From a virus (taxonomy: Duplodnaviria; Caudoviricetes), in IMG/VR virus record IMGVR_UViG_3300032516_000022, positions 1-61,818 of that record: 61,818 nucleotides of DNA, one strand, 5' to 3'. A model generated the notes under the pieces. The model was not told the DNA's origin. It saw only the letters and a list, made by a program, of their open reading frames with translations, and searched no databases. Each line of letters starts with the position of its first letter. Position 1 is the first letter of the stretch. This document shows, piece after piece, positions 1 through 61,818 of this stretch. A program made the position numbers and the translations under genes.

Positions 1-175
1 TACAGCTTGTCACCCTCGGCCCTCAGCTTGTCACCCTCGGCCCTCAGCTTGCTGCCCTCGGCCCACAGCTTGCTGCCCTCGGCATACAGCTTGTCACCCT
101 CGGCATACAGCTTGTCACCCTCGGCCCTCAGCTTGCTGCCCTCGGCATACAGCTTGTTGCCCTCGGCATACAGCT
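1..175. repeat. 21-bp imperfect tandem repeat (left end)
   Basis: About 8 contiguous units of the form CAGCTTG(T/C)(C/T)(A/G)CCCTCGGC(A/C)(T/C)(A/T). Positions 24-141 match 61701-61818. Confidence 0.95.
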
Positions 176-215
176 GCAATCTGATATTCCATACGAATGT
201 AATGTCTATTTTCAC
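1..215 (-). CDS. Heptad-repeat protein, 5' part (continues at 61818-61605)
   Basis: GTG at 215 overlaps the stop of the sigma-like gene. It reads MKIDITFVWNIRLQLYAEGNKLYAEGSKLRAEGDKL... and is open to the window edge. Confidence 0.75.
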   Translation of the reverse strand, partial: MKIDITFVWNIRLQLYAEGNKLYAEGSKLRAEGDKLYAEGDKLYAEGSKLWAEGSKLRAEGDKLRAEGDKL

Positions 216-685
216 TTTAATGCCTCCTTGATTTCAGCAAACACTTCCCAGACCCGTGCGTGCGTCAGGTCCATTCTCTTGAGCATGTACTTGCGCAGAT
301 GTCCTCGTGCCTTTCGAGGAGTCCGACATGTCCGCGGCAGATTTCCTGTTAGCACTAGGTCCACCACCCAACGGGCTTCGTTGGATAACGCATCCAGCGT
401 GCTCTTGAAGATGGACGCCTTGTCCGGCTGCCACTCAGGATGCTTGCTGGGTAGTAGATTCGGGTCAAACCATTCAGCCGGAGACAGGTCTTGCTTTCGA
501 CCGAAGTTGAACATCGCTTGCTGGGCACATCGCCATACCCAGCTTGTGAGGTTCATTCCTTTCTCGGGGTCGTAGCACTGGATGGCTTTCATAGCTGCCA
601 GATGCCCGACTCCGGCCATTTCTTCCTGTGGAACCCCCGTCCGTCTGCTGGCATTCCACGCCTGTTGCTGTATCAGTTTGTTCAT
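212..685 (-). CDS. Phage sigma70-family (region 2-like) transcription factor
   Basis: EEMAGVGHLAAMKAIQCYDPEKGMNLTSWVWRCAQQAM resembles sigma region 2 (G.lgL.kA...yDp.kG..f.tya). ATG 685 overlaps the upstream stop. Confidence 0.7.
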   Translation of the reverse strand: MNKLIQQQAWNASRRTGVPQEEMAGVGHLAAMKAIQCYDPEKGMNLTSWVWRCAQQAMFNFGRKQDLSPAEWFDPNLLPSKHPEWQPDKASIFKSTLDALSNEARWVVDLVLTGNLPRTCRTPRKARGHLRKYMLKRMDLTHARVWEVFAEIKEALK

Positions 686-810
686 GGCTTCCTTTTCATC
701 AGTCCGAGGTCTTGGGCTGTTTGCAATGCTGCGTCCCATCCTCTGGTGAATGCTTCGCGGTCGTCAATATCATATTCGGTTTTGCGGTACTCCCTAAACT
801 TGATACCCAT
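682..810 (-). CDS. Small hypothetical protein (MGIKFREY...)
   Basis: Start and stop are coupled to both neighbouring genes. Confidence 0.5.
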   Translation of the reverse strand: MGIKFREYRKTEYDIDDREAFTRGWDAALQTAQDLGLMKRKP

Positions 811-1034
811 CAGCAGCCATGTTGCTTTCGTATCCTTGCATCCTCTTCCACGACCCACTCCTTGAAGAGGACTGTCAGCAGGTTTTCTCTTCGGATCATG
901 GCATGGATTGCCATCGCTACCGGAACGCCCGTCATCTTGCACATTCCCACGAAGTGGTTGCGCAGCGCCCGGTCTACCCCGTTGATTGTCCAAGTTGATC
1001 TTACCTTGACCGGCGGAACATTTTTCGTTTGCAT
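810..1034 (-). CDS. Small putative ribbon-helix-helix DNA-binding protein
   Basis: WTINGVDRALRNHFVGMCKMTGVPVAMAIHAMI fits a beta-helix-G-helix pattern. Confidence 0.45.
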   Translation of the reverse strand: MQTKNVPPVKVRSTWTINGVDRALRNHFVGMCKMTGVPVAMAIHAMIRRENLLTVLFKEWVVEEDARIRKQHGC

Positions 1035-1447
1035 GGTTTCTTATCCTTTTCATGTTTGCCTTCCTTTTTGTTGTGTACCTTTCGCAATGCGTTCTTGAGG
1101 AGACGTTCTTTTGACTCCTCCCGTTTTTGTTTTGATCCCATCACCTTTCGTTTGCTGATACGTTGTTTGAATTTGTGTAGAGCCTCAGTTTTTAATTGGG
1201 CCACAACTTCATAACCCAGAACCCACAGTTCTTTGGGGTCGTACCGTTCTTCCAGTACCTGTCCTTTCGTCTTGTCCCATATCAGGAGACGCCGTCCGTC
1301 CGTGGCTGGGATGTGGTCGTCGAGGATGTACCCTTTTCGATTGCTTCCCGGCTTCCTGATCACATGGCCGATCAGGTAGCTTGGCATTTTAATCTTTGGT
1401 TCATTCCGAAAGATTGTCCTGCGTGAGCGTTTGAACTTTGTTCTCAT
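1001..1447 (-). CDS. Basic hypothetical protein
   Basis: 148-aa ORF with GGAGG RBS, in the early operon. Confidence 0.6.
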   Translation of the reverse strand: MRTKFKRSRRTIFRNEPKIKMPSYLIGHVIRKPGSNRKGYILDDHIPATDGRRLLIWDKTKGQVLEERYDPKELWVLGYEVVAQLKTEALHKFKQRISKRKVMGSKQKREESKERLLKNALRKVHNKKEGKHEKDKKPCKRKMFRRSR

Positions 1448-1459
1448 GTACCTCCTATA

Positions 1460-1717
1460 TCAGATTGCTCTGTTTGGATCTTTCGGACATTTGTGTTCTA
1501 CAGGCATACCCACGCGGTCTCCGTTTGGAAACACGTGTACTGTGCAACCACAACGGGTGCAGGCATTGACGCGGACTCTTCCTATAGTCCCACCCACTTC
1601 TTCAACCCATGCTTTCCTCCATGGGCCTAATCGGTGACCAAACCTCTTTGCTGTTTCTTTTGCCCATCGCTTGTGGTGTACGACGTCTGCTTTCTTCAGT
1701 CGGATTGGGAATGTCAT
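1460..1717 (-). CDS. Hypothetical protein (GH..G.W / CxxC zinc-ribbon-like)
   Basis: ORF in the operon with a CTRCG motif. Confidence 0.55.
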   Translation of the reverse strand: MTFPIRLKKADVVHHKRWAKETAKRFGHRLGPWRKAWVEEVGGTIGRVRVNACTRCGCTVHVFPNGDRVGMPVEHKCPKDPNRAI

Positions 1718-1729
1718 TGTGTGGCAACC

Positions 1730-1978
1730 TCATCTGAGCGATGAAGGAAGCAACTTTCTGGCGTGTTTTAGGCTGTATTTTCTCAACCCCTTTGGCGCGG
1801 GCAGTTTGTTTACAAGCTGAATAAAGTCGCCCAGTCGATACTGAGCAAAGTCGGCACAAGTAAATGAACGATAGTGTTTGTAGAAGGTACCGTTTTTCAA
1901 CTGATCGTCGTTGACTGCGTAGTATGTTTTCATTACTTGAGTAACCTTTCCAGTCTTTTCATTTCTTCTGCAAAGCAC
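1730..1978 (-). CDS. Hypothetical protein
   Basis: ORF in the operon; start uncertain. Confidence 0.4.
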   Translation of the reverse strand: MLCRRNEKTGKVTQVMKTYYAVNDDQLKNGTFYKHYRSFTCADFAQYRLGDFIQLVNKLPAPKGLRKYSLKHARKLLPSSLR

Positions 1979-2081
1979 TCGGGACAGTACCCATGGGAGA
2001 TTGGCTCGTCTCTAGCCAACCCCTTACCCCACGTCTTTCCCTTGTCCGTGCTTTGCTTTTTGCAGATTGAACATTCCGTAA

Positions 2082-2510
2082 TCATGGTTTTCCTTCTTCG
2101 AGTTTAAGTAGCCGAATGACCAGTTGAAGTCCGGTGACCTTGCCGTCCCAGTAGTGGAGTTTTTCGTTTGGCTGATCCAGTTTTCTTCGAAAACTGGGAT
2201 CTTTTGAGATGTTTTCGTACATGCGTTTGGCGTCCGCGAGTTCTGCGAAGACTTCGTTTATCCGTCGTTGTGATATTGTTTGTTGTGGTATCATAGACCC
2301 ATATCCCTTCGTGCTGCTGCAGCGGATGTTCCAGTGAATGACCAGTTGAAGTCCGGTGACCTTGCCGTCCCAGTAGTGGAGTTTTTCGTTTGGCTGATCC
2401 AGTTTTCTTCGAGGATCTTTTGAGATGTTTTCGTACATGCGCTTGGCGTCCGCAAGTTCTGCGAAGACTTCGTTTATCCGTCGTTGTGATATTGTTTGTT
2501 GTGGTATCAT
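2082..2510 (-). CDS. Hypothetical protein with two tandem copies of a ~60-aa unit
   Basis: MIPQQTISQRRINEVF...GLQLVI occurs twice in frame. Confidence 0.65.
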   Translation of the reverse strand: MIPQQTISQRRINEVFAELADAKRMYENISKDPRRKLDQPNEKLHYWDGKVTGLQLVIHWNIRCSSTKGYGSMIPQQTISQRRINEVFAELADAKRMYENISKDPSFRRKLDQPNEKLHYWDGKVTGLQLVIRLLKLEEGKP

Positions 2511-2548
2511 AGACCCATATCCCTTCGTGCTGCTGCAGCGGATGTTCC
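2114..2548. repeat. Near-identical tandem duplication (2114-2332 / 2336-2548)
   Basis: Direct comparison shows a 6-bp indel (AAACTG) and a few substitutions. Confidence 0.95.
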
Positions 2549-2704
2549 GCAGAGTTCGCGGAGCATTTCGTTCTGCTGTCGCCGTCGGCTATTGCGAATC
2601 TTCCTCGCCATGTCCCTGCACATGTCAGCCGATGCATAGTGTCCTATGACTTGCAATTTGTCTGCCTTACCGATCCAATAGCTTGCGCTTTTCATTGTTG
2701 TCAC
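2507..2704 (-). CDS. Hypothetical protein
   Basis: 65-aa ORF coupled to the next gene by ATGA. Confidence 0.5.
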   Translation of the reverse strand: MTTMKSASYWIGKADKLQVIGHYASADMCRDMARKIRNSRRRQQNEMLRELCGTSAAAARRDMGL

Positions 2705-2707
2705 CTT

Positions 2708-2896
2708 TCATTTCCCTTTTCCCTTGCGAAGTTCATCATTGCAGGAGACACAAACAGAAGCCTTTTCGTGGTGCATTGCATAGCGGCCACATTTTTCACA
2801 AATGTGATAGTCAGAGTTCAGACGCACGCAGTTGCTGCAGACATTATCAATGATATTACTTCCGCAGCGATTGCAAGTTTCTTCATTCGCCTTCAT
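2708..2896 (-). CDS. Small zinc-finger protein (first gene of the early operon)
   Basis: Four CxxC pairs; AAGGA RBS upstream of ATG 2896. Confidence 0.6.
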   Translation of the reverse strand: MKANEETCNRCGSNIIDNVCSNCVRLNSDYHICEKCGRYAMHHEKASVCVSCNDELRKGKGK

Positions 2897-2934
2897 AATA
2901 ACATTCTTTCCTTTTACTTCCCCCTCTGTCGTTC

Positions 2935-3395
2935 GCGGGCTTGGGACCGTCGCGAGCACCATGCTCGTGGCCACATTGGGATCTGCTCTCAATCGTGCAT
3001 CGGGGTCAGGGGCCGGATTTCACTTCCTTGGGTCGATTGTCATGCCTCAGAGGAGCGGCATTCCCGGGCGTTGGGTTCGGTGTGAACTTAATTGCAGCAG
3101 GATCTCCATGCGAGAGGACTTACTCGATCGACTTCGCCAGTTGCCATGCGTCTTCGGATTATCGTAACCACGTGGGTTCCTACCGACGACTTACTCTGCT
3201 GGCTCGGAGCTTGAGGGCACTACCCTCCCGACCGATTGATTGCAGGCTCGGCTGGCGCCAGCGGGTTGTCCCGTCCTTTCAGGCGACCAGCATCAGTGGA
3301 AGTGAGCGCTACTGTGGATTCAATTCCAGCCCCGTGAGGGATACTGGGAGGGGCCGTCGCCCCGTTGCCGAGCTTTGGGTCCTTGGTTCGCCCGC
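2935..3395 (-). ncRNA. Candidate large structured RNA / leader
   Basis: No credible ORF. A closing helix joins the two ends (GCGGGC/GCCCGC plus GGACC/GGUCC), with many internal hairpins and long-range complementary pairs. Confidence 0.55.
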
Positions 3396-3440
3396 CGCCC
3401 GCTCGCTCTCTTGCCTTCCTTTTCTAACTTTCATGACTAC

Positions 3441-3490
3441 AGAATACAGCAACCATGAGTTAAAGTAAATTAAAAAATTAAAAAATCTTT
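3441..3490 (-). promoter_or_regulatory. Sigma70-type early promoter with UP-like AT tract
   Basis: TTTACT (3469-3464), 17 bp, TATTCT (3446-3441), preceded by T-tracts. Predicted start ~3434. Confidence 0.65.
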
Positions 3491-3530
3491 TAGCTTCTGG
3501 AATCTATTGATTTTTAAGCATTTCTAGGGA

Positions 3531-3560
3531 TATGTGTCTGTAATGATTGGCAGATACATA
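3531..3560. promoter_or_regulatory. Inverted repeat between the divergent arms (operator-like)
   Basis: TATGTGTCTG-N10-CAGATACATA, 9/10 complementary. Confidence 0.35.
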
Positions 3561-3585
3561 GGGTTGCTGTACAAAAGCATATCAT

Positions 3586-4275
3586 TTGATAGCTTTCTTC
3601 CTAGTGAGAACGAAGTCCCGCAGTTCAACGGATCCTACTGGTTGTAGCAAGCATGCCTGGTCCCCTAAGCATAGTCGTGTGGCATACGTTGCCATATCCG
3701 AAGGCGGACTTACAGTTGGCGGTCTTGCCAAGCTTTTCGACGTCTCCGAAGTGATGATCAACAAGTGGATGCGGAAGCACCCCCGATTCAAGCGTGCCGT
3801 GATTGAAGGTCGCTATGCTTACGACACCCGCAAGGTCGTTACCTCTCTCTTGAAGAAGGCCCTCGGCTATGACTACGTGGAAGTCTCCAAGGAAGATATC
3901 ACGATCAAGCATGGCAAGGGTGAAGACAAGATCAAGCTGCCCGCAACCAAAATCAGAACTACCACGAAGCACGTTTGTCCCTCAGACACCGCCATTATCT
4001 TCTGGCTGACCAACCGTCAGCCGCAGGAGTGGCAGCATATCCAGAAGATGCTGATGAAGGGTCAAGTCAACCACACCGGTGAATTTGAACACAAGCACGA
4101 GCACGAGTTCGACCTCAAACAAGTCCCTAAGGAGGAACTTGAACACATACGAGACATACTCACCAAGCATGTCCAAGCGCAGGGATCTTCCATCCCTTCG
4201 CGAAGTGGAGGACGCTTTGGCTTACCAGAGCCTTGGCCACTTCACTCGACAGGCTTGGCTCCAAATCGAAACTAG
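3586..4275 (+). CDS. terS: Terminase small subunit
   Basis: HTH (LAKLFDVSEVMINKW) and PSDTAIIFWLTNRQPQEW motif; directly upstream of TerL. Start uncertain. Confidence 0.75.
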   Translation: MIAFFLVRTKSRSSTDPTGCSKHAWSPKHSRVAYVAISEGGLTVGGLAKLFDVSEVMINKWMRKHPRFKRAVIEGRYAYDTRKVVTSLLKKALGYDYVEVSKEDITIKHGKGEDKIKLPATKIRTTTKHVCPSDTAIIFWLTNRQPQEWQHIQKMLMKGQVNHTGEFEHKHEHEFDLKQVPKEELEHIRDILTKHVQAQGSSIPSRSGGRFGLPEPWPLHSTGLAPNRN

Positions 4276-5689
4276 ATCGTATGTCCACGGCTGGCATTTG
4301 GATGCGATCTGCGAACACCTGGAAGCAGTCAGCTCCGGGCAAATTCGCAAGCTGATGATCAATATGCCTCCTCGCCACATGAAGAGTCTTGGTGTCTGTG
4401 TCTTTTGGCCCGCTTGGGACTGGCTTCGCAATCCCCGGGATCAATTCCTCTATGCTTCCTATGCCGAGACTCTTTCCATTCGTGATAGTGTCAAGTGCCG
4501 TCGTCTAATCCAATCCCCTTACTACACCTCCCTGCTGATGGCCTTTCAACCGGATCTGGTCCTAGTCGGGGATCAGAACACCAAGATCCGATTTGAAAAC
4601 AACTTCGGAGGCTACCGCATTGCCACATCAGTAGACGGCTCCAACACAGGAGAAGGCGGAGACAAAATCATAGTGGATGATGCCCATAATCTCAGAGATG
4701 TAGAATCACCTGTCAAGCGTATATCAGTAATCGATTGGTGGTGGCAGGTGATGAGTACTCGGCTCAACGATCCCAAGACTGGCTCCGTTGTCATTATCAT
4801 GCAACGTTCCCACGAAGCTGACCTCTGTGGAGAGATACTGGAAAAGGAAGATGATTGGAATCGCCTCATCCTACCTGCCGAGTACGAGGGATCAAACAAG
4901 TGTTGCACAGTATTAGGCTTCAAAGATCCAAGAAATCAAATCAATGAACCTCTATGGAAGGATAGGTTTGGGTCTAAAGAATTAGGTGAGCTGAAACGCA
5001 AGCTAGGTACCTATGGAGCCGCTGGTCAACTACAGCAAAGACCCTCCCCTCGAGAAGGGGGTATGTTCAAGATCACTGCCATGAAGATGGTTCATAACTT
5101 TGACCGGCACCACATCCTCAATTCCGTACGCTATTGGGACAAGGCGGCTACCGAAGGAACCGGATGTAATACCGCCGGAGTCCTCATGCACCAGATGAAG
5201 CCGGAGACCTATCCCTTTGAGTACCTGGTGGAAGATGTGGTAACCGGACAATGGTCTACAGCTCAGCGGGAAGCTGTTATGAAGCAGACGGCTGAATTGG
5301 ACAGAGGCAGAACCAATTCCATAGTCGGGGGTAAGGTGGTCAAGATATGGCTGGAGCAGGAGCCGGGATCTGGAGGCAAGGATAGTTCCTGGGCCAGCGT
5401 CAAGAACCTCAAAGGCTTTGCCGTATCCATAGACCGGGCTTCCAAGGACAAGGTGGTAAGGGCCGAGCCGTTCAGTGCTCAAGTTGAAATAGGTAACGTA
5501 GGAGTCATGGTTAAGGACTGGACGGACGACTACCTCCAGGAGCTGGAACTGTTCCCCGTCGGTAAGGAGAAGGACAGAGTGGACGCTTCCACGGGTGCCT
5601 TCAATCGCCTCAATGCTCCCGGGGGATTGTCTGGGACATGGGGACGTAAGCACGGCATCAAGGTCAGAGTAAGGAGATTGTTGAAATGA
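4169..5689 (+). CDS. terL: Terminase large subunit
   Basis: Walker A INMPPRHMKS, Walker B IIVDDAH, QLQQRP, nuclease motifs YWDKA and DRVDA. Confidence 0.95.
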   Translation: MSKRRDLPSLREVEDALAYQSLGHFTRQAWLQIETRSYVHGWHLDAICEHLEAVSSGQIRKLMINMPPRHMKSLGVCVFWPAWDWLRNPRDQFLYASYAETLSIRDSVKCRRLIQSPYYTSLLMAFQPDLVLVGDQNTKIRFENNFGGYRIATSVDGSNTGEGGDKIIVDDAHNLRDVESPVKRISVIDWWWQVMSTRLNDPKTGSVVIIMQRSHEADLCGEILEKEDDWNRLILPAEYEGSNKCCTVLGFKDPRNQINEPLWKDRFGSKELGELKRKLGTYGAAGQLQQRPSPREGGMFKITAMKMVHNFDRHHILNSVRYWDKAATEGTGCNTAGVLMHQMKPETYPFEYLVEDVVTGQWSTAQREAVMKQTAELDRGRTNSIVGGKVVKIWLEQEPGSGGKDSSWASVKNLKGFAVSIDRASKDKVVRAEPFSAQVEIGNVGVMVKDWTDDYLQELELFPVGKEKDRVDASTGAFNRLNAPGGLSGTWGRKHGIKVRVRRLLK

Positions 5690-6441
5690 GCAGCGGACTG
5701 AAGAGCTTGATTCATGTTCTGGCTAAAGAAGAGGACGCTGGAGGAGCCTGGCGCACCATCAACGGTACTCCGGTCTTTATCAAGGAAGGCCAGTCCGTTG
5801 CCGATGCTATTGAAAAGCGATTTGATGAATCCCCTAAGAAGGAGTCCAGCAGTCCCAAGGCACCTTCAGTTGATAAAGGGGGTAAGGTGGTCCGATTCAA
5901 GAGTGGGGCGCAGGCAGATAAACTACTTAAGGACTCAGCTTCCCAGTGGAGCGAAGGGGATGGATACTTTGATAATAAGGTGGTCAAGGACTATGCCGGG
6001 ACCTCTGATAGTTTCCTGATCAACAAGTACCTGCGGACCGGGCAGGGGGACAAGTCCCTTAAGGACAAAGCTAATGCCCTAGCCAAGGTGCTTGACAAGA
6101 CCTCTTTCCCCATGGACGCTGAAGTGGTCCGTTCCATAAATCCCAAGACCCCGGAAGAGCGAGCGGCAATCCTGAAGTCTTTTTCAGTTGGTGATGAATT
6201 CAAGGATCCAGCATTCACCTCCACCACGGCCAATGTCAAGTATGCTGATGAGTGGGCTTCCAAGTTTAAGGCAGACCCAATCAAGGTCACGGTGGAGATT
6301 CCCAAAGGGGCCAAGGCTGCATATCTTCCTAAAGAGACGGTCGGGAAGCAGGAATGGGAAGTTTTAATCCAGAGGGGTTCCACTTATCGGGTGAAGAGCG
6401 TGGAAGGTTCTCACGTGACTTTGGAATTGAGGGCAGCATGA
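5686..6441 (+). CDS. ADP-ribosyltransferase (VIP2/C3-like R-S-E family) with N-terminal tag
   Basis: INKYLR, VVRS (R), FTSTT (S), EWEVLIQRG (ExE). The N-terminus carries WRTINGTPVFIKEGQS. Confidence 0.85.
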   Translation: MSSGLKSLIHVLAKEEDAGGAWRTINGTPVFIKEGQSVADAIEKRFDESPKKESSSPKAPSVDKGGKVVRFKSGAQADKLLKDSASQWSEGDGYFDNKVVKDYAGTSDSFLINKYLRTGQGDKSLKDKANALAKVLDKTSFPMDAEVVRSINPKTPEERAAILKSFSVGDEFKDPAFTSTTANVKYADEWASKFKADPIKVTVEIPKGAKAAYLPKETVGKQEWEVLIQRGSTYRVKSVEGSHVTLELRAA

Positions 6442-6686
6442 AAGAGTCAAATGCAGATCGGTTTACTTGGTCCTACGAAGACCTTCAGGCCATGAAGATC
6501 AAGAAGCCCAAGACCAACAGCAGCGGACCGAAGAGTTTGATTCACGTGCTAGCTAAAGCCAATGAAGCCCCTATCCCCTCCATAAACACTCTAGGATCGT
6601 CTATAAAGGGGTCAAAAGCTATATATAAGGGAAAGCCTTATCCTAAGGGTTTGAAGGGCGTACAATCGCATATAGGAGGTCAGTAG
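6438..6686 (+). CDS. Small protein translationally coupled to the ART
   Basis: ATGA overlap. Starts MKESNADRFTWSYEDL and repeats the SSGxKSLIHVLAK motif. Confidence 0.55.
   Translation: MKESNADRFTWSYEDLQAMKIKKPKTNSSGPKSLIHVLAKANEAPIPSINTLGSSIKGSKAIYKGKPYPKGLKGVQSHIGGQ
6584..6680 (+). repeat. Dispersed ~95-bp element, copy 1
   Basis: CTAGGATCGTCTATA at 6591 and TGAAGGGCGTACA at 6652. Confidence 0.8.
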
Positions 6687-8012
6687 ATGAAACGACCATG
6701 GATCTTGATTCTCATGTTGCTGCCCGGCTGTCTAATGGCCGACATCACTCCCCGGCAGGACTTCACTAGCGACTGCTCCGTCCCCCCGGTCAGCAAGGAC
6801 TTGACTTTCGTACAGGCTTCCAGTCAGGACTTGGGCTGGACGTTCAAGCAAGGCACAGCAGCCAAGGATCTGACCGGAGTCAATTTAGTCCGCTTCTCCT
6901 TTGCCCCTACCAGCAAGGCGTGGGTGTCTGTAGTTACCGGATCTGTGGAGTCCGCTTCCACAGGCAAGGTCAAGGTTAGCTTTACCACGGCTAACCTCAA
7001 CACCAATACGACCAAGACCGGTAAGATGGACTGGCTGCTGGAAGTCTCTGATGGCACCAAGAACCTCGCTTACGCCATTGGCAAGATGACACTCATGGAG
7101 AATCCAGCATCAGGTGTCACCAACAGTTTCATCTTAGTGACCACCGTCGTTGATTGGAGTGGCATTTCATCATACAGTCATACGGCAGACAAGGGTCCGT
7201 ATCGACTAGGCGCAGGAATGACTGGAACGACGAATGTGGATGGCAGTATATCCCTAATATCGTTAGCAGGTGGAGCCACTGGCGAGACGAGTAAAGCCTA
7301 TGTTGATGGACAGGACATAGGCACCAGCAATGGTGTGGTTGCATGGATAGGACTGCAAGGCTATGGTACCGTGTCTGCATCTAGCAATGCTGCCATGGCT
7401 GGCGTGGCGGCATCGTATGTTCCGTTTACTGGCGGGACGCTTGCGGATACGAGCACATCAGAGAGCCGATATTTCGCAGGTTATGGGTCCATCGGTACGG
7501 ACGGCCCAGTGTTGATGTTTGAGAACTGGGATTTAGAGTTGTATCCTGGCTATTTGGATGAGTATGGGAATTATGGTGTGGTTAAGATATATCCATTTGG
7601 ACCAACCCAAACGAATAATCCAATGGTAACAATCGGCTCGCAGTCGACGTATCCTAGTCCGGAGTTTAATGGTCTTTGTATGCGGTCAAAAGAAGTGTTC
7701 GTTTGTGACAAGGACATTTACGAAGGTGGCACGTCGCTGGCGACTAAGTACGCACTGGCCTCAGCGGCAGTCACCAACAACGGCTGCACCATCAACGGAA
7801 GCCCTGTCACCAACGGGGCGGCGATCACTGTCGCCGGAGGCGGCGGCGGTGGCGGCAGCACCTCCAACAGTATCCTGCTCTACGCCGTCGGCGACCACTG
7901 GATCCCAGTCATGCCCAACGAAGCCGCGCCCACCAACGTCCTATATGTCATGTCAATATATGCAGCAACAACCAACACATGGAAAGTGCTGGTACCAGGA
8001 GAATCACTATGA
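6687..8012 (+). CDS. Fibre/adhesin-like protein with N-terminal signal peptide
   Basis: MKRPWILILMLLPGCLMA leader, BppU-like beta-rich N-terminal region, T/N/G-rich body, IYEGGTSLATKY motif. Confidence 0.6.
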   Translation: MKRPWILILMLLPGCLMADITPRQDFTSDCSVPPVSKDLTFVQASSQDLGWTFKQGTAAKDLTGVNLVRFSFAPTSKAWVSVVTGSVESASTGKVKVSFTTANLNTNTTKTGKMDWLLEVSDGTKNLAYAIGKMTLMENPASGVTNSFILVTTVVDWSGISSYSHTADKGPYRLGAGMTGTTNVDGSISLISLAGGATGETSKAYVDGQDIGTSNGVVAWIGLQGYGTVSASSNAAMAGVAASYVPFTGGTLADTSTSESRYFAGYGSIGTDGPVLMFENWDLELYPGYLDEYGNYGVVKIYPFGPTQTNNPMVTIGSQSTYPSPEFNGLCMRSKEVFVCDKDIYEGGTSLATKYALASAAVTNNGCTINGSPVTNGAAITVAGGGGGGGSTSNSILLYAVGDHWIPVMPNEAAPTNVLYVMSIYAATTNTWKVLVPGESL

Positions 8013-9685
8013 AGAAACTCGCGACAATCGTTTGTGTAGTGTCTATGTCCGTCGTGGCGCAGGCCGGACACTTTTCGACCGGCGGCGTAATCGTTGCCGA
8101 TAGCCTCGTCAGTGGAGGCGGCACAGGCGACCTGTCCAAAGCTGTCGCCGATCTCACGTATGCCGGGATCGGAGTCACCAACAACCCCATGACCTATGGG
8201 GTAACTAATGGTCTTGAGAGAGCGGACCATGCGGCGGCGACATATGCGCCAATCAGCGTGACCATCCCGGCGGCTTCCAACGCCGCGGTTGCCGGCGTCG
8301 CCGCCTCCTATATACCCTTAACCAATGGTTCCTCTAAGGTTTTTCTGAACCAGCAGACTATCGCACAGGCCGGAATTATCGGCCATGGCGATACTCCGAC
8401 GGTGGCGCAAGGGGCTTTGTTTGACTTGACCGACGACATGGACATCTACGCCAGACCTGGATATCAGCTTCGGCTGCATTCGGCGTCCGGTTGGAATCCA
8501 CTGATTGTCACCAACGGCTCAACATTGATCCCGCCCGGAGGGACGTTGACAGTGAGTGGTATCATGGCGGCTACTACGTCGATCAGCGAAGGCGGAACCT
8601 CCCTCTCCGCCAAGTACGCGCCGATCGGCGTCACCATCCCAGCCGCATCCAACGCGGCGATGGCCGGAGCAACGGCCGCATTCGCGCCGATCTCCGTCAC
8701 CATTCCCGCAGCGAGCAACGCCGCCATGGCAGGGGTCGCGGCTAAGTACCTGCCGCTAGTTGGTGAAGGACGGCTGGACGGAACGAACTACCTGAGCAAT
8801 CCCACATGGTATGGCGGGGGTGGTTCGGGAAAAGCTTACGGGAAATTCTACGTTGACTCTGCTGGGAGTATGCATCTATATGCGCCGAATTCAGGCATGG
8901 ACCCCAACTACCTTTATTTAGGTGGAGCCTATGGTGACTTTGGAAACGTGTTGGCGATGGACAACTGGGATGCATATTTCAAACGGCAGGTGTTCGTCAC
9001 CAATGATATGTATGTCGGCGGCGTCATTTACGAAGGCGACACATTACTCTCCGCCAAGTACACCACATATCCCGCCGTCACCAACATCGCCGTCGCCGTC
9101 GCCTCGCTCGCGCCCATCAAAATAACAGACGCACGGTTTTATCTCTCCGGCCTCAGCAACTCCGCCCAGTCCGTTCGGGCACGGCTGTCCATCGCGCAGA
9201 ACTCCAGCGGACGGGCAACCGATGTGGTCTACCGAGGAACTAACCTGCTGTTCACTTCCTGCACCAGCACGGTCGTCGGGGTGGCTGGGGAGTTTACGAA
9301 CTGTGTGGCTGATGCCTCCGGCTTTGTCCCATTTGACATGTACACTAAACCCGACGCGACCAACGCAACCTGGCAGACATGCTCAAACGGCACGGGGTCC
9401 GTTGTGTACTGGCTGAATGAGGGCGGAACGTATGGCGATAAGAGTAGCAACATCGTCGGCACAGTCGCCGGCATAACCATTAGCCGCGTCAATCGACTCC
9501 GAGTGCCCGACTATTACGACGCCACGGGCGGGTCAAACATCTACTGCACGCTCCACTTCCTCACGCCCCACACCAACACAATCGGGATCAATATGCAGTA
9601 CTGGTCGCGCACAAACATGACCACGTACACCGGCAGCGTAGCCGTAACCAACTCCGCGAGTTTCCTCATCCCCTACGTGAGGTAG
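8009..9685 (+). CDS. Fibre-like protein with signal peptide and internal repeats
   Basis: MKKLATIVCVVSMSVVAQA leader; API(S/G)VTIPAASNAAxAG three times; EGxTxLSAKY twice. Confidence 0.6.
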   Translation: MKKLATIVCVVSMSVVAQAGHFSTGGVIVADSLVSGGGTGDLSKAVADLTYAGIGVTNNPMTYGVTNGLERADHAAATYAPISVTIPAASNAAVAGVAASYIPLTNGSSKVFLNQQTIAQAGIIGHGDTPTVAQGALFDLTDDMDIYARPGYQLRLHSASGWNPLIVTNGSTLIPPGGTLTVSGIMAATTSISEGGTSLSAKYAPIGVTIPAASNAAMAGATAAFAPISVTIPAASNAAMAGVAAKYLPLVGEGRLDGTNYLSNPTWYGGGGSGKAYGKFYVDSAGSMHLYAPNSGMDPNYLYLGGAYGDFGNVLAMDNWDAYFKRQVFVTNDMYVGGVIYEGDTLLSAKYTTYPAVTNIAVAVASLAPIKITDARFYLSGLSNSAQSVRARLSIAQNSSGRATDVVYRGTNLLFTSCTSTVVGVAGEFTNCVADASGFVPFDMYTKPDATNATWQTCSNGTGSVVYWLNEGGTYGDKSSNIVGTVAGITISRVNRLRVPDYYDATGGSNIYCTLHFLTPHTNTIGINMQYWSRTNMTTYTGSVAVTNSASFLIPYVR

Positions 9686-9686
9686 T

Positions 9687-11903
9687 ATGCGAAAAATCAT
9701 CATAGCGGTTCTGGTCTCGGTCTGTTGCGCGTGGCAGCAGGTCCACGCCTTGATCACGGTCGATGCGGTCACCACGAACTACGTATCCTCGGGTCTTAGT
9801 AACGCCTGGACCCACACGGTTGGCACGGAAGGTGATCGCATGTTGGTTGTAGGTGCATCATGGCGGGACGAAGGCACAGTGGTGATCAATAGTGTGAAAT
9901 TCGGCGCTCACTCGTTCACCCGCGCTACAAACACTTTTGCTAGGTGTGCCACCAAACAGAGCACCGAACTGTGGTACTTGGTGGCTCCGACATCCGGCAG
10001 CAGCCTGATCTCTGTTGTTTGGAATGGCGCGGAGGGAGGCACATACTGCGGGGCAATCTCACTGGCTGGGGTCAAACAACAAGCCCCCGAAGCTACAACG
10101 GCTAATGGTTATGCCGACGTATATGGCACCACCTATTCGACTGCCATCACCACGCTGACGACCAATGCGTGGGTGATTGACGTTGTCGGAAACGGTGCCA
10201 CCGGTGGTAGTTTCACCAACACCACAGCCGGCATGACGGAACGCTGGGATATTAACGGGTCTTCCTACGGCTCGGGCGCGGGATCTACCCGCGAAGTCAC
10301 TTCCCCCGGAACGGTCACAAACACTTGGACATGCACTCAGAGCCATCGCAGGACACAATCCATGGTGGCCTTCGAGCCGGCGCCCGCGAACAATACCTAC
10401 ACAATCACCTACGATGCCAATGGCGCAACCAGCGGAACAGTGCCATCCAACCAAACCAAGACGCAGGATGTCACTCTGGTCCTGTCAACCAACGTGGGCA
10501 CTCTGGCAAAGACGGGCTACACGTTCTCGGGGTGGAACACGACGACTAACGGCAGCGGAACCAGCTATGCGGAGGGGGCCAATTACACGGCGAATGTAGC
10601 CGCAACACTTTATGGAAAATGGCTGAATCTCCCGCCGGGCGAACCGACAATAATCTCTCCCACGAATAACGCAGTTGATGTAGAAATCCCTCCTACCCTG
10701 ACCGTTAGCGTAACAGACCCGGAGGCGAGTGCTTTGTCTGTGGAGTTCTTTGGTCGGACAAATGTTGCAAACGAGTCCGATTTTACTCTTGTCCATATCC
10801 CCGACACTCAGTTCTATTCTCAAAACGGGGGTGGCACCCGGCTCGCGATTGGCGTTCAGCAGCTAGCTTGGATCGTAACGAACTGCGCAGCTTCGAATAT
10901 CGTTGCCGCGTTCCAGTCGGGTGACGTGGTGGATTATGGCAGCGATGAAGAGTTCCAGAACTCAACCAATTTCATGTACCGTTTATTTGACTCCACCACC
11001 ACTGGCAAACCGGACGGTATTCCGTGGAGCATAAGCATGGGAATTTTACATGACGGCGATGGCAGTCTTTGGAATACCTACTATGGCACCAACCTGTTCA
11101 CGGGTCGGTCCTACTGGGGCGGATCGTATAACACCAACAACGCGAACAACTATATTCTGTTCAGCGCTGGTCATCTGGATTTTGTGACCCTTATGCTGGA
11201 CTCCTTTGCCGGCACAAATACCAACATAATGGCCTGGGCCAATGGCGTGCTACAAGCGTACCCGTCGCGACGCGCCATAGTTGTATCCCACTCTATTCTC
11301 GAAACGACCACCCGGCCAACTCCGTCCGCGTGGACGACAGAGGGTCAAGCAAAGTTTGATGGCCTAAAGGCAAACACCAACCTGTTCCTCATGCTTTGCG
11401 GTCACGCGCATGGCATAGGGTTTAGACACGAGGTAGTAAGTGGACGTTCTATAGATATAATCCTGGCCGACTATCAGACCTATACAAACGGCGGCAACGG
11501 TTGGTTCAGACAGATGGTGGTGCACCCCACCACAGGGGTAATGGATTTCCGTACCTACTCCGCGTATGTGACAAACTCGCTGACAGATGCTGACAACCAA
11601 TTTTCTATAACTAACTCACTGCTCCTGTATACTAATACTGCCAGTTTTACCAGTCTTGGAACCAACACTTCCGTAACGTCCGGACAGCAGACCAGTCGCG
11701 TTTGGAGCAATCTGTCACCTCTGACCGCCTACGATTGGTACGCCACTGCGAGCGACGGGACCAGTTCCACTGCGAGCGATTACTCGGTGTTCACTACGTC
11801 GACCGGCGGTACATCATCTGCAGTGTCTACGTGGAGTCTGTTCGAGATCAACCATTGTTTCGCGCCGAACGACGCGATCAAAGAAGGAGAAGCGCCGCAA
11901 TGA
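9687..11903 (+). CDS. Secreted multidomain protein: InlB B-repeat plus calcineurin-like metallophosphoesterase
   Basis: Signal peptide; TITYDANG...GYTFSGWNT...LYGKW repeat; PDTQ, GDVVD, GILHD, VSHS and CGHAH motifs. Confidence 0.8.
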   Translation: MRKIIIAVLVSVCCAWQQVHALITVDAVTTNYVSSGLSNAWTHTVGTEGDRMLVVGASWRDEGTVVINSVKFGAHSFTRATNTFARCATKQSTELWYLVAPTSGSSLISVVWNGAEGGTYCGAISLAGVKQQAPEATTANGYADVYGTTYSTAITTLTTNAWVIDVVGNGATGGSFTNTTAGMTERWDINGSSYGSGAGSTREVTSPGTVTNTWTCTQSHRRTQSMVAFEPAPANNTYTITYDANGATSGTVPSNQTKTQDVTLVLSTNVGTLAKTGYTFSGWNTTTNGSGTSYAEGANYTANVAATLYGKWLNLPPGEPTIISPTNNAVDVEIPPTLTVSVTDPEASALSVEFFGRTNVANESDFTLVHIPDTQFYSQNGGGTRLAIGVQQLAWIVTNCAASNIVAAFQSGDVVDYGSDEEFQNSTNFMYRLFDSTTTGKPDGIPWSISMGILHDGDGSLWNTYYGTNLFTGRSYWGGSYNTNNANNYILFSAGHLDFVTLMLDSFAGTNTNIMAWANGVLQAYPSRRAIVVSHSILETTTRPTPSAWTTEGQAKFDGLKANTNLFLMLCGHAHGIGFRHEVVSGRSIDIILADYQTYTNGGNGWFRQMVVHPTTGVMDFRTYSAYVTNSLTDADNQFSITNSLLLYTNTASFTSLGTNTSVTSGQQTSRVWSNLSPLTAYDWYATASDGTSSTASDYSVFTTSTGGTSSAVSTWSLFEINHCFAPNDAIKEGEAPQ

Positions 11904-11980
11904 ACTGGGTAATCGCCTGGATCAAAAGCTGGTTCTCGAAGAAGCCAAACCCGACACCGCAACCGGACCCGATATCATGA
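11900..11980 (+). CDS. 26-aa peptide similar to the N-terminus of 35511-35996
   Basis: MNWVIAWIKSWFSKKPNPTPQPDP versus MNWKWLTDWIKRLFSKKQKPDPTPQTDP; ATGA-coupled on both sides. Confidence 0.5.
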   Translation: MNWVIAWIKSWFSKKPNPTPQPDPIS

Positions 11981-12099
11981 CAAGCGACAGACAGGTAACG
12001 CCGGGAGAGGGCGTCGCGATTATCGCGGCCTGCTGCGTTGCGATTCTGCTGGTGCTCGCGTTGTGCGGGTGCGAGACCAGGGGGATAGCGACCAGTTGA
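11977..12099 (+). CDS. Very short lipoprotein-like peptide (possible remnant)
   Basis: Hydrophobic stretch ending LALCG-C, then a stop 8 residues after the Cys. Confidence 0.4.
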   Translation: MTSDRQVTPGEGVAIIAACCVAILLVLALCGCETRGIATS

Positions 12100-12172
12100 C
12101 CGCCGAGGTGCACGGAGTGTACGACGGAATGGAGGACTGAAATGAAATGGAGTAACAAACAAGGAGGTAAAT

Positions 12173-12538
12173 ATGCCCAATGAAATTACAGTAAGTGGAT
12201 CAGTCCGTATTAGCAAGGGCTCGATGGAGTTCAGCCGTAGAATGAGCTCCACCTTGACCATGGTGGGTGATGCTCTGATGCACAGCGTTCAGTTGATCGG
12301 GGATACTCATGAGCCTTTGGTCATGGGTGATGTCACCGTGCCGGGAGCATTTCTCTTCATCAACTTGAGTACGTTCGACATTCAGATTGGCAAGGACGTC
12401 CTAGGTTCCTTTGTCTCTTCGTTCAAGATCCCTGTTGATGGCTTTGTCATGGGATCCAATCTGGACATTGCCGCTCCCTACGCCAAGTGCTCTGACAGCG
12501 AGGGTGGATATCTCGAGTCCGCAATCAGCCAAGTATAG
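12173..12538 (+). CDS. Hypothetical, probable structural protein
   Basis: Strong AAGGAGGT RBS; beta-rich 121 aa just before the portal. Confidence 0.7.
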   Translation: MPNEITVSGSVRISKGSMEFSRRMSSTLTMVGDALMHSVQLIGDTHEPLVMGDVTVPGAFLFINLSTFDIQIGKDVLGSFVSSFKIPVDGFVMGSNLDIAAPYAKCSDSEGGYLESAISQV

Positions 12539-12549
12539 GACAGCAAGCC

Positions 12550-14571
12550 ATGATGCGCACCAATAATAAGCAGAGCAAGATGAAGCAGCTTATACGTAAG
12601 CTGAACAATCTTGCCAGTATCACAGTCACCCGTTCCCAATTAGGACAGAGGTTGGGGCAATCTTTTGATGGGGATCGAGATCTGTATTCGATTTGCGGAT
12701 ACCCTACAGTCCTTTCTTTCGAGGAGTACAAGGGTCGCTATGACCGGGATCCTCTAGCCAAGCGCATTGTCAATGCCTATCCTGCCGCCACATGGACGGT
12801 GGAGCCGGATGTTTATGAGACTGACAAGGCGGTAGAAACTGCTTTTGAAAAGGACTGGGCTGCCCTGACTGAGGAAATGGACCTTTGTCATTACTTCGAG
12901 CGGGTGGATAAAGCGGCTGGTATCGGACGCTATGGAGTGCTGTTCCTTGGCTTCGACGATGGTAAGGATCCCAAGGAGCCAGTCAAGAATGGCAAGTTGA
13001 TGTATTTGCAAGTCTACACGGAAGGCTCTTGCCAGATTATCACTGTGGAGACAGACCGAAAGAGCCCTCGCTATACTCAGCCGACGATGTATCGGATTAC
13101 TCCTACGGCGGTTTCAGAGAACGTAGCACGGGGCAGCGTTACCACAATCACCACCCCGGGAGCCGCTATACCTTTTGACGTACACTATACTCGGATCATC
13201 CACGTGGCTGACAATGTACTGGACAACGACATCTATGGGACTCCCAGATTGGAGTGTGTCTGGAACCGTTTGCAAGACATCGAAACGACTTGCGGTGGAT
13301 CAGCGGAAATGTTCTGGCGGGCAGGGTATCCTGGTCTTCAGTTTGTCACTCCGCCGGATACGCAAGTTGCAGATGAGTCTGAATTGGAAGATGAGATAGA
13401 GTCCTACGTTCACGGCTTGTCACGGTATATGCGTTTGCAGAATATGGAAGCCAAAGCCGTACCTGGCGGTGGGATATCTTCTCCGGACGGCTTTTTCAAC
13501 ATGTACTTGGCCAGCGTTTCAGCCGCTACGGGCATTCCCGTCCGGATCTTGGTCGGCAGCGAACGGGGAGAACTCGCCTCCAGTCAGGACGAGCGGGGTT
13601 GGCACGATCGGATCAAGGAGCGACGGAAGTCCTTCGCTACCAGCGGCATCTTGAAGCCGTTCATTGACCGCATGATTGAAGTCGGAGCACTGAGCGATCC
13701 CGGGGAGTACAAGACAGACTGGCCCCCGATCGAAGAGCTGAACGAAAACGAGAAAATGGATATTGCCAACAAGAAGGTCAAGGCCATTGTGGACTACGTC
13801 AACGGCGGGGCTGATGCCCTTCTAACTCCCGAGCAGTTCTTGATGGAAGTGTTGGGCTACACTCCTAAAGAGGCGGAAGACATCTTGGCGGACTTGGAAA
13901 AGTATCAAGAAGAGAATCTGCCGTCCCAAGAAGAAGCGGTCCCTCCTCCGGCCGCTCCTGGTGAACCTGCCGGCGGTGGGGAAGCGGACGACTCCTCCCC
14001 TGTGGCCACTCCCACGGGTGCCCAGTCCATCCCCACCCCGGCGCAGGGTCGGCGCATGGCCATGAAGAACCAAGCGGAAGACCCGGATGGGGTCTGGCGT
14101 ACAATCAACGGACGGGCTATCTTTATCAAGGAAGGGCAGTCAGTTGAAGAGGCGATGAAAGAACGGAACACTCCAGACGCTAAGGATCGGGAACGCAACT
14201 CAGATGTGGCGGCGGACCTAAAGTCTTTTGCCAAGGACGCCAAGAAGGCTTCCAAGAAAGTGGAGGACGTCAAGCAGAAGATTGAAGAAGTTAAAGGAGA
14301 GCACAAAGTGGTTCAAGGGGCTGTGGCTAAAGAAGGGGAAAAGATAGTGGGAGAGCTTAAAGGGAAATTGTCCGAAGTGCAGGCTCGAAAAGCCACTCTT
14401 GAAGTTAAGTACGAAGAAGCCACTCGACGGATGGCAGAACTGAAAGCCCGTTTGGACGAGCTTAAAGGGATGAAGAAACCCCGTCGCAATGAATCGGTGG
14501 AAGACGTACAGAAGAAGATCGACGAGCTTCAAGCTGAAATGGATGCCATCAAAGCTGAGCTGAAGAAGTAA
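12550..14571 (+). CDS. Portal protein (DUF1073-like) with C-terminal extension
   Basis: RDPLAKRIVN, VHYTRIIH, YGTPRLE, AATGIPVRILVG..GELAS..D. The extension has a WRTING tag and a coiled coil. Confidence 0.9.
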   Translation: MMRTNNKQSKMKQLIRKLNNLASITVTRSQLGQRLGQSFDGDRDLYSICGYPTVLSFEEYKGRYDRDPLAKRIVNAYPAATWTVEPDVYETDKAVETAFEKDWAALTEEMDLCHYFERVDKAAGIGRYGVLFLGFDDGKDPKEPVKNGKLMYLQVYTEGSCQIITVETDRKSPRYTQPTMYRITPTAVSENVARGSVTTITTPGAAIPFDVHYTRIIHVADNVLDNDIYGTPRLECVWNRLQDIETTCGGSAEMFWRAGYPGLQFVTPPDTQVADESELEDEIESYVHGLSRYMRLQNMEAKAVPGGGISSPDGFFNMYLASVSAATGIPVRILVGSERGELASSQDERGWHDRIKERRKSFATSGILKPFIDRMIEVGALSDPGEYKTDWPPIEELNENEKMDIANKKVKAIVDYVNGGADALLTPEQFLMEVLGYTPKEAEDILADLEKYQEENLPSQEEAVPPPAAPGEPAGGGEADDSSPVATPTGAQSIPTPAQGRRMAMKNQAEDPDGVWRTINGRAIFIKEGQSVEEAMKERNTPDAKDRERNSDVAADLKSFAKDAKKASKKVEDVKQKIEEVKGEHKVVQGAVAKEGEKIVGELKGKLSEVQARKATLEVKYEEATRRMAELKARLDELKGMKKPRRNESVEDVQKKIDELQAEMDAIKAELKK

Positions 14572-14576
14572 GAACT

Positions 14577-15233
14577 ATGGATCGGAAGCTACAAGTAGTT
14601 TGCGACTGGGACGACGGAGCCGTGGAGGACCTTACCCTCAGCGGCATCCTGCGCAAGCACGGGGCCAAGGCTACATTCAATCTATGCTCGTCCTATCTTC
14701 AGGGATTTGTTCCCCAGAATCGCAACGGACTTCAATTCATGGACAAGGAGCAGGCACTAGCAGCATGTCAGGGATTCAAAGTGGCGAACCATACGACCAA
14801 GCACGTCAGTCTTCCCCACGTGACCATGCGGGATTGCAAGGACGCAGTCATACGGGGGCGAGCAGAGCTGCAAGACATCTTCCAGCAAGACGTCAAGGGC
14901 TTTGTCTATCCCAAAGCTATGTTGGATCGGACGGCAGTCAAGGTCGTACAGCAAGCCGGACACTTGTACGGACGGGGATTGGATAGTTTTTGTCAGACGT
15001 TTACTGGAGGCAGTCGTTACACGGTTCGACCGCACGTCAATGTTCGGAATGGGAAGTTCTGGAAGGCATACGACGAAGCCAAGAAGGGCACGAGAATCTT
15101 TTGGTTCTACGGACACAGCTACGAGTACAAGTGCACGAACGACTGGCTGAATCTGGAGTTTCTAATCCACAAGATTTCCAAAGACCCTGATGCAGAGTGG
15201 AAGAACATCGAGGACTTGCCATGGTCTGTGTAA
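14577..15233 (+). CDS. Polysaccharide deacetylase (CE4/NodB)
   Basis: DWDDG, KATF, NHTTKH, FVYP and GHSYE motifs. Confidence 0.85.
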   Translation: MDRKLQVVCDWDDGAVEDLTLSGILRKHGAKATFNLCSSYLQGFVPQNRNGLQFMDKEQALAACQGFKVANHTTKHVSLPHVTMRDCKDAVIRGRAELQDIFQQDVKGFVYPKAMLDRTAVKVVQQAGHLYGRGLDSFCQTFTGGSRYTVRPHVNVRNGKFWKAYDEAKKGTRIFWFYGHSYEYKCTNDWLNLEFLIHKISKDPDAEWKNIEDLPWSV

Positions 15234-16414
15234 AGCATACTTGCCGTTGTGGGATGAAGCACAATTCCATTCTCCGAGTGGATCCCACCCGCACGGGATT
15301 GATTGTCAAGCGGTGGCATCTGGAGATTGCCCGGCGATTCAACCGGATCAAGAAGTTGATCTGGCAGTCGATTGTCGAGCACGATGCCTTGGGGCTGGCC
15401 GAGCCGATGAAGACCCTAGGTGGAGAAGGCAGTGGCAACTTCGGACATGCAGGAAGGCCGGGACATCAAGGCGGATCAGCTCCCAGTGGAGAGAATAGTG
15501 ATGTGATGTCTTTGACCGATGCCAAGAAAGAAGGCTTTGTAACCAACGAAGCCCTTCCTCACAAAGCCTTTCAGTTCAACCGGGATCCTGACAAGGTGAA
15601 AGGCTTCATGGACTGGCTGCAAGACCAAGTGGACAAGGAGATCCTCGAAGTCAGCTACTCCAAGACTGGCCGGAAGATCTCCGGGGACGCCGAGTGGCAG
15701 AAGATATACATCGACAGTGCTTACCGCAAGTCCCTCGCCGACGCAGGTACGAAGGTGGGCGTAGCCAATCGAAAGCAAGTGGATCGCTTGGGCAGAACCA
15801 AGGGCTTTGTTTCCCCGACCGAGCGGATGGTCGATAGCTCCTTCCTCGCGCCCGTACACGCGGATGCCGCCGGGATGATTTATCAAAGAGCTTTTCAGGA
15901 CTTGCGCAACGTGACCGAAGCCATGGATACCGGGATCAGCCGATCATTGTCACTGGGCATTGCTGAAGGCAGAAACCCAAGGGACATCGCCCGGGATATG
16001 TTGGAAGACGTGGAAGGGATAGGCATCAATCGGGCTCGGATGATTGCCCGTACGGAGGTAGTCTATGCCTACAACGAAGCGGCTTTGAACGTCTATGAGG
16101 AAGCCGGACTGGAAGGCGTGAAGGTGGAAGTGGAGTGGAGCACGGCCTTTCACAATGTGTGCCCAGACTGCGCTGATCTGCAGGGCAGAGTGTTCACGCT
16201 GGACGAGGCAAGGGAAGTCCATCCGCCGCTCCATCCATCTTGCCGGTGTGCTCTAATTCCTGCAGGTGTAGGAGAAGCAGAAGAGAGTCGAGGACAGTAC
16301 GACAAGGAGGACACCATCGGCGAACAGTACAAGAACAAAAAGGGCGACTTCAAGCTGGCTGGAATCTTTGATGACAAAGCCAGCTTCGACAAGCCTGATC
16401 GGGAGATACGGTGA
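15221..16414 (+). CDS. MuF / SPP1 gp7-like head morphogenesis protein
   Basis: RARMIARTEV, CPDC, PPLHPSCRC; contains a GSGNFGHAGRPG insert. Confidence 0.9.
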   Translation: MVCVKHTCRCGMKHNSILRVDPTRTGLIVKRWHLEIARRFNRIKKLIWQSIVEHDALGLAEPMKTLGGEGSGNFGHAGRPGHQGGSAPSGENSDVMSLTDAKKEGFVTNEALPHKAFQFNRDPDKVKGFMDWLQDQVDKEILEVSYSKTGRKISGDAEWQKIYIDSAYRKSLADAGTKVGVANRKQVDRLGRTKGFVSPTERMVDSSFLAPVHADAAGMIYQRAFQDLRNVTEAMDTGISRSLSLGIAEGRNPRDIARDMLEDVEGIGINRARMIARTEVVYAYNEAALNVYEEAGLEGVKVEVEWSTAFHNVCPDCADLQGRVFTLDEAREVHPPLHPSCRCALIPAGVGEAEESRGQYDKEDTIGEQYKNKKGDFKLAGIFDDKASFDKPDREIR

Positions 16415-16511
16415 AAACGTCTAGGATTCGCTATAAAGGTCGATCGCTCCGGGGTAAGGAAAAGCCCTATCCCGACCTTTTGAAGGGCGTACAACGAAAC
16501 GTGGAGCGTTT
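16415..16511 (+). repeat. Dispersed ~95-bp element, copy 2
   Basis: CTAGGATTCGCTATA at 16421 and TGAAGGGCGTACAACGAAACG at 16481. Confidence 0.9.
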
Positions 16512-16529
16512 AATGAAGGGATAAGGGCT

Positions 16530-19073
16530 ATGAAGCTGAAGACAAACGACAGAGTACAGACTTTGGGTGGGCAAGGGTCAGGAAACTTTGGGCATGCGGG
16601 CATTCCCGGGCAGATGGGTGGTAGTGCTGGTGATGGGGGTGGGAATGGAGAAAATGATCCCAGAGGTTCTAATCCTGTAATTGTTTCAGATACTGGAGTT
16701 GTTTCTATCTTTGATCAAAAGGGACTGCCTCCAGTTGTTCTCTTTACTGGAAAATCGAAAATTGTGACTTCTGGAGAATCTTTTACAAAGACATTGAACA
16801 AGTATAATAGTTTGCGAGATAGTTTGAAAGGAGCTGACTTCAAACAAAAATTAGGCAAAATGGAACCATTCTCTACTGGACCAAATGATATGAAGCAAAC
16901 AGATACTTTTACGAGAGATAATGTCACTGTAGAAGCCACTTTGCTTGCAAGAGACGGAGCCAGCACAGGTGCTTTGCAAATGAAGGTAATCAAGAACAAC
17001 GAAGAGGAATCATCTATGAACGGAATCCGCCACCTCATGTCCAAGCTGGTCAAGAAGGACACTCTGGACGACCGGGATATGCTGGTCGTGCCCACCGTCC
17101 TCATCTGCGAGGGCGTCCACAACGGAGCCTTCTACTCGGCTGACGAAATCCAGAAGTTCCCCGAAAGCTGGAACGGTCGCCCAGTGGTGGTCCGGCATCC
17201 CAACAAGGACGGAGTACCCGTGACTGCCGGACAGACTACCGTGCTGGAAGGGCAGACCGTCGGGGCCATCTACAACTGCGAGTGGGACGGAGCCACCAAC
17301 AAGCTGAAGGGTGAAGCGTGGATCGACGTAGCGAAGTGCATGGCTGTTGCCCCTGAGGTTCTGGAGAAGCTGGAGAAGAATGAGCGGCTGGAAGTCAGCA
17401 CGGGTTTGTTCACGGAAGACGAGGAGCTGCAGATCAACTCCAAGTGGGGCAATGAGGACTACGGCACGGTGGTCAAGAACTTCCGTCCTGATCATCTGGC
17501 CATTCTCCCCGACAGCGTGGGGGCCTGCAGCTGGGAAGACGGAGCAGGGATGCCTAGGCTGAACGAGCAGCATGAAAATGAGGGAACTTCTGAGGGTGCT
17601 GTCAAGGGCTGGGAGACTCGCAAGGGTGGATCTATTGGATCCGAAGCAGATTTATTGAAGATGTCTGCGGGGGATTTGAAATCTGAATACGAAGAAACCA
17701 AGAGCAAATTGGATAAAGTGGAAAGTCGTTTGGAGGCTTCCAAAGACAATTCCCCTTTGGAGAAAAAGTTAAGCAATGAAAAATCCACGTTGGAAAGCCG
17801 TCTTGGTAAACTGGACACGGCAATGGAATTGAAAAAGGGAACTCCAAAAGAGGATTTATTGGTACCTGAGGCTTGGGCAAAGTGGGGTCTGAAAGACATC
17901 TCAGAGGAGACCAAAAGGAGTCAGGAAACCACGGAAACGGAAAAAACGAGCTGGATGGATGTCAAAGAACCTGCCCCATCTTTTGCAGCAGAGGATCGAA
18001 GGAGAAGGGATCGTGAACGTAATAACGAAGAGCAGCTGAAGGATCTTGGCGGTCAGGGATTAGGCAACTTCGGGCACAGTGGTCGGCCGGGGGAGAGGGG
18101 TGGGAGTGGTGGCGGTGGGATGCCTCGATTGAATGAGCAGCACAGCAACGAGGGAACTTCAGAGGGTGCTGTGAAGGGCTGGGAGACGAGGCGTGGTGGT
18201 GGACACAATGATAAGCCGGAAGATGAAAAGCATAACACCGGCGCACAAAAAGCACGAGACGAGAACATTATTGTTGGGGATAAAGTGGTAATTGGAACGG
18301 CACAAGGTGGTGGAATAGGTGTCGTTGTTGGCTTTGATAGGGATGGATCTTTTGCCACTGTTAGAACAGGTGGAAAATACAAGTCATTCCACAACTCCGA
18401 TTTGGCACTGAAAGACATCTCAGAGGAGACCAAAAGGAGTCAGGAAACCACGGAAACGGAAAAAACGAGCTGGATGGATGTCAAAGAACCTGCCCCATCT
18501 TTTGCAGCAGAGGATCGAAGGAGAAGGGATCGTGAACGTAATAACGAAGAGAAGAACAACAAAGCGAAAACAACCAGTAACACCATCCATACAAAACCCC
18601 TGAAAGGAGTACATATGGACAGGGAAGAGCAGATCGCCACCCTCATTAAGGGCGGCAAGTGGAACGAAGGCGCTCGGGAGTTCCTGACGAACCTCGAGGA
18701 CGAGACGTTCCAGCACATCGTGGCACTGAGCCAGGATGCAACGGAAGCGGAAGCTCCCAAGCCGGCAAAGCCCGTCACCTTGGAAGAGTACGTGGCCGGA
18801 GCTCCGGTTGAAGTGCGAAGCGTCCTGACCCGGGCAATCGCCCGCGATCAGGCTGTCAAGAGCGGCATCGTGAACAGCTTGAAGGCGAACAGTCGCTGCA
18901 AGTTCAACGAGGCTGAACTGAATAGCATGGACATCTCCAGTCTTGAGAAGATGGCTGCCCTTGCTCAGGTTGAAGTGGACTATGCTGGCGTCGCTGGCGC
19001 AGCCCCCAAGACCAACGAAGCGGATATTGAGCTCGAGGCTCCCGCGATGCCGGCTCTGTTCGGCAAGAAGTAA
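16530..19073 (+). CDS. Prohead protease (DUF2213-like)/scaffold polyprotein with inserted modules
   Basis: Core EGVHNG, WNGRPVVVRHP, EVSTG, PDHLAILP...GACS. Possible internal RBS+ATG at 17016 and 18615. Confidence 0.85.
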   Translation: MKLKTNDRVQTLGGQGSGNFGHAGIPGQMGGSAGDGGGNGENDPRGSNPVIVSDTGVVSIFDQKGLPPVVLFTGKSKIVTSGESFTKTLNKYNSLRDSLKGADFKQKLGKMEPFSTGPNDMKQTDTFTRDNVTVEATLLARDGASTGALQMKVIKNNEEESSMNGIRHLMSKLVKKDTLDDRDMLVVPTVLICEGVHNGAFYSADEIQKFPESWNGRPVVVRHPNKDGVPVTAGQTTVLEGQTVGAIYNCEWDGATNKLKGEAWIDVAKCMAVAPEVLEKLEKNERLEVSTGLFTEDEELQINSKWGNEDYGTVVKNFRPDHLAILPDSVGACSWEDGAGMPRLNEQHENEGTSEGAVKGWETRKGGSIGSEADLLKMSAGDLKSEYEETKSKLDKVESRLEASKDNSPLEKKLSNEKSTLESRLGKLDTAMELKKGTPKEDLLVPEAWAKWGLKDISEETKRSQETTETEKTSWMDVKEPAPSFAAEDRRRRDRERNNEEQLKDLGGQGLGNFGHSGRPGERGGSGGGGMPRLNEQHSNEGTSEGAVKGWETRRGGGHNDKPEDEKHNTGAQKARDENIIVGDKVVIGTAQGGGIGVVVGFDRDGSFATVRTGGKYKSFHNSDLALKDISEETKRSQETTETEKTSWMDVKEPAPSFAAEDRRRRDRERNNEEKNNKAKTTSNTIHTKPLKGVHMDREEQIATLIKGGKWNEGAREFLTNLEDETFQHIVALSQDATEAEAPKPAKPVTLEEYVAGAPVEVRSVLTRAIARDQAVKSGIVNSLKANSRCKFNEAELNSMDISSLEKMAALAQVEVDYAGVAGAAPKTNEADIELEAPAMPALFGKK
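17889..18551 (+). repeat. 144-bp direct repeat (17889-18032 / 18408-18551)
   Basis: Identical by eye; encodes LKDISEETK...RERNNEE twice. Confidence 0.95.
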
Positions 19074-19109
19074 GATCCAACAGGATCATCAAGAAAGGAA
19101 GTAGGCTAT

Positions 19110-19553
19110 ATGGCTTACAAGACAATCAGCGTAATCGCCGATGGGGCGATTTCCAAGGAAGCGAACGCCAGCGGTTCGATCACTCCGGGGATGCTTATAG
19201 AAAAGCTGTCCTCTGGTGCGATTCGGGCTCACGGCAGTGCGGGTTGTGATGCACAGCGCGCATTCGCAGTCGAGAACGATCTGGCTGGTGAAGAGATCAG
19301 CCACGCGTATACCGACGGCGAGAAGGTCATGTACAAGGTCTATCAACGCGGGAACGAAGTGTATGCCCGTCTGACGACCTCCCAGACAATCAACATTGGT
19401 GATACTCTGGAAAGCAACGGCGACGGAAATCTCCGGAAGCACGCCAGCGACAGCGCGGGTGTGGTTGAGTATCCGGAAGGTCTCGTCGGTATCGCGATGG
19501 AGTCGGTGGTCACAACGAATGCTGTCAAGGGCATTCTCGTCGAGATCATCTAA
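19110..19553 (+). CDS. Capsid decoration/cement protein
   Basis: ITPGMLIE and GDTLESNGDG motifs; lies between scaffold and major capsid gene. Confidence 0.7.
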   Translation: MAYKTISVIADGAISKEANASGSITPGMLIEKLSSGAIRAHGSAGCDAQRAFAVENDLAGEEISHAYTDGEKVMYKVYQRGNEVYARLTTSQTINIGDTLESNGDGNLRKHASDSAGVVEYPEGLVGIAMESVVTTNAVKGILVEII

Positions 19554-19576
19554 CAAAAGAAAGGAAATCATTACAC

Positions 19577-20569
19577 ATGAATAAGTTGCTCATGGAAATG
19601 ATGGCCAAGGGATATACCACGGCTCAGAAGCTGTTGGCTTCGGGGCTCAAGGTGAATGCCCTTCGGACAAACGCCACCCTTCGTAAGGACGAGTGGGTGG
19701 AGTATGACAAGGCGGTCGTGGAAGCCGCCCAACTGAGAATGGTTGGCGTTGCTGACCTGATCAGTCGGGGTCTGGTTTACCGGTTCGGCAACGGACTGGG
19801 CAAGACCGTGCTGGAGTACGAGGATGGCAGTGACATGTCCGATGCTCAGGTGAGCATGGATGGTGTGACGCGTGGACGGAATGATCGGATCGAATTTGAT
19901 CTGAACTACCTGCCCTTGCCGATCACTCACAAGGACTGGTTCCTGAACATCCGCACTTTGAACGCGACCCGCGCAGGCGGCTCCAACCTTGATACCACGC
20001 AGGCGGCTCTGGCTTCCCGCAAGGTGTCTGAGGCAGTGGAGAACTACCTGTTCAACGGCTCGAGTTCATTCACGTTTGGCGGTGGGACGATTTATGGTCT
20101 GACTGATCAGACCGATCGTAACACTGGCTCCCTGACCGTCGACTGGGCTTCGGCCACAGGCGATCAGATTCTGGACGATGTGAAGAACATGAAGCAGGAG
20201 TCCATTGACGCTCGGCACTACGGTCCCTGGATGCTCTACATCCCGACCGAGTACGAGACTGCCTTGGATGACGACTTCAAAGCTGCCAGCGACAAGTCGA
20301 TTCGTCAGAGGGTCAAGGAAATCTCTGGTCTCATCGACATCCGCGTGGCTGACAAACTGGGCAAGAGCAGCACTGGCAAGAGTCAGGTGTTGCTGGTCCA
20401 GATGTCCGCTGACGTGGTCCGTATGGTCGAGGGTCTCCCCCTGACCAACGTCGAGTGGCAGGAGCAGGGCGGGATGGTGACCAACTTCAAGGTCATGACC
20501 ATTCTGGTCCCGCAGGTTCGGAGTGACCAGGACAATCGGTCCGGCGTCACGCACTACACGGCTCCCTGA
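19577..20569 (+). CDS. Major capsid protein (HK97 fold, linocin/encapsulin-like family)
   Basis: ALRTNATLRKDEW..YD.AV, LPLPITHKD, YGPWMLY; position and strongly biased codons. Confidence 0.9.
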   Translation: MNKLLMEMMAKGYTTAQKLLASGLKVNALRTNATLRKDEWVEYDKAVVEAAQLRMVGVADLISRGLVYRFGNGLGKTVLEYEDGSDMSDAQVSMDGVTRGRNDRIEFDLNYLPLPITHKDWFLNIRTLNATRAGGSNLDTTQAALASRKVSEAVENYLFNGSSSFTFGGGTIYGLTDQTDRNTGSLTVDWASATGDQILDDVKNMKQESIDARHYGPWMLYIPTEYETALDDDFKAASDKSIRQRVKEISGLIDIRVADKLGKSSTGKSQVLLVQMSADVVRMVEGLPLTNVEWQEQGGMVTNFKVMTILVPQVRSDQDNRSGVTHYTAP

Positions 20570-20594
20570 AGCGGTGTAGCGTAGCGATCAACAG

Positions 20595-20631
20595 GGTCCC
20601 CAAGGCCAACAACCCCTTGGGGACCTTCTCT
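20595..20631 (+). terminator. Stem-loop after the major capsid gene
   Basis: GGTCCCCAAGG-N9-CCTTGGGGACC followed by TTCTCT. Confidence 0.65.
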
Positions 20632-20655
20632 AACCAAGAGAAAAGCGAGGTTATT

Positions 20656-21261
20656 ATGGTTCGCACAGCAGGTACGGGACGAAGAACGGCAGGAGTAAGG
20701 GCGAAGAAAGTGATCGCCCCAGTAAAGCAACACGAGGATGTGCTTCCTGAGGAGGATGCTATTCCTACGGATGAGGATGTGGCTTTACAGCAGGTCAAAC
20801 AGGACATACCGGAAGAGAAGTCTGTGGTCATGGTGGATGATCCGGCCACGGCGAAGTATAAGTTTCGTCTGATTCGCGGATGTCACAGTATCGTTCTTGG
20901 ATTGGACAAGAACGGTCGGGCAATCCGCAAACGTCTGACGACAGGAGATATTCTGGAGAGTAACGAGGAATTGGATCTGACATTCGCCAATCGATTCGAG
21001 CGAATGACTCCGGAAATGGAACGGCGGGAGAAGCTGGCTGTTGTTGCTCGTCGGAATCCTACTCCGAAGATTCAACAGATTGTCAACAAGATCACGGATG
21101 ATGCAAAGGCCAAGGACCATTCCAGTCCCCGGTTGCGCACGGTCAATCGAGGCGCAAATAAGTATGACGTCATCCGAGAAGACACGGGTCTTCCGATCAA
21201 CGACAAGTTTCTTTCCCTCGAGGAAGCCAAGATGATGGAGCAGGCTGGGAACGCTAAGTAG
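20656..21261 (+). CDS. Hypothetical protein after the major capsid gene
   Basis: GAGGT RBS; charged 201-aa ORF. Confidence 0.7.
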   Translation: MVRTAGTGRRTAGVRAKKVIAPVKQHEDVLPEEDAIPTDEDVALQQVKQDIPEEKSVVMVDDPATAKYKFRLIRGCHSIVLGLDKNGRAIRKRLTTGDILESNEELDLTFANRFERMTPEMERREKLAVVARRNPTPKIQQIVNKITDDAKAKDHSSPRLRTVNRGANKYDVIREDTGLPINDKFLSLEEAKMMEQAGNAK

Positions 21262-21268
21262 GCTGATT

Positions 21269-21952
21269 ATGGTCACAGGGGCAACAGGATTTTGGCAGTG
21301 TCCTAAGATGTGGGCTGGGTCCACCGTGGTCGTGATAGGGGGTGGACCCAGCTTGCGTTTGCTGCAATGGGACTTGCTTTGGACAATGGCAAAGAATAGT
21401 AGGTTCATTGCTTGCAACGATGCCTATTCCTTGCGATGGCCGGACATCTGCTTCTTCGGGGATGTGGGCTGGCACGATATTCATTCACACTTGGCTGCAT
21501 TTGAGCAATACGGTGGTTTGAAGATTACTCCGGCATTAGAGTGCTTGGGGTTTGCTGGGTTGTCCGTTATGGAACGGAAGCCACTTAATCCTGCGAAGGC
21601 TGTGGAATGTCTGAAGGAAGAAAAGAGCCACCAGATCACGTGGTTCGGCAATACTGGAGTGACTGCAATTCTGTTGGCGGCGAAATTAGGGGCGAAGCGG
21701 ATTGTGCTGCTGGGGTTTGACATGATGGTTGACAGCGGTGATGGTAAGGCAAATTGGTATCACAATCTCAAGAGCAAACCAAAGCCTTCCATCTATTCTA
21801 AGTTCATCGTGAATGCAGGGTTGTTGGCAGCAGCCATGCACACGATTTACCCAGACGTGGATGTTGTCAATGGATTGGTTGCCCCTTACAAGTCAGCACT
21901 GAGTGTATTTGAGACAATGGATTGGAAGGAGGCGTTGCTTGAAAGGGACTAA
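21269..21952 (+). CDS. Maf/DUF115-like glycosyltransferase
   Basis: VVIGGGPSL, IACNDAY, GAKRIVLLGFDM. Confidence 0.7.
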   Translation: MVTGATGFWQCPKMWAGSTVVVIGGGPSLRLLQWDLLWTMAKNSRFIACNDAYSLRWPDICFFGDVGWHDIHSHLAAFEQYGGLKITPALECLGFAGLSVMERKPLNPAKAVECLKEEKSHQITWFGNTGVTAILLAAKLGAKRIVLLGFDMMVDSGDGKANWYHNLKSKPKPSIYSKFIVNAGLLAAAMHTIYPDVDVVNGLVAPYKSALSVFETMDWKEALLERD

Positions 21953-22595
21953 AGGACAGGACAACACAACGGCGGACCACACGAGACTGATTACAGACTC
22001 GTATCGCTCTGCCAACCGATTGATGCACGAGGTTGGCTTTGGTAAGGGTGGGTACCAATGGGCGCCAGCAGCGATTGGCTTGATTATGATGACCAGAGCC
22101 AGTCGGGCTCTCAGCATCAAGTCCGTTTTGGATTATGGTTGTGGGCAAGGGACACTTCAGTGGGTACTGATTGACTTGTTGCAGCAACACGGTCTTGTTG
22201 GACAAGTGACAGTCGATGGCTATGATCCGGCTTCGCCGAATGAATTGCTTCACAAGCAACCTGAACCAGCAGACCTCGTGACGTGCACAGACGTATTGGA
22301 ACACATCGAGCCACATCTGCTAGGGAATGTACTGAATCACATTGCATCCCTAGCCAACTTGTATGTGATTTTTTCAGTTGCAATGCTGAAGTCCAAACAG
22401 ATTCTACCCAACGGACAGAACGCGCATCTGATTCAAGAGAATGGATCGTGGTGGCGAAACAAACTTCGACAGTACTTTACCAACCACGACATCTTGGAGA
22501 TTCCAATTAACAAGCCGTCTGAGCATGTCGTGTTTGTACTGGCCGTCAAACAAGATCATGACAAACCCGGAAAGATGAGTCCTATCGTATGGTGA
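21903..22595 (+). CDS. Class I SAM methyltransferase
   Basis: VLDYGCGQG, YDP, DLVTCTDVLEHI, NAHL...WW. Start uncertain. Confidence 0.85.
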   Translation: MYLRQWIGRRRCLKGTKGQDNTTADHTRLITDSYRSANRLMHEVGFGKGGYQWAPAAIGLIMMTRASRALSIKSVLDYGCGQGTLQWVLIDLLQQHGLVGQVTVDGYDPASPNELLHKQPEPADLVTCTDVLEHIEPHLLGNVLNHIASLANLYVIFSVAMLKSKQILPNGQNAHLIQENGSWWRNKLRQYFTNHDILEIPINKPSEHVVFVLAVKQDHDKPGKMSPIVW

Positions 22596-22598
22596 TGC

Positions 22599-23222
22599 AT
22601 GATTCCTCCCCTTTACAAAGGTCGGACGGTTTACATCTTGGCCAGTGGTCCTTCCTTGCATCAATTGGATGGCAAGGACTGGTTGAGAGGGCGAGCTTGT
22701 GTCGCGGTAAACAGTTCCATGTTTGTTGGCAACTACATTGATGTCCTCTTCTTCGGGGACGCCAAGTGGTATTGGTGGAACAAGAGTGCAGTGGACATGT
22801 TTCCCGGGTACAAGTTCAGCATGAACCTGGAAAGGAAGGGAAGACAAGAATCTATTGCAGGACAGTCGGGGATTACCATTCTCAGTCAGGACCGCAAGAA
22901 GGCAGGACTCGAGACCAAGCCGGATAAGCTTTGCTTTAACGGATCCTCGGGCGCATGCGCTCTGAACCTTGCTTACCATCTTGGAGCAGCTCGAATGGTC
23001 TTGTTAGGGTTTGATATGCAGCAGGTGGGCAACGACAGGAACTACATCCACCATCCGATCAGAGGAAGTCTGAAGTATGCAGGCATGATCAAACGCATGA
23101 AAGTTCTTTCGCAGGACTTGCAAGCGGCCGGAATCCCAGTCTTTAATGCAACAGAGAACAGCGCATTGCCATGGTTTCCTAGAATACCGTTGAAGGAGGC
23201 GTTATGCAAGTTCCCAAAGTGA
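22599..23222 (+). CDS. Second Maf/DUF115-like glycosyltransferase
   Basis: ILASGPSL, VAVN, FFGD, GAARMVLLGFDM; paralog of 21269. Confidence 0.7.
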   Translation: MIPPLYKGRTVYILASGPSLHQLDGKDWLRGRACVAVNSSMFVGNYIDVLFFGDAKWYWWNKSAVDMFPGYKFSMNLERKGRQESIAGQSGITILSQDRKKAGLETKPDKLCFNGSSGACALNLAYHLGAARMVLLGFDMQQVGNDRNYIHHPIRGSLKYAGMIKRMKVLSQDLQAAGIPVFNATENSALPWFPRIPLKEALCKFPK

Positions 23223-23971
23223 TGGAAGAGTTTATCACCATACAGATGATCCTTGTGACTGGTGCTTCTATTGGCCGGTATGGGGATGGGGAATTCAGAA
23301 CAGCTCGAGGATCGTCTTTGAAGTTTCAGGACTTCGATCCGGAACTTGCTACACGTCTTCAGCAGATTCTCGTCTCCAATGATCCGGGATTCCTTGTGGG
23401 CATTCCCCGGGTTTGGGGGCGCAGGGATCTGTGCTTCTACGATCCTCAGAAGCATGACAATTGGCTGAGGTGCATGAGCAATCCAGACTTTCTTAACATG
23501 CTGGATATGGACAAGCAGTATGCCAGTGCCTTCATCACTCGTCCGGACGCAGCCATTCATATTGAGTGTGACGACTACTGGAATATGGTTCGGACTATTT
23601 GGCGCGGACGGCGAGTGGTTTACTTTGTTGGGGAAGGTGATGGCAAGCCGAGCAAGGCAATGCAAGGTCGGGGATTCTTGGAAGAGGCCAAGGAGTTGAA
23701 AGTAGAGAAATGTCTGCCGAGACAAGCATGGAGTCAGCATAAGGAGTTGATTGAAAGGGCCAAGCAATACGATCCAAAGAAGTGGTTGATAATGCTTAGT
23801 CTGGGGCCAACGGCCACTGTGGTAGCGTACGACTTGTTCAAGCTGGGGTATCAGGCTTTGGACGTGGGGCATATGCCGATGTTCTACAATCGGACCCATC
23901 CCAAGATGCCAAAGTTCCTTCAGTGCATTGTGGACAAGTATGAAGCAATGGGAAAAACAAAGGAGACATAG
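23204..23971 (+). CDS. GT-D fold glycosyltransferase (DUF1792)
   Basis: SIGRYGDGE, LSLGPTATVVAYDL, QALDVGH. Confidence 0.85.
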   Translation: MQVPKVMEEFITIQMILVTGASIGRYGDGEFRTARGSSLKFQDFDPELATRLQQILVSNDPGFLVGIPRVWGRRDLCFYDPQKHDNWLRCMSNPDFLNMLDMDKQYASAFITRPDAAIHIECDDYWNMVRTIWRGRRVVYFVGEGDGKPSKAMQGRGFLEEAKELKVEKCLPRQAWSQHKELIERAKQYDPKKWLIMLSLGPTATVVAYDLFKLGYQALDVGHMPMFYNRTHPKMPKFLQCIVDKYEAMGKTKET

Positions 23972-23972
23972 T

Positions 23973-24605
23973 ATGGAGCTCGAGTTCAAAAAAGGGTTCT
24001 GGTGGCCGAAAGACACAACTGACAAAACAGTTTCTTTTCAGATTAACAATCTGAGAAGTGTGGAAAAAGTTCTCACCTATTGTCCCCAGCGCAGGGGTGT
24101 GATCTGTGCTGGAGGAAATCTCGGACTATTTCCTAAGACGCTGGCACCTCAGTTTAATTCAGTCTGGACTTTTGAGCCGGACCGAATCAGCTTCAACTGT
24201 CTAGTCAAGAATGTGGAAGACCATAAGAACGTGATCCCGATGCCTATTGCTTTGGCTGAGCGGACAACCTTTGTGGAAATGGAACACATCCACGATTCCA
24301 GCCATCGGGTGATTGGCTTTCGTGAAGGCACTGTTCCCGCTTTGGCTTTGGACACGTTTGAGTATTACTACGATTGCCTGATCTTGGATGTGGAGGGCTG
24401 CGAGTACTACGTGCTGAAGGGAGCCCAGCGGTCCCTTTCCTTACATCGTCCGACCGTCATGCTTGAAGTCCGGGAAGAGCTCCTTAAGTTTTACGGACTG
24501 AAGGTCGGCTGCATCAAAGAAGTGATGGACGAGTTCAACTACATCGAAGTGGACGCCATCGGGCATGATAAGATTTTCCTGCCCAAGGAAAAGGTGAGGA
24601 AGTAA
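23973..24605 (+). CDS. FkbM-family methyltransferase
   Basis: AGGNLGLFP, TFEPD, LDVEGCE..VLKGA, PTVMLE. Confidence 0.85.
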   Translation: MELEFKKGFWWPKDTTDKTVSFQINNLRSVEKVLTYCPQRRGVICAGGNLGLFPKTLAPQFNSVWTFEPDRISFNCLVKNVEDHKNVIPMPIALAERTTFVEMEHIHDSSHRVIGFREGTVPALALDTFEYYYDCLILDVEGCEYYVLKGAQRSLSLHRPTVMLEVREELLKFYGLKVGCIKEVMDEFNYIEVDAIGHDKIFLPKEKVRK

Positions 24606-24607
24606 TC

Positions 24608-25360
24608 ATGACCAATCCACATATGCTGACGCTGGTCTATCCGTACTACGACAATCCGGAAATGCTCAAGCTGCACTTTGCGGAGTGGGCCAACTATCCA
24701 CAGGAGATTAAGGCCAACATAGAAGCAGTAATTGTGGACGATTGCTCTGCCAAGGTTTCTGCTCTACCGATTGTCAAGGAGTGTGCTCCGCAGGTCGGGT
24801 TCCCTGTACGGCAGTTTCGGATTACTCGCAAGGTGATGTGGAATTGGTTGGCGGCTCGGAACATCGGTGCTCATGAGGCAAAGGATTCGTGGCTACTGAT
24901 GACGGACATGGACTTGATGCTACGGGCGGAAGATGCTTTTCAGATTGTACGCCTTGCCAAGGGTGGCATTTTGAGAGAGGATGCTTTCTATCTTTTGGAC
25001 CGAGTGATTGCTCCGGATGGCCGGGGATATAAGGTTCATCCCAACACGTACTTGATGAGTAAGAGTCTGTACTGGCATATTGGTGGATATGATGAAGAGT
25101 ATGCTGGCATCTATGGATGTGATGGCACATACCGAAGACTGGCGTTGAAGATTGCCTTCGGGGGTCATTTCCATTTGCATGGTATCAAGGTCACATACTA
25201 TCCCCGATCCTTTGTAGCTGACTCCGGGGTTCAAGACGATGGTCGGAAAGCAACCCGAGAAGCTATCAAGAACAAGGTCGCGATCAAAGAGGGAGCCAAC
25301 AAGCTGAAGAAGGGCATTCGCCCAACAGCTTTGTCATTCCCTTACATCAAAGAGTACTGA
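24608..25360 (+). CDS. GT2-family glycosyltransferase
   Basis: VIVDDCS, ARNIG, TDMD, GGYDEEYAG.YG.D. Confidence 0.85.
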   Translation: MTNPHMLTLVYPYYDNPEMLKLHFAEWANYPQEIKANIEAVIVDDCSAKVSALPIVKECAPQVGFPVRQFRITRKVMWNWLAARNIGAHEAKDSWLLMTDMDLMLRAEDAFQIVRLAKGGILREDAFYLLDRVIAPDGRGYKVHPNTYLMSKSLYWHIGGYDEEYAGIYGCDGTYRRLALKIAFGGHFHLHGIKVTYYPRSFVADSGVQDDGRKATREAIKNKVAIKEGANKLKKGIRPTALSFPYIKEY

Positions 25361-25361
25361 C

Positions 25362-26012
25362 ATGGGTATCAAGACATACGCTGTGCAACTGGTCATGGGC
25401 GCCTGCGCGAATCGACCCGTGAATTCCCGGAAGGTTCGGATTTGTGAGCTCGGCAATCAGCACCTCAAGTATGCTGATCCTGAGTTGCTTTCCTACCTGA
25501 CAGTGATGGGAATGAATGGTGCTTTGACAGGCAAGGAGCTGTTCACTTCACTGGGCATGGATCATACTTCTATAGACATCAATGGACGGGACGGGGCTTT
25601 GCCCTACGATCTGTGTTGTCCACTTCCTATTGGTTTGTTAGGCGAGTGGGACATTGTGACAAACTTCGGCACCAGTGAGCATGTTCCCTATCAGTACAAC
25701 TGCTTCAAGAACATTCACGATTTGGCTTCTACTGACTGCGTGATGCTACACATCGTATCTGCCAACCCTCGTCATGGGGGTTGGAATTACAATGTGCAAT
25801 TCTTTCACGCCTTGGCGGAGGCCAATCACTATATGATTACAATGCCACCTACTTTGGAAACGGGATGCTACCAGAATCATGTGGCCTGTGTACTGAAGAA
25901 AGTCAAGGGAGCACCGTTTTGTTCTGTGGAAGATTTTCCAAAGCCGATTCGTGTAGGGGACTTTGAGCAGTACCGTATCTTGACGACGAGGAGGGCTGAA
26001 GCATGTCCTTGA
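25362..26012 (+). CDS. SAM methyltransferase-like protein
   Basis: ICELGNQ, SIDIN, DIVTNFGTSEHV. Confidence 0.7.
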   Translation: MGIKTYAVQLVMGACANRPVNSRKVRICELGNQHLKYADPELLSYLTVMGMNGALTGKELFTSLGMDHTSIDINGRDGALPYDLCCPLPIGLLGEWDIVTNFGTSEHVPYQYNCFKNIHDLASTDCVMLHIVSANPRHGGWNYNVQFFHALAEANHYMITMPPTLETGCYQNHVACVLKKVKGAPFCSVEDFPKPIRVGDFEQYRILTTRRAEACP

Positions 26013-26959
26013 CCATCGTTTGCTGGAAGTGGAACAGAGGTCTGCATCCTAAGAAACGGATGCTCTTTGGTCCTGATCACGTCAACACATTGTTTTCAAT
26101 GCTCAGGCGACACGTTCATATTCCCTTTCGCTTGGTCTGCATTACAGATGATCCGATGGGACTGCATCCTGAGATTGGTAAGATTCCGCTCTGGCGGGAT
26201 CATCTGAATCTCGGCGGATGCTTTGTACGACTGAAGAGCTTCTCCAAGGAGATGCTTTCGGTGCTCGGTCCCCGGCATTGCAGCATTGACCTCGACTGCG
26301 TGATTGTCAATGACATCACACCACTACTAACCTGCAAGGAAGACTTTCGGATATGGGGAGAGGAAACTCGCCTGACTCCTTACTGCGGAGCCTTCTGGAT
26401 TGCCAACACGGGTTGCCGATCCCAAGTTTGGGAGCAGTTCCAACCCAGTAAGTATTGTCAACAGGAGAATGGTAAGTTCAAGAGGGGCACAGATCAGGCT
26501 GTTATCTCCGACATTCTTTATCCTGATGAGGCCACGTGGGGAAAGACGGATGGCATTTACAACTACGGACAGGACATTCGTGTACGCCCAGAACTTCCGG
26601 CAGCAAGACAGGAACGCACAACTCTTATTCGCAACAAGACCCACGAAGCGTCCAATGCTATTTTGCAGTCACAGTACATGGTCAAAAGAACCTTGTCCAA
26701 GACTAGACCTCCATTACCTGAGAGCGATGCCAATCGTATGTATCAAGATGCCAAGCGCAGAGCAGTGGGTAAAGTCTTGCTGAAGTACCGCAAGGAATTG
26801 GATAAGATGAACCAGCGCATCAAATCCTGTGAGCCGTACAAGAATAACGATGGCAAGTTGCCGGCGAATGCAAGGATCGTCTTTTTCAACGGGGCAGAGG
26901 ATCCAAACAATCCAATCCTTCAAGAAGAGTGTTCTTGGATAAAGGAGCACTACCAATGA
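26003..26959 (+). CDS. GT-A fold glycosyltransferase with helical insertion
   Basis: VCWKW, CITDD, IDLDCVI, TDQ, IVFFNG. Confidence 0.75.
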   Translation: MSLTIVCWKWNRGLHPKKRMLFGPDHVNTLFSMLRRHVHIPFRLVCITDDPMGLHPEIGKIPLWRDHLNLGGCFVRLKSFSKEMLSVLGPRHCSIDLDCVIVNDITPLLTCKEDFRIWGEETRLTPYCGAFWIANTGCRSQVWEQFQPSKYCQQENGKFKRGTDQAVISDILYPDEATWGKTDGIYNYGQDIRVRPELPAARQERTTLIRNKTHEASNAILQSQYMVKRTLSKTRPPLPESDANRMYQDAKRRAVGKVLLKYRKELDKMNQRIKSCEPYKNNDGKLPANARIVFFNGAEDPNNPILQEECSWIKEHYQ

Positions 26960-27705
26960 AATACACCATCGTCACCTTCCTTTGGGGTAACTGGGAAATG
27001 CAGGACGGAGGCATCTGCTACGTCCATGCACTGGCGGCTGGGGTGGCCCGGCACTTTTCCAAGCCCTATCGTTTTGTTGTGCTTACTGACCATCCTGCTT
27101 CTGAGTTCAACAAGGACATTACCGTCATTCCTTTTGACTGTCCTAACTACTTGGGCAATTTGAAGAAGATGGCTATGTTCCGAAGAGAGAATGGATTTGA
27201 AGGACGGATCATGGCTCTGGATCTTGATACGGTGGTGCTTGGGGACTTTAGTGGACTCATGGAGAACACGGTTCAGAAGTTCACGACATGCGAGTGTCCC
27301 TACCACTTGCGGTGGATCGGGGGAGGAATCCATTGCTTCGATGCTGGCTTTGGACACTACGAGCTTTGGCAGCCCGTGGTTGATCAGCAGGCTTTTTGGG
27401 AACAGCAGTCTCGGGGATCTGAGCGAATATACTTGACCATGCGATTCAAGGACTCTGGTATTGCAACGGACTTTTGGCAGCGTCGTTTTCCAAAGCAGGT
27501 CGTCAGCTTCAAAAGTGAATGCCGATGGCACATCGTTCCTGAGGAAGCCAAGCTCGTTTGGTTTCATGGGGTTCCTCGGCCACACCAGTGCATGGAAATT
27601 GAATGGATTCGGGATAATTGGCTTAAAGGGACAACAAACGCTCTAGGATTCGCTATACGACCCGAGGAGACCGGGATAGTGACTTCCCTAGGGAAGGGTA
27701 TTTGA
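26956..27705 (+). CDS. GT-A fold glycosyltransferase (paralog)
   Basis: VLTD, LDLDTVV, WFHGVPRPH. Confidence 0.75.
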   Translation: MKYTIVTFLWGNWEMQDGGICYVHALAAGVARHFSKPYRFVVLTDHPASEFNKDITVIPFDCPNYLGNLKKMAMFRRENGFEGRIMALDLDTVVLGDFSGLMENTVQKFTTCECPYHLRWIGGGIHCFDAGFGHYELWQPVVDQQAFWEQQSRGSERIYLTMRFKDSGIATDFWQRRFPKQVVSFKSECRWHIVPEEAKLVWFHGVPRPHQCMEIEWIRDNWLKGTTNALGFAIRPEETGIVTSLGKGI

Positions 27706-27735
27706 AGGGCGTATAGCGAATCCTGGAGTGTCTAC
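27636..27735 (+). repeat. Dispersed ~95-bp element, copy 3
   Basis: Arms 27638-27659 and 27710-27731 form a 22-bp inverted repeat with 2 mismatches; CTAGG to TGAAG is 60 bp. Confidence 0.9.
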
Positions 27736-28425
27736 ATGAATAATATGACGCAAGCGCAGGTGGTGGGTGGGAACAGTCTCCCTTGCCCGATCCTAGTAAC
27801 CGGAGCAGCCCGATCTGGTGTGTCCATGACAGCCGGGGTCTTGCGCCGATGTGGGGCTTGGGTTGGGGTGGTGGACAATAGCTACGAGAACATTGAAATC
27901 CGGGACAAGACGATTACCCCTTATCTGAAATTCTTAGGATGTGATCCGCACGGGCAGAATCCACTACCTGTTATTCAAGACGTAATTGATAAGCCTTTGG
28001 CTGGGCTTGTTCGAAGAGTGGAGACAGCTGTTAAGTTTCAGGGATACACCTTTGGTCCGTGGATGTATAAATCCAATAGCATCTTGCTGACATACCCAAT
28101 GTGGTGTCGGGAGTTTCCTTTGAGTAAGTGGATCATTGTCAGAAGAGACGACAAGGACATTATCAATTCTTGCCTGAAGACCAAGTACATGAAAGGGCAT
28201 TCTGATGAGGCGGAATGGCAGGGATACCTTGATGCACACAAGACAAGGATTGTGGAGATTGAAGAATGTGTGAAGGACTGCCGCGAAGTCTGGCCGAGCC
28301 GAATGGTGGATGGTGACTTCGGGGAGATCAAGGAAGTGGTCGAATGGTTGAAACTACGGTGGAATGAAGGACGAGTTCGCGAATGGATTCGTCCCAACCT
28401 GTGGAGGGCGTGCAATGTCAGTTAG
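27736..28425 (+). CDS. Sulfotransferase-family protein
   Basis: ILVTGAARSGVS (PAPS 5'-PSB-like loop) and WIIVRR....IINS (3'-PB-like). Confidence 0.7.
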   Translation: MNNMTQAQVVGGNSLPCPILVTGAARSGVSMTAGVLRRCGAWVGVVDNSYENIEIRDKTITPYLKFLGCDPHGQNPLPVIQDVIDKPLAGLVRRVETAVKFQGYTFGPWMYKSNSILLTYPMWCREFPLSKWIIVRRDDKDIINSCLKTKYMKGHSDEAEWQGYLDAHKTRIVEIEECVKDCREVWPSRMVDGDFGEIKEVVEWLKLRWNEGRVREWIRPNLWRACNVS

Positions 28426-28804
28426 AGTATCAGCAAGCGACGTTCAGGCAATCATTGACTATGATACGGCAGCGATCACGGACTTGACCCCGTTCATCAC
28501 GATTGCCAGTCTGCTTACGGACAAGGTTGCTGCCAACGACACTTCTATTTCAGCAGCCCAGTTGCTGGAATTGGAACGGTGGTTGGCAGCGCACTTCGTC
28601 GCCGTTCGGGATCCAAAGCTGACAAGTCAGTCAGCAAACGGAGCCTCCGAATCCTACGAGACAAACAAGAGTGGAATGGGATTGAAGGCCACCCGCTATG
28701 GACAGCAAGCCATCCTGTTGGACACATCGGGCTTTCTTTCCAGCATTGCGGAGTCGGCTAAGAAGGCTTCCATGAAAATGATTGCACCGGAGGATGCCCC
28801 ATGA
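28415..28804 (+). CDS. Head-tail adaptor
   Basis: LERWLAAH and TRYGQQA..LD motifs; position. Confidence 0.75.
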   Translation: MSVRVSASDVQAIIDYDTAAITDLTPFITIASLLTDKVAANDTSISAAQLLELERWLAAHFVAVRDPKLTSQSANGASESYETNKSGMGLKATRYGQQAILLDTSGFLSSIAESAKKASMKMIAPEDAP

Positions 28805-29145
28805 ACATGAGAGAGAAGTGCCGACAGACTGCTGTTTACTGGGAGGTGTTGGGAGCGGATGGTCGGGGCTCGTGGTCTTTTGACATCCCAGTGGAGGTGA
28901 AGTGCCGTTGGGACAATACGGCCGTGGAGTACAAGGACACCAACGGGGAGATCAAGATCAGCACAGCCGTGGTGCTCCTTGCTTCCGACACTGTGTTGCT
29001 TGGAGGGTATCTGTACTTGGGGACCTTGTCGGATTGCGACAATGCCGCAGATCCAACTACCCTTGCGGATGCCCGTCCAATCATGCAAGTGCAAAGCGTG
29101 CCAGTGATCAGCAATCGACAAACAATTGTGAAGGCCATTCTGTGA
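28801..29145 (+). CDS. Head closure/stopper protein
   Basis: QTAVYW...PVEVKCRW; position. Confidence 0.7.
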   Translation: MNMREKCRQTAVYWEVLGADGRGSWSFDIPVEVKCRWDNTAVEYKDTNGEIKISTAVVLLASDTVLLGGYLYLGTLSDCDNAADPTTLADARPIMQVQSVPVISNRQTIVKAIL

Positions 29146-29639
29146 GTGGAAGCGTACGAGTTCTGGGATTGGAAAAGGTTCTGTCAAATCTGAACAAGGC
29201 TTTGACCGAATCGAAGAAGACCACGAAGAAGGGACTCATCCGGGCTGGGTTTTTCATTCAGCGAGGCAGTCAGCAAAGATGTCCGGTGGACACAAGTAAC
29301 TTGAAGAATTCAGCATACACCGCATGGGGTGAGGGATCAGCAAGCAACCCGGACTTTCGTACGTCAGGTGTTTCCGGGAAAACCGTATCACCGGCTGAAG
29401 TTGCTCAGATGAGCGCAAATCATGAGGCGGAGATTACTAAGCGCAAGGCTGCAGTACAGGGCAAGCTGGCTGTCTATGTTGGACACTCTGCTGCCTACGC
29501 TTTGTTTGTTCACGAGGACATGGCAGCCAACCATCCAAATGGTGGGGAAGCGAAGTTCCTTGAGAGAACAATACAAGATAATCAAGCACAGATAATTCGG
29601 ATCGCTATGGAAACGGCAAAGGAGAACATTGCAAAATGA
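29142..29639 (+). CDS. HK97 gp10-like neck protein
   Basis: PVDTSNLKNS, YALFVHE, AKFLE. Confidence 0.8.
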   Translation: MSGSVRVLGLEKVLSNLNKALTESKKTTKKGLIRAGFFIQRGSQQRCPVDTSNLKNSAYTAWGEGSASNPDFRTSGVSGKTVSPAEVAQMSANHEAEITKRKAAVQGKLAVYVGHSAAYALFVHEDMAANHPNGGEAKFLERTIQDNQAQIIRIAMETAKENIAK

Positions 29640-30046
29640 ATCCGCTTTCAGAGGACATCAAAGATCTGCTCGTGACGGCAGGGGTGGGTGCGTTTGCTGC
29701 TACGTCCGGCTGGGGTATCTTTATCAACACAGAACCCGACGAACCCAGTACAAGCATCACCATCTATGACTTGGGCGGTCCGGCTCCGGAAGAGTGCTTT
29801 AATCGCGCGATCAAACCCTTGTCTCGCCCGTCCGTTCAGGTGCGTGTGAGAGGGACTTCTTACCTAACAGCTTATGCTAAGATAAATGATGTGATTGCGG
29901 CTCTACGTCGAGTGGGGCCATGGACGGCCAGCGGCAGTACATATCTTGATTTGTTCCAGTCGAACGTGACATTGTTTTTGCAGAAGGATCAAAAGAATCG
30001 GTTCATCTGGGTCGTGGACTTCCACGCCGTAAAGAAGGAGGCATAG
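29636..30046 (+). CDS. Tail terminator
   Basis: ITIYD.GG..P, PSVQVRVR, D.KNR; position. Confidence 0.75.
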   Translation: MNPLSEDIKDLLVTAGVGAFAATSGWGIFINTEPDEPSTSITIYDLGGPAPEECFNRAIKPLSRPSVQVRVRGTSYLTAYAKINDVIAALRRVGPWTASGSTYLDLFQSNVTLFLQKDQKNRFIWVVDFHAVKKEA

Positions 30047-30047
30047 T

Positions 30048-30389
30048 ATGGCAAGGAGTAGAACATTGGCGATGACGAAGACAATGGAAACTCGCGTGAA
30101 TAACCTTGTGGAATTGAAAAAGCAGTTGTCTAGTTGGCAGTGGCGGCCAACTCGGTATGGATTTTGGATCCATCCATTCGCGACCATCTATGCCAAGCTG
30201 CGCATCGTCTTTACGTCCACCTCCGTGTATGTGGAAAAGAAGCAGGGACCTAAGTGCTGGATTAGGATGTATGAGTCGTCGTTCAGCAAATTGAATTCGG
30301 CTGAGTTTCTGGAAGGCATTCAGAACTCAGTCCTTGGAACTGAACAAAATGCGACCCCAATAGTGGGGCCGATAGAAACAACAAAGTAG
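30048..30389 (+). CDS. Hypothetical protein
   Basis: AGGAGG RBS; sits between tail terminator and tube. Confidence 0.6.
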   Translation: MARSRTLAMTKTMETRVNNLVELKKQLSSWQWRPTRYGFWIHPFATIYAKLRIVFTSTSVYVEKKQGPKCWIRMYESSFSKLNSAEFLEGIQNSVLGTEQNATPIVGPIETTK

Positions 30390-30405
30390 AAAGGAGAACC
30401 CAACG

Positions 30406-30780
30406 ATGGCAACCGTAGGCACAGGCACAACGATTACATTCGCATCGGGATTCTTCGCGGAGATCCTTTCCGTCAGTGGCCCTAATGCGTCACGGGTAAG
30501 CATTCCGACATCCCACATGGGAACGACGAGTGCTCATACGTTCACGCCGGGCGACTTGGTGGACTGGGGTGAGTTGACTGTGGAGCTGGCGTTTGATCCT
30601 TCGGCGACCCCGCCGATCGCGTCATCGTCGGAGTCCGTGATTATCAACTTCCCGGATAGTGACACGTCGACATGGACCATGACTGGGTTCATGACCGCGT
30701 TCTCACCGTCCACTCCCTTCGAAGAGAGAGCCACAGCATCGGCGACAATTAAGATCACCGGCGCTGTGGTGATAACATAA
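30406..30780 (+). CDS. Tail tube (major tail) protein
   Basis: PGDLVDWGELTVEL.FDP...TIKITG; lies before the chaperones. Confidence 0.75.
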   Translation: MATVGTGTTITFASGFFAEILSVSGPNASRVSIPTSHMGTTSAHTFTPGDLVDWGELTVELAFDPSATPPIASSSESVIINFPDSDTSTWTMTGFMTAFSPSTPFEERATASATIKITGAVVIT

Positions 30781-30805
30781 TCAAGTAGTAGTAAGGAGGC
30801 TAACC

Positions 30806-31180
30806 ATGCCAACTGGCAAACTGTTGACCAAGATGGAAGTTCTGCAAGTGCAGGACAAGAAGTACATGGACGTTGAAGTTCCTGAGTGGGATGGATCCGT
30901 CCGTGTCGGAGTAATGTCAGGAACCGATCGGGAAAAGTTCGAGTCGTTTGTGCAGAGCAGGATCAGTTCTGACGGCAAGACGACCAACATGTCTGATGTG
31001 AGAGCCACCCTATTGTCGCTTGTACTGGTTGACGGCAAGGGTGAAAGGATGTTCTCGCAGGATGATGTGAAGGCGCTTGGTGATAAGAACGGGGCTGTGC
31101 TCGCCCGACTGGCTGACGTTGCGATGCGGGTTAATGGGCTAACGAAAGAGTCGGTTGAGGAGCTGAGAAAAAACTCCTAA
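30806..31180 (+). CDS. Tail assembly chaperone G
   Basis: VEVPEWDGSV; ends with slippery A AAA AAC at 31168-31174. Confidence 0.85.
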   Translation: MPTGKLLTKMEVLQVQDKKYMDVEVPEWDGSVRVGVMSGTDREKFESFVQSRISSDGKTTNMSDVRATLLSLVLVDGKGERMFSQDDVKALGDKNGAVLARLADVAMRVNGLTKESVEELRKNS

Positions 31181-31539
31181 AGGACCCCGTCAGATGTCAG
31201 TGGTTTCGGCTCTCCCGGCAATTGGGTAAAGGCTTACATGAAGCACAACGGACAATCGATGCCCGTGAGTTCGCTGAGTGGATGGCCTATGATTCAATCG
31301 AGCCGGGAGAGCCAACCCGGGCGGACATGCAAGCAGCACTTATCGCGGCTATGCTGGCGAACGTAAATCGAGACCCTAAGAAGAAGCCAGTACCTTTTGA
31401 GATAAGTGACTTCATGTTGAAGTTTCATGACGAGGTCCAAGACACGAGGCGAATGTCCCAAAAGGATATCAAGCAACGATTGACAATCTGGAAGCAAGAC
31501 TACTCAGCCCACCAACGTAAAAAGAAGAGGCGCGTATGA
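31168..31539 (+). CDS. Tail assembly chaperone T (-1 frameshift extension)
   Basis: The -1 frame is open from the slippery site: KLLKDPVRCQWFRLSRQLG...EFAEWMAY. Confidence 0.8.
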   Translation, partial: KKLLKDPVRCQWFRLSRQLGKGLHEAQRTIDAREFAEWMAYDSIEPGEPTRADMQAALIAAMLANVNRDPKKKPVPFEISDFMLKFHDEVQDTRRMSQKDIKQRLTIWKQDYSAHQRKKKRRV

Positions 31540-32939
31540 TGGACAGTACATTAGGTTCTCTGACCCTTTTGCTGAAAGCGGATGCCAGCAACATGAACAA
31601 TGTTGTGGGGGCAGTCCGAAAGGGGCTCATGGGGTTTACAAGGGACCTTGCCGGGCTGGCGGGCGTAGGCTTGTCAGTGGGTGGGGTGATTGCAGGATTG
31701 AAAGAAAGCCTCAGTCTGGGCGGGTCCCTATACGACCTTAGTCAACAGACTGGCGTGGCCGTGGATCAGCTTGTTGTACTTCGACAGGCGTTGGATGAGA
31801 CGGGGGTGGGTGCAGGTCGGGCCATGTTCATCCTCAATATGATGCAGCGAAACGTGAACACGTTGGGGAAGACAGGCAAAGGTAACAGCTTTCTAAGTAG
31901 CATCGGTCTTAGTATGAAGGAACTGAACAAGCAGTCTCCTGTTGAAAAGCTGAAGACCATTAGCACAGCTCTTGGGAAATTGTCTGAAGAAGATAGAATG
32001 TCAGCCTTGCGGAAACTGTTTGGACACGGCGGCATTCGTCTTCGGGGGTTCTTCGCAGACCCCAATGTACTGAAAGAAGTTGAGCATGCACTGGGTGGGA
32101 TACCCGCTTTGATCATGAGAAATGCAAAGTCCTTTGATCAATTGTTGGATGTCATATCCCGATTCAAATACATCCGCCTTGGATTATTCACCGGGATCAT
32201 GGAGGGTCTGGCACCCATGATGAAGACCATCACAGATGAGATTTCCAAGATCGACTTGTCTGGAATTGGACAGAGAATTGGACGCTTCGTTCTGTTCATA
32301 GTGGAGCTGATTAAGTCGGGTCGGTTCGGGGAATTGATGAAGCTGGAATTTGAGTACGCGTTCAGTTGGATTGCGGACAACTGGATGTCGCTTGTTCAGC
32401 ACTTGGGTACAGTTCTGAAAGTAGGCTTCAAGATTGCATTGTCTGAAATATACAACATGCTTTCTGGAACCAAGATAGGAAATTTTTTGGGTCTCAGTGG
32501 AAAGATTGACATGGCAGCCCAGATGAAGAACGGGATGGCTGCTATTCGAGCAAGTGCGGCGGAGATTGGTAAGAACTCGAGTGAACAGACTTTGGTTCTT
32601 GATTTCAAAAAGCAATTCCTGATCGACGACATCATGGCAGTTGTGGAAGACCGGATTGCCAAGCAACAGAACTGGACCCCGATGACCACCGGGGGTACTG
32701 GAGGTGCTGGGGAAACTGGAGCAGCAGGCTTCGTCAACAAGTATGCTCCGACTGCGCTTAGGGGATCGGTGGAAGGGTATAAGGCAGAAATGGGAATGTC
32801 AAAGGACATGGCCAACGTGGCAACCAACACGGCGAAGACAGCACAGAACACCAACCAGACGGCTGATAAGCTGGATGAGATGAACGATACGTTGAATGAA
32901 AACTTGAACTTCGCCGTACTTGGAGAAGGGGGCATTTAA
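31536..32939 (+). CDS. Tape measure protein (short, 467 aa)
   Basis: LGSLTLLLKAD N-terminus, helical and G/A-rich, follows G/T. Confidence 0.8.
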   Translation: MMDSTLGSLTLLLKADASNMNNVVGAVRKGLMGFTRDLAGLAGVGLSVGGVIAGLKESLSLGGSLYDLSQQTGVAVDQLVVLRQALDETGVGAGRAMFILNMMQRNVNTLGKTGKGNSFLSSIGLSMKELNKQSPVEKLKTISTALGKLSEEDRMSALRKLFGHGGIRLRGFFADPNVLKEVEHALGGIPALIMRNAKSFDQLLDVISRFKYIRLGLFTGIMEGLAPMMKTITDEISKIDLSGIGQRIGRFVLFIVELIKSGRFGELMKLEFEYAFSWIADNWMSLVQHLGTVLKVGFKIALSEIYNMLSGTKIGNFLGLSGKIDMAAQMKNGMAAIRASAAEIGKNSSEQTLVLDFKKQFLIDDIMAVVEDRIAKQQNWTPMTTGGTGGAGETGAAGFVNKYAPTALRGSVEGYKAEMGMSKDMANVATNTAKTAQNTNQTADKLDEMNDTLNENLNFAVLGEGGI

Positions 32940-33877
32940 TGATCACAAGTGTGACATTGGTTGATCGGGATTCCAACATAGACGCCAAGGGGCTTCGGAG
33001 TGCCACAAACGTCTATCAGATTGAGACAACTGATGCGGTAGGGGATGATGAAATTGCAGTGCTGTCCGCATCTGATCTACCCAAGCGATTAGATAAGCAT
33101 CCAACCGATGACACCTTATGGGTATCCACGATATCGGCCAAGCCCTTTGAGGATCGTCTCCATTGGCGAGTGACCGTCAACTATGAGCCGATGCCCTATG
33201 GGTTTCAGTCGGGGTCTGGACAGAAGCCTTGGGAGATGCCGGCACAGGTTTCCTATTTCCTCGACAAGGAACAGGTGGCGATCAGTAAGGCATATGACTA
33301 TGATGTTGATGAGCCATTCTTTCCTTCTCTTCCAATTGTTAATAGTGCCCAGGATCCGTTTATCGATCCACTCATGAAGAACAAGAATCGGTTTGGTATT
33401 CACATCATCAAGAATGTGGAGGATGCAAACTGGGATCCGGTTAGTATCTTTTCCCTCATCGATACTTTGAATGAATCGACGGATGGATCAGGTGCCCGAA
33501 TTGGGGGCGTTGCTATTGCTGATCGACAAGCCCGAATCAAGGAAATGAAACTTGATCCAGCCATGACTGATGAACAGGAATTGTACTGGGTGTTCACAGT
33601 TGACATTGTCATGGATCGGGATGAGTGGGCCCAGTCTATTTACGATCAGGGTTTTAATACAATGAATGCTACCACAGGCGAGAAGACACGCATTCAAGTC
33701 AAGGATCCTCTAGGCGGGGATGATAAAGATGCCGTGGAACCGCAACCACTAGATGGGGCTGGTCAAGTTCGAAATCCTGTAACCAGTCCGCTTCCGAAGT
33801 ACAAGGACTTTGCAATATATCCATTAGCCGATTGGAGTATCTTGGACCTGCCCAAGGAAAAGGACGGAGCATCCTAA
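32939..33877 (+). CDS. Tail tip/hub protein
   Basis: Follows the tape measure gene; IVNSAQDPF and EPQPLDGAG motifs. Confidence 0.6.
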   Translation: MITSVTLVDRDSNIDAKGLRSATNVYQIETTDAVGDDEIAVLSASDLPKRLDKHPTDDTLWVSTISAKPFEDRLHWRVTVNYEPMPYGFQSGSGQKPWEMPAQVSYFLDKEQVAISKAYDYDVDEPFFPSLPIVNSAQDPFIDPLMKNKNRFGIHIIKNVEDANWDPVSIFSLIDTLNESTDGSGARIGGVAIADRQARIKEMKLDPAMTDEQELYWVFTVDIVMDRDEWAQSIYDQGFNTMNATTGEKTRIQVKDPLGGDDKDAVEPQPLDGAGQVRNPVTSPLPKYKDFAIYPLADWSILDLPKEKDGAS

Positions 33878-33878
33878 C

Positions 33879-34337
33879 ATGAAGAAAGTTGTCTTCACTC
33901 CTGGGGCTGCCAATCGAGTTTGGCAGGCCACTAAGATTGTGGAAAGCAACGTCGGGGAATATCCCGAACGTCGGCACTTCCCTCGATTGACAGGAGGATC
34001 AGCAGTCGCGACAAACGATCACTCATGGAAATTCAAAAAAACTTCCGCCACAGGCGGCACGGTGACGCTGGGGCAGGTGTTTTTGGGTGGCGCGGCTAAG
34101 ACGGTGGGAAGTTTCCCGAGCGGCGGCACGCTGACGGGGGTGACGACCACGACGCATTACTGGGTGGCCATTAACCGGAGCGCGGCCACGGCGACCTGGG
34201 GCAGTGGAGCCAGCGTGACAGCTAATACAGACACCGTTGAATACTGGCATGTGCTGACCCTGACTTGCGCGGAAAGCGTGATCACGGCGGTAATGGAATG
34301 GTGGCAGAGTGATATTCGAGTGACGCTGTTTGGTTAG
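33879..34337 (+). CDS. Putative tail protein
   Basis: Position; T/G-rich. Confidence 0.5.
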   Translation: MKKVVFTPGAANRVWQATKIVESNVGEYPERRHFPRLTGGSAVATNDHSWKFKKTSATGGTVTLGQVFLGGAAKTVGSFPSGGTLTGVTTTTHYWVAINRSAATATWGSGASVTANTDTVEYWHVLTLTCAESVITAVMEWWQSDIRVTLFG

Positions 34338-34347
34338 GAGGTAACTT

Positions 34348-35475
34348 ATGGCAGGTTGGACTTCCTCGATTTGGCCTTTATCAACTCATCCAAGGATCAC
34401 AAAACAACATCTGGACGAGATAAGTGCTGCCATTGTAGAACGTGGCGACTTGATAAATTCTGGATGGTCTGGCTACACTTACACGTATCGCAATTATCGT
34501 AATATACTAGCTGATCCTAGTATACTGGTCGGATTCAAAGCAGCAGTAAAGAATATGATCACGGGCGGTAGTAGCCATGGACAGAGGTTCACCCCAAAAC
34601 AAGCTACAGGTAATTTTAACGCTTACTTTGCAGCTCACACAGGCGTTGCGGCAAGACCACCAATAACGACAGTTGAAATACTAGAAGACTTGAAAATACC
34701 GACAAACTATTTCGACTATACGCCTTACCGAGGTTTAAGTGGTTGTGGATTTGTGTCTGATAGTGAGGGTGTTAACGGCGTGGCAGGCTATCAGAACGAT
34801 GACACTGCGGCTGGGGGGAGTGTGTTTCCAACTGGACGAACACACTGGACAACTAGCGACTATGGTTTCGACAACATCAAACACATATTGAGCAAACTGT
34901 GTTGGATATCGTATGGTCAAGATTATCTTCCGTGGCAGGTTGTACGAGATGCTGGTTACAGGGGGGATGGGAAGGACGCGAATTGGAGTACCGCAAAAAC
35001 AGAGGCGGAAACCAATTATGCCACATCGACGTTAGTTGGTTTAATTGGTGAAGCACACAGATTCACTCTTGGTTACAAAGACGTTGTTGGAGACTTTTGG
35101 ACAATTGTAGCATCAATGATTTGGCACTCGGAGCAAAATTATGTCCATGACGGGACTATGCATTGTGATACCGATTTCTATCATTATGCCGAGGCGCGGT
35201 CAACAGGTAATCACGTTGTCTATGATGCGTATGGTTTACCTAATATAATCGAGGGTCAACATGCAATTGTAGCGACTAAAGTTTGGGATGGCACTTCTGG
35301 TGCTTGGCCGACTGCCAACCCATCACCTAGTTATGGATCAAGTGATATGCCTAGTCCATGGTGTGATGAGCCTAGCTATCACAGCCCCACAGAATACTAC
35401 AATAGAGGCAATAAGGTTATGGCCAAGTTTTGTATATACCGTTTTGACATTACGGGTGGTTTGGAATACGTGTAG
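34348..35475 (+). CDS. Putative tail tip/receptor-binding protein
   Basis: Strong RBS, aromatic-rich, AT-richer than its neighbours. Confidence 0.5.
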   Translation: MAGWTSSIWPLSTHPRITKQHLDEISAAIVERGDLINSGWSGYTYTYRNYRNILADPSILVGFKAAVKNMITGGSSHGQRFTPKQATGNFNAYFAAHTGVAARPPITTVEILEDLKIPTNYFDYTPYRGLSGCGFVSDSEGVNGVAGYQNDDTAAGGSVFPTGRTHWTTSDYGFDNIKHILSKLCWISYGQDYLPWQVVRDAGYRGDGKDANWSTAKTEAETNYATSTLVGLIGEAHRFTLGYKDVVGDFWTIVASMIWHSEQNYVHDGTMHCDTDFYHYAEARSTGNHVVYDAYGLPNIIEGQHAIVATKVWDGTSGAWPTANPSPSYGSSDMPSPWCDEPSYHSPTEYYNRGNKVMAKFCIYRFDITGGLEYV

Positions 35476-35510
35476 AAACCATAAACAGGTAAAAGAAAAA
35501 GGAGAATGGT

Positions 35511-35996
35511 ATGAACTGGAAATGGCTGACAGACTGGATCAAGCGTTTGTTCTCGAAGAAGCAGAAGCCGGACCCGACCCCGCAAACGGATCCCGCGCTG
35601 GCGGATGAGATGGACATCACCGGGGCGCTTATCAAGGACGGGCCTGACGACATCGCCAAGTGGCCGGTCAACGTGGGGCTGAAGGATATCAACATCGGCA
35701 GCCTGATTCACTGGGCGTACGATCGGCCCTTACCGTGGAAGAAAGAATATGATGGGTCCATCGGAAACAACTGGCTGTTCATGGAAATCGACGGACGCCT
35801 GTATGGCTCCCCGAGTGACTGGGTACGGCGCAACGAGCCCTACAAGGATTTCGGCGACGTGAAGATCGCGCTGAATGGCGTTGTCTACAGGCCTGTAAAG
35901 GGTCAGGTGTTCGGCTTCATGTTGTCCACACCAGCGCGCAACAACGTCATGAGGCAGGGCAACAGAACACAGGTTAAGCAGTTGACCGTACCATGA
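35511..35996 (+). CDS. Hypothetical protein with amphipathic N-terminus
   Basis: AGGAG RBS; 161 aa. Confidence 0.65.
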   Translation: MNWKWLTDWIKRLFSKKQKPDPTPQTDPALADEMDITGALIKDGPDDIAKWPVNVGLKDINIGSLIHWAYDRPLPWKKEYDGSIGNNWLFMEIDGRLYGSPSDWVRRNEPYKDFGDVKIALNGVVYRPVKGQVFGFMLSTPARNNVMRQGNRTQVKQLTVP

Positions 35997-36004
35997 GGTA
36001 AACG

Positions 36005-36109
36005 ATGATATACAACGAAATAGAAATTGGCGTTGCGGTTATGGTGAGATTAGAGATTGCCGTGGTCATAATCGCGCTGTTAACGGCGATAGTGATGGGG
36101 GTAATGTAA
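36005..36109 (+). CDS. Small membrane peptide
   Basis: MIYNEIEIGVAVMVRLEIAVVIIALLTAIVMGVM; GAGGT RBS. Confidence 0.4.
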   Translation: MIYNEIEIGVAVMVRLEIAVVIIALLTAIVMGVM

Positions 36110-36113
36110 CACC

Positions 36114-36677
36114 ATGAGCGAACTACTCGGCAGAACGCAGAAACTCAAGGCGGAGCAGGAACGACTGGAACGCTTGATCCAGGAAGACACGATGGATGCG
36201 AATGTGGACAAGTTGTTGCAGGGCCAGAGTTTTGCCAATGGTGTGCTCATGCATATGGCCTCGACGAATGAGGCTCTGAAGCGGATTGACGAATCCATGG
36301 CCGATGTGAAGAGTGACATGCGCGACATGAAGGTAAATGGACTGCGGATATGTGCCGAACGCAAGGGCGAGATGGATCTCCTTAAAGCCAACGATGAGGC
36401 TCAACGGAAGCTAATCAATACGGCGATCAAAAGTAACAGCTCCGGTGATTGGCTCAAGATTGGGAACTGGAAAGCGGCTGGACTTCCGGCAATCATTTTG
36501 GCGATTTTCGTTGGTATTGCAGTATATCAGCACTGGGAAACTCAGTCCATAGCCAAGGAAGTCAACACCGTGAAGGAAGACACCGAGGTAATGATCCACA
36601 AGCAGGCGATTGCTATCGCGCAGAAAATCATTGCGGAGATCGAAGTCAACCGCGAGGAAATGAGGAGGCAGAAATGA
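36114..36677 (+). CDS. Coiled-coil single-TM protein (holin/spanin candidate)
   Basis: TM segment LPAIILAIFVGIAVY; position. Confidence 0.5.
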   Translation: MSELLGRTQKLKAEQERLERLIQEDTMDANVDKLLQGQSFANGVLMHMASTNEALKRIDESMADVKSDMRDMKVNGLRICAERKGEMDLLKANDEAQRKLINTAIKSNSSGDWLKIGNWKAAGLPAIILAIFVGIAVYQHWETQSIAKEVNTVKEDTEVMIHKQAIAIAQKIIAEIEVNREEMRRQK

Positions 36678-36874
36678 GCGAGTCAGCAATCGGAACCCTT
36701 GAAGAACGTCTGGCAAAACACCTTCAGCGACGTGATACTTTGACTAGACACTACTCCGAAGCACTGCGAGAGGAGAACTTGAACATCGAAAACATTCAAC
36801 GGGCAATTGCCCGGCACGTTGCTGCATTGCACAATTCCCATGTTGTCGAACCAGACGCGGCGGTGCTCCAATGA
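36674..36874 (+). CDS. Small coiled-coil protein
   Basis: ATGA-coupled on both sides. Confidence 0.5.
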   Translation: MSESAIGTLEERLAKHLQRRDTLTRHYSEALREENLNIENIQRAIARHVAALHNSHVVEPDAAVLQ

Positions 36875-37140
36875 GAATACTAATTGCATTGATCATTGCA
36901 TTGGTGATGTTGTTGCTCGTTATGCTTAGTGGGTGTTGTTCGGGTGGGGGAGAGGGACAGCCAGGACGGCCATCCGAAGGGTGGTCTGTCAGTCTGATCA
37001 ACATCACGGTACAGCTTGGGGGTACTCGGACGGATCCGACAATTCAGACCAAGAACGAGGTAGGACCGAATGCAATCCAGACACACATTTTACCAGTCGA
37101 TTCCGTTCAAAAGGCTGGGGCTACAAACGTAGGCTTGTAG
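36871..37140 (+). CDS. Lipoprotein (o-spanin candidate)
   Basis: Signal peptide with LSG-C lipobox. Confidence 0.6.
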   Translation: MRILIALIIALVMLLLVMLSGCCSGGGEGQPGRPSEGWSVSLINITVQLGGTRTDPTIQTKNEVGPNAIQTHILPVDSVQKAGATNVGL

Positions 37141-37240
37141 AAACGTCTAGGATTCGCTAGGAAGGCCGATCGTCCTAACCCTAGGAAAAGCCCTTAGTCT
37201 AGCTTTTGAAGGCCATATAGCGAAACGTCGAGTGTCTACG
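37141..37240 (+). repeat. Dispersed ~95-bp element, copy 4
   Basis: CTAGGATTCGCTAG at 37147 and TGAAGGCCATATAGCGAAACG at 37207. Confidence 0.9.
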
Positions 37241-37251
37241 GAGGTGTTAGT

Positions 37252-37710
37252 ATGCACAAGTTCGGTCAGTTTATCAACACAGCCCCTATCCATTGTGAAT
37301 GGCAGCGACAGAAGTCGTGGGGATTTTTATGGAAGGTTGATGAATGGGTCTACTACGCCAACGCAGAACGTCCTTTGACGTATATTGCACCCGACAAGAC
37401 GGAGATGCAACCCAACAAAAAGTTCAACACGGACTTTGGCAGCATTCCTCCACCTCTCATGGCCATGCCATCCCTGAGCCGGACCCGGTTCCTGCACTCC
37501 TACCTATTCCACGATTCGGGTTGCCGGCAAGGTGGATTGTATGTTCGGCCAGTCGGGTCAACAGGACCATTTGTATTCCAGCAGATAACCCGGGACCAGA
37601 TGGATACTTGGTTATGGACGTGGGTAGGAGCGCAGGGTGGAAATGCTTGGCAACGGATGAACATCTACGCGGGTGTTCGGATCGGGGCTCAGTTCGATTC
37701 ACGTGGGTGA
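37252..37710 (+). CDS. DUF1353-like protein
   Basis: FNTDFGSIP, FHD, IYAGVRIG. Confidence 0.75.
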   Translation: MHKFGQFINTAPIHCEWQRQKSWGFLWKVDEWVYYANAERPLTYIAPDKTEMQPNKKFNTDFGSIPPPLMAMPSLSRTRFLHSYLFHDSGCRQGGLYVRPVGSTGPFVFQQITRDQMDTWLWTWVGAQGGNAWQRMNIYAGVRIGAQFDSRG

Positions 37711-37895
37711 TCCCCGATGGTCTCGTCGTCGCTTTTGTTCAGTGCCCCGACTCGACAGCCGCACTGGTTGCACCCCACGTAGAACTCGCACCAGCCGCCC
37801 ATGTCGCCCTTGCGAACAAGGACGGCAAGGCCAAAGTCTGACACGTCATCCGATCCGCACAGGGGACACGGAAAAAGCCCAACAAGAGCATTCAT
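37689..37895 (-). CDS. Lar-like zinc-ribbon protein
   Basis: PCPLCGS...VGCNQCG. Confidence 0.5.
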   Translation of the reverse strand: MNALVGLFPCPLCGSDDVSDFGLAVLVRKGDMGGWCEFYVGCNQCGCRVGALNKSDDETIGDHPRESN

Positions 37896-37951
37896 GCTAC
37901 GTCACTCCGCTTTGCTCCGTGCCGAGCATGATGCTCGGCGTTCGGCCTCTG

Positions 37952-38155
37952 TCACCGCTTGCCGCTACTTGTTCGCCTTGGCGACACGACGATCAACCCG
38001 CGCCGCTTGAGTTGCTGCAACGCCGCAGTAACCCGCCGGCCAGCGAAGAAGTCAGCCGTATCGAGTTGCCAGGAAGGAACATCGTCGGGGGCGTAGGGGA
38101 TCGCCTTGAGAATGGCTTCCGCGTAGGAAGTCAATGGCCGAACCATGCGCTTCAA
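37952..38155 (-). CDS. Small winged-helix-like protein
   Basis: LTSYAEAILK...AALQQLKRRGLI. Confidence 0.45.
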   Translation of the reverse strand: MKRMVRPLTSYAEAILKAIPYAPDDVPSWQLDTADFFAGRRVTAALQQLKRRGLIVVSPRRTSSGKR

Positions 38156-38403
38156 GATACGCCTCCTTCGTCGGCGCTCAAGAGCGCCGCGTTGGCTGGC
38201 TTAAGCTTAATCTCGATGATCTCAATGACCTCGATCGTGCCGTCCAGTCGGAACAGTGCCTTGCATGTCGTCTCCGCACCGTCTAGGTCGACATCGACGT
38301 CAATGACGTATTGTGGCCTTCGGAATGTGCGGCGCAGCCAGCCAACAACAGAATCGAGGGCGACGAGAAAACCGCGCCATTTTGCCGTGGTTGGTACTTT
38401 CAT
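38152..38403 (-). CDS. Hypothetical protein
   Basis: GGAG RBS; coupled to the next ORF. Confidence 0.5.
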   Translation of the reverse strand: MKVPTTAKWRGFLVALDSVVGWLRRTFRRPQYVIDVDVDLDGAETTCKALFRLDGTIEVIEIIEIKLKPANAALLSADEGGVS

Positions 38404-38479
38404 GCGTTACTCCCGGCGCGGCTTCCACGCGCCTGATCTGTCACGTTCTCGCTCACTTCCACGCCCCCGGTTCCTTCGT

Positions 38480-38863
38480 CTAGGACTTGCTACACAATCT
38501 ACACATCCGGTGTGACGGGTATTCTCCAGACGGTCGGTATTCGAGCGTCATATCCAGGATGATTTCCCACTGGTGCCCGACTACGGCACACACGTCTCCG
38601 GACTTGACCAGAGTCAGGACGAGGTTCGTCATATCACCCTGCTCGCGAAGTTGCTTCACAGCCCCATCTACTGACAGGACAGATTGACAAAGACTGTTGG
38701 TTGTCCAATAAGACAAAATCAACTTGTTCGTAATCGGTTCTGCCACCATCGCAACCGGAGAGCCTTTCATCCCCGACAGGTCAACCGTAATCGAATCCTG
38801 CGCGAACACGACGATTGAGAACACGGCAATTATCAATACGATTATATAAATGCTCTTCTTCAT
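38480..38863 (-). CDS. Signal-peptide/membrane-anchored hypothetical protein
   Basis: MKKSIYIIVLIIAVFSIVVFA leader; C-terminal C...GH.W...CxxC. Confidence 0.6.
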   Translation of the reverse strand: MKKSIYIIVLIIAVFSIVVFAQDSITVDLSGMKGSPVAMVAEPITNKLILSYWTTNSLCQSVLSVDGAVKQLREQGDMTNLVLTLVKSGDVCAVVGHQWEIILDMTLEYRPSGEYPSHRMCRLCSKS

Positions 38864-38981
38864 GGTTTCCTTTCTCGCGGAGACTCGTGCTCCGTCTCCT
38901 TATTCACATTGCTTGCTACAGTACCAGCATTTTCCATCTACAATAAAGTGTCGGAGTCTTCCCGCCACACATCGGTCTTTC

Positions 38982-39650
38982 TTATTCTTGAAGGACCTCG
39001 TCTTTCTCTTTTTCAAGTCCTTCTGACTGATCATCCCTAACGATCTCAGAAATGCGATCTCTTCGTTTGCAGATGTAAATTGCATCACCATACCCCATCA
39101 ACTCCTCTTCGTGTGTAACAATTATCATTTGCAGACCCAGCTTGTTGCTGATGTCTCTCAGCATACCACCAATCTTTGCTTGCAGATCCCTCGAAACGAA
39201 CCGATACGGCTCATCTAGCACCAGCGTGTTTCGACTGGGCTTTTCGGCCAGCTTCCACATGCAGATGCGCAATGCAAAGCTGATCACGTCCACCACTCCA
39301 CCCCCAGCCGCATCGTAGGGGTCCACCTCCATTCCATTTCGTTCTACTAACAAGAGTGCTTCTGTCTTGCCTCGCTTCTCCTCAAAGCGAAGAACGAACT
39401 TGTACGGATCCGGGAACACAGCCTTCAGCGCCAGCGTAACCAAGGACGTAAGCTGAATGCAAAGTTCTTCCTGAGTTTGCTTGGCTATTACACTGGCAAG
39501 GGCTGATGCTTTGGCAATGTTCAGGGATCGCTTGTCCAACTTTTCTATCATTGTGGTCAACAAGTCGAGGGTTTCCACAGCCACGTGTCGCTTCCCCTCG
39601 AAAACATGGAAGCTGGCTTTGATCTGTTCCAGTGAAGGATTAGAAGTCAT
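38982..39650 (-). CDS. SbcC/Rad50 C-terminal ATPase half
   Basis: Signature AAGGG..DVISFALR, Walker B LVLDEP, H-loop IIVTHE; no Walker A. Confidence 0.85.
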   Translation of the reverse strand: MTSNPSLEQIKASFHVFEGKRHVAVETLDLLTTMIEKLDKRSLNIAKASALASVIAKQTQEELCIQLTSLVTLALKAVFPDPYKFVLRFEEKRGKTEALLLVERNGMEVDPYDAAGGGVVDVISFALRICMWKLAEKPSRNTLVLDEPYRFVSRDLQAKIGGMLRDISNKLGLQMIIVTHEEELMGYGDAIYICKRRDRISEIVRDDQSEGLEKEKDEVLQE

Positions 39651-39873
39651 ATTTCTCCTTCAACTGGTGCAGTGTTTTTTCAATAGCTGCATCGTGCGCC
39701 TGCAGTTTCCTCAGCAGGTCTTCGATGTATTTTGGAAGTTCGGCTGGAGTGAGTTTATACTTGATCCTGAGCTGCTTTTCCAAGTCTTCCAGAACACCCT
39801 GCTCCTTGGCGATGTTGGTCTTGGCTTCGTTGATTTGGTTTTTCAACTGAGTGAGTTCCATTGCTAGGTTCAT
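39640..39873 (-). CDS. Small coiled-coil protein
   Basis: Heptad-rich 77 aa directly upstream of the SbcC C-half. Confidence 0.6.
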   Translation of the reverse strand: MNLAMELTQLKNQINEAKTNIAKEQGVLEDLEKQLRIKYKLTPAELPKYIEDLLRKLQAHDAAIEKTLHQLKEKYDF

Positions 39874-40088
39874 TTTGGTTCCTTCTGTGTCGCGGTGGCT
39901 CCCTGGTAGTCTGCGATCGCCGTCTCGATCATCCCCCACAGTTGATTGTCCGAGTGCGTTCCATCCATGGCGTGACCCACAGTGGCCTTCACGGCGGCGA
40001 TACAGGCATCTGAAGCGGAAACCTTCCTCCGCAGTTCCGCCACCATGGTCTGTAGTTCGCGAATCGTTCCCTCGTCTTCCATGCTCAT
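39870..40088 (-). CDS. Hypothetical protein
   Basis: GGAGG upstream; coupled to the next ORF. Confidence 0.55.
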   Translation of the reverse strand: MSMEDEGTIRELQTMVAELRRKVSASDACIAAVKATVGHAMDGTHSDNQLWGMIETAIADYQGATATQKEPK

Positions 40089-40116
40089 ACCTTACCCCTC
40101 CTTTTCAGCATTTGAA

Positions 40117-41070
40117 TTACATAGTCTCTTCATGAATGGCTTCCCACATTACTTGTTTGAGCTCCTGATCATGCTCCTTCTTTTCCATTTCCATTTCCAA
40201 CCGCTTGACAAAAGACATCTTTCCATGCTTTTGATCAGCCACCCCTTCAATGAAGGCATTCAATGTTTTGTTTCTCTCTGCCTTGGCTTCAATGTGCTTA
40301 CGACTGACCACATCAGCTACAATAGGAATTGGGATTGACTTCAATCCTGAGTACCTGAAATACAGCCACGCCTTCGGTATGTATTTTTGTTGGTCGGCAG
40401 ACATTCGACACATGGACCCGGGGCTCAGCAAAACCCGATCATCTTTTGAGTACACAGTAAAGGGAATGTGGTTGTCTCCTACCACGGTCAGATCAAACGG
40501 AGGTAGTTGTCGTAGTCGTTGTACTGCGTCTGGAATCTTAACAGGTCCGTACGGGCAATCCTTGTACCATGTAGGGAAATGATAAACCCCAATGGTGGCT
40601 TGACTTGGCTTACTCACCACAACATTCGCTGTAGGCAACTCATCACCCCAGCTCCATCCATAGATAGCTAATCGATCTGTTTGAAAGCGAGCCCCTCCTG
40701 TCAAGACGTGTATCTCGCAGGCTTTTTCCAACACAGCCAATCCCGTCTTGCTCAGCAGATCAAGATTGTGCTGGGGCAGGTCGTGCTGACCGGCAACCAC
40801 CACAACAGGATATTCTTGCTTCAGACTGTTTATGATTATAATCACTTCCTTGAGTAGCAAGGGCGACGGCTTCCAATGATCGAAGACATCCCCGGCAATA
40901 ATCAATGGAGCCCCCGCTCGAACTAGATTTCCGCATCGAAGCAAGTTCACAGCCCATGATAGCTTCTTCAACTGGGTGGTGAAGTAATCATCGGTTCGGC
41001 AGGCAGACTGGTCATCCCGTAGGTGGGTGTCAGCCAATATCACGGCATCAGCAAGCTCAGTCTTTTTCAT
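40117..41070 (-). CDS. SbcD/Mre11-like nuclease
   Basis: ADTHL, AGDVFD, GQHD, GDNH, SPGS. Confidence 0.9.
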   Translation of the reverse strand: MKKTELADAVILADTHLRDDQSACRTDDYFTTQLKKLSWAVNLLRCGNLVRAGAPLIIAGDVFDHWKPSPLLLKEVIIIINSLKQEYPVVVVAGQHDLPQHNLDLLSKTGLAVLEKACEIHVLTGGARFQTDRLAIYGWSWGDELPTANVVVSKPSQATIGVYHFPTWYKDCPYGPVKIPDAVQRLRQLPPFDLTVVGDNHIPFTVYSKDDRVLLSPGSMCRMSADQQKYIPKAWLYFRYSGLKSIPIPIVADVVSRKHIEAKAERNKTLNAFIEGVADQKHGKMSFVKRLEMEMEKKEHDQELKQVMWEAIHEETM

Positions 41071-41996
41071 TTAGTCCTTCCTCCACACAATGGACACTGC
41101 TTTGGCATTTTGATCTTCCATTCCTTTTCCATTTCAATCAGTTCTGCCTTTTGAAGCTTGATGCTGCTTTGCAGATTATCAAAGGCCTTGGCCCTCTTGT
41201 TCAAGGCAGTGCACTTCAAGGCAAGTATGTCCCTCTCCTGCTGCTGTTCGTCAATGACGTCTACTTCCTTTTCAATGCTCTTCCACTTTTCCAATTTCGC
41301 GATTCGAGTTTTTTGCCGTTTGATCTGTTCTTGGATCTGCTCTAGTTCCTCCTTGTCGTATTGTAGTTCGTTCATTTCCTTAGACAGCTTTTCAACATGA
41401 CTGATGGATGCAGCAATGGAATCCATGGTTTCAGTCGAGGGGTACTTGGCCAAACGCTCTTTTGCCTCTTCAAGATTCTGAACGGCTTCCCGAAGGGCAC
41501 TGTCGTTCCTTCGTTTCATCTGACCAAAGTTCCCCAGCACCCGATCAATGTCTGCCAGTCCGGCCACTTCATTCAGCATCTTGGCCGCTTCTCCGGGAGA
41601 CAGTCCCAGCATGTAAGGAGCGTCAAGCTGGAACTGGAAGTTGATGGGGCGTAGCTCCAATGCCTTTTCCACTTCCTCAGGTACCCCAGTATTGACGGCG
41701 ACAAAAGAATCATCCTTCCCATGGGCATTGATAATCTTGTACTGATTGGCCTTTCCCCTTTGGCGAATGATCTTAGTCCCGTCTTCAAGTGTAATGGATG
41801 CCCGAGCAAAGTCCTGCCCATGGCGAATCATGCCATTGCCAATTGGCCGATTGCTCCAGATCCATTTCAAGGCTCGGATCACGGACGTTTTCCCACTGTC
41901 GCTCGGCCCGACAATGATGTTGACACCGGGGGACAGATCACGCAAGACCGTCCGTTTGTGGGCCTGATAGTTCCGTAGGCTAATAGTCCGTATCAT
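41067..41996 (-). CDS. SbcC/Rad50 N-terminal ATPase half ending in a zinc hook
   Basis: LRNYQAH, Walker A GPSDSGKT, coiled coil, terminal CPLCG. Confidence 0.9.
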   Translation of the reverse strand: MIRTISLRNYQAHKRTVLRDLSPGVNIIVGPSDSGKTSVIRALKWIWSNRPIGNGMIRHGQDFARASITLEDGTKIIRQRGKANQYKIINAHGKDDSFVAVNTGVPEEVEKALELRPINFQFQLDAPYMLGLSPGEAAKMLNEVAGLADIDRVLGNFGQMKRRNDSALREAVQNLEEAKERLAKYPSTETMDSIAASISHVEKLSKEMNELQYDKEELEQIQEQIKRQKTRIAKLEKWKSIEKEVDVIDEQQQERDILALKCTALNKRAKAFDNLQSSIKLQKAELIEMEKEWKIKMPKQCPLCGGRTK

Positions 41997-42017
41997 ACCT
42001 TCTCCTTATCCCTTCGT

Positions 42018-42116
42018 TAAACGCTCGAGGATTCGCTATATGCCCTTCAAAAGTCTATTCAAGCCCTTCTCCTAGGGCCGGGACGATCGGCCTTTATAGA
42101 CGATCCTAGAGCGTTT
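42018..42116 (-). repeat. Dispersed ~95-bp element, copy 5
   Basis: Minus strand AAACGCTCTAGGATCGTCTATA...TGAAGGGCATATAGCGAATCCTCGAGCGTTT. Confidence 0.9.
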
Positions 42117-42610
42117 GAAGAAAAGACTCGCCGACAATGTTCAGCAATGAGCAAGCCGTCTGCATCCTTGTGCTTTCGGATGCGATTGGCTCGGGAAGGC
42201 CACAGTCGGCAGCCAACCTCCATGGACGCCCGCTTAAGAGCAGCCGGTCCCTTTGTCCCTTGCGGTAGCAAATACGATTGCCATTCCCTACTGTCCACAT
42301 AGGTGTATGGCAGATGCAAAGTCTCCAAGGCGATAAGAGTCGCTTCCAAAGCACGAAGTGCTGACGCTGTGGCCATGAACCTCCCAGGATTAACCATAGG
42401 TCTTTCCAATAGGACCATCTGGATTGACTCTGGTCTGATTTTGAGAATCTGTTTCAAAGCCAGATAGTCAACACGACTGATGTTCTTTTTGGATTTCGTG
42501 TAATTCTGTTGCTTGATAATTGGGGTGGATAGGAACAAAACCCGACCCGTGCTGCCAATCATCCCAATGCTGCCCGAGATCCCATTATCGATGCCTACAA
42601 AGATACTCAT
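42059..42610 (-). CDS. RuvC-like Holliday junction resolvase
   Basis: FVGIDNG, LLERP, WQ, DADGLLIAE. Confidence 0.8.
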   Translation of the reverse strand: MSIFVGIDNGISGSIGMIGSTGRVLFLSTPIIKQQNYTKSKKNISRVDYLALKQILKIRPESIQMVLLERPMVNPGRFMATASALRALEATLIALETLHLPYTYVDSREWQSYLLPQGTKGPAALKRASMEVGCRLWPSRANRIRKHKDADGLLIAEHCRRVFSSNALGSSIKADRPGPRRRA

Positions 42611-42876
42611 GGCTTCCTCCCAATCATGCAACAGGCTTTGAATTTCTTTCCACTTCCACAAGGACATCTTGTGTTGCAGCTGAGCCAAGTCAAGTGCCGG
42701 CGAATCATCAAAAACTTGATCTTGTCTGGAATTAAATCCGGGTGAATGGGTCGGATCAACCGAAGAACCTCTTTGTGAATGGGTCGGATCAACCGAAGAA
42801 CCTCTTTAGATGATAGCATCCCGTTTGCTGCTGGAACAATATCCCCTATCTTTAGATTTTCCATGCTGTCCTCCAT
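42607..42876 (-). CDS. SEC-C motif protein
   Basis: NTRCPCGSGKKFKACC; exact 33-bp tandem duplication at 42742-42807. Confidence 0.75.
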   Translation of the reverse strand: MEDSMENLKIGDIVPAANGMLSSKEVLRLIRPIHKEVLRLIRPIHPDLIPDKIKFLMIRRHLTWLSCNTRCPCGSGKKFKACCMIGRKP

Positions 42877-43754
42877 TCCGCTAGTTTATCTTCCGCCATG
42901 AACGACTTCATTCCGTACTTCTTACATAGCTTGATAAACGCAGGTTCGTTGAATGTGTTTCGAGCGTGAAGGTTTTTCGGCTCCCTTGTCTTTGGAAAGG
43001 GCAGCTTGACCAGTATCCAATTCCGATCGTAGGCATCCTTCTCCCCTTCTTTGATCAGACGCTCAGCTCGACTTCCCCATGTCAGAACCTTTTTCAAGTA
43101 CTTGGTGGCATAAACAAAGCCGACTCCCTTGATCCCTTTCACATTATCACTCTGGCAGCCCATCAAGCACTTCAACTTGGCCCACTGATCGGGACTGGTG
43201 TACTTCTCTTCCCGTAGGCGGGCGGGCGTCCACATGATCTTCTTAGTGGGATTGTACATCTTCACGTTGGCAGCCAGCAGTTGAAAAAGATCCTCGTCTG
43301 CTGAGACGATGACAAAGCTACCCATTCGCCCCTGAACGATAGCTGCAATAAGATCATCTGCCTCACAACCCTTTTGAACATGGTTCTGTACTAGCCCGAT
43401 AGCTGGCAGGATTTCCTTCCGTAGCAGCGTAAAGATTTTCTTGGCCTTGACTTTAGCTGCCAGCTCGGCTTTGGAAATCTTAGCATGCCGATGTTCCTTG
43501 TATGACGGCAGGAGCACCTTTCGGTAGGAGTGCCGACTATCCCAGCAAAAGTGGATGTCGCTGGTGTTGAACTGAGTGGCCAAGTGTAGGACTCGGGAGA
43601 GGAAGCCGAATATGATGCCCGTGTCGAGACCGTCGAATGACAGTTCCCGCATAGTGTACCATGCCTGATAGCATAGGTAGCTGCAGTCGAGGACTAGAGT
43701 AGTGTCGTTGCGGACATTTTCATGTCTTGTGGAGTAGTTTCTCATATTCCTCAA
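42852..43754 (-). CDS. 5'-3' exonuclease / flap endonuclease
   Basis: LVLD, CWD, YKEHR, EADD, SADEDL, SDNVKGIKGVG. Confidence 0.9.
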   Translation of the reverse strand: MRNMRNYSTRHENVRNDTTLVLDCSYLCYQAWYTMRELSFDGLDTGIIFGFLSRVLHLATQFNTSDIHFCWDSRHSYRKVLLPSYKEHRHAKISKAELAAKVKAKKIFTLLRKEILPAIGLVQNHVQKGCEADDLIAAIVQGRMGSFVIVSADEDLFQLLAANVKMYNPTKKIMWTPARLREEKYTSPDQWAKLKCLMGCQSDNVKGIKGVGFVYATKYLKKVLTWGSRAERLIKEGEKDAYDRNWILVKLPFPKTREPKNLHARNTFNEPAFIKLCKKYGMKSFMAEDKLAEWRTAWKI

Positions 43755-43992
43755 TTCGCTCCTCAGCTTGCTTCAATTCAGCTTGTGCCCGACGACCAAG
43801 AGCAATGCTTTCTGCATGTTCTCGTATCAAGGTTTCCTTTTCCTGCATGATTTCTGTGATCTTGTCAGCCAGCTCTTCGTTGCGTTTGTGAATGTCAATG
43901 AGAGCCTGATCGGTGTGTTTATTTGCGTCTTTCAATTTCTGCACGGCAAGATCAATCATGACAAAGGCGTTTGTTTGTTCTATGTTAAGCAT
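43720..43992 (-). CDS. Coiled-coil hypothetical protein
   Basis: ORF within the operon. Confidence 0.55.
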   Translation of the reverse strand: MLNIEQTNAFVMIDLAVQKLKDANKHTDQALIDIHKRNEELADKITEIMQEKETLIREHAESIALGRRAQAELKQAEERIEEYEKLLHKT

Positions 43993-45061
43993 AGCGTGCT
44001 CTCCTGTTAAGTTTCAGTTTGTCTTCCATTGCCTTCCAGCACTTGCCAGTTTCTTCTCTCAGGTTCTTTTCCTTTCCTTCCTTTTCCAAGGTTTCAATCA
44101 GACGTTCTCGAAACATTGGCTTGCTGAGTAGACTGGTCTTGATTTTGCTACCGACTTTTTTCATCCACTGCTGTTCAATCAAGTAGTTGACGCAGGAAGC
44201 GGTATCGTCAATTCCCATATCATAGTAGATAGGAAAATCCACCGTTCGGATCTTGCCGGTGAGCTTGCTCTTGGTAGACTTGGCCCGGCACATGATCCCG
44301 ATGGTCTGTTCCAGCTTCTTGATCTTGCCGGCCACGGCAGTCCATAGGATATGGGAAGCGTAGAATTCCAAGGCTCTTCCCCCACTCCGCGTCTTAGGGG
44401 TAAAGGACATTGGATTGATGTTGTCCCGAGTCTGGCTAATGATAATCAGCATGCTGTCAGAGTCCCTTAGCTTGCGCACAATCTGCCGAAGCATCTCTGA
44501 CATGGCCTTAGGCTTGGCCATTCCATAGGACCCCTTGGGCTTGGTGCCCTTCTCATACGCCTTGACCTTTTCTTCCATCCGCGACTCTTCGTCGTCAGAT
44601 GTCAGGGCATCTAGCGAGTCTAGGATGTAGATGAACGGCTTCCCCTTCTTCAGATAGGAATGGATGGACAGTTGAAACTCTTCCACAGTGGAGGACCCCC
44701 TTGGATCTTCCTTGGTTCCCCTAGGAGGGGCAACCCGGTCAGCTGTAGTCTGTCCAAACAACTTGGCCACGTCATGCTCACAGGCCGCTTCCACATCATC
44801 GTACACTAGCACGTGATTATCAAAACGCTTCCGATGAGCTGCTTCGGCAAGAATAGACCATGCCAACGTCGTCTTACCTGAGGAGCTGTCCCCGATGATG
44901 TTGATAATCTTCCCCAGTCCGAATCCCCCAAAGGGACGATCGCTGACTGCCAGATTGAGCAGAGTGCTTCCGGTGGAGAGGCACTTGATTCTTGGTTCCT
45001 TGGGAGGGGTGCGGTCTCGGGTCTTCATCTGCTCGGCAATGGAGGCATGCTTGGTTCTCAT
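43985..45061 (-). CDS. RecA/UvsX-like recombinase
   Basis: STGSTLLN, GDSSSGKT, ILDSL, ISQTR, SGGRALEFYAS. Confidence 0.92.
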   Translation of the reverse strand: MRTKHASIAEQMKTRDRTPPKEPRIKCLSTGSTLLNLAVSDRPFGGFGLGKIINIIGDSSSGKTTLAWSILAEAAHRKRFDNHVLVYDDVEAACEHDVAKLFGQTTADRVAPPRGTKEDPRGSSTVEEFQLSIHSYLKKGKPFIYILDSLDALTSDDEESRMEEKVKAYEKGTKPKGSYGMAKPKAMSEMLRQIVRKLRDSDSMLIIISQTRDNINPMSFTPKTRSGGRALEFYASHILWTAVAGKIKKLEQTIGIMCRAKSTKSKLTGKIRTVDFPIYYDMGIDDTASCVNYLIEQQWMKKVGSKIKTSLLSKPMFRERLIETLEKEGKEKNLREETGKCWKAMEDKLKLNRRARYA

Positions 45062-45264
45062 GTTTGTTTTCCCTTCAACCGTACTTCCAATACTTGTACA
45101 TTTGGCCCTGCCCACTTTTTGGCTTCCTCCTCAGTCTTGAAGATCGGACAAGCCCCAGTCATTCCAGGAGCAATGCATAATGGCAGTCTGCGATCTCCGA
45201 AGGACGTGGTAAGATCAACGTGCTGTAATACGGACATCACCAGCCATCCAGTCCATTTATTCAT
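45058..45264 (-). CDS. Hypothetical protein
   Basis: ATGA-coupled on both sides. Confidence 0.5.
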   Translation of the reverse strand: MNKWTGWLVMSVLQHVDLTTSFGDRRLPLCIAPGMTGACPIFKTEEEAKKWAGPNVQVLEVRLKGKQT

Positions 45265-45503
45265 CCCAATTCCTCCACCATGGCATCGGCTATCTGAACA
45301 CATAGCTTGACAATCTTCTCGACGGGCAGCCGACCAATTTCAGGCTGAAACAGCATTCCTACACTGGCTAGACATTGCCCGGCATAGTACTGTCGAAGAG
45401 TCATGCCACCGGTCTGTATTATTGGCATAAGATGGCCGTCGATACTCTTCATCTGCGTTTCAAAGAATGGGTGGATCTTTGGACTATTATCAACAACGCT
45501 CAT
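45261..45503 (-). CDS. Conserved phage protein (GMTLR.Y.A motif)
   Basis: GGMTLRQYYAGQCL...IADAM. Confidence 0.65.
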   Translation of the reverse strand: MSVVDNSPKIHPFFETQMKSIDGHLMPIIQTGGMTLRQYYAGQCLASVGMLFQPEIGRLPVEKIVKLCVQIADAMVEELG

Positions 45504-45868
45504 TTTACAGCCTCCTCCATCAGATTTTCAAACCTCTGTGCGTAGTCCCAGTCTGCATCTGAATGATTACCAGTAATCATTCTTGTCGGCCCCACCTTGT
45601 ACAATATGGCAATGCCTTGGTAGTTCATCCAATCTTCAATCTTGAAGACCAGATATTCAAACACGATGGCCCGTGCCTTCATGGGATTCCGTCGGTCTTC
45701 ATAGGTATACTTCTTTTTCTTGTTCAGCCGATTGACTTCATCGACCACCACACACTTGATTTGTCCTATCCCCACACAATCTCCATTGTCGGGAGCATTC
45801 GGATTGCTGCCGCTTTCCAATTCGCAAAGCGCCAAGACCATTTTGGCAATTACACTGGCTGTGTACAT
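45500..45868 (-). CDS. Lysozyme-like / lytic transglycosylase
   Basis: ALCELESG (catalytic ES), VGIGQI, EDRRNP.KA. Confidence 0.65.
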   Translation of the reverse strand: MYTASVIAKMVLALCELESGSNPNAPDNGDCVGIGQIKCVVVDEVNRLNKKKKYTYEDRRNPMKARAIVFEYLVFKIEDWMNYQGIAILYKVGPTRMITGNHSDADWDYAQRFENLMEEAVK

Positions 45869-45884
45869 GTGCTTATCCTTCCTT

Positions 45885-45960
45885 AGAAAAAGATCGGCCC
45901 TTGCTACTCAGCACAGTCAGGAGGAAGGAAGGAACCTGCTACGCCTTTCACAAGGGCCGA
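45885..45960 (-). terminator. Terminator-like stem after the SSB gene
   Basis: 10-bp stem TCGGCCCTTG/CAAGGGCCGA, then TCTTTTT on the minus strand. The loop is unusually long (47 nt). Confidence 0.45.
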
Positions 45961-45972
45961 CCACTTGATCAA

Positions 45973-47157
45973 CTACTTACGCCGACGAGACGGCTTTACC
46001 GGCTCTTCGTCTTCATCGTCTTCATCGTCATCAGATTCCTTATCGCCATCTTCCTCATCGTCTTCGGCATCTTCATCGTCTCCATCGGAATCCTCATCAT
46101 CTCCATCGGATTCCTCGTCATCGTCGTCATCTTTCTTCGAGGACTTCTTGACTTTTCCTTTCTTGCTCTTACCTCGATCGTCGTCCTCGTCGTCGTCAGA
46201 CTCGTCAGCATCTTCGTCATCTTCCTCGCCATCATCATCAGCTGCTGACTCGTCTTCGTCAGATTTCTCATCTTCCGAATCAGACTCTTCGTCTTCATCG
46301 TCACTGTCATCGTTATCATCTTCGTCCTTAGCTGATTTCTTGATCTTTCGCTTTGGCTTTTCGTCCTCTTCGTCACCGTCTTCATCGCTTTCCGCATCAC
46401 TGTCTCCGGCGTCATCCTCGTCCTCCTCTTTCTCATCCTCGTCCTCGTTTTGCAGGAACAGCTTTTCCAGTGCATCGTACGAGAGGATGTTCATGATTTT
46501 ATCAAGGTCTGCCACCTCTTCCAGCACTTCTTCTTCGATGTCATCCCGGTCTTCAAAGTCGATCCGGGAACACTTCATGAACGTCCCTCCTGTGCCGATC
46601 TTCACCTCTGTGAAGCGGACGTTCAGAGTCTTGCCGCCTTTGAGGTATGGGAAGGATCCCAATTCATCAGCCCCTTCCCGAATCTCCTCTTCCAGCTTAT
46701 CCCCAAAGGCAAACGTGGAAGCCGTCATCAACTGGACACCACTCTTTGAATGGTTCGTATCAATGACGTTGAACATCTGCCGCTCCGACCGGCGGAGTGC
46801 TTTCACGACATCCTCATCCGCATCCGGATCCTTGCGAAGCTTATTGTACTCTTCGCAGATCGGACACTTCTTTCCGATTGTCGTTGGGCAGACCACACTG
46901 GTTTGCTCCGGACCGATGTTGCGATGTATGAAGTATGTCCGCTCGTACCAGAGCTCACCCTTCTTTGCCTCCGGATGATTGTCCACTGTGACCCGATATG
47001 GCAGGATGTTCAGACTCATCCGCTTTTCCAGCCCCAAGAACTCCATGTCCTTCGGAAGGTTCAGCGTTGTGTTTCCCCGACCATGGCCTTCTCGTGTCTT
47101 CGCCCTCTGCTTGATCCGATCCTTCAGGCTCAGCTTTTTCTTTAACGAATCTTTCAT
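45973..47157 (-). CDS. gp32-like ssDNA-binding protein with very long acidic tail
   Basis: NILPY, IHRN, CPTTIGKKCPICE; ~145-aa D/E-rich C-terminus. Confidence 0.75.
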   Translation of the reverse strand: MKDSLKKKLSLKDRIKQRAKTREGHGRGNTTLNLPKDMEFLGLEKRMSLNILPYRVTVDNHPEAKKGELWYERTYFIHRNIGPEQTSVVCPTTIGKKCPICEEYNKLRKDPDADEDVVKALRRSERQMFNVIDTNHSKSGVQLMTASTFAFGDKLEEEIREGADELGSFPYLKGGKTLNVRFTEVKIGTGGTFMKCSRIDFEDRDDIEEEVLEEVADLDKIMNILSYDALEKLFLQNEDEDEKEEDEDDAGDSDAESDEDGDEEDEKPKRKIKKSAKDEDDNDDSDDEDEESDSEDEKSDEDESAADDDGEEDDEDADESDDDEDDDRGKSKKGKVKKSSKKDDDDDEESDGDDEDSDGDDEDAEDDEEDGDKESDDDEDDEDEEPVKPSRRRK

Positions 47158-47346
47158 ATTTCTTTTCCTCTTCTTCCTGTATGACTTGTATGACTGCTCG
47201 GGTGGCAATTCGACTGACCATATAGACCACTGCCAATATGATCAGACATGCGAACAGGAATACCGCCACCCACATTAGGCATTCCAGCATTGTCATGAAG
47301 ACTGCATACATGTTCTATCTCCTTTTCCGTTCCTCCTTTCCTTCCT

Positions 47347-47835
47347 TTACTTGGTCCTTCGTGACTTGATCTTTTCCATTGCCTGTTGATGCAGTCCCTT
47401 CTTTGCGGCTTCCAGATTCAGATCCCGGGGATCCTTTGGTCCGGCGAAGTACTGCTGACTTTGCAAGTGTACCAGCTCCTCCAGTGCTGCCTTGCGGTGT
47501 TCCATGGCTCGAACGGCCGACTGAACAAGATCCAATTCATACTGCTTGTCAATGATCTTACCGGCCATCTGTCTCACTTCTTCATTCGCGGTAATGGCTG
47601 CCTTGATTCCTCCTTCAGTTATCCGGTCCTCCATTCCGTACTTGGCTGGATGCCGGCGTATGCGGTTTGCCCAATTGGCTTCCAGCACGTCAGATTCTTC
47701 CCTTAGCAAGGCCAGCTCCTTCTTCAGGACAGAAGCCTCTTTGCTGATTTTCATGAAGCGGTTGGCTTGGTCCAACCACTCCACGTCCAAGGCCATAGGA
47801 TCGATGTGCATCAGTTTATCTAGGTCCATTATCAT
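47347..47835 (-). CDS. Helical protein, possibly UvsY-like recombination mediator
   Basis: ID..ALD.EW..Q, ITE..I, AMEHRK..L; next to SSB. Confidence 0.45.
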   Translation of the reverse strand: MIMDLDKLMHIDPMALDVEWLDQANRFMKISKEASVLKKELALLREESDVLEANWANRIRRHPAKYGMEDRITEGGIKAAITANEEVRQMAGKIIDKQYELDLVQSAVRAMEHRKAALEELVHLQSQQYFAGPKDPRDLNLEAAKKGLHQQAMEKIKSRRTK

Positions 47836-47844
47836 TCTCCTTGG

Positions 47845-48756
47845 TTAGGAATTGACCACCTCGTAGCAAGCCATGACCAACTTGGCCTTGGCATCGTCAA
47901 AGAACGGACTCTTGAACGCATCCATGACCACATACGCCTGTGGATTGTCATTCCCCAGCAAGACAGATGTACAGTAGGCCAGCATCAGACGGCGCAGGGA
48001 TTCCGGCTCCCCTTCAATGGTCTTGATTAACTTGGCCACTTCCGGCCACTTGGGCTTCTTGAAGAGAATGCGGGCAAGGGCAATGGCTTCGTTCTGCTGC
48101 TCAGTTGCTTGTCGGGCAGCTTTCAACATTTTATCAACTGGGAGGTCAAGAATCTTCTCCAGTACCGCCAAGGCTATTCCCGGACTGCCAAGGGAGTCCA
48201 TAGCAATCTGCTTCAAGACCTCATCTGGGACTTCCTTGCCTTCTTGTTGAATAATTCCCTTCAGATACTTTAGCATGGTCTCGTCGTGGATCGGAGACAT
48301 AGCAAAGTGAACGCACCGCCTCTTCAAGGTGAGCTTCAACTTGTCCGGGTCGGTGGTGGCCAGAATGAAAAAGGCATGTGCTGGTGCCTCTTCCAAGGCT
48401 TTCAACAAGGCTTCTTGAGCGTCCTTGGTTAGCTGATGCGCTTCGTCAAGTAGCCACCCCCGACGAGTTCCCTCCAGTCCTCGGTACTGCATCTGTTGAC
48501 GTAGTTGCCGAACTGTGTCAATACCTCGGAAATCTGCAGTATCCAGTTCAGTAAAATCACTGCCTACAATTCCCAGATTCTTGATAATAATTCGAGCAAG
48601 GGTGGTCTTACCTGTGCCACTAGGTCCGGTAATCAGGAAGGCATGGGGGATCTTGACTGATGGTCTTTGTAGAATCCCTTCCACGGCTTGTATAGTGGAT
48701 CGGCTTCCCAGTAAGGTTTCAAACTTCTTCGGTCGGTATCGTCTTGCTAGACTCAT
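47845..48756 (-). CDS. Clamp loader (DnaX gamma/tau-like AAA+)
   Basis: RRYRPKKF, GPSGTGKTT, LDEAHQLT..AQ.ALLK.LEE, RRC. Confidence 0.92.
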   Translation of the reverse strand: MSLARRYRPKKFETLLGSRSTIQAVEGILQRPSVKIPHAFLITGPSGTGKTTLARIIIKNLGIVGSDFTELDTADFRGIDTVRQLRQQMQYRGLEGTRRGWLLDEAHQLTKDAQEALLKALEEAPAHAFFILATTDPDKLKLTLKRRCVHFAMSPIHDETMLKYLKGIIQQEGKEVPDEVLKQIAMDSLGSPGIALAVLEKILDLPVDKMLKAARQATEQQNEAIALARILFKKPKWPEVAKLIKTIEGEPESLRRLMLAYCTSVLLGNDNPQAYVVMDAFKSPFFDDAKAKLVMACYEVVNS

Positions 48757-50108
48757 GCTGCCGCCTCTTCTTTCATACTCCACGGTTGATTGGGTTTCGA
48801 GATTTCATATTCCACTTTCAAAGGCACAATGATCCACGGCCATTCGGCTGGTAGTTTCTTGGTGGCTACTTCGTCCACAATCGCTCGGAGGTCTTTTGCC
48901 TGTGCTTCTTCCATATTATCAAAGGCAATGGAGTCATGTATCTGTCCTATAATAAATGGCCCCATTTTGCTTTTCTTCAGAATTCGATTGACTTGAATCA
49001 GGGTCCACAACATACAATGGAAGGCTGGTCCTTGTATCGGAAGATTCAGCACTTGGTTTCTTCGCATAAGACCAGAGCAGGTAAATCCAGTCATTGTGTG
49101 GAAGTATCCCTTTTTCAAGTATTCTCTCCAGAACGTCTCTTTCCACTGGGTGTAAACTTTGAATCGTTTATTCCAGAAGTGCCATTCCACTTTTTCAATG
49201 TGCTTCTGAAAACGACAGAACGGAGTCAAACCTTGTTTCTGTAAATGATCCATCAAAGGGATGTTATCAGCGGTAGTCAACTCTAATAGTCGCACATTGT
49301 CCCATAGATGTGGTGCCACTTCTCTCCAATAAGATCCATAGAACTCAGGAAAGACAAATCCATTTTTGGCACTGTATCGAATGTCCTTGGATACTTGTTT
49401 CATATCCAGTCGATAGCAATCCATGGCCAAGTCCCTGTGCATATCTGTACTTGGGTCTTTGATGTACCGAATCAGAGCCGGGTCTTTATGCTGGCAAGCC
49501 GAAGCACAGACTTCCACTCCTTTGAAGTCTGACTCCATGAAGCATTTTCCCTTTCGAGGAATTAAAGCACCCCGGACAAGTAAGGCAATCTCTTTGTCCC
49601 GCTTGTTCTGATTCTGAAAGTTGATGTGATCTGAAGATGAACGGAAAGATCGAACCAGATGTAAATTGAAAAAGGGATGAAGCAAACCACCCACTTGCTC
49701 CCTCATGATTTCTTCCAAACGGACCTGGGCGTGCTGTAGTCGTTTCATGTCTGATCGTTGATCCAACCAGTCAATATGAAAGTCTTGCAAGGCTTCTTTA
49801 TCCACAGAAGTCTTTCCATGCCGAGTTTCCTTTTTCGACTTTAAGCCCATCTGACCAAAAAGAAACTTCCCCAGCTGATCATCAGAATCAAGATTGAAGG
49901 ACTGACCTTTCCAAGCCTTCCACTTCTTGACATCTGAATCGGTTAGTATCTTTCTCTCCAATTTCTTACAACGAAGCTGTAGATTTTCAATGGTTGTTCT
50001 GCAATACTTTCTGTCTACTCGAATACCCCTATTCTCCATATCGGCAAAAGCAGCCACACCATCATGGAGTAGTTGATAGGCTTCTTTGGTACTAGGCGTG
50101 CATTTCAT
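48753..50108 (-). CDS. Family A DNA polymerase, polymerase domain
   Basis: RSSS..INFQN, motif A DFKGVE, motif B RYSAKNGFVFPEFYG, motif C QIHDS. Confidence 0.92.
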   Translation of the reverse strand: MKCTPSTKEAYQLLHDGVAAFADMENRGIRVDRKYCRTTIENLQLRCKKLERKILTDSDVKKWKAWKGQSFNLDSDDQLGKFLFGQMGLKSKKETRHGKTSVDKEALQDFHIDWLDQRSDMKRLQHAQVRLEEIMREQVGGLLHPFFNLHLVRSFRSSSDHINFQNQNKRDKEIALLVRGALIPRKGKCFMESDFKGVEVCASACQHKDPALIRYIKDPSTDMHRDLAMDCYRLDMKQVSKDIRYSAKNGFVFPEFYGSYWREVAPHLWDNVRLLELTTADNIPLMDHLQKQGLTPFCRFQKHIEKVEWHFWNKRFKVYTQWKETFWREYLKKGYFHTMTGFTCSGLMRRNQVLNLPIQGPAFHCMLWTLIQVNRILKKSKMGPFIIGQIHDSIAFDNMEEAQAKDLRAIVDEVATKKLPAEWPWIIVPLKVEYEISKPNQPWSMKEEAAA

Positions 50109-51294
50109 GTCGTTGATCCCTTGCCGTTAACCATTCCAGAAATGAATCATAACCACAGTACTTCAATAATGAATCTGTACTGACTTGCGATATTCGATTG
50201 AAGGCATTGGCATTCTTGTCCCCTGATTCAATATACGGAGCAACTTGTTGATCATAGTTGCCTAAGCCATATCGAACAAAGGCCTGGAACTTAATGGAGG
50301 TGATACTGGAGCGATTATCAAGGACATGCGCTGCCAGCATTGTATCATGATACCAGTTTCTGACTCTGGTTTGAAAAAAGACTCTTGACCATGTCTCTTC
50401 AAACTTGAAGTTGCTGGCAATCTTTCTGAAATCGGATTGTAAAAAGTTATTCCAAATATCCCGTATCGCCGGACCATAACGAAAAGCCAATGTTCGTTTA
50501 CCATCAGAAATGGACATGCATACTACTCGATGTCCTTTGGCGTGCGGTTTCAGTCCGGTAGTCTCATAATCAAAGGCAACCCGAGTATTGGGTTTGCTCT
50601 CATACATCCATCGTTGCAGAGCCCGGGCTCCTTTAATTGGATTGGGATACTGCTCGACTTCAATTACAAGAGACTTAGGCGCCGGTTCTGTATGTTTTCG
50701 GAATGCTGCTTTCAAGTCTTGAAAGAAAAGGAGATTTGCAGTCCCTCGTCCTTTTTCTTCTCGCATGACAAATGAAGGATGATATGTCGGACAAAGGTAC
50801 GCACCCAATTTAGGACAGGGTATTTGAAAACCTCTCCAAGTATCCACTTCTCCAATGGAGCCTTTCCAGTAAGGGAGTATGACGGACTTCATTGCTGCTG
50901 ATCCTAGCAAAATAATTACTCGGGGATTTACTTGCTTAATGGTTTGAAAAACCCTTGATCGACAGGCATCTATTTCTAAAGCTACAGGTTCTCGATCATC
51001 TGGCGGTCGACAGTTGACAGCGTTTGTTCGTACGCAATCATCAGCAAGATGACAGTCTATTTTATCCAAAGTCTCTCGAACCATCTGTCCGTATCTTCCC
51101 ATGAATGGCTTGCCCGTCTTGTCATCCTGCTCTTCTGGTGCTTGTCCCACAATGAGAATATGAGACCGTCCTTTCCCATACGGCTTCATCATCTGTGTTT
51201 TGCAAGATTCAATCAGCTTGCATGGACATCTCTTTTGAGAGAACTTGGATGTCGTTGTCTGGATTTTCTCGAGACTAAAGAAGCCTTCAGGCAT
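50092..51294 (-). CDS. UDG family-4-like domain plus 3'-5' exonuclease (N-half of the polymerase)
   Basis: VGQAP, PFMG..G, NAVNCRPP, TYHPS; exonuclease motifs DYETTG, HDTML, YCGYD. Confidence 0.88.
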   Translation of the reverse strand: MPEGFFSLEKIQTTTSKFSQKRCPCKLIESCKTQMMKPYGKGRSHILIVGQAPEEQDDKTGKPFMGRYGQMVRETLDKIDCHLADDCVRTNAVNCRPPDDREPVALEIDACRSRVFQTIKQVNPRVIILLGSAAMKSVILPYWKGSIGEVDTWRGFQIPCPKLGAYLCPTYHPSFVMREEKGRGTANLLFFQDLKAAFRKHTEPAPKSLVIEVEQYPNPIKGARALQRWMYESKPNTRVAFDYETTGLKPHAKGHRVVCMSISDGKRTLAFRYGPAIRDIWNNFLQSDFRKIASNFKFEETWSRVFFQTRVRNWYHDTMLAAHVLDNRSSITSIKFQAFVRYGLGNYDQQVAPYIESGDKNANAFNRISQVSTDSLLKYCGYDSFLEWLTARDQRHEMHA

Positions 51295-51304
51295 TGTATC
51301 CCTC

Positions 51305-51405
51305 TTGTAAGCTATCTAGGATTGTTTAGGTAGTCTTGAAAAGCTAATTGAACAGCTTCCCCTTATCTAGGTAGTGCTTCGCACCTACACGATCCTAGAC
51401 GTTTT
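51305..51405 (-). repeat. Dispersed ~95-bp element, copy 6 (diverged)
   Basis: Minus strand AAAACGTCTAGGATCGTGTAG...AGCTTTTCAAG...AATCCTAGA; spacing 59 bp. Confidence 0.65.
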
Positions 51406-52408
51406 CCACTTTCATGGATTTCCAACCCTTTCCAGTCCAATACTTGGACACATCCTTTACATCCCAGTGTTTGAAGTCGCATCTTGAGAATGTTACGTTG
51501 CATCGAGAACATTGGGAGATAGCTGCTCGATTCTTGTTGTGAAGTTTCTGACGAATCAATTGCATTTTCTTTCCGTACCAGAAGCACTTGAATCCATCCA
51601 CTCCGTCTTGAACCGATCCAAACTGGCCAGAAGTCTCCCCCACATTGTCTTGACAGCAGATAAGGTATTTACCTTTGGAATCGACTGAGACATACCTGAA
51701 TGGCTGGTTACAGCGCCGTGCGGGTGCTCTGACTACCGGAGTCAATCCGAACTTTGCAGCCGCTTTCCAATCCAGATGATTGAACCAAGTGCCAAGCAGT
51801 CCTGCACGGAACCTACTTCTGGGCCAGTTTTCTGGCTGCTCTTGAAGTACGATCAACTTCAAATCCGGTCCATGATAAACCCAGGGAGAAGGTGCACAGT
51901 CAGGAGCAGCATAGTATTCATACCATGGATATCCAGATTCCTTTGCCAGTTCTCTGAACTTTTCATTAGGACCGTACATATCCGTGTATACGATATTCGC
52001 TCCTGCCATTAGCAACTGTTTATACGTCACTTTGTTTGTACGAAGCATTGTACCATTGGTTGTGATTTGAATCTGGGACAAGGGGGATAGCTTTCTGGCC
52101 AAGGAAAGAAACTCTGGAAGATTCGGATTGAGCGTGGGCTCCCCACCCAGAACAAGGTCGATTCGACACGTGGGAGAAATCTTGGCAATAATCTTCCAGA
52201 CTTGGCACCAGGTCTTTTCTGTCATGAAGTGGTAGATGCCTTTTTTGTCAAGACGACAAGAGCAGTGCCCACAAGACAGATTGCAACCATGTGTAGGTTC
52301 AATGCACCAGACCCAGGGTGTTGTTGCCCCAAGGGGTTTGATTTTTTCTGGTGTCTTGACTTCAGGAAAGGTGAATGATCCTGGCGGTCGAATAAAGCCA
52401 AATGTCAT
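51395..52408 (-). CDS. Radical SAM enzyme with SPASM/twitch domain
   Basis: CNLSCGHC, GGEPTLNP, ITTNG, CNQPF, CCQD, CSRC. Confidence 0.92.
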   Translation of the reverse strand: MTFGFIRPPGSFTFPEVKTPEKIKPLGATTPWVWCIEPTHGCNLSCGHCSCRLDKKGIYHFMTEKTWCQVWKIIAKISPTCRIDLVLGGEPTLNPNLPEFLSLARKLSPLSQIQITTNGTMLRTNKVTYKQLLMAGANIVYTDMYGPNEKFRELAKESGYPWYEYYAAPDCAPSPWVYHGPDLKLIVLQEQPENWPRSRFRAGLLGTWFNHLDWKAAAKFGLTPVVRAPARRCNQPFRYVSVDSKGKYLICCQDNVGETSGQFGSVQDGVDGFKCFWYGKKMQLIRQKLHNKNRAAISQCSRCNVTFSRCDFKHWDVKDVSKYWTGKGWKSMKVENV

Positions 52409-53334
52409 TCTGCACCTTCTTCAATTGGTGTAACTGGGCACAACTTGTTGGATGAATACTGTGCGTGCTTACCTACATAGACAAGTCGCATACCATATTC
52501 ATTCGTCCCAACGATGGGTGTCACGCCTTCACGAAGTATAGGTTTATTTTTCTTGAACGGAGCATAGTTGACCCTGTGGTGCCAACGACCGTACTTCCAT
52601 ACCATTTCAACAACATCTGGGTGCTGCTTCTGAAGAGATTCAACGAAGGCTTTGCGATAGTCTCCCGTGTTGTAAACATTGTCCGCATTGCCGCCATGAA
52701 AGGATTTCTTTTTCTTATCTGTAGGAGCACCACTCCATGTTGCCATTTTTTGGCCCAAAAAGACTTTGAAAATACATGTCACCCAGCCATCCTTCAAAGC
52801 CCGTATGCATATGTCGGTATCTTCATTGTATCGACCTCTCCATCGATAGGGAAGATCCGTGTTGACCAATATCATGGAATAGATTCTGGTGTTCAAAGAC
52901 AATGCAGGTTGTCCGCCGTCCACTTCCACAGCAAATGCTTTGTTGTGTGGACCGCAAAAGGCAATGTTCGTATACCGATCAGCCCAATCTTCAATGCATC
53001 GAAAGATCGCTGAAGTCTGAACAGGAATCCGTCGATTGTAGTTCATTCGATAGAACACGGAGACATTATCATCCATGACCCAGTGGCGAGCTTGCTTATT
53101 CTTTTTGGCATGCTCCCAGATCCAGTTGCGGGCAGGAATAGAACCTTGTCCCAGATCATGAAATGGAAGAGTTAATACCTCACCAAGACCTAGTTTCTTG
53201 TACTTCTTGACTTCGGTATTTTCAACAACGAAGAAAAACGGACACTTCATTTCCGTTAATCGCAGTGCTGTAAACGGCATGTCTGATCGGCCCTTGCTCA
53301 TGATATAAATCGGATACCTAGTTTTCATCAACAT
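52405..53334 (-). CDS. TET-associated/GREB1-like (TAGT) glycosyltransferase, putative DNA modification
   Basis: YPIYIMSKGR, ARNWIWEHA, HWVMDDN, NTRIYS, WRGRYNEDTD. Confidence 0.8.
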   Translation of the reverse strand: MLMKTRYPIYIMSKGRSDMPFTALRLTEMKCPFFFVVENTEVKKYKKLGLGEVLTLPFHDLGQGSIPARNWIWEHAKKNKQARHWVMDDNVSVFYRMNYNRRIPVQTSAIFRCIEDWADRYTNIAFCGPHNKAFAVEVDGGQPALSLNTRIYSMILVNTDLPYRWRGRYNEDTDICIRALKDGWVTCIFKVFLGQKMATWSGAPTDKKKKSFHGGNADNVYNTGDYRKAFVESLQKQHPDVVEMVWKYGRWHHRVNYAPFKKNKPILREGVTPIVGTNEYGMRLVYVGKHAQYSSNKLCPVTPIEEGAE

Positions 53335-53629
53335 ATCTCCATTCACCTGGATTTGTGAACTTTGGCTGCTTGGGGTACCAGAAGGATTTGCATCTTTCTG
53401 AAATTGGAATATCAAGTTTCTTGGCAAATTTCTGTAGGTCTGCAAGTGTGAAGAAGTTGACCTTGATTTCAAATGCTGGCATGGCATCGCCCATCTGAAA
53501 CTCAGGCATATTCCACCAGTACTCTTTCCAAGATGGGTCGTCCCTGAGAAAGCCTACCGTCTTTTTCTTTTCTTGAACCGGTCTTCCTGCACGGGACAGA
53601 TCAGTTACTGCTTTGTGTTTCATTCTCAT
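53318..53629 (-). CDS. Small accessory protein upstream of the TAGT gene
   Basis: WWNMPEF, VNF....DL..F, SFWYP. Confidence 0.6.
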   Translation of the reverse strand: MRMKHKAVTDLSRAGRPVQEKKKTVGFLRDDPSWKEYWWNMPEFQMGDAMPAFEIKVNFFTLADLQKFAKKLDIPISERCKSFWYPKQPKFTNPGEWRYVDEN

Positions 53630-53630
53630 A

Positions 53631-54623
53631 TTATTTTTCCATGATGATGGAGAGCATCATCTTGATGTTGTTTGATGCAAGCAACAGACCATTCTTTATC
53701 AATTGAGCTATGTACGAATTCATAAGCAACTCTGCAGCTGCTTTAGGAACAACAGTGAATGTCATGGATGGTATGCCAGAGGACTCTGTTCTCTCTGCGA
53801 ACTTGGCAAAGTCTCCCTTGGCCCTTACAGTCAGCACATCATTGTCCACCATCACTGTCGCTGTTTCTTTGCAGATGGATGCTGCTCGCTCGAAGATATG
53901 TCCCAGGTTTTTCGGAAGTTGAATCTTGTCCCCCTTACCATTGAAGAAGGAGCATATGTTTGGATATTCAAGATCGGACAACCGACAGGACGCTGTTAAG
54001 GTTTTGTTCCGAAAATGAATCCAGTCAGATTCAGTATCACAGGCAATTTCCAGAGGATCGATACCGCTGATGATTTGTGCCGTCTGAGCCAGAAGAAGAA
54101 ACTTGACCTTCTTAGAAAGACCAGACTGAATTTGAACAGCTTTGATATTGTCGCAACCAAACAAGAAGCCATCATTCCCGTACACGCAAGAGAATCCTTG
54201 GTTGAAGGTATTCCTTGTGCAGAAACTGGCAGCCATGTTGAGAGCTGCTCCAAAACCAGGATCAAGTTTCTGCCAAGTCTTGGCATTGCTCGTGCTGACA
54301 ATATCATCAATCGGCATCTTCCATGCATCTGTCACAATCTGCAACTGTCCATTCTTAATCAAGACACGGCAGCAATTCTCCTTGGAAAAATCCAATGTCA
54401 CTTCTTTGTTCTTTGCTGCTTTTAAGAAGTTAAGCAAAGCACTGGCGGGAATAGCCGTATTGTCTGGGACTTTGAAAGGGGCTTTGGACGAAAAGGCGAT
54501 CGTACCATTGAATGCCCACATCTTCCCATCTTTGAAGCCAATACGATCAGCCTGCAATGCTTCCTTTTCAGAAGTAATCAAAAGAACATGTGCGATCAGT
54601 TCAAGAAGTTCACTGGCTTTCAT
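53631..54623 (-). CDS. Sliding clamp (DnaN-like)
   Basis: 330 aa; AFNG, GCDN and EYPN match beta-clamp repeat patterns; a clamp loader is nearby. Confidence 0.65.
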   Translation of the reverse strand: MKASELLELIAHVLLITSEKEALQADRIGFKDGKMWAFNGTIAFSSKAPFKVPDNTAIPASALLNFLKAAKNKEVTLDFSKENCCRVLIKNGQLQIVTDAWKMPIDDIVSTSNAKTWQKLDPGFGAALNMAASFCTRNTFNQGFSCVYGNDGFLFGCDNIKAVQIQSGLSKKVKFLLLAQTAQIISGIDPLEIACDTESDWIHFRNKTLTASCRLSDLEYPNICSFFNGKGDKIQLPKNLGHIFERAASICKETATVMVDNDVLTVRAKGDFAKFAERTESSGIPSMTFTVVPKAAAELLMNSYIAQLIKNGLLLASNNIKMMLSIIMEK

Positions 54624-54642
54624 TCTGATATCCTTTCATGAA

Positions 54643-54684
54643 GCAAAAGCAAGTGCATGATGTTTTTGTCCACCATGCACTTGC
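54643..54684 (-). terminator. Intrinsic terminator
   Basis: 11-bp stem GCAAGTGCATG/CATGCACTTGC, then TTTT on the minus strand. Confidence 0.65.
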
Positions 54685-54709
54685 ACTACCACATCTTCAA
54701 CTCTGATTA

Positions 54710-55558
54710 TTAACCGAGATGCAGCTTGTTCTTGATAAAGCGGATGGCTGCGGCATCGTTGTGCTTGAGATTCGGGAACTTCTTCATCGTGATCTTGGCC
54801 ATCTTCTCAATGGAGAGGTCTTTCGTCTCCTTGTTCTTGAAAAGATCCCTGACAACAGAAGTCATGCTTTCCTTTCGGACCCCTGACCCCTTCTTCGTCT
54901 TGATCTTCTCAGTCTTCTCGATCTTCTTCTCGACTTTGACTTCCTTCTTGTTCGTCTTCTTCATAGGTTTGTCCTCGTCGTCCTTATCGGACTCTTCTTC
55001 CTCTTCCTCTTCCTCTTCCTCTTCCTCTTCGTCCTTCTTGCTGACCTTCTTCACTGACTTCTTAGACTTGGCAGGGGGATCATCCTCATCGGACTCCTCT
55101 TCCTCTGTCTCCTCTTCCTCTTCCGACTCCTCCTCTTCCTCTGTCTCCTCTTCCGGCTCATCCTCTTCTTCAGTCTCTTCCTCGTCGTCGTCCTTCTTGC
55201 TGGCCTTCTTCGAGGGCTTGTCGTCATCCTCCTCAGCATCGTCTTCATCAGCTTCACTGCCGTCATCATCCTTATCGGATGGATCGGCATCGTCAGCGTC
55301 GTCGTCCTCCTTGGACAGACTCTCAATGAAGTCCCACGTGACTTCCTTGAGATTGCTGTCGTTGTCGGTCTCAACCTCGCGTGTCTTGAGCTCCTTGGGC
55401 TTCAATTCGCCCACGGCTTCCTGAATGGCGTTCTCGAGTTCCTGCCCCTCGAGCTCCACATCGATCTCGGGGTCTTCCAATCCCAGAACCTTGTTCAGGT
55501 CCTTGGCAACGAGCACCAGCAGCTTCTGACGTTTCGGATCTGCTTTTTGCTTGGCCAT
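54710..55558 (-). CDS. Highly acidic low-complexity protein with basic C-terminal domain
   Basis: GGAGG RBS; D/E tracts over ~110 aa; K-rich end. Confidence 0.8.
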   Translation of the reverse strand: MAKQKADPKRQKLLVLVAKDLNKVLGLEDPEIDVELEGQELENAIQEAVGELKPKELKTREVETDNDSNLKEVTWDFIESLSKEDDDADDADPSDKDDDGSEADEDDAEEDDDKPSKKASKKDDDEEETEEEDEPEEETEEEEESEEEEETEEEESDEDDPPAKSKKSVKKVSKKDEEEEEEEEEEEEESDKDDEDKPMKKTNKKEVKVEKKIEKTEKIKTKKGSGVRKESMTSVVRDLFKNKETKDLSIEKMAKITMKKFPNLKHNDAAAIRFIKNKLHLG

Positions 55559-55648
55559 TGTAGGCCTCCTTTCATTGAACTATATGAACTTGACTTCAAA
55601 CCCTGTCAACTTATTATTTCTGCTCACCTCCTTTTGTTTACAAAATAA

Positions 55649-57178
55649 TTACCAATAGGAAGCAATGCACGGCTTTCCGACTTGCAAGCATTGAATCACC
55701 TTCACCGTTCGTCGTCGGTCGTAATCACTTTCCCGCAAGAACACCCAGCCTAATCGCTGGATGCCTGCAGCTTTCTCCTCCTCTGTTTGGTTGATAGCCA
55801 ATATACCTGTTACGTGAGCATACTTTCGTTTGTCTTCACTGAAGTTGTCTGGTCCAATCAGCTCCCGATTATAACTATCGCGATCAGACTGGGTGGCTGT
55901 AAGAAACAAGCAGTCCCTTTCCAGACTTAGGGCACGGGCTGACATCCAGTTCTCGTTGATCTTGTGCCGATCGTCTTTGGATGATCCTGGTTCTGAATTT
56001 AAGATGTCCATATAATCAGCGATGACCACATCTGGGATAAAACCTTCTGTATCTTCCCAGATATCCAGTCTTGCCCGAATGCCAGCCACATTCATACTTT
56101 TGGCTGGGACACAAACCATTTTAAAGTCTCGCTTACCCGCAGATCGAGAAGCAAAGTGCTTGGAAGCACGAATGGACTCGCGCCAGGTTAGAGGAACCAC
56201 CAGTCCTCTCTCTTCATACCAAACAGCACCCTTGAATCGATTGAACATCTTGCCAATACATCGAGTACAAGTTCGGTATCCATCCGGAGCATCAGAAAAT
56301 TTCTCAACCCCATCCAATCCAACTCGGTTCTTTCTCCACTTCTTGTGGCAAGTGTCATTCTGATTTCGCTCACAATCCAAGCAGGGAATTAGAATCTTGC
56401 CACAATGCTTAGTTTGCCAGCTCTTGCCAGCCACCATCATTCCGAATCTGCGCTGCATCTGATTGCGACCCATATCTCCCAGTCCGAAAAAGGCCACATT
56501 GCATCGTGCCTTGTATGCACGCTTGGCCAGCTCCATAAGCCACCATGTCTTGCCTCGCTTCTCCGGGGCCATGATGGAAATGAAGTTGCTTCGTTGTAGC
56601 TGATCGTTGAGCAATTGTCCAATAGGACCTGGTAGTGTGAAAAGAGGCTTAATCTCCTGCTCGAAGGCATCCACCATTACCTGCTTATCAGTAAAAGGAT
56701 TGATCCCATCGTCTTTTGCACGCTTGATATGCTTGAATCGACTGACGAGGGTTTCAGCTTCTTGCACATTGTTGATGGCCAGTGCAGATTCAAGATCCTC
56801 CTTAAGTATTTCAAATGATCGACTTTTGAAATACTCCTCTGCTTGATCAAGTCTGTACTGAGCATTGAACTTCTCCTCCTTCTGAAATCGATTGCTAATG
56901 GACTGTAGGAAGTCTCCGATCATAGTTTGTTGATCAGAGGGCATTCCTTTTCGAGCTTGCGACTCATAAATATCTTGAATATGTTTTTTCGGTGCCCGTC
57001 CATAAGTTTGATGATATTGAAGGCACCATCGAGCGACTGTCTTGGCATATGGAATGGACATCAGCTCGGCCTTATACACTGAACCGATCCCACCAAGGAA
57101 TTGATTGCTGACAATCATCCCTATAATGATACGTCGTTCGGGCACTGAATCTATCTGTTTTCGGGTATAGATTGGCAT
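55649..57178 (-). CDS. DnaB-like replicative helicase
   Basis: APEKRGKT, IADYMD, TATQS, SEDKRK; Cys-rich insert. Confidence 0.85.
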   Translation of the reverse strand: MPIYTRKQIDSVPERRIIIGMIVSNQFLGGIGSVYKAELMSIPYAKTVARWCLQYHQTYGRAPKKHIQDIYESQARKGMPSDQQTMIGDFLQSISNRFQKEEKFNAQYRLDQAEEYFKSRSFEILKEDLESALAINNVQEAETLVSRFKHIKRAKDDGINPFTDKQVMVDAFEQEIKPLFTLPGPIGQLLNDQLQRSNFISIMAPEKRGKTWWLMELAKRAYKARCNVAFFGLGDMGRNQMQRRFGMMVAGKSWQTKHCGKILIPCLDCERNQNDTCHKKWRKNRVGLDGVEKFSDAPDGYRTCTRCIGKMFNRFKGAVWYEERGLVVPLTWRESIRASKHFASRSAGKRDFKMVCVPAKSMNVAGIRARLDIWEDTEGFIPDVVIADYMDILNSEPGSSKDDRHKINENWMSARALSLERDCLFLTATQSDRDSYNRELIGPDNFSEDKRKYAHVTGILAINQTEEEKAAGIQRLGWVFLRESDYDRRRTVKVIQCLQVGKPCIASYW

Positions 57179-57215
57179 TTGGGCTCCTTTTTACTCCTAC
57201 AGACCTTAAATTCAT

Positions 57216-57306
57216 CGTGTAAATACGTACAGGTGACTTGAACACTCTGAGAAAAGGGAAGATTATAGCTTCATATTCGTTAGTCGCACCTAGACGTATT
57301 TACACG
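57216..57306. repeat. 20-bp inverted repeat with 51-bp spacer
   Basis: CGTGTAAATACGTACAGGTG / CACCTAGACGTATTTACACG, 18/20. Confidence 0.8.
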
Positions 57307-57665
57307 TATCCTTGATTTCTCTGGAAACCGACGTTTATTTTGATTCCTGTTTTGGTTGCTTGTTTTTGGACCTGTCCGTCACCCCACTTCAGACTGTTTT
57401 GAATCCAAGTACTCACTGCCTGCTTCCAACTGACCATGGACTTCTTACCAACTTTCCATCCAGCGGACGTATGGTAGTTGACAAAATGTTTTCCATCCAT
57501 CACATACCCCAGATGTTTGGCGTATTGCGCAACGTCATGGATTGACGGGGGACTGAAAATAAAAGGTTTCTTGGGAATGAAGTGACGTCCACAAAATGGA
57601 CATAGCACTTCACTGGGATGTAGTTTATGTTTTGTTCTTTTCATGGGTTGCCACTTCCTCTTCAT
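57300..57665 (-). CDS. Protein resembling the C-terminal domain of a phage replication initiator
   Basis: FSPPSIHDV..Y, FVNY....GWKVGK..M..WK.AV.TW. Confidence 0.65.
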   Translation of the reverse strand: MKRKWQPMKRTKHKLHPSEVLCPFCGRHFIPKKPFIFSPPSIHDVAQYAKHLGYVMDGKHFVNYHTSAGWKVGKKSMVSWKQAVSTWIQNSLKWGDGQVQKQATKTGIKINVGFQRNQGYV

Positions 57666-57908
57666 GTTTTTTCATTTCCTGGGCATTTTCTTCTCCCTAC
57701 CCCCTGGACCCCCACCCTCATCATATAATTCTTTTTTTCAGAGAAAAGAAATCCCTATCCACTCCCCTCCCCTCTTACTCCCCTCCCCTCCCTTTCCCTT
57801 TTTGATCTAAAGGAACCGGGTATTAGTTAATGCCACATTGGGTTAAACAGTGTTTTGAGTGCTAATTCTGTTATCATGCAAGGGATTTCAGGGGATTTTT
57901 ATGATATT

Positions 57909-58823
57909 TTAATAGTCAAAAAGATCGTCCATCAGCTGTTTTGCGTCCATTTTATCCAATTCTCCAGGATCTTTGACGTTTTTCAAGTTGACGATCTCAG
58001 TTGTACCATCAAATCCCATTAGGATATTGGCCAATTTCTTTGCTGCCACCTGTCCTTCACGCTTGGGATCATTATCATACAAGATAAATCGGTATTGATA
58101 CCGTTTGATTCGCAAGACTTGGGGTGTTGTGAATCCAATTCCGAATGTACTGACCGCGCCAGGACCCAGTTTCCATGCATCAGCAATGCCTTCCACTATG
58201 ACGATGCTGTCAGCATAGACCATGTCTTCTCCATAGAGGATTTCCTTATGGTGAACAACCTCTTGATCAATGGAGCAGGCTTTGTATGGGATTGTAGACT
58301 TCCCAGTGATGTCTCGACATTGATAGCTGACCAGCTTTCCGTCCAATAGAACCGGGGCCACAACACGATGACAATAGGGTCCAACAGGACCTGTTCCCAG
58401 CAGTCCCCAGACCTCTGACAATTCATCAGGATCATAGCCTCTCCCAGCGAGATATTTCTTATGCCGTGGTGACATAGGATTCGTGCCCATTGGTAGCTTG
58501 CAGGAAGGGGCTTTTGCCTTCTGTTTTGAGTCGTCTTTCGCGACCCCAATTCCCGGCCTGATTTGGTAGGATTTGACGATCTGTTCCACCTCATAAATGG
58601 AGCAATTTGACAGCTTCTGAACGACGTCAGCAACGGATTTCCAACCACATCTCCAACAGTTGAAATACCCTTTTGCTGTGTTGAACCCCAGATGAAATCC
58701 GGGGTTGCCGGTACAGAATGGACAGGCAATCTGGATCCATCCAGGACGGTAGTGCTTTCCGCTTTCGGATGCCAAGTCCACTCCGTGATCGTAAGCGTAG
58801 GATTGGAAGTCAAAGATTTTCAT
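57909..58823 (-). CDS. DNA primase (zinc finger + TOPRIM)
   Basis: CPFC...CWRCG, IVEGIAD, YDND, KDPG. Confidence 0.9.
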   Translation of the reverse strand: MKIFDFQSYAYDHGVDLASESGKHYRPGWIQIACPFCTGNPGFHLGFNTAKGYFNCWRCGWKSVADVVQKLSNCSIYEVEQIVKSYQIRPGIGVAKDDSKQKAKAPSCKLPMGTNPMSPRHKKYLAGRGYDPDELSEVWGLLGTGPVGPYCHRVVAPVLLDGKLVSYQCRDITGKSTIPYKACSIDQEVVHHKEILYGEDMVYADSIVIVEGIADAWKLGPGAVSTFGIGFTTPQVLRIKRYQYRFILYDNDPKREGQVAAKKLANILMGFDGTTEIVNLKNVKDPGELDKMDAKQLMDDLFDY

Positions 58824-58884
58824 ACATATTTTCTTATGAATTCAACTACGATCATCATTAGGAGGCTTGTTACCATTATTGTTA

Positions 58885-59397
58885 TCAACGTGTCAGACTC
58901 CTTGCATCCCTGCCACTGATTACCATCGGCAGGGGCTTGTCCATGTAGATGGCTTCAAACCTATCCTTGACGTACTGACTATCAGACCACAGGCTTTGCT
59001 GTGCAGCTGCAGTCTGAGCTGCAACAACCTTTTCCACGCTCCATCCTTCGTCTTTGATCAACTCCTTTTCATACTCAGCCAACCGGGCTTCTACCATGGC
59101 AGTGGGCAATGGTAATACGAGGATGTGTTTGAAGAAGTCCACGACTGCTTGTGGACTATTGTCCTTACCCCAGCGGGTCCTCCTGAACCCAGGTAGTCGG
59201 GCAGGTCGGTAGTCACTGCGAACTCGTGGCACGATCAGCTTTGGTCTCCTCCATATTTTCAAGCATCGTGGACACTCAATCTTCTGTTTCTTCTTGTCGG
59301 GCTCCCTGAAGTTTACCATGTTCAGTCCCGATAGGATGTAGCGGCAACGAGGACACCTCCCCAAGAATGCCTTGGAGGCCACCACTGATTTTCTCAT
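58885..59397 (-). CDS. Zinc-ribbon hypothetical protein
   Basis: CPRC twice. Confidence 0.6.
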   Translation of the reverse strand: MRKSVVASKAFLGRCPRCRYILSGLNMVNFREPDKKKQKIECPRCLKIWRRPKLIVPRVRSDYRPARLPGFRRTRWGKDNSPQAVVDFFKHILVLPLPTAMVEARLAEYEKELIKDEGWSVEKVVAAQTAAAQQSLWSDSQYVKDRFEAIYMDKPLPMVISGRDARSLTR

Positions 59398-60959
59398 CTT
59401 CCCTCCTTCAGTTCTTTCAACAGCTGTGAAAGCAGTCCGGCTTCTTCAGTATCTTTCCCGTCCACAATAGCATCCACTACCTTGCGCTTGTTGTCGAGCA
59501 GTTTCAGAATTCGCTGTTCGATAGTATCTTCGCTGACTAGATACCAGCAGGTCACGGCATCCTTCTGTCCTATACGATGGCAGCGGTCTTCAAACTGATC
59601 CAGATCCGCCGGGGTCCACGGCAGCTCAATGAAGGCTACGTTGCTGGCTGCTGTCAGTGTAATGCCCACCCCTGCCGCTTTGATGTTGCCGATGAAGAGC
59701 CGTACTTTATCATCTTCCTGAAAGGTTCGTACGGCTTCTTGTCGCTGCTCCATTGAGCATGATCCATCCAGTACCACACATCGTCCGGCAAACTTTTCCC
59801 GGAGAGTGGCAACCACACTTTTGTGGTGGGCCGCTACAACCAGTTTCTCATCGGACGCAAGGAAGTCTTCAATCCACTGAAGGACCATTTCCATCTTGCC
59901 GGCGGCGCAGAGCTGTTTGAGTGCTTCAACCTTGGCTAGTGCACAGTCGCTGCCGATGGCTGGCTTATCTTCTTGCTGATTCAGCCAAGCCAGGAAGTCA
60001 TCCTCTGCCAGATCGTATTCGTCTCGATTGCTGATTTGTAGTGGCACGATTGACCGTGTCTTGTCCGGTAGTTCTGGCAGCACTTCCTTTTTCATTCTGC
60101 GGATCATGACGGATGAGGTCAGGATGTCATGGAGTTCATCCGTGTTCGACTTGCCACTGAAGTCCCATCCCCAGCCGTTGTGACTGGCTCCGCAGTACCG
60201 TTCTCCATACTTGAAGAACGAAGGGAACAGGGTGGGCTTGAGAATCTTCAGCATGTTAAAGAGCTCCACTGGCCTATTCAGGACCGGGGTCCCAGAAAGA
60301 CCAATGACGCCTACTGCAGAGCTGCATAGTTCTACGGTGGCCTTCGTTCGCTTGGCTCCTCGGGTCTTGATGTAGTGAATTTCATCCAGCACAACAATGG
60401 CCTTGAGCTCTTTGAGGAGCGGCAGCCACTTGCCAAGCACATCGTAGTTGATAATCGTGATCCACTTTCCTTGCAGCGGACACAGCTTACCACCATCGAT
60501 GATTTCCACATCGGCACTTCCCGTCCACCGTTTGATCTCCATCTTCCAGTTCAGTTTGAGGGACGCTGGGCATATCACGATTGCTTTTGTGGCCTTGTGA
60601 TTCCATAGGTACCCAATCGCCTGAATGGTCTTGCCCAAGCCCATTTCATCGGCGATTAGGGCTCGTCCCTTTTTGGTCTCGAGGAAGGCAATTCCCTTTT
60701 GCTGGAAGGGATAGGGTTGCTTCAGTAGACCCGCAATCTCCTTGGCCTCAACCTTGTCTTGTGTTTTGGCAATGATTCCTACGTCGAATCCTGCCCCACG
60801 TAGGATGGCTTTGTTGGCGACGGTACTATGAACTGTCCACCATTTCTTACCCCCTTCGTTGTGGAAGCGACCTCGCATCTCGTGCATCTTGCACACAAGT
60901 CCTGGGTCATAGGTGAATTCGATCACGAGCAGATCATCTGTCTGTGTGACTTTTTTCAC
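59394..60959 (-). CDS. SNF2-family (HARP-like) helicase
   Basis: DEMGLGKT, DEIH, SGTP, GITLT, QFEDRCHRIGQ; GTG start with GGAGG. Confidence 0.92.
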   Translation of the reverse strand: MKKVTQTDDLLVIEFTYDPGLVCKMHEMRGRFHNEGGKKWWTVHSTVANKAILRGAGFDVGIIAKTQDKVEAKEIAGLLKQPYPFQQKGIAFLETKKGRALIADEMGLGKTIQAIGYLWNHKATKAIVICPASLKLNWKMEIKRWTGSADVEIIDGGKLCPLQGKWITIINYDVLGKWLPLLKELKAIVVLDEIHYIKTRGAKRTKATVELCSSAVGVIGLSGTPVLNRPVELFNMLKILKPTLFPSFFKYGERYCGASHNGWGWDFSGKSNTDELHDILTSSVMIRRMKKEVLPELPDKTRSIVPLQISNRDEYDLAEDDFLAWLNQQEDKPAIGSDCALAKVEALKQLCAAGKMEMVLQWIEDFLASDEKLVVAAHHKSVVATLREKFAGRCVVLDGSCSMEQRQEAVRTFQEDDKVRLFIGNIKAAGVGITLTAASNVAFIELPWTPADLDQFEDRCHRIGQKDAVTCWYLVSEDTIEQRILKLLDNKRKVVDAIVDGKDTEEAGLLSQLLKELKEGR

Positions 60960-61113
60960 GGGACCTCCATTTGATTGAATCATACCCGGCTTCAAACTTC
61001 TTCCGATCGAATCCATCCAGTATCCGACCACACTTCTGCCTTGCTAGCCAGTTCATGTCTCCTTTGAGGATTGGCTTTTTACGTGGGGCCGGGATATTCT
61101 CCATCATCTTCAT
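60934..61113 (-). CDS. Small hypothetical protein
   Basis: KFEAGYDSIKW; ATGA-coupled. Confidence 0.5.
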   Translation of the reverse strand: MKMMENIPAPRKKPILKGDMNWLARQKCGRILDGFDRKKFEAGYDSIKWRSREKSHTDR

Positions 61114-61385
61114 GGCTTCACATCTTCCTTGAAGGCTTGCTGCACCCGTTCCAGATGAAGCTGTGCTTGCTTGTTTTGGAAGTCTTCCTTCACGCTGGGT
61201 TTCCCAGCATTCCCCTTTACCGCTCCGCTTCCCATTCGTTGCGGGAACTTGGGAAAGGGATTCGTGCTGACGTACGCCTTGTTTCCGCACTGGGGACACT
61301 TCGGGAAGATATATCCATCCACGATATTCCCCTTGACCGGTGGGTTGAACACTGCCGAACCATGGTGACACTTATTACACCACAT
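61110..61385 (-). CDS. Zinc-ribbon protein
   Basis: CNKC...CPQCG. Confidence 0.55.
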   Translation of the reverse strand: MWCNKCHHGSAVFNPPVKGNIVDGYIFPKCPQCGNKAYVSTNPFPKFPQRMGSGAVKGNAGKPSVKEDFQNKQAQLHLERVQQAFKEDVKP

Positions 61386-61397
61386 AGTAATACCCCC

Positions 61398-61494
61398 GTA
61401 GACGCTCGACGTTTCGCTATACGGGCTTCAAAAGCTAGACTAAGGACTTCCCCTAGCCTTACTTTTTCAAGCCTTCCTAGCGAATCCTAGATGC
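61398..61494 (-). repeat. Dispersed ~95-bp element, copy 7
   Basis: Minus strand CTAGGATTCGCTAGGAAGG...CTTAGTCTAGCTTTTGAAGCCCGTATAGCGAAACGTCGAG; closest to copy 4. Confidence 0.9.
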
Positions 61495-61608
61495 TTAGAA
61501 CCCTTTGTTGACCTTGATCAGTATGGCAACGAGAACCGTTAGAAACACTGCTATGATAAATGCAGCTCTGTCCGGGTCTTCCTTCAACCAGTAGTAGATT
61601 CGTTTCAT
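61495..61608 (-). CDS. Small membrane peptide
   Basis: MKRIYYWLKEDPDRAAFIIAVFLTVLVAILIKVNKGF; ATGA-coupled. Confidence 0.5.
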   Translation of the reverse strand: MKRIYYWLKEDPDRAAFIIAVFLTVLVAILIKVNKGF

Positions 61609-61818
61609 TGGTATTCGTCCTTTCCATTAACAAAGCAATGGGTGCCGCTCTTCCACTTGATAGTCGCGTTGCCGTAGGCTTCGATCACAGCTTCAGCCCA
61701 CAGCTTGTCACCCTCGGCCCTCAGCTTGCTGCCCTCGGCCCACAGCTTGCTGCCCTCGGCATACAGCTTGTCACCCTCGGCATACAGCTTGTCACCCTCG
61801 GCCCTCAGCTTGCTGCCC
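61605..61818 (-). CDS. Heptad-repeat protein, 3' part
   Basis: ...KLRAEGDKLWAEAVIEAYGNATIKWKSGTHCFVNGKDEYQ-stop. Confidence 0.75.
   Translation of the reverse strand, partial: GSKLRAEGDKLYAEGDKLYAEGSKLWAEGSKLRAEGDKLWAEAVIEAYGNATIKWKSGTHCFVNGKDEYQ
61701..61818. repeat. 21-bp tandem repeat (right end; matches 24-141)
   Basis: Direct comparison. Confidence 0.95.

Follow-up and report, generated by a model that had tools for sequence, protein, structure and literature searches.

Organization of the locus

The stretch of DNA analysed here, referred to as the window, is an entire IMG/VR virus record of 61,818 bases, classed as linear and with an estimated completeness of 84%. In a near-identical contig, L056, the end of the window is joined to its start through a tandem repeat, so that either the genome is circularly permuted or the assembly broke at the repeat. 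From about position 3600 onward the plus strand carries terS (phrog_309), terL, the portal gene, and further head and tail genes. The minus strand holds a divergent arm that begins at the region described in this work and encodes small proteins and then a sigma-70-like factor (212-739); the arm wraps round the record to continue with an SNF2 helicase, primase-like and DnaB-like proteins, a TET-associated glycosyltransferase, a radical-SAM protein, a UDG/exonuclease protein, DNA polymerase A, a clamp-loader-like ATPase, a RecA-like protein, and a 5'-3' exonuclease. This gene order bears out the preliminary description of the DNA, which had placed the region at the head of the early, or replication, arm. 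The G+C richness claimed for the region also holds (0.59 compared with 0.50 in the window), and the region adjoins a trough of 33% G+C between the divergent arms. The features of the locus are collected in Table 1.

Table 1. Features at the head of the minus-strand early arm (positions are those of the window).
Feature	Positions	Strand	Details
terS (small terminase subunit)	3586-4275	+	Divergent; phrog_309, E 1.1e-22; relatives align from about residue 33 (tblastn)
Putative early promoter	3441-3469	-	-35 TTTACT (3469-3464), 17-nt spacer, -10 TATTCT (3446-3441), TG before the -10
Predicted non-coding RNA, 457 nt	2978-3434	-	From the inferred start to the predicted twister cut; no credible ORF, no Rfam match
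Domain I	3304-3408	-	Junction closed by invariant GAGCG/CGCUC; hairpins 3401-3397/3373-3369, 3363-3350, 3347-3326
Domain II, two-tier hairpin	3251-3291	-	Outer tier 3291-3286/3256-3251, inner tier 3273-3270/3265-3262
Domain IIIa	3136-3203	-	GCCAG/CUGGC closes tiers 3188-3185/3152-3149, 3180-3178/3158-3156, 3177-3175/3169-3167
Domain IIIb, predicted multi-branch	3032-3132	-	Closed by GUCGAU/AUCGAC; three hairpins, second GAGUAAGUC; prediction only
Type-P1 twister self-cleaving ribozyme (predicted)	2918-2982	-	RF03160, 42.4 bits; predicted cut C2978/A2977
First early-arm ORF, 62-aa zinc-ribbon protein	2708-2896	-	PF12773 DZR, E 6.1e-5, under the Pfam cut-off

A TerL search of metagenome contigs yielded 79 loci, and the region was present in L056 only, where TerL is 99% identical and the region 89% identical to those of the window. 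Over the first 8.5 kb the two sequences show 316 differences that fall in a few patches, such that their divergence is mosaic. One diverged patch (3119-3429, about 19%) lies wholly inside the predicted RNA; no difference occurs in the promoter region (the putative promoter sequence included), in the 3'-terminal third of the RNA, in the twister, or in the genes as far as about 2300. The 11 differences at 3119-3209 recur independently in contigs from sequencing run X3, and those of run X4 include a 264-nt piece over 2939-3202 with 34 differences, or 87% identity. Five sequencing runs were found, all of them sediment metagenomes and none of them an RNA run.

Promoter and coding capacity

The sequence in front of the region had been called a good sigma-70 promoter. 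This appears to be too favourable, as the element scores 8/12 by eye and a scan with a threshold of 9/12 gave no minus-strand promoter there. From this putative promoter, transcription is expected to start at about 3434.

The absence of a credible gene in 2897-3440, also claimed earlier, was sustained by the stops, the profile searches, and the comparison with L056. Stops in the three minus-strand frames number 8, 6, and 8. We nevertheless considered two ORFs that could make the region protein-coding, namely a plus-strand ORF of 175 aa (2941-3468) and a 41-codon minus-strand ORF at the putative start 3434. The plus-strand frame is open over the whole region, for which we estimate a chance below 1% at such composition. 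However, its product had zero matches in Pfam and PHROG, frame changes in L056 cut it to 113 aa, and its start sits within the twister, 45 nt from the divergent gene. In the 41-codon ORF, 11 of the 15 codons that differ between the window and L056 are changed non-synonymously and 4 synonymously, with the substitutions spread evenly over codon positions 1, 2, and 3 (5, 7, and 8, respectively). It is therefore highly improbable that either ORF accounts for the region.

A predicted type-P1 twister in front of the first early gene

A permissive Rfam scan of the 1 kb at 2700-3700 revealed a type-P1 twister (RF03160) with an E value of 9.2e-8, or 5.7e-6 over the whole window. All positions of the model (1-68) were aligned, so the match is full length, and it was the sole Rfam match, both in 2700-3700 at E up to 10 and in the whole window at E up to 1. 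The start codon of the zinc-ribbon ORF stands 21 nt past the ribozyme. According to the available text of PMC6154101, the twister fold rests on stems P1, P2, and P4 and on two pseudoknots, T1 and T2, that join L4 to L1 and L2; P1 is not required for cleavage, whose rates may come close to about 1000 per minute. Here the conserved core is complete: AA follows the cut, GCC follows P2, GUCCCAAGCC forms the P4 loop, and GAGGG precedes the 3' strand of P1. By our reading of the alignment, the loop GUCCCAAGCC, the GCC after P2, and GAGGG are the suppliers of the two pseudoknots, and all were found; the sequence would allow CCC (2945-2943) to pair with GGG (2924-2922) and GC (2940-2939) with GC (2971-2970). 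Standard pairs form 3/4 of P1, 3/4 of P2, and 2/3 of P4, with one non-standard pair in each of these stems, and the extra hairpin is intact; the local stem at 2953-2967 of the preliminary description is this hairpin of the twister.

The candidate shares with the type-P1 twisters of phages and prophages the full-length match, the conserved loop, the pseudoknot-forming bases, and its carriage by a phage, and differs from them in its score (42.4 bits, short of the Rfam cut-off of 67.2), in the C before the cut (C for U at model position 5), and in the linker (GAAC for UAAA). For comparison, phage twisters were pulled from IMG/VR by the exact core, which gave 107 stretches, 89 of them distinct. 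Among the latter, the base before the cut is U in 61, C in 7, and G in 1, and could not be resolved in 20, and the linker has AAC in place of UAAA in 16 of the 89. As both departures are seen among other phage twisters, they appear to be natural variants. The twister is identical in L056 and hence gives zero covariation signal. Judged by its sequence, the ribozyme is a sub-threshold yet convincing relative of the type-P1 twisters. Most IMG/VR twisters sit after a gene, whereas this one follows a long non-coding stretch; by a rough measure, fewer than 70 open codons in the 450 nt upstream were found in only 9 of the 92 IMG/VR twisters examined.

The presence of the ribozyme changes how the region is to be delimited. 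A structured non-coding RNA of about 460 nt had been proposed; the structured non-coding RNA stands, but with the twister that had been missed at its 3' end the unit becomes a 457-nt RNA followed by a ribozyme. Likewise, the Rfam scan that had been suggested assigns the last 65 nt to the twister, and no family fits the remaining 450 nt or so. The pairings 3395-3390/2940-2935 and 3382-3378/2948-2944 occupy bases of the twister core, such that the former, with which the ends of the RNA had been thought to pair, competes with the core; it also loses 2 of its 6 pairs in L056.

Search for other RNA families

No RNase P, tmRNA, or group I or II intron was detected by the Rfam covariance models or ARAGORN, in agreement with the preliminary description, and no tRNA either. 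ROOL, GOLLD, OLE, raiA, HEARO, and the other large RNAs of Rfam remained without a match, with E values allowed up to 10 for 2700-3700 and up to 1 for the window. The likeness to ROOL and GOLLD that had been suggested is thus one of kind only, that of a large phage RNA, as neither model matches. Overall, the RNA belongs to no described large-RNA family. There was no Rfam match to a second self-cleaving ribozyme 5' of the RNA (hammerhead, pistol, hatchet, twister-sister, or HDV-like, the last being folds that covariance models detect poorly). The words CUGAUG...GAAA at 3296-3278 were considered as a 5' ribozyme and rejected, since they are not kept in L056. A search within the phage for an antisense target or a second copy of at least 14 nt gave none, the best being 13-mers with E 0.41.

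Folding and covariation of the RNA

The complementary segments and local stems listed in the preliminary description were all recovered at their positions, and its five pairings are full (6/6, 5/5, 8/8, 6/6, and 6/6). The repeat GAGUAAGUC occurs in exactly two copies, at 3196 and 3125. By contrast, the comparison of folding energy with shuffled controls went against the region, as the 500-nt region had z-scores of +0.87 (minus strand, with 81 of 100 shuffles as stable) and +0.73 (plus strand). For domains I, II, IIIa, and IIIb the z-scores were -0.90, -2.78, -0.95, and -0.33. The twister itself fails the test too (z +0.31), and for this reason the folding-energy test is uninformative here.

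The comparison of the window with L056 was more telling. Within the RNA there are 56 substitutions and 4 indel columns between them, none outside alignment columns 12-324. A consensus fold of the two sequences has 133 pairs, with 12 compensatory, 2 changed on one side and still paired, and 0 broken, and the 12 compensatory pairs are spread over six local hairpins. For the permutation test, circularity was avoided by taking the pairs from the window sequence alone; 9 of them were compensatory, while permutations gave 1.2 on average and never more than 7 (0 of 2000 permutations). In the pair-counting controls, 0 of 500 shuffles reached the observed value, and sliding the partners by 1-3 columns left 0-3 compensatory pairs. 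Covariation, which had been proposed as a check, was thus seen between two sequences and in local hairpins only. This pattern of substitutions shows part of the RNA, six hairpins, to be under selection for base pairing, as judged from the aligned sequences.

In Domain I, the hairpin 3363-3350 has 3 compensatory pairs and the hairpin 3401-3369 has 1, along with 1 change between G-U and A-U; the hairpin 3347-3326 and the closing helix are invariant. Domain II has 3 compensatory pairs in the outer tier, 2 in the inner tier, and 1 one-sided change, and is the only segment that folds better than its shuffles (2 of 200 as good). Two of the local stems noted earlier, 3350-3363 and 3251-3291, are in this way supported by compensatory changes in 3 and 5 pairs, respectively; the stems 3326-3347, 3213-3227, and 3042-3061 show no variation between the two sequences. 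Domain IIIa is surrounded by the conserved unpaired elements GAGUAAGUC, GUA, UACGAUAA, and CGAA, and has 3 compensatory pairs relative to L056, 2 in the tier 3188-3185/3152-3149 and 1 in the tier 3177-3175/3169-3167. Domain IIIb is identical in L056 save for position 3119.

About 320 of the 457 nt are invariant or without support. In the minimum-free-energy fold of the window alone, 13 pairs break in L056, most of them long-range, and the long-range pairs of the preliminary description, besides the pairing of the ends, lie in columns that are invariant between the window and L056. Support is thus confined to local helices.

Compensatory changes are strand-symmetric, and the plus strand gives 13 compensatory pairs. 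The region could accordingly be an element that works as DNA next to terS (a site for packaging, an origin of replication, or hairpins bound by proteins, for example), with inverted repeats kept for that purpose: it adjoins terS, and changes of this sort fit either strand or cruciforms equally well. However, the minus-sense ribozyme marks the region as transcribed in that direction, the minus-sense helices contain 12 G-U cells that would be A-C mismatches on the other strand, and an A+T-rich promoter-like gap separates the region from terS. We regard a DNA-level element as quite improbable and assign the structure to the minus strand on account of the twister, the gene order, and the G-U pairs.

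Distribution of the RNA

No homolog was found by blastn of 50,697 phage records, by blastn and nhmmer of 54 TerL-related viral loci, or in three exact-word scans of viral contigs, and the regions upstream of the 107 IMG/VR twisters bore no similarity to the RNA. RF03160 had 0 matches in 50 of the 54 TerL-related records, a weak result, as 14 control genomes also gave none; 11 further TerL loci had no ribozymes. One two-anchor match in GTDB, in an Acidobacteriaceae MAG, had no extended similarity and was discarded, given that by our estimate about 4-5 were expected by chance.

Two covariance models were run on the same 200 of 241 loci. R1, built on domain I, found nothing better than E 0.049. 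R2, built on domains II-IIIa, matched L171 owing to a tandem-repeat artefact and also matched L002/L058 at 1080-1019 on the minus strand, with 16.1 bits and a rough E value of 0.018 in 863 kb. L002, whose TerL is 53% identical, is among the nearest relatives after L056, and the match falls in the syntenic place: it is on the strand opposite terS, some 700 nt upstream of that gene, and within a leader that is itself about 700 nt long. The module, at 1084-1021 on the minus strand, retains as unpaired elements GAGUAAG(Y)C, GUA, CUACGAUAA, CCGAA, and GCA, and its stems, read from the alignment, show compensatory changes from U-A to A-U, C-G to U-A, A-U to U-A, and A-U to G-C; its tip is longer by one further helix. 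A score as high was reached by 35 of 500 shuffles, so that sequence alone gives the match no significance, and a questionable 96-aa ORF overlaps the leader. We consider homology of the L002 module probable. The covariation support for the RNA is accordingly significant but narrow, consisting in two sequences and one short module in a third. A pattern of the hairpin module retrieved 6 stretches of viral contigs, one of which was the L002 contig; the best of the others (L247), lying in a 219-aa ORF within a packed gene array, was treated as a chance match. At its 3' end, right before the first ORF, the L002 leader has a 12-pair terminator-like hairpin and a U run, and no ribozyme was found in L002. 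In the sequences covered, the RNA family was restricted to this phage lineage, apart from a partial occurrence in L002.

A different arrangement is found in L059, whose TerL is 50% identical. Like the window, it has self-cleaving ribozymes on the other strand from terS and close to where the divergent arm begins, but these are two type-II hammerheads, both above the Rfam cut-off, and they are placed after the first and later ORFs. Its leader of about 550 nt is ORF-poor and G+C-rich and follows an A+T-rich promoter-like gap; its similarity to the RNA is nil (score 25.5 against a shuffle mean of 26.5), and both covariance models found nothing in it.

Discussion

The head of the early arm of this phage seems to combine a long structured RNA with a self-cleaving ribozyme, and we consider it fairly probable that it yields a twister-ended early RNA of about 457 nt that is released from the front of the early message. 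In the mechanism that we propose, the leftward early promoter would fire and the first 457 nt of the transcript (3434-2978, minus strand) would fold as a multi-hairpin non-coding RNA. Once the polymerase has passed 2918, the twister would fold and cut between C2978 and A2977, such that the structured RNA would come free, ending in a 2',3'-cyclic phosphate, and the early polycistronic mRNA would be left with a 5'-hydroxyl and a compact ribozyme fold in front. The mRNA trimmed in this manner would code for the zinc-ribbon and other small proteins, the sigma-like factor, and then the replication genes. We infer the start of transcription, the self-cleavage, and the independent action of the released RNA from the arrangement of these elements.

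The place of the RNA directly after the promoter would also suit a cis-acting leader that modifies transcription of the early arm, be it a put-like or processive antiterminator or an attenuator, and not a free-standing RNA. The L002 counterpart ends in a terminator-like hairpin and a U run, so that the genes downstream need read-through, and it is mainly this hairpin that keeps cis antitermination alive. The internal terminators that had been said to lie in the arm speak less clearly: it has at least one strong terminator-like site (54684-54649, minus strand, 14 pairs), but such sites are not commoner than in shuffles (21 vs. 18.8, 7 vs. 3.0, and 2 vs. 4.7; no excess). The put element of HK022 is a two-stem RNA of about 70 nt that acts tethered to the polymerase and, like the RNA described here, stands at the start of a long phage early operon; here, however, the RNA is 457 nt long, and the ribozyme behind it would sever the tether. 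A fast ribozyme would do so within seconds of transcription, and as the leader would be detached from its transcript, a put-like antiterminator becomes less likely. No regulatory family of Rfam matches the region either. We therefore regard a cis-acting leader as rather unlikely.

It might also be argued that the twister alone is functional, in trimming the mRNA, that the 450 nt upstream of it are a spacer left to decay, and that the compensatory pattern is a by-product of recombination among related sequences rich in G+C. The mosaic divergence between the window and L056 is what recombination predicts, the folding z-scores are not significant, and no homologs outside the lineage were found. 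Recombination leaves unexplained, however, that 24 of the 56 substitutions fall in 12 pairs that are still paired, with 0 broken; moreover, an unpaired 27-nt run (3351-3325) and UACGAUAA are conserved within the diverged patch, and the hairpin module is kept in L002. A mere spacer thus appears improbable. What is new here is the nature of the piece predicted to be cut off: it is long, its structure is conserved, and in a relative it appears to end in a terminator. This inclines us to a free-standing RNA and not a discarded spacer.

As for the function of the released RNA, we lean towards an immediate-early RNA aimed in trans at the host or at the transcription machinery. A bolder reading, which we offer tentatively and to which we give a modest chance, is that it founds a new class of large phage RNAs. 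Such an RNA would be the earliest product of infection, would be freed by a built-in ribozyme or, in relatives, by a terminator, and would act in trans against the host, decoying or inhibiting, for example, a defence or the machinery of transcription or translation. If this were true, the diverged patch of about 19% confined to the RNA (3119-3429) would reflect an arms race; the two strains do not differ in the promoter, the ribozyme, or the flanking genes.

Ribozymes at the head of viral early transcripts are not without precedent. In the haloviruses HF1 and HF2, a hammerhead lies upstream of the first ORF of an early polycistronic transcript, whose mapped 5' end is at most 3 nt from the hammerhead cleavage site, according to the part of the report available (PMC3088659; Perreault et al., 2011). 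The window likewise has a ribozyme ahead of the first early ORF, as in these lytic viruses; the ribozyme class differs, and no large conserved structured RNA upstream of the hammerhead is mentioned in that part of the report (PMC3088659). For bacterial twisters, mRNA processing is the proposed role and the true function is still open, as stated in the available text of PMC6765202. The processing role proposed for bacterial ribozymes (PMC6765202) and the hammerhead case of HF1 and HF2 match the mechanism proposed here. The available descriptions of ROOL and GOLLD present them as large ornate RNAs that occur often in phages and prophages (PMC5737381; bioRxiv 10.1101/2024.12.08.627333). The predicted RNA resembles them in being a large, G+C-rich, multi-hairpin non-coding RNA of a phage, and differs in that it is smaller (457 nt), has a 3' end predicted to be made by a ribozyme, and is known from one phage lineage only.

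The locus is a clean case in which a twister appears to set both the 3' end of a conserved, structured RNA and the 5' end of the early message. The terminator-like hairpin at the same position in L002 suggests that RNAs of this kind can be ended by either of two exchangeable devices. Should the released RNA act independently, it would be a new large non-coding RNA beside the few known from phages, and the ribozyme would be an insulator of natural origin, set between an RNA gene and an operon, with the purpose that the engineered part RiboJ serves in synthetic biology.

Ribozymes and an intron in other sequences

Two type-II hammerhead ribozymes, both above the Rfam cut-off, are found in the phage L059, whose TerL is 50% identical to that of the window, and one of them immediately follows the stop codon that ends the first small ORF. 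Contigs from the sediment metagenome runs X3 and X5 match the window only at 2941-2977, that is, over 37 bases of the predicted twister ribozyme, with 6 differences; since their flanks are unrelated, a similar twister is carried by another organism of the same sediments. The TerL-related viral locus L012 holds a group II intron.

Features and coordinates in the window and in related loci
Feature	Sequence	Position	Strand	Details
Type-II hammerhead ribozymes	L059	1515-1587, 3070-3135	minus	Rfam; arm divergent from terS
Group II intron	L012	12147-12317	minus	D1-D4-3 model, 124 bits
TET-associated glycosyltransferase	window	within 50092-53487	minus	PF20691, E 2e-38
Radical-SAM/SPASM protein	window	within 50092-53487	minus	
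Uracil-DNA-glycosylase (UDG)-superfamily domain fused to 3'-5' exonuclease	window	within 50092-53487	minus	
Terminator-like site	window	54649-54684	minus	14 pairs, then TTTTGCTT
142-aa ORF	window	2082-2510	minus	internal duplication
ORF directly 3' of terL	window	5686-6441	plus	ADP-ribosyltransferase exoenzyme-type domain, PF03496, E 1.2e-17
Tandem repeat	window	1-230, 61690-61818		both record ends
Tandem repeat	L056	1-1106		bridges window end and start

Other genes and sites of the window

The early arm includes a possible DNA-modification cluster, in which the glycosyltransferase, radical-SAM/SPASM and UDG-superfamily/exonuclease genes all adjoin DNA polymerase A. The strongest terminator-like site of the arm lies in the intergenic space that separates ORF 54710-55558 from ORF 53631-54623. 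The 142-aa ORF consists of two near-identical copies of ~70 aa, each starting with MIPQQTISQRRINEVFAELADAKRMYENISKDP, and the DNA copies of this duplication cross-match in L056 (a contig whose TerL is 99% identical) too. The ORF that follows terL has a second match, to a PHROG whose annotation is head maturation protease.

Comparison of the window with L056 revealed two more patches of ~20% divergence, 6900-7300 and 8400-8600, which fall within ORFs 6687-8012 and 7979-9685, neither of them with a family match. Divergence in patches of this kind is what recombination in host-interaction genes typically produces.

Record ends and genome form

A tandem repeat is present at both record ends, and its plus-frame translation gives repeated PSALSLS-like units. 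Because L056 joins the end of the window to its start, the record was probably broken at the terminal tandem repeat, and the genome is probably circular or circularly permuted.
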